DNA of 63,986 nt, counting the filler, from Reticulomyxa filosa (lineage: Eukaryota > Protista > Foraminifera), in assembly GCA_000512085.1 (NCBI GenBank). It is 27 parts of 27 records of this genome, joined end to end, with 100 filler letters (N's around TTAATTAATTAA, not from the genome) between each part and the next. Parts side by side here need not be neighbours in the genome. Positions count along the whole stretch, not along the records: positions 49,085 to 54,862 come from ASPP01022387.1; 26 more parts are not named here. One strand, 5' to 3'. A program made the translations under genes and the position numbers. Positions 1 to 63,986 of the stretch are shown in pieces. Under the pieces are notes generated by a model that saw only the letters and a program-made list of their open reading frames with translations, did not search any database and was not told the DNA's origin. Position 1 is the stretch's first letter. Every line of letters starts with the position of its first letter.

Positions 1-37
1 GGGGGGGGGGGGAAGAAAAAAAAAAAAATTAATAATT

Positions 38-601
38 TTACAAGGTCCATTTTTTTTTTTTAGTGTTACAACTTTTCATTAAAAAAAAATAATAATAAAT
101 AGTTTTTATATTTTGTTGCCATAAATTCGCAAATTTTGTAAAAATATTTTTTTTTATTAAAAAAAAAAAAAACTTTGTCTTTTTTTTTTCTTCTTGAAAT
201 GGCTCATCGCTTGAAGAGTCCTCACCGCTTCCTGGAACAGCGATGTACCCTGAAACAGCCGTCTTGTCAACTCCATCAGCGTTGGATTGGTCGTCCATCG
301 ACAACTTATTATCATCGATGTGGTCGTCCATCACTTTATTCAGATCTCGGATCTTTTTTGGCGATTTCTCGCGTCTGCGTGGACCTTCGTGAATTGACCG
401 AATTATCAAATATTGCTGCTCATTGTCAAGGCTCGAACGGCACCCCACGACTACAAATTCTCTACCCTTATAGTGTCCTCCTGCTGTCCAAGTCAGGATT
501 TGAAATTTATCTCCGTCCAGAGGAAAACCATCTAATTCAGAAGGCAGACAACTGAAAGACAATAACGGTGTCAAAGAAAAGAGCTCCAAATTTGTCATCA
601 A
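38..601 (-). CDS. Hypothetical protein, 5' exon (probably runs into an intron near 175)
   Basis: ORF with normal protein composition to about 175, then poly-T/poly-A intron-like sequence; no motif recognised. Confidence 0.5.
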   Translation of the reverse strand: MMTNLELFSLTPLLSFSCLPSELDGFPLDGDKFQILTWTAGGHYKGREFVVVGCRSSLDNEQQYLIIRSIHEGPRRREKSPKKIRDLNKVMDDHIDDNKLSMDDQSNADGVDKTAVSGYIAVPGSGEDSSSDEPFQEEKKKTKFFFFLIKKNIFTKFANLWQQNIKTIYYYFFLMKSCNTKKKKWTL

Positions 602-1233
602 AGATAATTACTTTAGGTTTATTTTTATATATATATTCTTATTGATCCTCCCCTCTTTTTAAACAAAGCAGAGCAACTCCTCAAAATCTTCTTGCTTTGT
701 TTCAATTGCAAAAAATCTAAAAAGGTGGCGTCCTTGGCTGATCCAAATAATGCAAACATATCCTTTTTTTATTATTAAAATTTTAAGAAATGAAAACATG
801 GATACCACTTTTTAAAAAACTGAAAAAGTAGATCCCATGAGGGGCACATCTTTGCAAAGTGCTATTTTAGATATTTCAGAACCTTAAAAACAACAAATAA
901 TAAAAATTAAAAATGCTTTTACCTGATCAAAAAAAGGATAAATTAACAACTACGACAAGATACAAGTCTAATGTATTTTTACGCGCTTCAGTAATTGCAT
1001 AGGAGTATATGCTCCAACGTACATAGTTTCAAAAAGAGCGACGAAAATGTAAGATAAAAGGAGGAGAGATGAGCTAAAAATGTTTAAAAACAAGATTCCA
1101 ACATATTTCTTTGAGGCATCACTTTCCTCCACAAGTACATTTTTTCCACGAGTCCTATTTAAAAAGGTTTTCCGCTGTAACAAAGGCAACCACTTTTGGT
1201 CAAAAAACAAGTTTTCTCCTAAAATAAGGAAAT

Positions 1234-1980
1234 ATGCCAGAGTTAAGTTGGCCAATATTAGTGGCATTGGTGTTAATGGCACTTTCTCAATTATTCGTGA
1301 TATACAAGTTCACTCGAGAAAACGGAAAAGCTGCACAGTCCAAAAAGGACCAGGAAAATAAAGTCGGGTCGAAAACAAAAGAGGGTCCGTATAAGAATTG
1401 CGAAGTTAAGCTAGTGCCAGACAAGGACGGCAAGACATTTTGTGAATGGTTGATCGCAGAAAAGGAAAGTAATGCTTTAAAATATTTAGATGCACACGAG
1501 ATGTATGGTAACCCGATATTATTAGAAAAAATTCAAAAGGCACCTGAAGAGAACTATCCAAAGAGGTTTTCTGGAGATGACGAAAAAAGTATGTTTTATT
1601 TTCGAAGGGGTACCATTCAGTCGTGTGACCGATTCAATGCAGTTGGCAAGAATAACGATACAAACAAAGAGTTTTATTTTGGACACATTGAATGCATTGT
1701 GGTCAAGTCACCACACATGGAGTATTGCAATGAAACTAACAAAAATGTTGGATGGATTTTTGCTGTGTACTGCGCGCCTGACTATCGTGGAACGGGCTTA
1801 TCTGTGGCAATGATTGGTCAATCTCTGGAATATTTAAGGCGTTTTGTTAAGTGTGTGTACTTGATTGTTTTAAGTGAAAACGACCGAGGTTTTCATTGTT
1901 ATCAAAAATGCGGTTTTGTTCATCTCAACTATGTTGGGGTCAATGACAAATACAGACTCATGAGATGTTTGTTAAATTGA
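1234..1980 (+). CDS. GNAT-family N-acetyltransferase with N-terminal hydrophobic anchor
   Basis: C-terminal WIFAVYCAPDYRGTGLS (motif A, R-x-x-G-x-G/S) and VYLIVLSENDRGFHCYQKCGF (motif B); N-terminal WPILVALVLMALSQLFVIY is hydrophobic; intronless 248 aa. Confidence 0.85.
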   Translation: MPELSWPILVALVLMALSQLFVIYKFTRENGKAAQSKKDQENKVGSKTKEGPYKNCEVKLVPDKDGKTFCEWLIAEKESNALKYLDAHEMYGNPILLEKIQKAPEENYPKRFSGDDEKSMFYFRRGTIQSCDRFNAVGKNNDTNKEFYFGHIECIVVKSPHMEYCNETNKNVGWIFAVYCAPDYRGTGLSVAMIGQSLEYLRRFVKCVYLIVLSENDRGFHCYQKCGFVHLNYVGVNDKYRLMRCLLN

Positions 1981-2463
1981 GGTGTTGAATGTACTATTTG
2001 TCTTACAAGAATTACTACATTAAACTTATTCTTTTTTATTTTGTTTTTTTAAGTCATTAAAACTACGTAATATAAGATAGTCAGATCGAATTTAGTCTTT
2101 CAAGCCAAAAACTAAACATTTTTAACATGCAGAAAACATCTTTCTTTGCAGACGAAAAATATAAAATCCTAAAGGCCGTGCAAAAAAACAAATAAACGAA
2201 CAAAATCACTATGTTTGTTGTTGCTTGATATTACTTGGAGAGAAAGTTGCTGAGATTATCTTCTTTTTTTGTGGCCCGTATGACCAAAGGTTTGATCGTG
2301 ACAGACAAACGAGTTTGCAGCATCTGTTGGCACGCACATGGTCAACGTTTTGGAAAAACGTGATATATTGTGTAATCAGTTGATAGTCACCAATATTATA
2401 TATACATTATGTTGAACGCATAAAGCGATATCTTATGATGATAATTAATTTTCTCCATGAAAA

Positions 2464-2563
2464 NNNNNNNNNNNNNNNNNNNNNNNNNNNNNNNNNNNNN
2501 NNNNNNNTTAATTAATTAANNNNNNNNNNNNNNNNNNNNNNNNNNNNNNNNNNNNNNNNNNNN
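2464..2563. other. Artificial contig-joining spacer (first of 26): N44-TTAATTAATTAA-N44
   Basis: Identical 100-nt spacer with stops in all six frames recurs starting at 2464, 6570, 8094, 9998, 11658, 13348, 14651, 16156, 18693, 20305, 22433, 28320, 30256, 32168, 34058, 39674, 41049, 43843, 45897, 47293, 48985, 54863, 56390, 59668, 61433 and 62781. Confidence 0.98.
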
Positions 2564-4820
2564 ATTGATTTTTCAAATTCTCCTTTCTTTCGAAGGACGA
2601 ATCCCACACAATGATAAGAATAACCAAGATCTTCATCCAAAGAATTCGAAATGTCAACATTTTTAGGATTCTCAGCATCATCAGGGATATCAGAGTCATC
2701 AGAATATTCACCATTTAATAATTTTATTCTAATATCTAATGCTTTTTCGTGAAATTCTAATGCCTTATCATACAATTTTTGACGCCTATATACACATCCA
2801 AGATTATAATAAGCTAATGCAATATTTGGATCCACATTACTCAATACCTTCAAATAGATCTCCAAACTCTTTTCTATATATTCTCGTTCTTTTTCAAATT
2901 GATCTTTATAAAAATAGTTAAGACCTAAGATAGTATACAATTGTCCGATGTGTCTGTGATCGATATTTGATGAAGTAAGCCAAATAGGTAATGATTTTTC
3001 CAAATAATAAATTGATTTATCATACTGTTCCAATTCATAATAGACATCACCCAAGTTATAGAAACAGTCTCTCAAATTAATATTATTTTCTTCCAATTGT
3101 GTTGAATACATATTCAATTCTTTTTCAAAATAATGAGCTGCTTTTTCAAAATTTTCAATTTCCTTGTAAGAAAAGCCTAATCGTTCATATAAAAGTAGCA
3201 ATTGCGATATCACTAGGTTTAGGACCCATATTTGGATTTTGTTCCATTAAAAAGATTGCATAAAGTAAATATTTTATTGATGCTTGATAATAATTGTCAT
3301 CACAAGCTGTGAATGCCGATTCACAAATCTGATTAAAATCGGCAGGTAAAGTGATAGCAACAATGGGTTCATCGCAAGTGTAGTCAAGCTCTGCCATTGC
3401 GAGAAATACATGATTGGTAACATAACTATCTTCGCACGCAATATTGCAATGAATAGCATATACACGCCCATAAATTATTACATTTTCAAGCCGAACACCT
3501 TTGCAGTGAAACAGGGCAATGGTAAAAGCACCAACAAAATGTTTTTGTTTCATTGGATTATATTCTTCTTTCATCTCCTTTAATATATCTTTATCTATTT
3601 CCCAATTCCAACCCTTAGGATGTGTTAATACTTCATCTAAATTGCTTGCCACCACAATAATTCCACTTTGTTTTTGTTTTTCCATTTCTTCCATCATTGC
3701 TTCAGCTTTTTTAATAGCCTCCATCCAAGTTGGATCTGTATTTTCAATATAACCATACAAAAAATGCTGATGAGTTCCAATGTAAATATCTTTGCTACAA
3801 GGAGAACAAGTCTTGATCAATCGTTGTTCATTTTCATTCATGAATTTATCTTTAATTGTATAATTCATATCTTCGATTATTGAATTGAGCAATATTGGAT
3901 GATCATAACCTTTACTCAATTGTTCATAAAATAGTTCTCTAAATATAGAGCCAGTATTTCCAGTAGGATCGTTATTGATTAAATTTGTGGTAATAAAAAA
4001 AGTATTCGATCCTGCAAGTCTATTCCATGAAAGATTTTCATCAATTTTCATTTCGCATGATGTCTTTGATTCAATACAATTTTGAATCATTATTTTAGGT
4101 TTTTCCATAAATCCCAATGTGATATCTTCATATACATCTGCAATTTCATTCCAATGTTTGTATTTTCCATCACTAGTCATTAATGTACCAATTTGATCAT
4201 CTCCATAACCACACCAAATAAATATCAAACCATCATATGCTGAAGTGGTTTGAGTTTGTGCTTCTCGTATTTTTTGTGAGGCATCGCTAAGAGTTTTGTT
4301 TAATCGGTCCAGTGTCAATAATTCACTTGCACAATCATCATTATCATATGTTGACATTATCGTATATTTATATCTTTTTTTCAAATAATCTTTTAAGTCT
4401 TAACATGTCATACTTTACACTATTTAACTCTTTATTATCTTTTTCATCTCTCATTGTTCCAGCCAATAATATTAATGGATTCATTATTATGTGATTTCGT
4501 TGAGTATTTAGTCGACCTTTTCTTTCAATACATTTTTTTGGTTTTAATCGTACATTAAAATGTGCTGATGCATTTTTATACACACGTTCAACGTCTTCAT
4601 CTTTTTCAATTCTCACATTATCTTTATCGGTAATAACAACTTCTGGTTGTTGGTTATCTTCGCTGTCACTGTCGCTTTCGCTATCGCTTGCGTTTTTTCT
4701 TTTTATTGAAAACCAAAGTTTTTGCACAGTTGCTGTCAAACTTTCCATTGTTAACATCGACAAGGTTAGTTCAGCATTTTCCTTTTTTGCTTCAATAGAT
4801 ACTGTTATCTTCAATGACAT
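2564..4820 (-). CDS. PB1-like + caspase-like (peptidase C14) + TPR-repeat protein; one gene split by two homopolymer frameshifts, 3'-truncated
   Basis: ORFs 4368-4820, 3185-4384 and 2512-3213 join in frame if one base is removed from each of two runs (near 4375-4381 and 3191-3194). Caspase-like motifs NPLILLAG, YDGLIFIWCGYG and KPKIMIQNC; TPR repeats such as CFYNLGDVYYELEQYDKSIYYLEKSL and AYYNLGCVYRRQKLYDKALEFHEKAL. Confidence 0.75.
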
Positions 4821-6669
4821 TTTGATAAAACTTCCAAAAATGCGTTCCTGTAATATTCTTTCTTAAAAAAAAAACTCTTTTTCAAACTTTAAAAAACCTA
4901 GTTCGACAAATCATTTTCCCAACAAGTGAAGAAAACTCAATTGTTTATTAATTCGTTGTTTACAATATTTGTTTTGCTAAAAAGCCGTTCTTGTGCAACA
5001 ATATTTTTTAAGAAGTATGGAGTTATTATAAAGTCTTTTTATTTCTACAGTAGATTGTAAAAAAAACTGCCATATATTTTTTCAAATTTTTTACAAAGTT
5101 ATTGTTTGTTGTTAATATTTTCGCCTTTATATAATTTTACTTTAATTATCCAACAAATGCTCTCAATTGGATTTATGTCTGATGAATTAGGATGAAAATT
5201 TATCAGTTCTATTATTTTCTTTAAACTAATCCATTATTTTTTTAGTTTTGTAACATTATGAATCTTCTATGCCTGCCAGATCCAGTTTTTCTTTTTACAG
5301 TTCCATTACACTTATATGACGACAGCAAAAAACGAAGCTATACTTACATGAAACGAGTGTGTTACCATCCGAAAAAACTTTCACAGCTGGCGCATCACTT
5401 TCAATTTTTAGTTTCACATTCTATAATTGAATTGATGTATGATGATAAGATATTATCTTAGAAAAAACTCTAAAATAAAAGAAATTTCTAACGTTTGAGC
5501 CTCGCTTCTCAATTTTCATCCCGTGGCGTATCGTTCTATCTAATGACTGATCTACAGTAATTGGCCATCTAATAAGAATTTTAATCTCTTTATATAAGGT
5601 ATATATACTTGAAACTTTTTATCTGCTTACCCGTTTCTACATGCAACGTTTCAATTATATCAACTTGTTGACATCAAAGAAAAGCAGTATCTCCTATATC
5701 TTTTGAACGTAGCATCATCATGTCTTCATGCCATAATGTTGTACAATTGCAAAACAGGCTCATTGGAGTCAACAGTAGTTCAACTCGTGGAAATATGTCA
5801 AAAGGGCCAAAGCCAAAAGAAGATGTTATATACGAATTGAATGTCAATATTTGATATAAACACTGACTTTGACTTTTGCAGAAAAAGAGTATAAAATGAT
5901 TTATTTATAAAACAATTGAGTTTAAAACTTCAACAATGAAACAACTGGTTGAACAAATGTATTATTTTTTTAATGCCACAAAAAAATTTGCACAATAATA
6001 TAGCTTTTGAACAAACTGACAACTAACAACAGGTTACGTACTTTAAATTGAGATGATTAAAGGCGAACTGTTGTATTTTTTCAATTTTGGACCAAGCTGT
6101 CTTGTTTTTCATTATCACATAAAGAATATTTTTATAGCTCGAATATTTATATTTCGTCCCACAACAGTGGTAAAAAAAAAGAGAAAAAGCTTTATGACAT
6201 CTTGTGCAAATGATAACAAGTGCACCCAATAAGTTTGAAACTTGAGAGAAAAAATTAGAGATTTTTAGAAAAAAAAATGCATTTCATGTTTGATTATTGT
6301 ATTATTTGAAATTTTTTTTTAATTGATTCTTTTCGATTAAATTTGTAAAAAGTATAACTTTAATCAATAATTTTCAAAGCTAATTGTGATATTACCGCCT
6401 CTAACACTATGCCTGCATTGTTTTAGTGCAGAAAACGTCATTACTGTAGTCTTGGCTACTAACTGCCAGAAGTTTTGAAAAGACGACAGTCATGACAAAG
6501 AAAAAAAAAAAAAAAATGGAACCACCCCCTTTTTGAGCACCTTTTCAGTTGTCTGATTTTATTGTTGCANNNNNNNNNNNNNNNNNNNNNNNNNNNNNNN
6601 NNNNNNNNNNNNNTTAATTAATTAANNNNNNNNNNNNNNNNNNNNNNNNNNNNNNNNNNNNNNNNNNNN

Positions 6670-7862
6670 ACTCGAAATCATTGGTATTTGATATTTGAAC
6701 ATTGCAATGGTTTATCTTTTTTTTTTGTTTGAAAGTGATATTTTTTAAATCATTTGTTACAAAAAAATATAAGATGCGTACAAATATAATGTATGTGTAT
6801 ATGTATATGTTAGGAGGAGAGTTATTTGAACATTTGATATCATATAATGGCAATGGAATTCACGAATTGACAGCAAAAGAAGTAATGAGACAAGTGTGTA
6901 ATGCGGTAAAGCATCTGCATGATCAAGGATTTGCACACAGAGATATAAAAGCCGAGAATATATTAGTGGAGACACCTTTACAAGGAAGACCAGAGTTGAA
7001 ACTTTGCAATTTTGGATTGGTCAAACAATTGTCCCAACCAAACAAGTTTTTTTTTTTTTTTATCTTTTCCAAAGTACTTCTTTTTATACATGTTTATATT
7101 AATAATAGAAATAATAGCGATTCGAACAAAATTGTCAATATAAACGCGATGCACACATTATGTGGAACATTGCATTATGTAGCTCCAGAGATTCTTAATG
7201 GTTTGTTTTGTTTTTTTGTTGGACTGTGGGAAAATTACTCTAATTGGGGTTGTATATCTGTTTTTTTTAAAAAAAAAGGATCTTGTAGTTATAATCTAAA
7301 TGTTGATATCTGGTCATTGGGCGTTTTGATGTATGTGATGTTATATGGAGTATATCCATTTGATGGTGACACCGAAGAAGAAATGCGAGAAAGTATTGCA
7401 AATGGACTCGAAGAAGTGAATAATGAAGATTCACATGCACTTGTTTCCAAAAGTGCGCAAGATTTGCTACATCGATGTCTAGAAGTGAATCCTTCCAAGA
7501 GGATTACAATTAATCAATTATTAACACATTCTTGGTTAAGCCATTATATTTATTATTTTCTCTTTTTTAGGAAAATAAAGAGACATGTGAAGTACAGAAA
7601 AAGGTGGATACCATCACAATTTAAAAAATAAATAAATATGCAGCACATGCCAAACAAACACAATATTATATTTAATACAAAAAAAGGTTTGAAGAAAAGA
7701 AGGTAGAATTGTCATCTAAAAAGGGAAATATGACAACTGATTTACCACCATCATTGGAAATAGACGAAGATAGTACTTGTTTTGAGTCTGCTGCTCATAC
7801 AGTAGCACTTGTACCACAAAGTGTTACAAGTCCAGTACTGGAATGTCTGGTCTGGGAATAAA
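6670..7862 (+). CDS. CAMK-group Ser/Thr protein kinase (multi-exon, 5'-truncated); DFG reads NFG
   Basis: GGELFEHL, HRDIKAENIL, LKLCNFG, TLCGTLHYVAPE, DIWSLGV and PSKRIT motifs, interrupted by AT-rich intron-like segments. The 3' end is approximate. Confidence 0.9.
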
Positions 7863-8193
7863 AAAATTTTATTTTGTTTGTTGGTTTTATTAGTTTGCTT
7901 TTTTTTTTTCTTCCTCTGAATACTTTCGCTTTTTTTAAAAATACTTGTGTATTCATCGAAAAATCTTGATTCATTTTGAATCTTTTTTTTTTTTCGATTT
8001 GTTCATAAATGCTTGTTTAGATTTTTATGTCGAGTTTTATACAATTTTTTTTTTTTATCATATTCTCTTTTTTTCTTTTTTTCTTTTTTTCTTNNNNNNN
8101 NNNNNNNNNNNNNNNNNNNNNNNNNNNNNNNNNNNNNTTAATTAATTAANNNNNNNNNNNNNNNNNNNNNNNNNNNNNNNNNNNNNNNNNNNN

Positions 8194-9997
8194 GTACCAT
8201 GTTGAATTTTGTAATTTTGAAAAATAGACAATACCGTAAATTGGGAAAAATACGAAAGGAGACGACGTATACGACATTGAGTTAATGAAAAAATACTCAA
8301 AGATAACTATGGTCAGTACATACTTCACGTATACGTTTGTTATTGTTTGACAATTGCCATTGATATAGAAGGGATAGGAGGACAAATGAATAAAACAAAA
8401 TTCAATATTTATGCTTTTCTTTTTTTTATAGATATATAAAAAAAAAGACCTGGACGGCGTATATTTGTTTGGGACCATGTAATCAAAACGGCAATCAACG
8501 AGATGATGCTCCAAATACAGTAGGAGACCGCGTGAAAGTGGGCCGTGGACGTCATGGTAAATAAAATAATTTGAAGATATGGACGAAGGAGAAAACTATG
8601 ACATCGAGGTCGACGTGTGAACCGTAAAGACAATAAACGCCGAGGTGGGACGAACAAGATAGCATAACTCGCTCACACTTCAGCATTTCACCAATTTGCT
8701 GCTCGCGTTGGACCAAGACAACAGGTCCCAAAATGAATCAAAAAAAAAAACGACGATTAGCCTCTTGAGTTGGATGAGATCGTGGAATTGACCAATAACA
8801 TTGTGGCCACGATCTGTTTCATTGGCATTACGCACGTCACAACATACGAGCAGATAGGTGAGTAGTGACACGATTGATAGAGCAAGCAAGACAGCGCGTA
8901 CGTTACTTTGCATGTCCCACAGAAGCGAAGGAAGACAGTAAAGCGTCACCGCAACGATGATCCGAGTCGCCAATGTTCGAAACAACGATGTCCAGGATAT
9001 GAAGAGGAGTTCTTGAAGTTGCGAAATCATACTGGAGCTTACAAAGGCGTCGGCATGATGTGTGACGTATTTGCTCCCCATGATGATAACAGCGGTCAAA
9101 TGAGATTGATTTTTCCAATGCTCGAAATGTGACCAAGTCGACTCGCGTTTGGAGTATATTCACGATTGAGCTCGGTATCGTCAGACGAACTGACAATTAA
9201 TCTTGGAGAAAATCGACATTGATGAATGCAACATCCAAACTGCCTCAAAAAGATCAACGTGCTGATCATGACACGAAGGCGAAGACAAATGTCAATGGAA
9301 AAACATACTCCAAATTTGGCTCACAGATCAAGGGCATGTTTAATTTCCTTGATCAAAACGAGATTGGGATATTGAAACATGTCGACATTCAAGAAATGAT
9401 CAAAGCACCAATTCGACAGAGAACTGTTCAGAGGTTGGGTGAATTTTCATCGGACATTACAAGGCATGATTGAATCCAATAGAAGCTGCTGAACAAGCGT
9501 GACAATGTCAAGTGGCAACCCCGGGGAGCACTAGAAAGACGGCGCCAACGAACAAAGGAAACTCGATCGTTGTGAAAATTGGCGCTAAGTTTATGGCGCG
9601 CTGAACAACAATCGAAACGCATGGACTGATCGTTTGTGTCGACACTGATTGTATGCATGCGCATGTGAGCAACTTTGGACTTTGAGCCATGTGTGTGCTG
9701 ATTTGATGAATCACGAGCTCACAAGCGACATTGGACATTGATTATCGGTGAATACAGAGAAAGCTGGTTGCAATTTTTCCCTTCATTGATACTACTGTAT
9801 TGCAACAGCAGCAGCGACCGGATTGGAAGAAATGTGCTCCCAATGGAAGCTGCTTGACGGTATAATAATGCCAAGCAAAGTGCTAAGGATGATTACGATA
9901 ATGGTGACGACGCAGTCCATGTTTTTCTATTTATTAGTCAATTGTTTCCACATATTGGACTGGTGTTGCGTTCGCCAATATTTGGACGCCGTTATTG
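8194..9997 (+). mobile_element. Degenerate non-LTR retrotransposon (LINE-like) fragment: APE and RT remnants
   Basis: KIDI...ADH (APE IDL/SDH-like, about 9205-9270), NFGL (QFGF-like, about 9670) and FFYLLVNCFHILDW (RT FLD..KAFD.VDW-like). DNA similarity to 42770-43170. Many stops. Confidence 0.55.
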
Positions 9998-10097
9998 NNN
10001 NNNNNNNNNNNNNNNNNNNNNNNNNNNNNNNNNNNNNNNNNTTAATTAATTAANNNNNNNNNNNNNNNNNNNNNNNNNNNNNNNNNNNNNNNNNNNN

Positions 10098-11494
10098 CTA
10101 ATCAATTACTTATTGTACTTGAACCCGAATGTGCAAGCATGTGTATAATGCTTGAAATGAAAGAGAATCCAAATATTGTTCAATTCAAAACAGGAGATTG
10201 CTATATAATGATGGACTTGGGAGCAGGGACTGCTGATATGGTATGTCATGAAATCATAGGGCCATTTGAAGTAAGGGAAATTATCTCTTCATTTGGAGGG
10301 CCTTGGGGAAGTTCTTACATTGATAAAGATATCGAAATTATATTTGATGAAATATTTCAAACAAAATCTGGCGAAAAGAAAATGATGGAATTCCAAGCAA
10401 CACATCCAACACATTATTTAAAATTGTTGGAAAATATTGAAAACGGTAAACAACGATTCTTCAATAATAAAAAGATAATAGGAACCCATAGAATTGAAAT
10501 TCCATATGAATTTAATCAATTTATGCAAGATAACATCTCTAGCAATTTGGAAGAATTGGTTTCTAATTTTAAATATCTTGGAGAATCTGGGTTAGTTTTT
10601 ATTTATTTTATTTTATCATTACTTATATAGTTTAAAAATTATAGACACTCATACGACGGTGCGGATTTATTACTTTCTTGCAAATTGTGGATGAAGTTAT
10701 TTGATTTAAGAATTAATCCGATAATTAAAAAAGTGGATGAAATGTTAAAAAAAAATGAAAAAATATTGAGTAGGAAATTGAAATATATATGTTTGGTGGG
10801 TGGATTTAGCCAATCTCCTTATTTACAACACAGACTCAAACAACATTATGAACATAAATACATATTTGTAATGTATAAACGACCTGTTTTTTCAGTAGTG
10901 CAAGGAGCTGCCCAATTGGCAAGAATTCCTTCTTTCATCAAGTCCAGAATTGTTAAATACACTTATGGGACTTCTTCTGGTCGGCCAATAGAAAAAGCTC
11001 GATCTCATCCAAAAATCAGTGAAGATCATATCAACAAACACAAACATATCAATAATATTAAAAATAAATTGCACATTGCTGATTGTTTCCGTGTATTTGT
11101 GAATAAAGATAAAGAAGTGAAAGTAGGACAAGTTTAAAATTGTCGTATCTGTTATGTTTTGAATATCAAATATCGATATTAATTTGTTTCATCTTTATAG
11201 ATGGTTGAACACAGGTACTCCAAAAGAAGTAAAGAGAGAAAAAATATGAATGTCATAATCTACCGTAGTGAGGAAGAAGATCCAGGAGTGATTACTGGAT
11301 GCAAACATTTAGGACGTATCGAAATCCCATATCCAGAAGATTTTGACGATGTGAAGGATAGAATTTATGTTCGTTTTTATTTTGGTGAAACAATGATTCG
11401 AGTGACAATAACAGTGAAAGGAAAAGAGTATATTGAACATGAAGTACAAATTAAGTATGATTTTGGTGTTCAACATTTGGATGCAATTGGTTAA
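10098..11494 (+). CDS. HSPA12-like atypical Hsp70 (C-terminal part, multi-exon)
   Basis: IVLEPECAS, YIMMDLGAGTADMVCHE, GGPWGSSYID, ICLVGGFSQSPYL, VVQGAA, RIVKYTYG and VRFYFGETMI are typical of HSPA12. Introns at about 10591-10643 and 11132-11200. Confidence 0.85.
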
Positions 11495-11757
11495 TATTAT
11501 TTTTGTAATAATCAAAAAATGGGAAAATATTTATGCATTTTTCATTCAACTTTCTAATATTGCGTCCTTTAGGCAATTATTTTTCATTAAAATTTGGCAT
11601 TTTATTACATAGGTAATGTCAGAGACCAAAGTGGAAAAAACAGATATATTTTTTTGANNNNNNNNNNNNNNNNNNNNNNNNNNNNNNNNNNNNNNNNNNN
11701 NTTAATTAATTAANNNNNNNNNNNNNNNNNNNNNNNNNNNNNNNNNNNNNNNNNNNN

Positions 11758-23543: not shown

Positions 23544-25990
23544 TCAAAAAGATGGCATATACACATTGACAACTCCATCTTGCCCCCCAGTTGCCAAATA
23601 AGGCAGAACATTTGAAAATTGGGCTGTATATACACATCCTTTGTGGATATTCTCCCATTTATATTTGCATTGACAACTACTTACAATATTTTTGTTCTGA
23701 TGTGTGTCACACAAAATATCATTGCCAGTTGCTGATCGCAGAATTCGAAATCCATATCCATAAGGAGTAGCAATGACATTTCCACTACAATCAAAAGCAG
23801 ATTCCTTAATAATTTCATTGTTAATACGCATTTCATTGCCAATCCACATATTTTTTTCCCATATTTTTCGATTTTCCAATTTTTTATTGAGAACATTTAT
23901 TTTCCACCATAAATGCCCAACACTCTTTTCGACATAATAAACACGATCTTTCAAAGTAGTTTGTAGTTCTCGATCCTCACGGGTTAGACGCGCCAACTCT
24001 GCAGCTGAAACTATGTTTTTGATATGTGTTTTGCATCACATTGCAACCTTTTGTTTCTCTTGTTAATGAGAGGAAAATAACATACCAATGTCTTCTTCTC
24101 CGTCACTTGTATCAATTTGAGAATCAGAAGCATATCCATCACTATTAAAATCGCCACAATCAATATCAGTGTTTATAACATTTTCGCTTAATCCATTGTG
24201 TGTATCCTCAAATTCTTCAAACATAAAATTGCGAGGATTAAGCTGAGATGACACATGTCCCATGGAAGGTATGTCGATTCCCATTTCTTCAAAAGAGAGC
24301 CAAACATAATTTAATTGCTTCTCCCCTTTCTCTTTTTCGTCAGAGACTTTGCTATCTTGCATTTTGTCGCTCCATTTTTGGCGCAATTTTGCATAGAAAT
24401 TGGACTGTAATTGCCGCATATCAAACACGGAAATGGTATCGATGGTTTCCGAATCTTCATCCAAGTCAAGATTTTCCAATGACATTTCAAATTGTTTTTG
24501 TTGTAATTGCAAAACTTGTGTTTTTGTAAAAGCTGTTGAATCATCTTCCAAAAACGACATTACAAGTTCGTCATCACTGTCACCAGTCTCAATATCACAT
24601 AAATACTTGTCATTTGATTTCGCAGACTGTTCTAATTCAAATAGCTTTTTGAAGGTACTCCCACGAGATAACAAGTAATCACCATTTGAAGATATCTTTT
24701 CAAAAAAGATGATTTTTTTTTTTAATGGTTTCGTATCATCAGTTTCTACACAGCAAACAAATAAAAGAATAAAATTTGAAATTTAAACCTGAAGTGAAGT
24801 CCGATATTGATTGACGTATTCCAAGACTTCCAAACAGTTGCGATTGCCTTGTAGACCAGAATGGAGGCATTCTTTGGGAAAGGCAAGAAAGCAATTTTGA
24901 GGATTAATATCTGACAGCCTAGTAATACTAGAACTGACACAAGGCATCCCAAAGCGATTAAAATCATAGTTGCAAGGATTAACGGCTCGTGGTTGCTCAC
25001 AATGTTGCAAGAAAGGCAGTACATCCCAGTTATCGATCATCAACAAAGAACCAAAGCTTGCCAAATACATTTGTTTTCGTATTTGGTTGTACTTCATTCG
25101 AATAAAACATCCTTCCAAAAGCTTTTGAACATAGCACATGTTTACAATATCCCAAAGGACAATCGAGGACGGCCACGCCTCTGTTAAGAACATTACATCA
25201 TTTTCCGAATGCACACTGCTGCAACTCATTATATATTGTGAATCAATTATTTCCAGATTTTTCACCCAACCAAGATTGTCGGGATTTCCATCAAACCGAT
25301 GAATCAGCCAAGGTGGATCCTTTTCCTTGCGTTCAGTAGTCCCGCTTAATTTACGAATGTCCACATATGCAATCGTGTTGTCATCTGAGCCACTAAAGAG
25401 CTCATTCTCGTTACGCCAAGTTATGCAATTTGTCGGATTCTCAGTATGCATTTCTGGTTTCAAAAAAATGCAAAAAAAGATAAAATCATCACAATTGTTA
25501 TCACAATTTATTTTATTTTGTTTCACATCCACGCAATTTCGGACAACAGCAAATAATTAATCGCTTGTTATATGTTTAACTGAGTTGCGCATTTTTTGAC
25601 GCCCAGGTAAACGATAGGTGTCCACCAATGTCACTTTGCCGTCGTCGGTTGCTGCTGCCAATACACGACCTTGCTCTGGGGAAAACGTAACAATATACAC
25701 CGGAGAATTGAGAGGAATTGAAGACAGCACGCAATAGTCTTTGCACATACATTCATGGAAATCAGACTGCCCGACATCCGTAACCAACAACAACGTGTCT
25801 TTGCAAGATTATGGTCAAAAAAATGTATTCTGATCCATACCAGTGACGGTTGTTTTTGATGAATGAATTCGCGAGTTGCAATATAAGGAGCTAATGCCTT
25901 CTTTCGCTTCCCATTTAACATTTGTATGAAACGCTGCCCCTTTTCTGTAACAAGTCTGGCAGCTGTGCTACCCCTGCTCGACTGGTTTGC
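23544..25990 (-). CDS. DCAF10: DCAF10/WDR32-like WD40 protein (multi-exon)
   Basis: LFSGSDDNTIAYVDIR, GWVKNLE, IKESAFDCSGNVIATPYGYGFRIL and C-terminal ATGGQDGVVNVYMPSF match the DCAF10 pattern (GWVKNIE; IKELCFSPDGR.I.SP.GYGIRLL; ASG...G.VSLYQPKF). The 5' end is approximate. Confidence 0.75.
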
Positions 25991-28419
25991 TTTTTCTTTT
26001 AGAAGGTTTTGTACATTTCAAGGCGAATATCCCTTTTTTTTGTTTTAAAGAAGGAAAAATGATGTTCATGTTCACGGCAGAATACATGACGTTTTCTTTT
26101 TTCATCCTCCATTATTTTAATACAAAATTTTATGTTTACAACATGTTATTTTGTGCGATGTTGAGTTGGCAATTTGCACAGCGATCACAGACTCCGACCT
26201 TTTTTTTGTCACTAACACAAAGTTTTGTCACTGTAAAGGATAGTTAAATAGTCAAAAACCAAAATACTATTTACTCAACGTTGGATTAAACATAATCTGT
26301 GATGAATAGTATATAATTACATTGTATTTTTGGCTTTTCCAAATCAATATCTACATTTTCTTACTGCTCTTCATTACCTTTCCTTGCGCAATACCATACG
26401 CTCATCTTGACTATCTTCACGTGGATGGTCTCTTCATCATTAGAGTTATCACATATGATATCTCGAGCCTGAGGACTCTTACTCATTGGCGAATGCTTGC
26501 GTTTATATGCATCATTACCACGTTCAATTATAGTATGATTTACTACTATATATACTTTTATCTATAAAAAAAAATCAAAGACAAACACATTACATTGTCA
26601 TTATTATAAGCTGAAAAAGCTTACGAAATATTTGTCACTTTGGTCATGATCATCATTTAGTCAAAATTTCGTTTGATCATTTTTTTTTCAATTGCATTTT
26701 ATTTTTTACTAAATTTTTCTCTTTACTTCGCTTTAGCCAGATGCTTTTGCTTTCAGTGTTTGAACCTGCAATATTTTCGCACACTTGTCCAGCTGTTTCA
26801 CCACTGTTGTCAATGTCAATATCATTTTGAGTTTCAATGAATCGTACACTTTTGTTCTGTTCCAGCAAGTACGTTAACGCGTTTCAAATTGTTTTAATTT
26901 GTGTCCTGATGAATCACAAAATGTGATACAGTCGAATACAACAGATCATTGGAATTAATGTATTATTTAGTTGGATTACGTCGATTATTGATGTCGTCTG
27001 CAACATTATCTTGAGAAAATCATCCACTTACATAAGTGTTAACACTAGACAATGAAGATAGACAAACTCCGACAAAGAATTACCTGTTTGTACATCGTTT
27101 CTTTTTATATGTCCTTTTACTTGATCATTGACTACGCAATCGACACAATGTAATAAGTATACTTATATTTGCATATTCTTTATTCGGCTGTTTTGTTCTT
27201 ATTCTTTGCAACAAACAACATAAATTTTTTTTGTTTTACTAGCTTGAAAAAAAATTATCGAAAATGATGTTTTGTCAACAAATCGGAAATATAAATCACA
27301 TTTGGTGTATATGTAAATACATAACATACAAATTCTAGCTTGTGCTTTCTTATTGATCTGGAATAAGCTACTACTTAACTGAAAATGTAGTGAATTTGCC
27401 ATCAGTGCGGCATTGCACGAGATCAATCTACATTTCAGATATGCAGACAACAAATAAAAAACATTTTTGTTGTCTAAACACAACATTACAAAGACAAAAA
27501 TAAAAAAATTGAACTATATCCCCCCCCACTTTTTTTAAGAAAAGAAAAAAAACAACATATAGCACACGTACAAAGTGATTGCAAAAAAGTATTAAAAGCA
27601 ACGCTGCGAACAATAAACAAAACTACTTCATAATGAAAAAGAAATCACTTTACAAATTTTTTAAAATAAGTTTGATTTCCACAATAAAAATGTAAAGTAA
27701 ATAAAATTAAAAAAAAGTATACGCTGATATATAACGCACTAATTAATTATCGTATATACAACACGCAAAGCATTTCTTGCATACACTTTGGAAGATTATC
27801 AACGCAAAAGCCATTGATTATCTTGCATAATTTTTATTTTGATCTGTACCTGTTACACATTTCATGCAGCACACTTTTTAAAATTTTTCTCATTACCGTT
27901 TGTGATTCTATATGTTATGTATTACTATTTTAGTCTTATTCAACAGAAAAAATTTAAAAAATAAAAACTTGTTGGTAATATGAACTCATTATATTTAAAA
28001 TCGATTTATATTGTTTTTATAAAAACAACAAAGTGTTATCTATGTCAATATGTATAAAAACACTTTGTCACACTTCGACTTCATACATTCATATTGATGT
28101 TGTGATATACTTTGGAGTGTTAGATATTGCTGTTGCTTTCAAAATATTGACAATATAGTGGATATTGTGATTTAACAAATTAATTGTCTCCTGTATATAA
28201 CTTAGATCGTCTTTAATGTCAATATACACAACGTTTGTCTGTCTTTTCTTTGTGCCTCTACTAACAAATTCATGTTTGTTTTTTTCACAACTTTTTTGCT
28301 TCTTTTTTGCTTCTTTTTTNNNNNNNNNNNNNNNNNNNNNNNNNNNNNNNNNNNNNNNNNNNNTTAATTAATTAANNNNNNNNNNNNNNNNNNNNNNNNN
28401 NNNNNNNNNNNNNNNNNNN

Positions 28420-30255
28420 AAAAAAAAAATGTGTTTAAACTCTTCCATTGTCCAATATTCGATTTGATCAAAAAATTTCGCCACAATATGATCACCCAAT
28501 TGCACATCTGTTTCTAAACCTTTCACTCGATTGTTAAACCTGTTCCATCCTAAAATTTGTTCAGCTTCCAATTCTTCTGTTTGGGTAGTGAAATGTTGTT
28601 CACACAACTTGTGAAGTTTATCTGCTAAACGTCTCTTTGCCCACCAATGAGCAGCACATCGAAAATTTTCTGACAACCTCCATTCATTCTATGATTTATT
28701 ATCACTTTTGAACTAATAGTTTATTGCAAAAACAACAACGACAACAACAAACCATGTGTCTTGTATCATAGGCTGACATTTTAGTATCCAAATATTTGAA
28801 AATATTCACCCATTCCTCTCTGTTATTTCTATTAGTCATTTCAACAGTTTTTAAGTCTTCTTCCACCCACTCCTTGACACAATTTTCCAGAATTTGACTT
28901 GGAGTTCCTTTGCTGACAACCCACATATATGAATAGCCCACAGGGATTACAAATTGATTATTTTTTGTGGCGTCAGCAAACGACATCAATTGAGCCTCAC
29001 TCGACGGACAACATCCAGAAATCTGATTCGGTTTAATTATTCCCTCAAAATAAGCATTGTCGAGTTCACGCAAAATCTGATCCAACATTTTTGTAATTTT
29101 ACAATATATGTATATTTATATATTTATATACATATATTTTTAGCAAACATTTTTTTTTTCATTCTCTTCGTTTTGTTCTATGACTAGGTTTTTTTTTTTT
29201 GAATATCTCATCCCACGCTTGTTTAATTTCCATTTCATTTTTACAATGGTTTTTAATGAGTCCATCAGCTACTTTGTCAATCAATATCTCCATCTCATTT
29301 TTGGTGTCCCTTATTTCTTCATCATTACAAATTTGCTCAAATGCAGTAACGCACTCTAATTTGTAATATTCAGAGCGGTTTTCAAAGTCCACTTTATATT
29401 GTTTTATTAAATTTTCTGGTACTTTTTCTTCTTTCATTTTTTGATAAATATTACTTTGAATTTTATTCTTTATTATTTTGAACTCATTGCTCCACTCTTT
29501 CTGGAAAAGGATCACTCGACCCTCTTTTGTGGACCGATTGACAATTGCATTTTCCCTCAATGCACTTACTTTGAAGTGGCTCACGCTCCGTAATCTTTTC
29601 AACTCATCACTGACGCACTCTTGCATCATTTTGTGATAGGCTTGCGACCGGAAATCAGCTGGAGCCAACACATCTTGAAACAACAAAATCTGATCCCACA
29701 TTGCGACCATCATACGTCTCCATTCTTCCATGTTTCGATAATTGTTTATGTCATCGTTTTTATCCAAATACTTGCTGATCTCCTTTCTCAGCTCTAGTAC
29801 TCGTTTCGCAAACTCAAAGTTTGGAGTGCCATTGGAGTTCAATGCCTTGTCAAAGTTATAAGCAAATAAATAAGTGAATAAACATTTATTTATATATTTT
29901 TATGTATTTAATATATTTTTATATATTTAATATATTTTTTTAATGTATTTTATCGTAATTTATAAACGTATTACCGATGGTAAAGGAAACCATAATGGCT
30001 CTCCAATAACATCCTCAATACAGATATTTTTTCTGTTATTCACATAATTTGGAGAGTTTTTTAAACTCTCTTCCAAGTAAGTTCGAATTTGTGCTTTTTG
30101 AGAATCCAGCCATCCGTCCTTAGTGTATTCTGACACATCTCGAATGACAAACACAAATTTGATAGAGGACAAGGAACGACCTTTTTCGTTCCCTAAATTA
30201 AGTTTTTCATAAGCCCATAAAATTACATCTAAACATTGTGCAAATTTACCACTTC
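28420..30255 (-). CDS. VLIG/GVIN1-like very large GTPase, fragment (multi-exon)
   Basis: KFVFVIRDV (G4-region-like) followed by PNFEFAKRVLELRKEI..EWRRMMVAMWDQIL, resembling the post-G-domain segment of VLIG/URGCP/GBP-clade GTPases. The P-loop is not in the contig. Confidence 0.5.
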
Positions 30256-30355
30256 NNNNNNNNNNNNNNNNNNNNNNNNNNNNNNNNNNNNNNNNNNNNT
30301 TAATTAATTAANNNNNNNNNNNNNNNNNNNNNNNNNNNNNNNNNNNNNNNNNNNN

Positions 30356-32100
30356 TTTTTTTTTTTTTTAAAAAAAAAGGTATAAATAATGTTTGTTGGA
30401 AAATGATGATCTCCTTATGTAGTGTAATCAACTGCTAAAGTTATATTGGCATTTCGACTACTGTTGCTATTGTTGTTGCTAGCCTCAATTCGAGACAGCT
30501 GATGTTGATGCTGTTGAAGTTGGTGTTGGTGTTGATGCTGCTGTTGAAGTTGGTGTTGATGCTGCTGTTGATGTTGGAGCTGCTGTTGGAGCTGCTGTTG
30601 GAGCTGGTGTTGTTGGTGTTGATGCTTGAGATTGTTCATGTAGACATACGAATCGCCAATGATATTGGCGTTGCTGCTCTTTTCATTGGAAAGCATGTCG
30701 TTTTGAGAGTGTTGCGACTCACCAATTTCGTCAAACTCGTCGTCCATTTGGTGCGGATGAAAGTGTTTGCCAAAGTGTTTGTGTCGTTGGTTTTGCCTCT
30801 TTCCGAAGTTGCACTGCATTACTACGTTATTTATCGCTCCATACGACAAGGTAGTGATAGCGCGAGCTGCTGCTTCCTCTCTGTTCCGTTGTCATACATC
30901 ACATATTCATATATGTATACATACACATATGTACATATGTAAGAACAAGAAATGCACGTGCATAATACCCATCATCGTTTTCTTCGAAATGAATAAATCC
31001 ATAGCCTTTCAATTTTCTGTCAGAAAAACGAGGCAATGACACTTTCACCACACGGCCAAAGCGTTGAAAAACTTCGCGGAAATCGCTTTCCTTCAAATCC
31101 ATTTGAGTCCCCCTTTTTTTTTTTTTTTTTTTTGAGTTTCCTGTGTGGTGACTAAATTTACTGAACAAACAAACGTAACATGCGTACTATCGAATTGCAC
31201 ATGAACACAATTTCTTTGGGTGTTTGCATCCCCCCAACCAATGCGAATTGGCCGTTGGGTCTGTTGATCCGTTCCAGGGATAGTCAAAAATTTCCCATCC
31301 AACGTGGCTTTGGCTTTTTCCGCGTGGGTGCGATGTTTAAACTTGACAAACCCCTATGTGGACAAAAAAGATTGAAAAGTAAAGTTTATGAAAAGAGTAT
31401 ACGATGGGTTATTTTTGAAAGGAAGAAGGGGGAAAAAAAAATAATAATAATGGTAATATCACTCAAGAACAGAGGAGGGAAGGGAAAGGGCTAAATATAC
31501 AAACATACATATCCATTATTCTTGACAAAGGTATCATCATTGTAAATTGGGCCAAATTGTTTAAATATTGTCTTCAAATGTTCTGCGTCAATTCGTGAGT
31601 CTAAGTCACCCACCTATCATAGTCAAGTATCACACGCATTTTAACAACAGTTCTTAGAAGATATAACTTGCAGCCTTCTACTCCTCCCCCTTTTGCAAAC
31701 AAACAAACAAACAAAAAAGCCTTAACAAATAAGTTGGTATTCTTTTGAGCCCATCCAATACGAATGGTACGACCACCAATTTCCATTCCATGCATGTTAC
31801 GTTTCGCTTTTTCAGCTTCTTCACGACTCTGAACCACAATTCAAGTTGGTTTGTATGTCACAAATAAATATTGGAAAACAAAGCAAATATAAGAACGAAT
31901 ATGTGGCTTCGAAAGTGTACGTTGCATTTTTTTTTTTTAAAATTAAAAAATAATAATAATAATAATAACTTTGAAAGTGACAAAACCATAACCTAAGTTA
32001 TTTTTGGTCACTTTGTCACGTTTGATATCAACATTTTCGACTGCTCCAAATTTGGAAAATATTTCGGCCATTTGTTCCTTTCAAGTATCAACCAATCAAT
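30356..32100 (-). CDS. Multi-RRM RNA-binding protein with poly-Q/H tract (multi-exon, truncated)
   Basis: IFSKFGAVENVDIKRDK, MHGMEIGGRTIRIGWAQKNTNLFV, RPIRIGWG and FQRFGRVVKV..KGYGFIHF (RNP1). Confidence 0.85.
30500..30625. repeat. CAA/CAG/CAC triplet repeat encoding poly-Gln/His
   Basis: Seen directly in ORF 30415-30849. Confidence 0.9.
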
Positions 32101-32267
32101 CATTTTCCCGAGAGTTAGAGACCAAAAAAAGGGGAGAGAGAGATGGGTTATTAAAAAAAAAAAAAAANNNNNNNNNNNNNNNNNNNNNNNNNNNNNNNNN
32201 NNNNNNNNNNNTTAATTAATTAANNNNNNNNNNNNNNNNNNNNNNNNNNNNNNNNNNNNNNNNNNNN

Positions 32268-32270
32268 TTT

Positions 32271-32301
<31 letters not shown>

Positions 32302-32596
32302 TATCGTAACCTTCATTTTTTCGTGTCTCTCGCATATTCGCACTAGTCGTGGTCTTCGCTTTTGATCCTGATCCGTATGCCACGCTTTGAAGGGATTGCG
32401 TAGATGGCGTTTGTGGAGACTCGGCACTCATTGTTACGCTTTGATAGAGGACACTCGTCTCTGATGGTGCTTTCTCACGCGGGGGAGGCACACGCGCTTC
32501 GCCTTTCGCTTGCACTTTTGACACTCTTTGCTCGTTGCTGAGAAGGGGCGCTTTGTCGTTTTTAGGAGCATTTGCCTTCGGAACACAGCATCCCAT
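32268..32596 (-). CDS. Hypothetical protein N-terminus with MGCC dual-acylation motif
   Basis: ATG at 32596 gives MGCCVPKANAPK...; the exon runs into an intron-like poly-A tract. Confidence 0.6.
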
Positions 32597-33298
32597 TTCC
32601 TTAAACAAGTCTTATTGTCGATATTTTTCTGCTTTGCTTGTTTTGGTCTGCCTACCCGTACTCAGTTATGGAACTTTTGGGGTTTCCTCGTATTCAAAGA
32701 AAACTCTAACTCATACAAAAAACCGTTGCTTGCTAAAAAACAGGTCGTGTGCTGTTAACAATATAAACATAGTTGGAATGTTCTGGGTCTTCAAAACAAT
32801 CACCCAAATTGACAAGTACTGTTAGCTGTTGAGTTGGATTTTCCATTATAATTTTTTCTTACATTTGTATTAGAAATTTATAAATATTTTTAAAACATTG
32901 AAAAATACAATTTGCAGGACATTCATTGACAAACTGTAAAAGAAAAATGATTATTCAAAGTTTGCTTTAGATATGCAATTCGGTTTGGATTATCAATTTG
33001 ATTTTTCCATATAGTATTAAAATGATAATATCACCAACTTTTTTTCTTTCCTAAGATACATTACTTTCTTTAGATTAGATTACATATTTTCATAGTTTCA
33101 TTATTTCTTTAATAATTAAGTGAAATTTCAGAAAAGCCTCCAAAAAATTGGAATCTTTCTTCAAAACTTAAGAATATGTTTGACTTAATTGCTTTTTTGT
33201 TGAAATTTTCAAAGAAAGAAAAACACGTGTTGCATTAGTTTTAACGTACCACTGCTAAGTCTTTTTCAGTTTGTCTTGGATATTTTCTATCCTGTCAT

Positions 33299-34026
33299 AT
33301 GTCTTGTACTGTCTCATCTAAGAAACCTTCCTTGGAACGGTTAGTTTTGTAACAGCAAAGAAATTAAAAACGAAAAACTTTGCAAACAGTTGGCAGTACC
33401 CAAACTACGAAAGTTGTTTTTGCGTGTGGTTTCCACCAACAAAAAGCTCAAAAGGAACTCGCGTTCGAGTAAGACGCAAAGTGATGACAAGTATTCCACT
33501 ACAAAAAAAAAAATCTCGAGGACAGCGCAGCATGACGTATTCAAAAAGCCGAGCAAACAGCCAAAGAGCTCGTACAAAAATGGTGGACACGTTAAGCGTG
33601 TTTCCCGATCCAAAGAACCTCTCTTCCTCTCAGCACGTCCAACAAACGCAATCTTCCCAAGACACATCCAAATACAAAACATTGTCACTTTCAGAGGAAC
33701 AGAGTAACGACAACAACAATAACAATAACAATAACAATAGCAATAATAATAACAATAACAATAGCAACACCCGTCACACTACAAAGGACACAGCCACAAA
33801 TAATGGCAAGAATGCTACAATTCCCAATAGCAACACTACAAATAACACAAGCACCAAAGGAAGCTCTGATCGCAAGCAACGAGACGCGACAGGGACATTT
33901 CGAATTACGCCCAATTCAAAAAGCAGCACAAATGATCACGACACCAACCCATGGAATAGGCATCACAATCGAATAGCACCTGTTTCATCTCAAGTCCCAT
34001 TTGCAACTTTGCACCATTACTTGCTC

Positions 34027-34057
<31 letters not shown>
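33299..34057 (+). CDS. Hypothetical low-complexity (Ser/Asn/Thr-rich) protein, 5' part
   Basis: Overlapping ORFs 33390-33707 and 33424-34113 with a poly-Asn tract; exon structure uncertain. Confidence 0.4.
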
Positions 34058-34881
34058 NNNNNNNNNNNNNNNNNNNNNNNNNNNNNNNNNNNNNNNNNNN
34101 NTTAATTAATTAANNNNNNNNNNNNNNNNNNNNNNNNNNNNNNNNNNNNNNNNNNNNTTTTTTTTTTTTTTGTTTTTTGTTTTTGCCAGACTTTGCTCAT
34201 ATTTTTGAAATAACAATTGCCGGCCATTCTCATTGTCGAGCTGTTCTTTGGCTTGTATGATTCGTGCATCGAATACTCTCCATTCTTTCATATCCAGCTT
34301 CTTCTTCATTCCCAACTCTGTCACCATTTCTCCCAACTTCTTGCTGTTTTTCCACAATTCAACAAACTATCCGATTTTTTGTTTATTTTTGTTTTTTTGG
34401 TTTTGGATTTTGCTTTGTTTTGATCTTCTCAACAAACTTACAACATTTCCAACATATTCAAACGCAGCAAACACACACTTTAGCTCTTGTTTATCAAACT
34501 TCAGCAAATCCACTATTTCTTTACATGTTTTCCCTGTTCCTGCCAAAATTGATGCCATTTCAGCAACTTGAATTCTTCAACAAACATTCTGTCAAAGGAC
34601 TTAAAACACTCAGCTCTATACCTGACTTACATTGAATTAACCACAAAAAATTTCGTCTTTTCCTTAAGAAACTGGTTTGCAATTCATATTTTCATTCCAA
34701 TTCGAAGCAAGAAGCAAGACGGAGCTGATAAAGTATTTAAAGACAGCAAACGTAAAAATATCGGATATAAAGAATGGTGTAAACTGTTTTTATATTTGTG
34801 ATCAATTTTAAACTTCGGTTACAGTTTTGTTTTTTCTTTTTTTTTAAAAGAAAAAAATACCTGAACAAACTTTCCTTCAGG

Positions 34882-36922
34882 ATGTTTAATAAAAAAGTCG
34901 GGTTTGTGATTGTGAATTGGTGGACCTTGTGTTTGAGTTTATTGTCTTGTGATCAGTCCACTTACTTGGACAAGCTCAATCCAGTTGTGTTAATGTCAAA
35001 TGTCAGCAAAACTTTACGAAAGCTGACACGCGAAAGGACAAACATACACGCGCACGAACATTGGTTGATAGATTTGGGCTGATTTGGTGTCACAAGGCTA
35101 TACTATCGAGCAAGGGAACTTGACATTTTTATTTAACTCGACAGGTTTTGGCGCGAACCCAGTAAGTTTATATGGAGTATATGACCTTCCAAACACATCA
35201 CCAACATCATCCGCTTCAAATACTCGTTGGATACTTCACCCAACTTCTGCAGTGTTATTTGTGGGATGCTTGCCCCCGCCAATGACATACTACAGGCATA
35301 GTGAAAACTCGGCACAGCATATCCACTACTTTGCAAACAAAAAAAAAAAAGTGCAAGATTTTTAGAAAATCGAAATTTTTTGTTCTTTCCAAAATTTTTT
35401 TTTTTTGGATTGGGTGAAAAGTGTAATACGATTGTCTTTTTTTTTTTTTTTTTTTTAGAAAAAATAAAAAGTTCTTTTTTTGTTTGTTTTGCTTTCTGCC
35501 TTTCCCTTTCAAAATGTCGAACTCTTTTCGAAATTTGATGATGAATAGTTTTCGGTCTTATGTTTTTGCAAGGCATGATAAAGAACCGAAGATATTGTTT
35601 GCTAGTTTGGGCTCTTCACTAAACCATTTACTTATTAACACCAGTAATAGTAGTAGTTGTTTTGACACTCTTGGGGTAGTGGTTCACACCGGAGATAAGA
35701 TGACGCTCCAAGACATTCAAGCGTCTTTTTCGCAACAACAATGGGGCCACGTGCCGTTAAATGTTGACTCAATCCCAAGTGAATATGCTTATTTTACTCC
35801 CAATGATGGTCAAAAACGCACTTTTCAAACAACGGCGAGGAGGGAGGCTCTCACTGTTTGGGATCAGTTTGGAGTATTGTTTCGAGTGGCTTTACCTCAG
35901 AGTAATTTCCAACAAGACTTTATCGACTATGTACAAATGAATCAAACGGTCTGGCATATATATTCCACCACGACCAATGGCAATAGCAACGCGCCCAGAA
36001 TTCCTTATCCACCTTACATTCAAGAAGTACAAACTGGGGTCAGTGAACTCACTGTCCTCGGAAACAACTTCACTATGTACGTATCCAATGTTGTCGAGTA
36101 CTTTGTCCAAAATCTGTCCATGACATTCAATGGCGAATTCCCACTAAACAATACCATGTTTGGACTGCGAAATTATGGCTTTGCTTGTATTGATAACCAG
36201 CTCGATTGTGCAGGAGATAACAGAGGTTATTCATTTTTTTTATTTATAAACACACTACATATCAGTATATAAATATGCATATATTTATATTTATAAAATA
36301 TGTGTATGTGTGTGTTGTTTTTTTTTTGGAATGACCACGAATCTCCGTCCTCTCATTCTCTATGTATCGACGTGTACGTATACAATAAATTGCGAGTTTT
36401 ATAGATGCCATTTACCAAGTTGCAAGAAAACCATTCAATGAGAGTAATTTTAATAACAGTGACATAAATGATTTTACTCTTAGTTACAAACTAACTGACA
36501 GAGATTTGTTCATCACTGCCGGTGTTACTCACAATTATTTTAATAAAACAGTTTATTCCTCACTGGCAGTTTACGTTGAAACTGCTCCTTTCACATTGAG
36601 TTATATCGCTGGGCCAAACTTGGTGTATACACAATGGCTTAACTCTTCCTTGCACTTTCCTCCTAACGTAGGACAAGTAATTGACCCTGATTTGTTGCAA
36701 TACTTTTTCGTTGTTGCCATATGTCGGCCTGAAGTATGCGAGAAATACATGAATAATTTTGGAAATGCTGTTCCTATGATTTCCGTCAGCACTAATGCGC
36801 TGTGTAACGACTGTAAGTGGAGTCCTGTGGAAAGAGATTACCTTTGTGAAAAAAGTAAAACTAGACCTGCTTGGAATGAAATTGTGGGAACCACGCTGTT
36901 GCATTTTACCCTTCCCAATTAA
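34882..36922 (+). CDS. Predicted secreted protein of unknown function (multi-exon)
   Basis: Signal-peptide-like start; exons carrying SAVLFVGCLPPPMTYY / SFRSYVF / ILFASLGSSLNHL, CIDNQLDCAGDNR and VERDYL..KTRP; GT-AG introns. Confidence 0.7.
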
Positions 36923-37207
36923 TCCTTTTTTTTTGTTATCATTTTATTTTTTTTTGCTCCTACGTTGGTGTAATATAAAAATGATTAATTACATATACCA
37001 AGTTGCTGAAGAACTAGAAATCTCTTTTTTTCTTCTGTCGTAGACTTGACCCACTACAAAAAAAAAATCGAGAGAAAAAAAAATTTTGTTCACATATTGA
37101 CCTGCTTTGCCGTAAGACAAGGCAGAAAAGGGAAGAAAAAAAAAATTGTAATGGAAATGTACAATGTATTTTGAGTAGTCAAAAATGGAATAAAAGTATT
37201 AAACAAG

Positions 37208-37927
37208 TCACAATAACAAAATCTTATATAGCAAGACCACAGCAAAAGCAGTGTAATGGAACAAACTGCATGCAGATGAAGTACAAATAATGGTCACGTA
37301 CTCATTGGTAGTAGTGTTACATCCAGAGCTCAATGCGAACAATGTTTGCTTATCGGCATCACATACGCTACTTTCATCATAAGTAATGGTCGCATAGGTA
37401 TGTCCGTCAAGACAGGAGGTTTTGTGGCATTGGTCGTTGTGTCGCTGTCAGTTATGCAGTAATCCGTCACGAAGTAATATTGCGATTGAAATTCAATCTC
37501 GCCTTTGTTTATTTTGTAGTGTATTTGTCTATTGTCGTCTTGTTTTAAGTACGTTCCCCTTTTACAGTTTAAAAAAAAGGAAGTTTATTTTTTTATTTGG
37601 AGTTTTTTTTCAACCTGACTCGTCACATGGATTTCTTCTGTTAATGATTAAGGATCCGCAATCTTGTTTTTCAGTAACGCATTCGTAGGGCTCCGAGGTT
37701 ACCATTTGATTACGGCCCTCGTAAGAATTAGATGGACAGCCCCATCCTGAATATGTATCTAAATACAACACATCGTTGATGCACGTATAGATCAGGGAAA
37801 TCGATACGTTTTCGCTTTCCTCAGAGTTGCACTTGTCCAAAGCAAATCCCATGTAGTGAGCACAGTTATAGCATGTTCCAGTGTTGATGACCAATGCCCA
37901 AAGCGCCCAAAGTAAGACAGAAAACAT
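37208..37927 (-). CDS. Secreted Cys-rich surface protein with hydrophobic C-terminus (GPI-anchor-like)
   Basis: MFSVLLWALWALVINTG signal; regularly spaced Cys; second exon ends ...FHYTAFAVVLLYKILLL*. Confidence 0.6.
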
Positions 37928-38393
37928 CACACCTTTTACAACTGCAAATGAATTTCGAAGAAATATAAATTGAACTGGCACGGGTAAAAAGTTTTTGTGA
38001 AGGATTTTTGCTAACAAAAAAAGCAGTCACTATTTTCTAAAATTCAAACAGTGTAGTTATTATAACGTTTGATTAGACTACAGTCATCAGTGTTGTATTT
38101 TCTTCAATAATTTTTGTCCATTTTTTAGAAAAGGATAATAATGACAGCAACTTTTTTAAAATTGCCTTTGTTGGTTTTTTTTTTGTAATTTCAATTTTTG
38201 TGTTGGAATAAATTGATAAATCAGTCATGTCAAAGAACTGATGTGTGAAGTTTAAAGTGTCGAGCATATTATAAACGGTTTGGAAAGAAGCATGTTATTA
38301 TTATCGAATGTGCATAACCTTGCATCACTTTTTTCATTGAATAAGAAGAGAGGAGAGAGAGAGAAGGAGGGGAGGGGAGGAAAAAAAGCAAGA

Positions 38394-39638
38394 TTACAAT
38401 CCAAGTTGATATACAAAGAAGATGATGCAAGAGAATTCAAAAATTATTTTTGAGCAGGGTTTTTGATGTGCAGCAGTGGTAGTGGAAGTGTTGTGAGCAG
38501 AAGATTGTTGTGACTGTTGCCTTCTGGGAGAGTGTAGTAAGGCATCAATCCACTGTTTGGCATCGGCAAAAGCGCCTTGAGGATCGGACTTGTGCAATAA
38601 AAAGTACTCTTGTAATTCTGCCATGGAGACGCCTTTATTTTCCAAGAACTTGACAAAATGAGGGAGTGGATGATGAGCAGGAGAGGAAGTATCTGAGGTA
38701 TGTGATCGAGATGTAAATTCGGATAAAACCTTTCAAACATCTTAGTGATCTGATAAGCACTGGCCGGGCCTAAATACTCCATGACATCGACCCTGCCAGG
38801 ACGAATCAAAGCAGAGTCGAGTCTATCGACGTGATTGGTGGTCATGAACACAATGCGTTCCTCGCCAGCACTGACACCGTCCAAAGCGTTCAAAAACCCA
38901 CTGAACGTCAAATAGTTTGAGGCGGACCCCATGGCACTAGTAGTAGTAGTAGTCGTAGTAGAAGAAGAAGAAGAAGAAGAAGTAGTCGGTACAATATGTC
39001 CAGAGCCATCAATATTTTTCAAAGTGTTTTTTTTCGCACGATGGAGTGTGTCCAAGTCCATGTTCTCGGACAAGTCGATTGCTTGTTTCCTCGACGGAAA
39101 CAGACAATCGACATCTTCAAACAAAATGATCGACTTTTCGGGGACATTGATCAGCGACACAGCCAAATGATCATCGGTCAGTCCAGGCGATGCCAACGAC
39201 ATCACGCAAATATCATATCCAATATGTCCTGCCAAAGCCGTCACAAACGAAGACTTGCCGGATCCAGGCTCTCCATATAACAAGTATCCTCTGCGATAAG
39301 GGATGCCTCGATCATAATACCATTGTCGACTTGTCATAAACTCATAAATGTCGTTCACGATCCTGTTGCTTATACCTTCGTCCAATATCACGCTGTCAAT
39401 CACACGTTTACGTCGAGGGTTGCCAAATGGCTTCCATCCTTGATATCCCCAACTTGTGTAGATCGTCGTGTAGTCCAAATCCTTGCTCGTCGCCAGCAGC
39501 TGTGCTTCACGCATCAAATGCTCATAGATGTGCGGCTGACGTCCTATCGTCGTGAACTTTATACATTCCCAAATGTTGCCCCCTTGTTCACCACCACGAG
39601 CACTCAGCTCACGTTCGCGTTCAACCATTAGCCATGAC

Positions 39639-39640
<2 letters not shown>
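38394..39640 (-). CDS. BCS1: Mitochondrial chaperone BCS1 (AAA ATPase), 5'-truncated, frameshift near 38700
   Basis: WKPFGNPRRKR..SVILD, WYYDRGIPYRRGYLLYGEPGSGKSS, TFSGFLNALDGV and RIVFMTTNH..RLD.ALIRPGRVD. The C-terminal VSMAELQEYFL is in the adjacent frame. Confidence 0.95.
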
Positions 39641-39673
<33 letters not shown>

Positions 39674-40321
39674 NNNNNNNNNNNNNNNNNNNNNNNNNNN
39701 NNNNNNNNNNNNNNNNNTTAATTAATTAANNNNNNNNNNNNNNNNNNNNNNNNNNNNNNNNNNNNNNNNNNNNTTTTAGTATTGACTACATTTTTTGCAT
39801 TTGAAAACGCAAGTCATCTTCATTTTCTAAAGGTCTTTATTTTGGAAAGGTAATACATCTTGCAGTTTTTTATGTGCAGAAAAAAATCTTAAACGACATA
39901 GTTGGTATTGAAAAAAAATTCTTTTAAATTTATCACACGTTCTGCATAATTCAAAAATTTCTCTACAGTGTAGTTCAATTTTTTTAAAAAAATCACCACG
40001 AACAAAAAAAAGGTGTTACCCCTTTTTGATTATAGAAAAGAGATAATGCACTCTTTCTCCATGCTCAAGCATTTTGTACGATTCAAAAAAAATGTAAAAA
40101 AAAAGGAGAACACTATCGAATTATCATAATTCCAATGACAGACTTTCATATGTTGAAGTTCGCATTGATAGTGCAAAAAGGAAAATATTTACTAGTTTTT
40201 TATCTTTTCAATAATATCTTTTGAGCATACTCAAATTAGCAAAAAGAAATAAAAACCATATTTAAAGTTAACAAATATTTTAATTAAAAAATTAATTAAC
40301 TTTAATTCATTTTACTAAATT

Positions 40322-40520
40322 TTATAATAATTTTATCAAAATCATCGATCCAAATTTTATTTCTGAAGTTCGAATCCAATATTCAATAATAAATAAATAA
40401 TTCCAGCTGTGAAACTCCCATAAACGCATTTTAGTCTTCATGTGAGTTGATACTGATACATGTTTATCATCTTTCCCTCCAATGATGTAAATATCATTGT
40501 CTTCCTCATTCAATATGTTG
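40322..40520 (-). pseudogene. Kelch-family C-terminal fragment
   Basis: LNEEDNDIYIIGGKDDK..STHMKTK..IIEYWIRTSEIKFG, isolated in non-coding DNA. Confidence 0.6.
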
Positions 40521-41148
40521 GATTTGAATTGTAAAAGAAAATGATGTTTTGATAATGCACCTTATTGTCCTTTTAGCTTTACCCTGTTTTGCGTGTTTGA
40601 TACAATACAAAAACAATCTAAAAAATTAGATGAAGAAAACACAATACTTAAAATATCTTGCATTTATTTTACTATTTGGATACAATTTTCATTAATTATG
40701 CTTTTCAATTTTTTAAAAGACATTGAACGCAGCTTTCTAATTTTTTTTAAACAACAAAGTAAAATAGAAAACTTCTTTCAATGCTTACATTCAATAAAAT
40801 CAAACAAGTTTATCACATTGCTTTTCTTTCAATCAAACTTTGCAAAGAAAAGACACTTTCATTTCTTATTCGACAAAACAGTAAATTATCCCCAAATACG
40901 AATGGGACCGCTAAGTGAACCATAACACAAATTCGAATCATATGTGATATTCTTTGTATTATCTTTCTTTTTCAATACAATAAATTTAAGACACAATATT
41001 CCACAATCTTCTTTATAATCTCCTTTGATCATATACAATTCATTCTTANNNNNNNNNNNNNNNNNNNNNNNNNNNNNNNNNNNNNNNNNNNNTTAATTAA
41101 TTAANNNNNNNNNNNNNNNNNNNNNNNNNNNNNNNNNNNNNNNNNNNN

Positions 41149-43842
41149 AAAAAAAAGAAAAAAAAGAACAAAAATAAAAGAGAAAAAAAAATGAAGAAAT
41201 TTGCAAAAAAAGGGATATTGTCCCTGAATTTGGAAGATTGCGTATGCCACACGCACTAGCAATTGAAAAGCAAAAGTGGCCAAACGTCGTGTGCAGCGAA
41301 AGTAGTGGAAAAGCTGGCGAAACTTGTCAAGATCGCTGGCAAATAGAAAGAGAAAGAGTTGGAGGAGAAAGAGCTGGAGGATATTTGGAGAAGAAAGAGT
41401 TGATGAAAAAGAGTGGAAGAGAGAGCATTGGATAACATTTCAAAGTTTGGTATTTATTAAAAAAAGAAAAAATCGTTTGGATTATTTTGTTTAGTTGTTG
41501 AATGTCTATCGACAGGTACTGATCGTTGTGGAAGCTGGAATCAATTTTATGGCGAGTAAATAATCGAGCAGAGGAGATCGATCGTCTATCGAACAGTGTA
41601 CGTACGGGTATTCGCAACTTTTCTGGTTGGTGAGCGTGAGAGACATTGAGCGTTGGTGAATAGAGCACAAACAAATCCAAGACAGCAAGACATTTCGACT
41701 CAGAAGCAAGTTCGCCAAAAAGAAGAAAACGAAAGTGATGAAGAAGAATAACAAGTCGATATCGTGTTGGATTTGTAAAAGAAAAAAGTAGTCGGCCGGC
41801 AGTGTTGAACTTGGTTATGAAATTTTTCAAGCCAAGAAAAACGCAAATTCGCCACTTGCTGGCGTGGAGTATCTTCACATATAGTCTCAATGAAATGTGC
41901 TAGGGAGTTTGTCAATGTTCGGCATTGCAACTCGAAGCAGTAGAAATATTTGTTTGCCGCCAATTTAGATGCACAAAAGTCCTGCGGATAACTATTGACG
42001 TGGCAAAGCACCAAAGTGCGATCTTCAGGCGCCAAAGAATAAGTGAGATTTGGTCATTATTGAAATGGATCTAATTTTATTAACACAAGATCGCGCAGAA
42101 ACTGTTTGTGCGCGTACGCACATTCGCAACTTAGATGTTGAGTCATGAGTTCGCGGATCATCACATCGTCGACGAGAGAAGATAACCTTGGTGCAGCTAG
42201 AACATAAAATCAAGCCCTCCATGAAGAAGAAAAAAAAAGATGGTGATAGCAAGCAAAGTGAAAACGACGCCGACATTATCTTGTAGCAACGGCTGCAGTG
42301 ACTGAACCGATGAAGAGGTGAAAAAGACGATGGAAAAAAAAGAACGCGAACATGGTAGGAAAATAAGTGACATTGCGATCAACAAGATACTGGCAAGAAA
42401 GTAGAGGAATAGGAAGAGAAGAAGAAGGATGGGGATGAAGAGAATTAAAAACAAAAAGACATATCTTTATCACGTTGGATTTGGTTAAAAGAAAAAAAAA
42501 AGCCGGTCGACAGGTTTTCTTGACATTGGCTATAGACTCGCGATTTACGTCTGGAAACACGCAAAGTCGCTAATGGCGAACGTCGACTAACTTCCAATAG
42601 CGTCCTCCCTTCACCAATAGAAAATATCAAACGAATATGGCAATATCTAGCAGTGGTAGTCCCAAGTATTTGGAAAAAGTTGTTTGTAAATCAACTTATG
42701 CAAACACAAGTCTCTGGTGCCTTGCCACGCCAATAGCTATCCGCAAAGAAAGTAGTAAACTGCAATCTACCGGCGCCAACGGGCAAGTTAATTTTTTCAT
42801 TTAGGTTGTTGTCCTGCGTTTATAAAATTAGGTCCCATTTCTATGACGACCAAGTTTGCGCAACCGTGTCGAAACATGGTCGTGTGGCGCACATGCGCAC
42901 ATTTGGATTTCAAGTCATGTTCATACCGATGGGGGGAATCGTAAGTTCACGGGCGACATGGAACACTGCGCATTCTCAGACATGGACGAATATCACGTAG
43001 TGCGCCCCCTCGCCCCCTCCAATGCAAGGGTGGGGCAATGTCAAGAGCAGTACCAATTGTACTTATGGCGACAACGACCAAATGCAGTCCGTGCTATCTT
43101 TTACCCATTTGTCAATTGTATCAGCACATTGGACTGGTGTTGTGAGCGCCAATACTTGGGTACCGCTGCCGTGTTCCGCAATTTGATTTGGTATGCGCGA
43201 TAGATCTAATACTATTGCGCGTTTGTTACGAAAAGTAACAAGGTTATACCAGTCGAGAATTTGATCGACTATTCAAAAGTCGCTCCATTATTTTGGAACA
43301 AGAAAAATGTTGAATATTGATAATGTATGATGGAGCTGGGTACTGCTGGGTAAAACGATACAATATTTTACGTAAGCAGTCGAGCCCATCATCCCCCCCT
43401 CTCCTTTCCACATGGGCTTGTTGTTATTTGGCTGGTAATTTATGCGTGCCTGTTCCAAGTCCATGTTTTCTATCATTACAATCGTGTTTGGGTCCATTTG
43501 TTGAAAAAGTTTTTATATATGTACATTTTTTTATTTTATATGCAAATATTCAATAATTAATAACAACATCTTTATACGTATATTGATTGTTCATTTGTTA
43601 TGTATGTAGTATGTGTTGCTTGAAATTGTTTATAGGTATTTCAAAATCTAACAATGAAATTTTGGAACGCAGATGGACAAATTTTTGCTGTTTACATTGC
43701 CATTTGTGCTGCAGCGAGTTCCCAGCAATGATGGTAACAGTGACAGCAACGGCAATGAAAGTACAAGTGGAAGCCTCATGGTCGAATTGTTGTGAGGAAA
43801 GTCCAATATATCGTCGAATCATGGGCCGCACTACAACGCAAA
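41149..43842 (+). mobile_element. Degenerate non-LTR retrotransposon (APE endonuclease + RT remnants)
   Basis: Motif remnants in LINE order: MDLILL (about 42065) and ADHH (about 42155) for APE; LLSCVYKI (42806), TFGFQ, AIFYPFVNCISTLDW, DG..CW..KQSSPSSPPLL (PQGSPLSPLLF-like, about 43375) and FVEK at the YADD position (about 43500). Confidence 0.7.
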
Positions 43843-43942
43843 NNNNNNNNNNNNNNNNNNNNNNNNNNNNNNNNNNNNNNNNNNNNTTAATTAATTAANN
43901 NNNNNNNNNNNNNNNNNNNNNNNNNNNNNNNNNNNNNNNNNN

Positions 43943-44855
43943 GCGTGTGCGTACGTCAATCTTTTTTTTTTTTTTAAAAAAATTATCTCAAAACTGTGGC
44001 AAAACTAATGATTGAGTAGAATCATCGACTTCTTCCAAGATGCGATCAACCGAACGTGCCATAACGACACTGAAGAGGAAAGCAACGACGCCGCAGGAAG
44101 ACGACAAAAGAGGGAGCGATGAGACTATTTGCGTTTTCAAGTCTTCCGAAGTTGTGCACACAGTGCACCACACATGAGAGGCATGCGAATCCAAAGCCAC
44201 GACCCATGGCAAGTAGCACTTATCTCGTGCACATTGGACAAGTATCCTTTGCAGAGACCGCAAAAGTGCCTCCATCTTTTGCTTGTCCGTCGCGACAATG
44301 GGCGCTTCGCTCTCGTTGCGCAGTTGCACTTGCAATGAGGTATCAAACACTAACTCTCGCAAAATATAGCCTTGCACAGATGCCAAGATCCCACACGGCC
44401 CTCCATGTAATTGCAATAAACCAAATCTCATGTTCTCGTCCGACACAAACTCAAATCCTTGTTGGTACCATCGATTTACATCCTTTGGCTCCGCATCTTT
44501 GCCCCAAATTAGGTCTTTCACACGCTCTATCGTTTTTTGATCCACCTCTTTTGCTTTCTTCTCGCTCTCAATCACTTTGGAGTCATATACAAATGGAGGA
44601 AATATACTGTACATTTCGTTGTTATCCGTGTCTGTTGTTGATCCCTTGTCGTTCTCTTCTAACTTTATCTCCGTCTCTATTCATATTTTTATCCTTTTTT
44701 TTTCCTCCCTCTTTCCCGGAGTTACACAGACATTCCACACCATCTGGGATTCTTAATGGTTTGTCTACTGACATATCGCTCGCATTACTAGATCTTCTCT
44801 CGGAATAATATTCAGATAAATGATCAATGTTTGATACAAATCCCTCATGCGACAT
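43943..44855 (-). CDS. MINDY-3/4 (DUF4205) deubiquitinase, partial
   Basis: RWYQQGFEF...FGLLQLHGGPCGILASVQGYIL (catalytic Q..GGPCG motif) and GVVAFLFSVVMAR. Confidence 0.85.
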
Positions 44856-45192
44856 TTTTTTTTTGTTGATATTTTCCCCTGCAATTGTGTTGCAAATACG
44901 GAACTTTCTGAACCGCAGATATCTTTCGTTTTATTGGTTGGACTAGTTAATGAGATGCAATGGGAATAAAAAATCAGGCGAAGTTTTTTTATTTAGAAAT
45001 GCACAATAACTTAAAAAAAAAAATTAATGAAAGAAATAACTCCACATTGCGGTGTTTCAATAGTTGAGGAAATCCAAAAGAGAATGCACGCAAAAAAAAT
45101 AATTATTTATTTTTCAAGTGTTGGAAACACAAAAAAAATCATTTAATATATTTAATTAAGCAAACTATAAACAACAAAAAAGAAACATATTT

Positions 45193-45896
45193 TTATTGAT
45201 GAGTGATTTGCACGTGCCCTTCGTTCCCTTCAACACCAAGCGATGTTACACCTTCCTGCTCGACGTGTGTGTAATTAGGAGCACTGGGCTGGTTATTGTC
45301 TTGCACAAGCTGAGAAGGATGAGGTGGGACGTATACTACTTGCGCAGGTTGGGGTTGTTGTGAATAGTATTGTGGGGGGTATTGTGGGGGGTATTGTGGA
45401 TAGTACTGTAGAGAATTTTGATATTGTATAGCTCCATTGTTTAAATTCACTGGTGTGGGATTAACGGTCATTGTCACTTGTGTTTGTTGGTTGGTAGTTA
45501 CGACAGCGCTTTGGCCAATCTGTACAGGTGCGGCAATTATTGGTGGGGTGCGCTTTAATTTTTTTTATTATTTATTTTTGCTAACGTATACTTCTCTTGT
45601 AACGTTAAAAAAAAAAAAAAAAAAAAAAAAACTTTTTGCTTCTGAAAATACCTTGGTACGAAACAGTTAAGACAATCCCTACACCGAAGTGCGCATATGA
45701 TACAGCAGCAAATAAAAACTAGCACACCAACAATAGTTCCGGCTACAGAACCACTAGAACTACTCGAGGAGCTTGATCCACTGGAAGTGTTGTAGTAATA
45801 GTTATTGTAACCGAATTTCTTTCTGACCGTCTCGCCACAATGTGAAGTATAAATGCAGTTGACATCTCTGGAATAAGTATGGGACTGGTTATTACA
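45193..45896 (-). CDS. Single-pass membrane protein with Cys-rich juxtamembrane segment and Pro/Tyr/Gln-rich tail (5'-truncated)
   Basis: VAGTIVGVLVFICCIICALRCRDC TM exon, an intron at about 45535-45650, then a QYPPQYPPQY tail. Confidence 0.6.
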
Positions 45897-46855
45897 NNNN
45901 NNNNNNNNNNNNNNNNNNNNNNNNNNNNNNNNNNNNNNNNTTAATTAATTAANNNNNNNNNNNNNNNNNNNNNNNNNNNNNNNNNNNNNNNNNNNNTTAG
46001 TTGGTCGTCAATGAGATAGATTATCAAATCGCATGTTAACACACACTCATTGTCAGCACTGTGTCTTGGCACAATGCAAGGTTTGAGACTATGTGGTAAT
46101 TGTCATTATGCTCGTTTGCTGTTTCATTACCCTTTTTATTAAAGAAGTGTACCCATTGAGACGAGGTTGACAAGTCTTTTTTAAAGTTAATCCCTTTTTT
46201 TTTTTAAATAAAAGTAACTAATTAATTAACTAATTTGAAATAAAAGAACACTAACAAATGCTCAAAGCTTCTGAAACGTGTGTTTTTGACTACTCTTTAG
46301 GGACAGTTTCCGAAATTGAATTTCTTACTAATTTGATACTTTCTTATCCAAACTTGTTGGCATTACATTACATCAGTGAGCAAAACTGGTTTGGAGAGCT
46401 TAAAATTCCATCACTTTGGAGCGATTAGTAATAGATGAACCGCATATTGGACTAGATTTAATTCAACGCAAGTGTATTAACGGATTAGGTTTAATATATA
46501 CATCAATACCATTCGAGTAAGAAACTGTGAAAGATATAAATGGAATATGTAGTTATTACAATGATTATAAAAATAAAAATTTATTGTTGACACACTATAT
46601 ATAATTAATTTATTGTTCATCAAAAACTGTTTCAGTAATTCATATTTATTATAATTCAATTTAACAATCAAAACAGCAAAAGAAAATGTAAAATTGCGAA
46701 TTTGTTTCGTGAAATAATCGAGATATTACTTTTTCACGAATACTTTTTTGTTGCAAAGTTTGTAAAAGGTATATGACTTTAAGGAAACAAGGATTTTTTT
46801 AAGAGCAGAATTTTTCAACTAGAAAAAACTCTTAAAAAGGGAACTAACTTTCCAT

Positions 46856-47292
46856 ATGGATCCAACTGACATTAAAACAGAAAAAGAAGCTTCGATCTCG
46901 ATCATTGAAACCTTATTTGAACCTTTGGCATCCTGTTCTTCTCAGTTTGCTAAAACTCAATGTGTGACACACAATTATGAAATTCTGGTTTGTGGTGGTT
47001 ATTTTAAGAGAGATTGTTATTCTTATCATACACTCAAAGATCAATATAAATACATTTGTTCATATCCAAGTAGTGTTCAATTAGACGGACATTTTGTGAT
47101 AAAGTGCCTAAACAACACAAATAACAATATGGTGGACAAAGTAATGATAAAAAAAAACACACATTAATAATGAAATATGTAAATGTTTGAGATAATGATA
47201 ATAATAGCAATAATAATGATATAATAAAACATATAAATGAATGGACTCCTTTAATTGATAAAGAGAATAATTCAATAATTATTGGTAAAAAT
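46856..47292 (+). pseudogene. Kelch-motif protein N-terminal part, frameshifted
   Basis: TQCVTHNYEILVCGGYFKRDCYSYHTLKDQYKYICSYP..LDGH; the continuation HTLIMKYVNV* is out of frame. Paralog of 21427-22432. Confidence 0.7.
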
Positions 47293-47392
47293 NNNNNNNN
47301 NNNNNNNNNNNNNNNNNNNNNNNNNNNNNNNNNNNNTTAATTAATTAANNNNNNNNNNNNNNNNNNNNNNNNNNNNNNNNNNNNNNNNNNNN

Positions 47393-48311
47393 AGCGCCTT
47401 GTCCACGTTCTTCGCTACCGCGAAGTTGAACATCCAGCCGCCGGAGGCAATGCCGGTCGGGCCCACCGGGGCAGCCGCCACGGCGGTGGACTTGTACAGC
47501 ACCGGCGCTTCGTCACGGATGCGGGTCAGCGAGGTAGGAGTGGAAACCAGCATCGCCATCTTGCCGGCGTTGTAGGCCTGCATCTGCACCTGGAAGTTAT
47601 CCTGGGCGAACAGGTTGTCTTTCAGCAGCGCGCCGGCTTTGTAGGCGTCGGCCAGCTTTTTCATCATCGCCACGTGCGCCGGGCTGTTGAATACCGCCTT
47701 GCCGCCTTTCACCACGTCCAGGCCGTTCTGGATCAGGAAGCCTTCGATCTTGGTGGGGCCCAGGGTGGGGCAAAGCCGGCGACGCCGGTTTTGGCCTTGA
47801 TGGCTTTGGAGAACGACAGCTGTTCGTCAAACGTCTTCGGCGCGGCTTTCAGGCCGGCGCGGGCGAACAGGTCCTTGTTGTAGGCAATCACGTTGGCGCC
47901 GTTGTAGTGCGGGAAGGCGTAGGTCTTGCCTTCGAAGGTCACGTCAGCCAGCGCGCCTTTCACGAACTGCGACTTGTTGATGATGGCGTCTACCGGCTGG
48001 ATCAGGCCGTCCTGCTTGTAGTCGTACGCCCAAGGCACGTTCAGGTTCACCAGTGCCGGCGGTTTGCCCGCGCCCACTGCGGCGGTGAACTTGGCCTGGA
48101 TCACGTCCCACGGGTAATCGGTCCACTTCACTTCCACGCCCGGGTTCTGCGCGTTGTACTTGCTCACCAGGTCCTTGAAGTAGCCGTCAAATTTGGGCGA
48201 CAGGCTCATGGTCCACACTTCGATCACCGGCTTGTCGGCGGCAAAGGCACCAAAAGAGGCAGTCAGGCCAACGGCCAGCAGCGTGGCGCTGGCGATAGAT
48301 TTCAGTTTCAT
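47393..48311 (-). CDS. Bacterial sugar ABC transporter substrate-binding protein (SBP family 1), 3'-truncated; single-base frameshift at about 47768
   Basis: GC-rich; signal peptide MKLKSIASATLLAVGLTASFGAFA; NPGVEVKWTDYPW, GKTYAFPHY and YNKDLF..AGL..APKTFDE. Adding one base to the G4 run at 47767-47770 restores AGFAPTLGPTKIEGFL...VVKGGK. Confidence 0.92.
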
Positions 48312-48469
48312 GCTCGGACTCTCGCGTAGGTTGTGTTGTGCTGGCGTGGGCGGCCGCGGCAGGGCCGGCTTGCGCCTGTGTGCTACCGGTTGGCAGCACA
48401 CGCTTTCCGTGTTTGGCCGTGGCGTTGGCGGGTTGTTGTAAAGCCTTGCGACCGCGGCGAAGCCAATCT

Positions 48470-48498
48470 AATACCAGCGAAATACCAGAGCAATACCA
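48470..48498 (-). promoter_or_regulatory. Three TGGTATT direct repeats with 11-bp period (NagQ-like GntR operator)
   Basis: AATACCA at 48470, 48481 and 48492. TGGTATT direct repeats are, from memory, the NagQ-type motif. Confidence 0.6.
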
Positions 48499-48557
48499 AT
48501 GTGAAACCTTTCGCCAATGTTGCAGTGCGACTACATCAAAAATGCAACAGAAGCTTA

Positions 48558-48573
48558 TTGGAATCGATACCAA
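48558..48573. promoter_or_regulatory. Near-palindromic operator-like site TTGGAATCGATACCAA
   Basis: 16-bp inverted repeat with a central CG and one mismatched pair (LacI-like geometry). Confidence 0.35.
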
Positions 48574-48831
48574 ACTGCTAAAAATCAGCATTTTAGTAAC
48601 GGGCGTTATTGTTTTGCTGTTTTCGATTTTCAAGCATTATTCTGGCGTGTGTTCAGTATTGTTGCGCACGGATATGCCATAAAGGCGAGTGGCTAACACG
48701 TGCTCAGCTTGTGCTGCGCTGCGAGAGAAAAAGCAGGAAATGCCCGTCAGCACTGGTCTGTATTGGTATGGCAGCTGGTGTTGCACTGGTATGGCTGAAG
48801 GCTGGCTGACGGGCAAAGGTTGGCCGCATGG

Positions 48832-48984
48832 CTAGCGTGGGCAGGCGGTGTCAAACTCGCCGCTGTAACGGAAGATCTCGCCCAGCAGCGGGTGGGTGAG
48901 GCGGAAGTCCATCGCAAAACGGGTGTTGCTGATGGCGTGCTCCACGATGGTGGTATGCCCCAGCAGCAGCCATTCCGGCAGCGG
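48832..48984 (-). CDS. Bacterial DUF4166-like protein, C-terminal end
   Basis: PLPEWLLLGHTTIVEHAISNTRFAMDFRLTHPLLGEIFRYSGEF..*; GC-rich codon usage. Confidence 0.6.
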   Translation of the reverse strand, partial: PLPEWLLLGHTTIVEHAISNTRFAMDFRLTHPLLGEIFRYSGEFDTACPR

Positions 48985-49084
48985 NNNNNNNNNNNNNNNN
49001 NNNNNNNNNNNNNNNNNNNNNNNNNNNNTTAATTAATTAANNNNNNNNNNNNNNNNNNNNNNNNNNNNNNNNNNNNNNNNNNNN

Positions 49085-50950
49085 CCAAGAAGAATACATA
49101 TATGAATATTGTCCCAACTTCAAGAATATCGACATTATTCAAACCAAAATACAGGTATCAATAGAGAAAGATCTAATGAAAAAAATGTTTTTAAAAAAAA
49201 AAGGGAGGTTTACGTATAGCAAGAAAGTAAGGGGTGATGATGTATTATACGTATGATTAATTTGATTTAAAAAAACAAAACATAGCGTATATGCAAGTAT
49301 TGAAGCAGAGATGGGTGTAATAGTAATGACAAGCACACCACAGCCGAATGGAGTGTGCAAATGGTTTGGACAGCCAGGAGTGCAAATAACATTTGATGCA
49401 TGTCTGGTGATAGATTGCTCCTGTACCACAATGGCGCGAGCTCCAAATTTGGCTATCAATAATACATATAGTCTCGGCAGTTCCATCTTTCCAATCTATC
49501 GCACTACAATCAAAATAAATGCAAGTCCAAATTTATCAAAGTTCAACGTTATCGTCCAAGATATTGTCGTCGATATGTGCAACTTCGTTATGTATCAACA
49601 AATTGCTATTCGCAAGTCACAAACAATCAGGACCAACATTTTTCAAATGTTGTTCAATACTTCAATGTTAGGTTCTTTTTTTTTTACTATTTTTTTTAAT
49701 AAAAGATAACCAAAAAAATTTGTATAGGACGTACAATGTGGAGCAAAAAAAAAGGGACATGGACGACAATGACAACAATGCCGACTTTGACACATGGCAC
49801 GACTGCATACAATTGTCGGTATGAAACGTCGGTGTCATTACTTGGACCAGCACCTGCCTTACGTGGTAGAAGTACTGTTGGTGCAAATGAGGATATGTGC
49901 AAAACATAATTGACTAGCAATCGAATTGCAAGTCAGTGGTGATGCAAATCCTTTTTTGTGCGGCAGGACCACTTTCCACAAGGCATGGTCTATCAAATAG
50001 CACTTATGCTATCACTTTATACTCCGGTTCACACAAACAGTTCACATATTGACCATGCTCCTGACAATATCGCAATCCATTTGTGGGAAACTTCGCTGCC
50101 ACCAAATAAACTCACAGCAATCTCCACATCAAAATGTGACCCATGTGGTCTTGTAAAGTTATTTTTACTTTGTTGTTGTAATAATAATATAAAGATGTTG
50201 TTTTGTCGTTGCTTGTATAAAATGAACAAAATGGAGCAGCGATTGCGCAAATGATTGAGTAAGTGGACTGATCGCAACAATGAAGCTTATTTCTTCAAAG
50301 TGCGATTGTGTGCAATACGAGATGAAACCGCACTTGCAAAGCATCAATATAAGGTAGTATCTGATTTTTTTAATTATGTTCATCTTGTAGATATATTGTA
50401 TCATTTACATAGGACCAGCTGTGAAAAAAAAAAGAATACGGGGTAGAAACCACCCCGCCTCCGAAAGGAGAAATAATGGTTTGGATATCTATCTTTTTTT
50501 AAAGATATGTTTAACTGTTTTGTGTTTTGTGTTGTATATTGTGTAACATAGGTTCCTCCGTCTGCAATGCTCGTTACAATTCTATTTTCCCTCCCCTTCA
50601 CACAAAAGAAAAATAGGGGTTGAATCTACACCCGTATCCTCGATGAGGAAGAATGGTTTGTTATATTTATTTATATATACATAGATATTCTTTTGTTATA
50701 ATGTTTTGTGTTTATGTGACTAAATAGGATTCCCCCACCAAAGAAAAAAACATATGTTTATTTATTTATTTGTCCCCCCTCCCTAAAAAAAATTATTGTT
50801 AGTGTCTTTATAGGAAAAAAATAATCGAAAGATTTTGTCCAAATAATAGTTATACATCTTTTTTTTTGTATGTTATTTAAAAAGATAATAAAATGTAACT
50901 TGTTTGTTTGCATATAGGTTGTCTCAACAAAATGTGACGTGCAGGTATCT
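49085..50950 (+). mobile_element. Degenerate LINE-like element 3' half: RNase H-like, zinc-knuckle remnant, structured 3' region
   Basis: RELQI (AEL.AI-like), IVVDMCNFV (I.TD-like), DNDNNADF (GNE.AD-like) and KCDPCG..FLLCC (CCHC-like). Colinear with 11758-13347. Confidence 0.6.
50434..50737 (+). repeat. Tandemly duplicated structured motif, copy B
   Basis: Unit 1 at 50434-50483 (GAATACGGGGTAGAAACCACCCCGCCTCCGAAAGGAGAAATAATGGTTTG), box TAGGTTCCTCCGTCTG at 50549-50564, unit 2 at 50611-50660, box TAGGATTCCCCC at about 50725-50736. Confidence 0.85.
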
Positions 50951-51358
50951 ATGTTGAAAAAAGTGAAAAAATTGAGAATAATGGGAGGGAAAAAAAGAGC
51001 ATGGAATAATAAAAGAAAAAAAAAGTGAAGAAAAAAAAAGGATGAAGAAAAAAATGTAGTAATAGTAAAAAAAAAAGAACCATAAAAGAAAAGGGAAAAA
51101 GAAAAATGAAAGAAAAAAAGAAAAAGAAAAAGGAAAAAAGAAAGTAAAAAAGTGATAGAAAAAAATGATGAAAAAGAAATAATAAAAAAAGAAGAAAAAA
51201 ACAAAGAAGATAATGAAAAAATTGATATTTGTAATGTTAATTTTTTATTTTTTTTAATATTTGAAAGTGGTTATCCAGCGCTGGATAACAACGTAAGTAA
51301 GTTTTTTTTTGTTTATTTAAAAAAATGTATTATGATATCATGTGATTTAATGCTATAG

Positions 51359-52690
51359 GACACAAAAGTTGGCAATGATATTACGTCGGACAAATCAACT
51401 TCAATACGCGCATTATCTAACCGCTTTTCATATGATGCTTCCAATATGAACGTACAAGATTTTCCTGTAACCACATGATAAAAAAAAATAGATCGTAACA
51501 TTTGCATGTCAAACAAAGTTGGTAATGTATGCAACTACTTGCGATTCCGGTCATTATCGACGAAATTAAAGTTCTATTACGTCCACAACTTTGTTGGTCG
51601 CGCGTGAACTGATACAAAGCTGGAAAATCTTCAAATTGGCTAGATTATACCAGCATTCTCGAGTATCGGCGTGCCCGTACAATATCGAACAAGTATTTAA
51701 AGAAAAAGATCAATCGTCGAAGTGAGTTTGGAATAAGTATGTGCTTGATTGAATATTTTTTTCTTTTTTGAATAATATCCAATTGATACTTTATTCCTGT
51801 GAAAATAGATTTGAAGCAACAAAAACATGTCTCAAGTGAAAGAATTGATATTATTAACAAGTTGTTCAGAGCATAATCGGCATAACATGTATGCATTGCA
51901 GACTCTATATTGGATAAAAAATCAAGGTTTGAATGGTGAATTGGATCATTAAAGTCTTATCCTCGGCTTGCAGATAATATTGGCGCTATTTGTGAGCCAC
52001 TCGGATCTTCTTCGACAATACACTGCATATATTCCATCATCTCCAAATTGTATTGATAGTCAACATTGAACACGTCCAGTCAACATATTAACACGGGCCA
52101 GCAAACAAGTGAATTGGAACCATGACCAGCAATCTTGGAATCGACTCCACGAATTGATCATTTGATATCCAATAAGCAACTCAAATTTGCATTTCCAATC
52201 TCAAAATATTATATATACCGCAAGCCATATCAAAAATTACAAAGACAATATGAACTAAATCTATGGACAGATGCAGCGCGATTATATCGTTGTCCGGCTT
52301 GGTGTTTTCTTGGTCTATCGCAATCACAGCTCAAAAGTGGATTGTTTGTGTAAGTGCACAAATTAGTAAATATAATACATACAGTCCAGGAAAAATAGCT
52401 TCATCAGAGTTGTGGCGAATGAAGTGCGAGCGACAAAGAAAAGTGGAAAAGTTCAAATAAATGCATATTCTGTGGAGAATTCCTTCATAGCATGCAATCC
52501 TGCTATTACCGAATTCAAGACAGGAAATGCATATCACCAACTCCAAGACAATCAAATTAATGGCATACAAAAATATCAATCGCAAAAGATAGCAGCTTTA
52601 CTCGAAGGTATATGTTATTTGTATTATATTTTCAGTTGTTGTGAAATATATTAACTAAAACAATATGAGCATGGATAATTTAATTGTAGG
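51359..52690 (+). mobile_element. Second degenerate RT-like segment in the same orientation
   Basis: LADNIGAI (YADD-like, 51967-51990), STLNTSS (LN..KT-like), NKQLKF (D.KL.F-like) and YNTY..KIASSELW..KVEKF (thumb-like). Many stops. Confidence 0.5.
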
Positions 52691-55600
52691 TTTGTAATGA
52701 AAGAAAGAGGAAGAGGATACAGAAAAAGAATATATTAAGAGAAGAAGAACAGAAAAAGAATGAAGCAAAAATGTGGACCAGTAGCATTATGGTATATGAA
52801 TTTCAATGAATCGTACAAGAAGTGTGAGCTATTGAGAGAAAGAGAGGCAAGATGATAATGTGAATAAAGAGAACGACAAAAGGAATCCATTTCACCAGTA
52901 CTTTGAGTGGTTATATATGATATGTATGAATTTACAATCATATAACAGCATTCAAATTAGCACTCGATTCGCTTCAACTCGTCAATGCGCATAATTCAAT
53001 CAAATATTGGCTGCTTCCTTTTACGTACAGTAATATAATTATGCTGTATGTGCGTGTGATATCCAATATTGATACACCAAAGATACACGAAAATATTTCC
53101 AAGGTATAATTGAGATGTCTTTCGTGCTGACTTGGTGGACAACATTACTGCAATTTAATTGATAATTGGATTTTTTTCAATGTAAAAAATCTGCTATTAT
53201 CATCAAATAAGATTGGTATGAAATGATTGGCTTGGTTGATTCGAACCCATTCGCAAGAAGGTTAAAGTTAAAAATACATTGATTATTTTTGTCTTTCTCT
53301 CTAAGCAATTTGAGTTAATTTGTTTTTGTTTTTATTTTTACAACAGCTAGAATACGTCAAGTCCAAAAGCGATACAAATGGTTGCAGTAATAACTAATGA
53401 ATGATGGATTGTATTTCCAATAGTCACTCCATCTCCTTGCCACACAAACACGAACGCGGCCAATCATTTTTTGTTGAAGCAATGTTGGTCCACTTGCCTC
53501 CATTCATACTCGAGACAAAGCGACAGACCAACATAAACAATGACAAAGTTATTAAATATAAAAAAAAAACATGGCAACGAATACTGCATCCACTCTATTT
53601 CCATTACTATGGAGTCCGTTTCGTTGCCATTGCCGTCATTGAGCATTTGAGGTGGCGTCGACGCCATAGTCTAGTCTGGAGCCACTATTATATTAATGTA
53701 TCTTCTAGCTCGTCGCTTATTGTATCGGCTACCAAAGACGCTTTCGATTGCATCATCACCAAGTTTCGATCTTATTGCAAAGTCTGCTATTGCCACACCA
53801 GCAAAAGCAAAGTAATAACATACGGCGATCTTGGAGTATATATGAACATTGCCACAATCTTTTTAAATATTATTTTTGCTTACAATTGTTCTTTTTTTAA
53901 TGTTTGAAATTGTATGCATTTTATAACACGTTGTTTTTTTTATGTTTTGTAATTCAGACAATTCAACTCATTATTGTCTTTGCCATATCTAATAAAAATT
54001 TTTGATTGTTATAAAATAGAATTATTCATTTCTCTTTCCTCTTTATTTTCAATTATCTCTTTTATCTCATTTCAGATCTGAATACATCATTATTATTTCT
54101 ATTACCAGCAAGTTTCATTGTGCAATATCCTTCTTATGGAAAAGATTGAAAAAAACTTAAAACTGGAACGAATAAGCTTGTGTTGATAAAGGGTGGCCAG
54201 AATTAAACAAAGTAATTATAGTTATTTAAAAATTAATATTCACATAAAATTGAAGCAAGATGTGTGCGAAAAAATTGTAATAAGTAATACACACGTAACA
54301 ACAAGCAGATCAGAAGGAAGTAGATTTTGTTGGGGGCAATAGCAGAAAGTTGATGAATCGATAAAAGATACTTACAAAGACCGTGCTGGCAACATGAGAT
54401 TGCTATAATGGCCACACCAAAGAGATTCAGAGCTTTGCAAAGATTTGTGGCATATGCACACCAGTTCTTGCTTTTGAATATCATGATCTAGTGATTCATT
54501 GATTTGAATTGGATATGGAGAGCCCAAAGAGGAATGCAACAGAAGGAAAAGACTGCTTATTTCTTTAAAAAACATGTCAGTATCCATGTAATTCGATTAT
54601 TCTTTCACTTTTATATCGAAAGCCACAGCATCTCTTCTAAGTTTTAACTTACGTAACAACATGAAGATAAGAAAACAAAAAAGGAACTATGCCCTTTTTA
54701 GAACACTTCAATTGATATTTTCAGAATAAAGCAAATACAATCAATTTTAAAGTAAATTATATTATCTTTTTGAAGATATTATTTTATAATAAAAATTTTG
54801 TTAACTTTTTTGCACAACTTAAATAAGTGCGAAACTTCAGTACTTCTAAAATTAAAAAAAAANNNNNNNNNNNNNNNNNNNNNNNNNNNNNNNNNNNNNN
54901 NNNNNNTTAATTAATTAANNNNNNNNNNNNNNNNNNNNNNNNNNNNNNNNNNNNNNNNNNNNCAGTATATGCCCTTTTGTTCTTGCTTGGTTTTTGTTTT
55001 TATTTTTGATAATTCTTAGATGTTATCTCTTTTTTGAAATTTGGAATATCTTAAAATTAATTATCTCCTGAATTTTCAAAGCTATGTTTTTTTTCATGAC
55101 ATCATTTGCAAGAATAATATTTTGTAAAAAATTGATCTAAAAGAGATAAAATAATTATTTAAAGCAACTATGAAGTAAAACAATTTTGGCAAATGATCAA
55201 AGAAATTCTTAAAATGATATGCTGAAATTTTTCCTTTGACTAACTCCATACATTTTGCATAATTTTTTTTCCAGATAGAAGACCAAAAATTTTGTAATAC
55301 ATTTTTATTAAATATCATCGTCAGAGCTCTTGCTAGATTAAAAGAATAAGAACAACATTAACTTTTTTGTTCCTTTTGAAGAAACATCGTAAACGTGTCG
55401 AGCTTGAGTATTTTGTTGAAAAAATCTAGTTGTTTGTTTATTATTTCGTTTAAGTAAAGGTAAATTACCGTTATTTTTACCTTTTTTTGTTAGTGTTAAA
55501 AGTTAAACTTTGGAGTGCCTGGACAACATTACATTAAAAAAAATAGATCCAATGACCACAACGCCAATACGATTTTGGCGTCGAAGGGTTTCATTTCATA

Positions 55601-56544
55601 GCATCATCGGTCATTCGTGCAGATTGGACAGAAGCCATTTGTGACGCAATTTTAAATATTTTTTGTTATCATTGGTATTTGATTTGCTTTGGAATTAATT
55701 GTTATTACGATTTGCTTCCTTCGTTGCTATTGTAGTGTCCTTAAATGCTTAGATTTCGTTATTGGAAAGATTATCTTAACAATGGTTTTTAGATTATAGC
55801 TGCTCAACCATCAGATAGGAATATTTTTTACTTTGATTGATAAAACAAAGATTGTATTTTTCGTTTGACTGGAAGACAAAAAAAAATTACAAATTTTTTT
55901 CGTTAATTTTCAATGACGAAAATAGAAAGTTTTTGTTCTCAAGTTTCAATGACAAAACACCAAATCGAATAGCACACATTTCATATCAATCGCTTTAGAT
56001 ATGAGAGAATTGAACGAATATGTTGGTTACTAACTGACGTCGAGCTTTGAGTACTACCAAGCAAAAACTCAGACTTCACATGTAGCCACAAGAAATCTAC
56101 CCTTTCTAATAAGGGTAAGCAGGAAGTAAGTCTTTGCAGTTTGTTGTCAAGAGACAAACGTTCTACATCTTAAAAAAAACTGAACTCTCCCTTTTGTAAT
56201 CCACTTGATTGATTTAAATAATAAAATAATTCTATAATCATAATTTCAGAATAAATAAACAAAGATATTTTTTAAATTGAAAATAAAAAATCTGGAACTA
56301 GACCCTTTTGAAGGAACTATTCAACTCGTCGTAATTTTATTTTTATATTTTTTTTATGTATCATCATTAGTTTTGGATTCTTCGCAATCNNNNNNNNNNN
56401 NNNNNNNNNNNNNNNNNNNNNNNNNNNNNNNNNTTAATTAATTAANNNNNNNNNNNNNNNNNNNNNNNNNNNNNNNNNNNNNNNNNNNNAAAAAAAAAAA
56501 AAAAATGATAATAATAGTAAATAATAAATAAATAAATAAAAGAG

Positions 56545-57483
56545 TTGGACAGTGCTTATTACGATCCCAAAACTCGAGCATTACGAGACGATCCATATAA
56601 AGGAATGGAACGTGCAGATGAAATGTATCACGGTGATAATATGGTGCGTGTGAGTGGAGATGCAGTGAAGTTTAGTGAACTCAAAAGATTCGCTTGGGAC
56701 ACACGCGAGGTTAACCCTGAACACTTGGAGGGCGCCGTACATTTGCAGGCTAACCCCACGTTGGCAGAAAAGGCCTATCGCAGCTTCCAAGAACGTAAGA
56801 AAGGCATCAAAAATGAGCACCGTGATAAAATATTACAAAAATACGGAGGGGAGGAACATTTGCAAAGCCCTCAAAAAGAACTGCTATATGGACAGTCGGA
56901 AGCTTATGCCGAGTATTCTCATGATGGTCGAGTGATCCATGGGTTAGGTGTATTCATTCCAAAGTCGAAATATAATGAGGATATTTATCCTGGAAATCAC
57001 AAATCTGTTTGGGGAAGCTGGTATAATATTGAAACTGGTGAATGGGGTTATGCGTGCTGTCATGTCACACATTACCAAGGCTATTGCACTGGACAAACTG
57101 GTATTGATGCGTCCGAAAGAAATGATGGATCTGCTGATCAAGAATTTAATTCAAAGGAAGAAGATTTAAGACAGCAACCACTTCAAACCTTCAAACAAAT
57201 TGTTGGAGTTGCTGCAAGACCCAAAGAATTGACCAACAAAGACAAGTTGGTGAATCCTTCAGGTTACGTCAGTACCAGGGGTTATCAACCGTCTTTCGCT
57301 TCAAGAAAGCAAAGAGATGACGCCGACAAGAAACCGAAACAAAACGAAGATGAAAACAGAGACATTCCAGTTGATAAAAATGCAGATGTACCAACAGATG
57401 GCATTCCGAAAAATAACGATGATGACAAAGCTACCAAAAAAGTAAAAAGATCACGTACTTCAATGGAAGCTAGCGATCAATAG
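56545..57483 (+). CDS. SLU7: Pre-mRNA splicing factor SLU7, C-terminal exon
   Basis: DSAYYDPKTR, GDNMVR, HLQANPT, KYGGEEHL, KSKYNEDIYPGNHKSVWGSW and WGYACCH. Confidence 0.95.
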   Translation: MDSAYYDPKTRALRDDPYKGMERADEMYHGDNMVRVSGDAVKFSELKRFAWDTREVNPEHLEGAVHLQANPTLAEKAYRSFQERKKGIKNEHRDKILQKYGGEEHLQSPQKELLYGQSEAYAEYSHDGRVIHGLGVFIPKSKYNEDIYPGNHKSVWGSWYNIETGEWGYACCHVTHYQGYCTGQTGIDASERNDGSADQEFNSKEEDLRQQPLQTFKQIVGVAARPKELTNKDKLVNPSGYVSTRGYQPSFASRKQRDDADKKPKQNEDENRDIPVDKNADVPTDGIPKNNDDDKATKKVKRSRTSMEASDQ

Positions 57484-57735
57484 AACAAATATTCTCATTT
57501 TATAGCTTTGTTCATTCTTTTCATTGTTTTTTAAAAAAGAACTCGTTATGTGCAAGCAATTGTGCATATATTTCAAAATTTTCATTTTTGTTGGAAGGAT
57601 TTACTTTTTTACGATTTTTCCACAAAAGAAACAAATCAATTTTCAAACATAACATCGCCCGTTGAAGAGATCCTATAAGATCTAATATAACTTGGACGCA
57701 TTTTAATACATACAAAATGGTAGATGCAAGCTTTC

Positions 57736-58354
57736 TCATGTTTTCAAATTACGAATTTTCAAAAAAACTTGGCCTGTGACAACGCTCTGGCCAGTTTGTA
57801 TTTCGACTGCATTCAGATCACAAATCACGAGTCGCTTTTCCTTGACAATTTCAACGACTGTGACCCGAGCGTCAATTGAAGCATCAACATAAACAGGTTG
57901 TTTCCATTGAAGTGTTTGTGAAACTAAAATAGCACCTGGTAAGTTTCTTCCTACAGCAGTTGCAAACAAAGCTCCTGTAAACATGCCATGAACAATGGCT
58001 TTTTTAAATCCAAATTTTTGTGCAGCAGCATCATCTTGATGAATATTATTGTTATCTCCTGTAAGCTCTGCAAACTGTGAAACTGCTTTGGAGTCAAATG
58101 TTTTAGTCACATGTGTGAAGTCACCAATGTCAAGAACAATCCGACCCTCATTGTCTAGTGCCTTTGATCTCTAAATTTTATGCGTTATTCAGCCAATTTT
58201 GTAGTTTCCTTTCGTTTTGCAAAGTGTACTAAAAAAAAGAAATCATAACCTCGGCAAACGTGACCCCACACCTTCGAGAAGAAATAAATAATGATGGATA
58301 GAAATAGGACGTTAGGCAAGGTTTGATTTTGGTTGAGGTCAGGATATGGCGCAT
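57736..58354 (-). CDS. MaoC-like (hot-dog fold) hydroxyacyl-thioester dehydratase, HTD2-like, with putative mitochondrial presequence
   Basis: FAELTGDNNNIHQD..A...GFKKAIVHGM. Upstream exon MRHILTSTKIK...SRR and an intron at about 58172-58249. Confidence 0.85.
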
Positions 58355-58747
58355 TATTGTACCTCTGCCCCTTTTTTTAAAAAAATTTAATCAAATCAGA
58401 TACAAAAAAAATTAATTTGACGTTGCGAAGTGAAAAAGGGTACAACTACCCTTTGACATCTGCTTTAACCAAATTAATTGATAATAATGGAACGGAAGAG
58501 TATGCCATTATTTTAAAATTTCTTAAGTTGCAACGCAGACAAAGTACTTTCAAAGATTAACAAATTCTCCAAAAAAATTTAAAAAGAAAAAATATTTTGA
58601 TATGTGTTAGCAAATTAGAGAGTAGTTGACAATCGGTTGATTTGAAATCAAGAATTCACGCAAAATCCACACATTTGTTGTTACCACTAAACAAACAAGC
58701 AAACAAAGAAAAAGAGTCAGTCCACCTCTGGAAGAAGAAGAAGAAGA

Positions 58748-59580
58748 TTAGGGAAGTGAGTCTCCAATGAACTGATAATCAAAAGGATCCAATTCTTGTC
58801 CATTCTTTGCAGATAGATCCATGGGCCCAATTTCAATTTCCATGTCATTGCCATTACCATTGCCGGCTAAAGAATACATCGGAGGCGTGCCAATATGAGC
58901 CAACAAAGCACTCGACAAAGGAGAGAGTGAGTTATCAAGTGCATTTTCAGTTTCCGTAGCTTCTGCATACACCTCGCGATGGGTGGCAACTTTTTGTTTC
59001 GTTTCGGAAGATGCCAGTGCCAAAGCGATAACACTAGAAATGGAGTCAATCCAAGAGCGTTTGGTTTTCGAAAGGACCCACTCCTCAAACTGTTTGTTAT
59101 TATGTAAATAGATGCGTCGTAAATCGACAAAGTATGTACCCATCATGATCATTAATTGGCATAAGAAGAAGAGGCTAATCAAATACCAGTACCGATCGTA
59201 GTTGCCAGGGATAATTGCACTCATTAAATCATGACAAACAGCAGTGCCAATGAGTTCAACGAACACACGAAATCCATTGATCTTGCCCACAAACGAAGGG
59301 GGTTGAATGGCCATTATTTGCAAAGTCGACAACATGACAAAGCACCCCAATATCAAGCCCATTATAAAATTTAAAAACCAAAACACCCAGGCATAGTTGA
59401 GAGGAATCAGTGATAAAAACATTGATGACACACAGCACGCCAAAGAAAACATCGCCATCAAAGTTTTGGCCAGTTTTTCATTTGGTTTCAATGACGACGT
59501 CGGGTCTGGTGGCAAGCACGGCGGATGATAAGGATGTTTCGAATTTAAGAATAGAATGAACTCAGGGGTATACAAAATTG
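58748..59580 (-). CDS. MFS-like multi-pass transporter, C-terminal exon
   Basis: Several hydrophobic helices and the P.SFVGKING motif typical of the MFS TM10-11 loop. Confidence 0.6.
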
Positions 59581-59969
59581 CTGCAATTGCAAAAAAAAAA
59601 AAAAAAAAAAAATTTGCTTAGTAAGCAAATATATTACAGACATGAACCCCCCCTCCCAAAAAAAAAANNNNNNNNNNNNNNNNNNNNNNNNNNNNNNNNN
59701 NNNNNNNNNNNTTAATTAATTAANNNNNNNNNNNNNNNNNNNNNNNNNNNNNNNNNNNNNNNNNNNNTTCTTCTTCTGCTTCCTCTTCTTCTTCTTCTTC
59801 TTCTTCTTCTTTTTCATCTTTTTTGCAAAAGCAATTTCAAAAATATAGATGTGGTATATGTAGAGCATATAACAATACACATTATATACATATACATATG
59901 TATATATACATGTATGTATGTATATGTATATAAATATATGTATGTAAATATATATGCATATGATACTAT

Positions 59970-61432
59970 GTCGATGTTCTCTGGGCGTTAAAGTGAGCTT
60001 GCCCAATTCGGCCATAACGACTAAATCCTCTTGATGTGAGAAAGTAAGATTGTTGTCTTCAAGTACAGCAAGCTTTTCTTCTTTTTCTTCTTTAGATTCG
60101 GATTGTGCATCCACATGAACGACCAAAGGAGCAGTAGGTTCTTTCTGTTGTTTGGAGCGATCATTCGGAATAAAGACTTGAAATTCCTCCTACAGCAATA
60201 TGCAAAAAGGGGACACAATAAGGAATACAGGCCAAGTCACATAAAAAAAAAATAATAATAACTATATCAGGTGCAACCAGCACTTGATCAATAAAGTACG
60301 TAAGAATGGACACCATAGCTTTGGCAGAATCTTGACAAGTGCCAAAGCGAACCAAGCCTCCACTGATGGTAATTTCATTTTTGGAGGATGTCCTTGCTTG
60401 GGCGATGAATGTATCAATCCAATCAAAGTCCAAAACTCGTACAAAGCCAATACTTTCCAAATGATCCGACAGCAAATTTCCGGGCAGCAAATGCAAGAAG
60501 GGATTGCACAATTGCGGGACATTGCCTCGTTCGATGTCGAATTGTTCGATCATATCAACAGGTCGTCGGTGTGGCGAGCAAGGAGGAAGGAGGAACGACG
60601 GCGAAGGATGAGACAATTCTGCCATTCCGGTCAGAGATAGCAATTCCCATTTCTTCCGATCGACCATGTTATTCCATTGAGTATTTACATTGGAAACCTG
60701 TTCGCAGTTGTGTCCTGAGAACAATTCATACAACGTACTCCATCTCATTTTCTTGGCGTTGGAATGCAGGAACACAGCTCCATCTCGCAAATCGATTCCA
60801 AACGATATCATGGGACTAAGTGGTACCACGTTGGTGGTTATTCGAATCTTTTCGCACGCCAATACCAATTGCTCTTTCACTCCCAATGGATTGTAAGACA
60901 GACAGCAGTCGTATGCGTTGACGTATACGTTTGTTATGTTTTGCAGCTCCGGATAAGAGGATGGATGTTTCGTATGACCTTCAACTTTGATCTCAAATGC
61001 CAATGGAGCAGTCTTTTTCATATCATCTTTATCGCTGTCATCAATCTTATTACTGACATTCGTTGTATTTCGATCCGTCATTGGTTTGGAAGAGAATTGA
61101 TTGGTATTAATGGTAAAAAATTCCGAGATTTTGACGGCCCATTCGGACTCCAATCGAAATTCGTGAGTCAATGCCGCAAATTTACCAAGGTAAAAATCTG
61201 CAAAAACGTCGGAGGCTGTTTTGGATTGACCCGCAATACACTTTGATCCACTTCATGAACACGCAAAGAAATGAAAATGTGCAACACATCACGCGTCTCG
61301 TCTGCAGGAGCCCAGTCTGGCCTTATAGGTGATATGTCATTGTCACCAGTTGCCATCATCATACTTGCGTGGCGAAAAGGATTGGAGGATTTGATAAGAT
61401 TGGCATTGACATTAGCATTGGCATTGGCATTG
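59970..61432 (-). CDS. ATG2: Autophagy protein ATG2-like fragment (frameshift near 61170)
   Basis: GFVRVLDFD...EITISGGLVRFGTCQDSAKAMVSILTY resembles the ATG2 CAD motif (TCADS..L..L..Y). Confidence 0.6.
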
Positions 61433-61532
61433 NNNNNNNNNNNNNNNNNNNNNNNNNNNNNNNNNNNNNNNNNNNNTTAATTAATTAANNNNNNNNNNNN
61501 NNNNNNNNNNNNNNNNNNNNNNNNNNNNNNNN

Positions 61533-61564
<32 letters not shown>

Positions 61565-61599
61565 GTATATATATATGCATGTATATATATATGTATATG

Positions 61600-62740
61600 T
61601 ACATAACATATATAACAAAGTACATACATAGACCAGTCCTTCGACAAAAGTGTACTCCTTAATAGTCAAATATGAGGCATTTTGAACCACGTTGGACCAC
61701 ACAGACGAAGGGATTCGAGATGAGATCTCGAACCACTTCCACCATATGGCGTGACAAGAGGTGCACTGGACGATCCCTTGCAAAGAGATTGGCGTGGTGG
61801 CATAAATGTTTGGCAGCGCATTCCAAACGTACATAGAAAAAGGTTTGTCCGACACATGTACGTCGATCGAGTCCATGCCAACACGATTATCATTGTTTGG
61901 ATCGGTGATCGTTAGCACCCAGGTATATACATGATCTATCACCATTGCGTAGGCGCCTACGTATAGCTTCGACGCATTGGTAATGAACATCGGCCACGAG
62001 AAATTAACCAGATTGGTGTAGTTGGTTATATCGTCTTGACTAAGTCCATCAATTAACAGGTCCCAATGAAAGCGATTAAAAGTCACTGATCCATTTTTTT
62101 TATTGAAGTCTCTCGACAGCAATTCCCCATCCAATTCCAACTCTTGTCCGACCCAATGCTGTCTATCACCACCTGAGATGCGTGCCAATAGTCTCGACGA
62201 CACAATTACCACCTTCAATTTGTTCGATATAACCTCCGCATAATAGCTGTTTGCTTTGTTCACTGCAAAGAAATAATATGTTGATCCAACCTTTTTTTTT
62301 TTTTTTTTTTTATGTTTGCTACCTAAACCCCCCTTTTTTTTTTTTTTTTTTTTCACTACTACACATTTTTTAAAAAAAAAAAAAAAATTTGAAAATAGGT
62401 GTCTTACATAACCTCCACCAGTCCTGATGGAATGATAATTCGATTGCCATTGGTGACATATTCAAACTGGTTCCAAGTGCGATTCTCCTTTGTCGCAAAC
62501 CTATTTGTATAACATCTCATTGTTTTTATTGCCTTCCCCCCCTCCCTCTTCCAAGTTTGTTCAAGCAACACACCATTGAAATTCAAGTGCTGGGGCTCCT
62601 GAACAAGTCGAGGTGAAGATGGTATGCACTTCCAACTCCAATGGTTTTCCGACGACCCATTGCAATGGTCCTTCCACAGTCAATTCCAAGCCGCTGCACA
62701 GTTGTTGTAACTTGCGTCGTTCAACTTTTTCCAAGACGTA
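61600..62740 (-). CDS. PKD/REJ-like beta-rich extracellular protein fragment (multi-exon)
   Basis: LLARISGG, LELDG..SRD, FHW, YTWVLTIT and L.IKEYTFVEGLVY resemble REJ modules. Confidence 0.5.
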
Positions 62741-63193
62741 TACAAAAAAAAAAATAAACCAATATTTTTTTTTTTTTTTTNNNNNNNNNNNNNNNNNNNN
62801 NNNNNNNNNNNNNNNNNNNNNNNNTTAATTAATTAANNNNNNNNNNNNNNNNNNNNNNNNNNNNNNNNNNNNNNNNNNNNAGATGATATGGAGAGGCTAT
62901 CTTTCCTTTTCTTTTTTTTTTTTTAATTCAAATTATTTCAAACAAATTTCATTCAAGCAAACATAATGTTGCTTTGCTGTTTACCAAATTTTTTTATCAA
63001 CTTTTTTTGGAACTGATGAGTTTTTAAAGACATAATATATATTTTTTTTTTTGTAACAATAAAAACTGTGACAATAATGAAAAGGAAAAATATGGATCTG
63101 AAATTATTATAGGAGAAGATAATGTTTGTAAAAAAAAACTTTGGGAACCGGCCATTTTTCAAAAAGTCGAATAGCTAGATATTCATTTTCCAG

Positions 63194-63986
63194 ATGGCAG
63201 AATCAGAGCTTAAAAATGAAAAAGAAACATTAAACAAAGGTATGATAATATTGTGTTATGTTCGTCTGGTTTTTTTTTTGCAATATTTCTTTGTTTTTTT
63301 TCTAGAAACAGATAAAAAAGATGAAGGTTGAAAGTGGTCAACAAAGAACAAGAAGAAGAAAAGCAAAAGGAAAGGAAAGATGAAGATGGAGAAGAATTGA
63401 AAATTTTGAAAGAAATAACAAAATTGTCTGTGAAAGATCTGTATGTTAGAATGCATCACGACAGCAACCGTCCAAAAAATGGGTATAAATTGGGAGACTG
63501 CAAGATTTTCGAGCATTTGAAACAAAAAAAAAGCAACACAATTTATGTTAGATGAGAAGTACGTGCAGTTCATCGAGACTGCCACAAAAAACAAAGCATT
63601 GGATCGTTACGTCGGATGTATGATTGGCATGCCAATCGGAGACGCTATTGGACATCCATTTGAATTTATTCCGGTTACACTCGCTGCTTCAAACAGTCGA
63701 CCGATCTTCAATCGCAATAGTGACGATCCATGGTTAAAAAAAAAAGGATGGAGGAGATTTTTTATTACCTGTGCATTTATATTACATATACCTTTTAACA
63801 CGATACACATAATATATATGTGCATATAACTTATAATAAAAAATAATAAAGGCAAAACGAAGTGAATCGACAGACGACGCAAGCATGGGCTTGTGCATGG
63901 CGGACAGTTTAATCGTATACCAATACTTTAATGGGAGCGATCTTCGCACTAGATTTTGGAACTGGTGGTTCAATGGTTACAACAAT
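63194..63986 (+). CDS. ADP-ribosylglycohydrolase (ARH/DraG family), 5' part, multi-exon
   Basis: DRYVGCMIGMPIGDAIGHPFEF and, after an intron, STDDASMGLCMADSL..DLRTRFWNWW..GYNN. Confidence 0.9.

What the first reader, a model, noticed from the sequence alone, without database searches (positions are those of the whole stretch)
50434..50737. Tandem pseudoknot + GAAA-hairpin motif conserved downstream of decayed retroelement ORFs (second copy at 12169-12475, minus strand)
Seen: two unlinked contigs each carry a duplicated ~175-nt unit with a GC-rich core, GGGGT-AG-AAACC-ACCCC-n2-3-CTCC-GAAA-GGAG-n7-GGTTT. The first unit is almost identical between copies, while the flanking ORF remnants have diverged heavily. 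The core can fold as an H-type pseudoknot: S1 GGGGU/ACCCC, S2 AAACC/GGUUU, with a GNRA-capped hairpin inserted in loop 3. Variants keep S1 or the hairpin: ACTCC gives a G-U wobble at 12263-12296, and the hairpin becomes TCCTC-GAT-GAGGA at 50637-50649. S2 is weak or lost in the second units. Inference: a selected cis-acting RNA element of this retroelement family, such as an RT-recognition signal, an exonuclease block analogous to tandem flaviviral xrRNAs, or a ribozyme. It could also be an independently transcribed ncRNA. I recognise no matching known family.
Basis: partly seen in the sequence, partly recalled or inferred. Interest (0 to 1): 0.82.

Follow-up and report, generated by a model that had tools for sequence, protein, structure and literature searches.

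The report
Conserved hairpins in foraminiferal mini-exons
The tandem GC-rich hairpin motif is real and is kept in at least eight copies of a repeated gene-like family of the foraminiferan Reticulomyxa filosa, but it sits at the ends of small exon-like segments, the proposed pseudoknot strand is most simply the splice donor, and no retroelement was found.

Summary
The motif is at the stated coordinates. Unit 1 core is 50439-50483 and unit 2 core is 50616-50660, 176-177 nt apart, and the two units align far above shuffles.

The DNA is nuclear DNA of Reticulomyxa filosa or a close relative. Seven more copies of the same locus from public assembly GCA_000512085.1 each carry both units.

Unit 1 lies in the least variable 33-nt window of about 2 kb of family alignment. 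Unit 2 is no better conserved than its surroundings.

No base pair shows a compensatory change among the eight copies. The 3' strand of the proposed S2 coincides with a GT that begins a 59-82 nt T-rich segment ending in ATAG|G. These splice-like signals vary in 1 of 21 columns (P about 4e-5). The third intron base, which S2 needs, varies without compensation.

No reverse transcriptase, integrase, LTR or TIR was found in the piece or in the 8-kb relative L008. Rfam gives nothing.

Best reading: two stem-loops 7-9 nt upstream of weak splice donors in tandemly duplicated mini-exons of a lineage-specific multi-copy family. Unit 1 is probably a selected cis-acting sequence or structure. The pseudoknot and the retroelement link are not supported. 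Interest is modest.

The parts
49085..49906 (+). Remnant of the upstream gene of the family (paralog of R. filosa RFI_00220), with an annotated-type intron at about 49155-49285
   Evidence: ORF 49266-49706 is 57% identical to P0001. DNA 49085-50433 is 84.6% identical to ASPP01000218.1. Intron boundaries were inferred from tblastn of the family proteins on their own contigs.
50354..50412 (+). Intron-like segment 0 (GT...ATAG, 59 nt)
   Evidence: GT and ATAG|G are invariant in 8 copies. Lengths are 59-65 nt in the seven copies measured.
50413..50478 (+). Mini-exon 1 (66 nt): purine/A-rich tract (A10 at 50424-50433) followed by the unit 1 core
   Evidence: Exon length is 66-74 nt across copies.
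50439..50457 (+). Unit 1 stem-loop 1: CGGGGU / ACCCCG with the 7-nt loop AGAAACC
   Evidence: MFE fold. Pair counts are 93.8% paired. One G-U replacement occurs in L013 and the stem is broken in L014.
50459..50470 (+). Unit 1 stem-loop 2: CUCC-GAAA-GGAG (5 bp, UCUCC/GGAGA, in 6 of the 7 other copies; the outer pair is U-G in L010)
   Evidence: Stem and loop are invariant in 8 of 8 copies.
50478..50483 (+).
   Evidence: GT is kept in 6 of 8 unit 1 copies (GC in L011 and L012) and in 8 of 8 unit 2 copies. The third intron base varies T/A/G/C.
50479..50551 (+). Intron-like segment 1 (73 nt, T-rich, ends CATAG)
   Evidence: The mean intron length of R. filosa is 87 nt (table in PMC13746701).
50552..50655 (+). 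Mini-exon 2 (104 nt): conserved ATG at 50567-50569, an A-rich tract, then the unit 2 core
50616..50649 (+). Unit 2 stem-loops: GGGU/ACCC (5 bp GGGGU/ACCCC in most other copies) and UCCUC-GAU-GAGGA
   Evidence: In this core 18 of 34 columns vary among copies, which is not above background conservation.
50656..50727 (+). Intron-like segment 2 (72 nt, GT...AATAG)
50728..50802 (+). Exon-like segment 3, starting GAUUCCCC, which is complementary to GGGG..AAUC of unit 2. Its 3' limit is uncertain.

Best explanation
The finding lies in nuclear DNA of Reticulomyxa filosa or a very close relative. It sits inside a member of a multi-copy repeat of at least 7 kb that looks like a lineage-specific gene cluster, not a retroelement.

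The two units are tandemly duplicated mini-exons on the + strand. Each has a purine/A-rich tract and then two adjacent GC-rich stem-loops that end 7-9 nt before a weak splice donor (G|GUNUGU).

Shown:
- the organism and the family
- the tandem duplication
- conservation of the splice-like signals
- unit 1 being a conservation peak
- absence of covariation for S2

Inferred:
- The segments are really spliced.
- Unit 1 is a selected cis-acting RNA sequence or structure in a non-coding or no-longer-coding exon. Its stems and also its loops are invariant, which points to a sequence-specific protein-binding or exon-definition element.
- It most likely helps use of the adjacent weak donor or controls the transcript.
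- Unit 2 is a decaying duplicate of it.
For: Organism and family:
- Protein hit to RFI_00220.
- 84.6% DNA identity to ASPP01000218.1.
- Eleven paralogous proteins, all from R. filosa.
- Seven contigs align to 49100-51377 and carry both units.

Splice context:
- The GT and ATAG|G columns vary in 1 of 21, with binomial P of 4e-5 at the local rate of 0.464.
- Segment lengths are 59-82 nt, against a species mean of 87 nt (PMC13746701).
- Annotated introns of the same family use GTT.. donors and CATAG or TACAG acceptors.
- NCBI gene models span the motif in L008, L010 and L014.

Conservation:
- The least variable 33-column window of 1998 columns is 50443-50475, with 5 variable columns. No permutation out of 2000 reached this.
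- Distances in the block correlate with those in the flank (Spearman 0.60), so wholesale gene conversion is not indicated.

Structure:
- Both hairpins are predicted on the + strand.
- Three isolated transitions in stem 1 give G-U or U-G on the + strand and would be A-C mismatches on the - strand. They occur in L013 unit 1, L010 unit 2 and L011 unit 2.
- Hairpin 2 is UCUCC/GGAGA in unit 1 and UCCUC/GAGGA in unit 2, which is two pair swaps.
- The covariance model finds only these 16 sites in 88 kb.
Against: - I could reach no transcript data, so splicing and even transcription are unproven.
- There are zero compensatory changes within either unit among 8 copies, so structure is not demonstrated.
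- The + strand fold z-score is only -2.0, and unit 2 is not significant.
- Unit 2 is not conserved above background and is broken in L011, L013 and L014.
- The runner-up conserved island, 49167-49199, is AT-rich intron-like sequence. Conservation islands in this family are therefore not specific to the hairpins.
- A reading frame through exons 0-3 is nearly open in L008, L010 and L014, with compensating 1-nt indels. A coding origin therefore cannot be excluded.
- All copies were fetched through the upstream protein, so copies in other contexts would have been missed.
Confidence: 0.45

Rival explanations
1. Coding repeat. The two units are homologous coding mini-exons of a Lys-rich protein. In one frame unit 1 reads ..KKEYGVETTPSPKGEIK and unit 2 reads ..KKKIGVEIYPRILNEEKW. 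Nucleotide conservation would then reflect the peptide, and the hairpins would be incidental, arising from GGG-GUN and CCN codons.
For: - The same relative frame is open through exon 0 to exon 2 or 3 in L008 and L010, and in L014 apart from one nonsense change.
- 1-nt indels are compensated in L010 (+1/-1, 60 nt apart), in the piece (-1/+1), and in L008 against L013/L014.
- The summed length of exons 1 and 2 is 184, 187, 184 and 184 in the clade L008/L010/L013/L014.
- A 3-nt indel lies at the start of exon 1.
- The A-runs would encode poly-Lys, and the frame losses I traced in L009, L012, L013 and the piece fall at A-runs, which are prone to homopolymer error.
Against: - Five of 8 copies, including this piece, have stops or shifted frames.
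- Substitutions in the unit 2 core are about 24% synonymous, the neutral expectation. This is my own count from the sequences.
- Unit 1 shows 1 synonymous change among about 12.
- Hairpin 2 is kept in both units although the peptide there differs (SPKGE against ILNEE).
- The exon 2 peptide searched alone found nothing.
- The piece shows no period-3 signal.
- An open frame in a T-poor exon is expected fairly often by composition.
Confidence: 0.22
2. An H-type pseudoknot (S1 GGGGU/ACCCC, S2 AAACC/GGUUU, with a GNRA hairpin in loop 3) acts as a cis-signal of a retroelement, such as RT recognition, an exonuclease block or a ribozyme.
For: - The topology is sterically feasible: L1 is 2 nt, there is no spacer so the helices can stack coaxially, and L3 is long (sequence).
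- S2 is complementary in 6 of 8 unit 1 copies.
- Unit 1 is highly conserved.
Against: - There are no compensatory changes.
- S2 is disrupted in L011 and L012 unit 1 (GGCUU) and in unit 2 of L008, L009, L010 and L011 without compensation, with 84.6% of cells paired.
- The only strictly kept bases of its 3' strand are those of a splice donor.
- No RT, EN, IN or gag domain and no LTR or TIR was found in the piece or in the 8-kb relative L008.
- No Rfam ribozyme or xrRNA family matches at E<=10.
Confidence: 0.07
3. No function. The block is a slowly decaying part of a segmental repeat, the conservation peak is a chance extreme or a local mutation-rate effect, and the hairpins are relics.
For: - The block is only modestly less diverged than the upstream flank: mean ungapped distance 0.159 against 0.195.
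- Unit 2 is at background conservation.
- Several copies carry broken stems (L014 unit 1; L011, L013 and L014 unit 2).
- There is no covariation.
Against: - In the unit 1 core only 6 of 32 columns vary against a block rate of 0.464, and three of the six come from L014 alone.
- GC-rich sequence in an AT-rich genome would be expected to decay faster, not slower.
- The splice-like signals are significantly conserved.
Confidence: 0.15
4. Programmed -1 ribosomal frameshift signal: an A-run slippery site (A AAA AAG), a 4-5 nt spacer, then a stem-loop or pseudoknot, present twice.
For: - The architecture fits: at least A7 followed by G, the spacer AAUA(C), then a stable stem.
- In L013 and L011 the upstream frame stops at the UAG inside stem-loop 1, and the -1 frame continues through unit 1.
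Against: - In L008 and L010 no shift is needed.
- At the second A-run of L013 the shift needed to reach the GVEIYP frame is +1, not -1.
- Coding itself is not established.
Confidence: 0.03
5. Minus-strand or DNA-level element. On the - strand the motif reads as two hairpins followed by a T-run, resembling a Pol III or intrinsic terminator or a palindromic protein-binding site.
For: - The - strand fold is stronger, at -20.4 kcal/mol with z of -3.5.
- The best Rfam near-hit is the terminator part of L20_leader on the - strand, at E of 0.2.
Against: - The genome is eukaryotic.
- The GT-AG signals and the gene models are on the + strand.
- Three of three isolated stem transitions are wobble-compatible only on the + strand.
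- The Rfam score of 24 bits is far below the gathering score of 58.7.
Confidence: 0.05

Closest known systems
Exonic or boundary stem-loops that modulate use of a nearby 5' splice site (for example the tau exon 10 stem-loop and SMN2 exon 7 TSL2; from general knowledge, not tested here)
   Same: Stable local RNA structure within about 10 nt of a weak splice donor. If S2 forms, the donor itself would be sequestered.
   Different: Those elements overlap the donor and are single-copy and vertebrate. Here there are two hairpins upstream of the donor, duplicated in tandem, in a protist multi-copy family, and splicing is not shown.
H-type pseudoknots of -1 frameshift signals and flaviviral xrRNAs
   Same: A GC-rich stem, a loop complementary to downstream sequence, an A-run upstream, and tandem arrangement.
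   Different: No covariation for the second helix, no consistent frame relation, no Rfam xrRNA match, and no viral or retroelement genes.
HDV-like ribozymes at the ends of non-LTR retrotransposons
   Same: The strand order P1-P2-P1'-hairpin-P2' resembles the outer nested pseudoknot.
   Different: No P3/L3 (zero nucleotides between AAACC and ACCCC), no Rfam HDV or CPEB3-type hit, and no retrotransposon ORF.
Lineage-specific multi-copy gene families and segmental repeats of Reticulomyxa filosa (assembly GCA_000512085.1; 30.5% repeats according to the table in PMC13746701)
   Same: The piece is a diverged member. At least nine loci share 70-85% DNA identity over 2 kb or more, and the upstream proteins RFI_00220, RFI_27526, RFI_35404 and others are homologous.
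   Different: I found no description of this family or of the hairpin motif.

Membership tests
Spliceosomal mini-exon/intron array (GT-AG) | GT at the 5' end and AG at the 3' end of each intervening segment, kept among homologues | tested here: met
   21 signal columns with 1 variable (T to C in L011/L012), P of 4e-5.
Spliceosomal mini-exon/intron array (GT-AG) | Intron length and composition typical of the species | tested here: met
   59-82 nt and T-rich. The species mean is 87 nt (PMC13746701). Annotated family introns are 55-152 nt with GTA or GTT donors and CATAG or TACAG acceptors.
Spliceosomal mini-exon/intron array (GT-AG) | Observed removal from transcripts | not testable with these tools
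   No RNA-seq or EST data were available.
   0 pairs with changes on both sides. There are uncompensated breaks in 2 of 8 unit 1 copies and in several unit 2 copies, with observed values equal to shuffles.
Retroelement (LTR or non-LTR) | Reverse transcriptase, endonuclease, integrase or gag coding capacity, even if decayed | tested here: not met
   Pfam on 20 ORFs of the piece and 10 of L008 found no such domain. No Pfam hits are on record for the called genes of the family contigs fetched.
Retroelement (LTR or non-LTR) | Terminal repeats | tested here: not met
   No direct or inverted repeats of 45 nt or more in L008, L009 or L010, apart from one low-complexity purine tract in L009.
Known RNA families (ribozymes, xrRNA, snoRNA, tRNA) | Match to a curated covariance model or tRNA detector | tested here: not met
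   Rfam 15 at E<=10 gave only sub-threshold chance-level hits, the best at 24 bits against a gathering score of 58.7. ARAGORN found 0 genes.
HDV-like ribozyme | P3 helix and L3 loop between the P2 5' strand and the P1 3' strand | tested here: not met
   AAACC is directly followed by ACCCC, with no intervening nucleotides.
-1 programmed frameshift signal | Slippery heptamer, spacer and structure, with a downstream ORF consistently in the -1 frame | tested here: inconclusive
   The architecture is present. The frame relation is 0 in L008 and L010, -1 in L011 and L013, and broken elsewhere.
Reticulomyxa filosa RFI_00220-like repeat family | DNA and protein homology to family members over the locus | tested here: met

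The most novel reading that the evidence does not exclude
The motif is an RNA switch that governs splicing of tandem mini-exons. Stem-loop 1 competes with two alternative pairings of the same bases. In one, its loop (AAACC / AAAUC) pairs with the adjacent donor (G|GUUU), which masks it. In the other, GGGG-N4-AAYC pairs with the first eight bases of the next exon (GRUUCCCC), which bridges the intron. The second pairing co-varies between the two units, AACC:GGUU against AAUC:GAUU. A family-wide cis-regulatory switch of this kind in a foraminiferan would be a new RNA motif class.
Probability: 0.08. Interest if true: 0.6.

Novelty: new member of a known kind. Interest (0 to 1): 0.28.

Why it matters
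Foraminiferal genomes are almost unexplored. A nearly invariant GC-rich hairpin pair kept across many diverged paralogs, next to weak splice donors, is a concrete candidate cis-acting RNA element there.

The striking parts of the original claim do not hold up with the data reachable here. These were the pseudoknot, the retroelement signal, and the ribozyme or xrRNA analogy. What remains is an uncharacterised conserved motif of unknown function in a lineage-specific repeat family. It is worth a look once transcript data are mapped, but it is not surprising to a specialist.

Tried and rejected
- **Rfam at E<=10 and ARAGORN:** nothing usable.
- **Alternative genetic codes and period-3 analysis:** no coding signal in the piece.
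- **Genome-contig scan with a relaxed hairpin pattern:** found only an unrelated bacterial intergenic repeat in a Rikenellaceae MAG plus chance hits.
- **Viral-contig scan and two metagenome-contig scans:** 0 hits. The first metagenome pattern required AATGGTTTG, which later proved specific to this piece. The second used the family consensus.
- **The look-up of encoding contigs on two ORFs of the piece:** not on record.
- **Reading the Reticulomyxa genome paper by DOI:** not held.
- **Big representative search with the 37-aa exon 2 peptide (L008:2467-2577), searched alone by reference:** 0 hits. This is uninformative for such a short low-complexity query. No joined (spliced) model was handed to any search. 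Joined translations were inspected only inside scripts.
- **RNAalifold on both strands of unit 1:** no covariation, and the covariation term is slightly unfavourable.
- **Alignment of all 16 units fitted to the covariance model:** covariation exceeds shuffles. The unit 2 rows are inconsistently fitted to the model, so I give it little weight.
- **tRNA-derived SINE idea:** the loop GGTYGAAATC resembles a B box, but there is no A box, no ARAGORN hit and no Rfam tRNA hit, so I rejected it.
- **Hammerhead idea:** CUCGAUGAGGAA in some unit 2 copies resembles the core. The core is mismatched, the other copies have AAU, and Rfam gives no hit, so I rejected it.
- **Mitochondrial GC-cluster idea:** rejected because there are no organellar genes and the spliceosomal-type signals are present.
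- **Wholesale gene conversion of the block:** not indicated, because distances in block and flank correlate.
Full report
**What is in the sequence**

The piece 49085-54862 is about 33% GC and has no long ORF and no tRNA. Rfam gives nothing at or below E of 0.2, and there is no period-3 signal.

Unit 1 has stem-loop 1 at 50439-50457 (CGGGGU, loop AGAAACC, ACCCCG). Stem-loop 2 is at 50459-50470 (CUCC-GAAA-GGAG). GGTTT follows at 50478-50482.

Unit 2 lies 176-177 nt downstream. It has GGGGT..ACACCC at 50616-50633, TCCTC-GAT-GAGGA at 50637-50649 and GGTTT at 50655-50659.

The stem pattern occurs twice against none expected. The units align over about 134 nt with score 58 against 17.6 +/- 2.9 in shuffles. 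By my count on that alignment, the cores are about 73% identical and the T-rich spacers about 70%.

The folds give two hairpins. Unit 1 has z of -2.0 on the + strand and -3.5 on the - strand. Unit 2 is not significant.

**Where it comes from**

ORF 49266-49706 is 57% identical to Reticulomyxa filosa hypothetical protein RFI_00220. DNA 49085-50433 is 84.6% identical to the end of contig ASPP01000218.1 of assembly GCA_000512085.1. That contig stops exactly at the A-run before the motif.

Profile searches returned eleven paralogous proteins, all from R. filosa and none with a Pfam domain. I fetched their contigs. Seven of them (L008-L014) align to 49100-51377 at 70-77% BLAST identity, and each carries both units.

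L008, L009 and L010 share homology over 5-7 kb, so the repeat is long. It has no terminal direct or inverted repeats. It has no reverse transcriptase, integrase or gag-like domain. The only domain hit is a GNAT acetyltransferase fragment at the left end of L008. The retroelement reading therefore has no support.

**Conservation**

I examined a family alignment of 1998 columns from 8 copies. The least variable 33-column window is 50443-50475, with 5 variable columns. The runner-up is 49167-49199, with 6 variable columns, inside an annotated-type intron of the upstream gene. No permutation out of 2000 reached these values.

In the unit 1 core 6 of 32 columns vary, three of them in L014 alone, against 46% in the surrounding 450-nt block. 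In the unit 2 core 18 of 34 columns vary, which is background.

Mean ungapped pairwise distance is 0.159 in the block and 0.195 upstream. The two distance sets correlate (Spearman 0.60), so the block was not simply homogenised by conversion.

The contrast is a local peak within a moderately conserved block.

**The splice-signal reading**

Every unit is bounded by GT ... ATAG|G at the same alignment columns in all copies. The intervening T-rich segments are 59-82 nt long.

Of the 21 signal columns only one varies, T to C in the sister copies L011 and L012. The binomial P is 4e-5 at the local column-variability rate.

R. filosa introns average 87 nt (table in PMC13746701). Annotated introns of this same family use GTAAT, GTAAA, GTTCT, GTTAT and GTTGA donors and CATAG or TACAG acceptors. 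NCBI gene models overlap the motif in L008, L010 and L014.

The third intron base pairs with the middle A of AAACC in S2. It is T, A, G or C in different unit 2 copies and C in two unit 1 copies, never with a compensating change.

**Tests of structure**

All measures equal their shuffles. S2 in unit 2 is paired in only 84.6% of cells, with three pairs broken. RNAalifold on either strand finds no covariation.

The positive hints are weak:
- Three isolated transitions in stem 1 give G-U or U-G on the + strand and would be mismatches on the - strand.
- Hairpin 2 is UCUCC/GGAGA in unit 1 and UCCUC/GAGGA in unit 2. Two pairs are swapped while the predicted peptide there differs.

A covariance model of the two hairpins finds exactly the 8 unit 1 sites (74-87 bits) and the 8 unit 2 sites (13-25 bits) in 88 kb, and nothing else credible. 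The model-fitted alignment exceeds its shuffles. It is fitted to the model and messy for unit 2, so I do not rely on it.

The loops of unit 1 (AGAAACC and GAAA) are as invariant as the stems. This points to sequence-specific recognition rather than structure alone.

**Coding or not**

Joined in a script only, exons 0-3 give one frame that is open in L008 and L010. In L014 it is open apart from a nonsense change inside stem 1. Unit 1 reads ..KKEYGVETTPSPKGEIK and unit 2 reads ..KKKIGVEIYPRILNEEKW.

Several 1-nt indels are pairwise compensated, and the A-runs would encode poly-Lys. Against this:
- Five of 8 copies, including this piece, are out of frame.
- Substitutions in unit 2 are about 24% synonymous by my count, and in unit 1 about 1 in 12.
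- T-poor exons often keep one open frame by composition.
- The exon 2 peptide, searched alone by reference, found nothing.

I keep coding origin as the main rival.

**Other pairings**

GGGG-N4-AACC of unit 1 is complementary to the first eight bases of the next exon (GGUUCCCC). Unit 2 has GGGG-N4-AAUC against GAUUCCCC, so the difference between units is compensated. These pairs are kept in 94-100% of cells, again without within-unit covariation.

The exonic A-run can also pair with a U-run early in the following intron.

Both are post hoc observations. The first is mutually exclusive with stem-loop 1 and with S2, which is why I list a switch model as the most novel reading not excluded.

**Verdict**

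Its specific content is not supported, namely the H-type pseudoknot, the retroelement signal, and the xrRNA or ribozyme analogy.

The best explanation, at about 0.45, is a pair of stem-loops at the 3' ends of tandemly duplicated mini-exons next to weak splice donors, in a Reticulomyxa-specific multi-copy family. Unit 1 is under sequence-level constraint and unit 2 is decaying.

Transcript mapping and a whole-assembly covariance search would decide the matter.

Noticed in passing
L001:6132-6164(-), L002:2516-2548(+), L004:29-61(-): An unrelated intergenic repeat in a Rikenellaceae MAG (JAWXTQ01) occurs on three contigs downstream of ORFs. It has a GGGGTCGTTACGACCCC hairpin, then CCTCCGCAAGGAG, then a conserved roughly 70-nt tail with a second palindrome (GCATTTTTGC..GCAAAAATGC). 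It looks like a REP/BIME-type or terminator-associated bacterial repeat.
   Followed up: partly
window 49150-49290: This is the second most conserved island of the family. It lies inside the annotated-type intron of the upstream gene. It is AT-rich, contains a possible 8-nt micro-exon (ATAG|CAAGAAAG|GTAAG), and is more conserved than the adjacent coding sequence at 49325-49600.
   Followed up: partly
window 50440-50451 with 50552-50559; 50616-50626 with 50728-50735: GGGG-N4-AAYC in each unit is complementary to the first 8 nt of the next exon-like segment (GRTTCCCC). The C/T difference between units is matched by G/A. This pairing is mutually exclusive with stem-loop 1.
   Followed up: partly
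window 50424-50436 with 50491-50503; unit 2 CAAAAGAA (50603-50610) with TTCTTTTG (50690-50697): The exonic A-run is complementary to a U-run in the following intron-like segment. In L009 and L012 the G in the exonic run and the C in the intronic run both change, to A and T. This could be slippage in low-complexity sequence.
   Followed up: no
window 50960-51240: A long purine-rich low-complexity tract (AAAAG/AAAGA-type, GC about 20%) is shared by the family copies. It would encode Lys/Glu/Arg-rich sequence if translated.
   Followed up: no
L008:10-441: A GNAT acetyltransferase fragment (PF00583, E of 7e-10) sits at the left edge of the family repeat on ASPP01023863. It may mark the boundary of the repeat.
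   Followed up: no
L007:3203 (contig end): The public contig ASPP01000218.1 ends exactly at the A-run preceding unit 1. Homopolymer runs seem to break this assembly, and A-run lengths in all copies may be unreliable.
   Followed up: no
window 51400-54862: Downstream of 51377 this piece departs from most family copies. Only 52494-52712 and 52962-53338 match L008 (3337-3964), so this member is rearranged. ORF 53401-53904 (168 aa) has no Pfam hit.
   Followed up: partly
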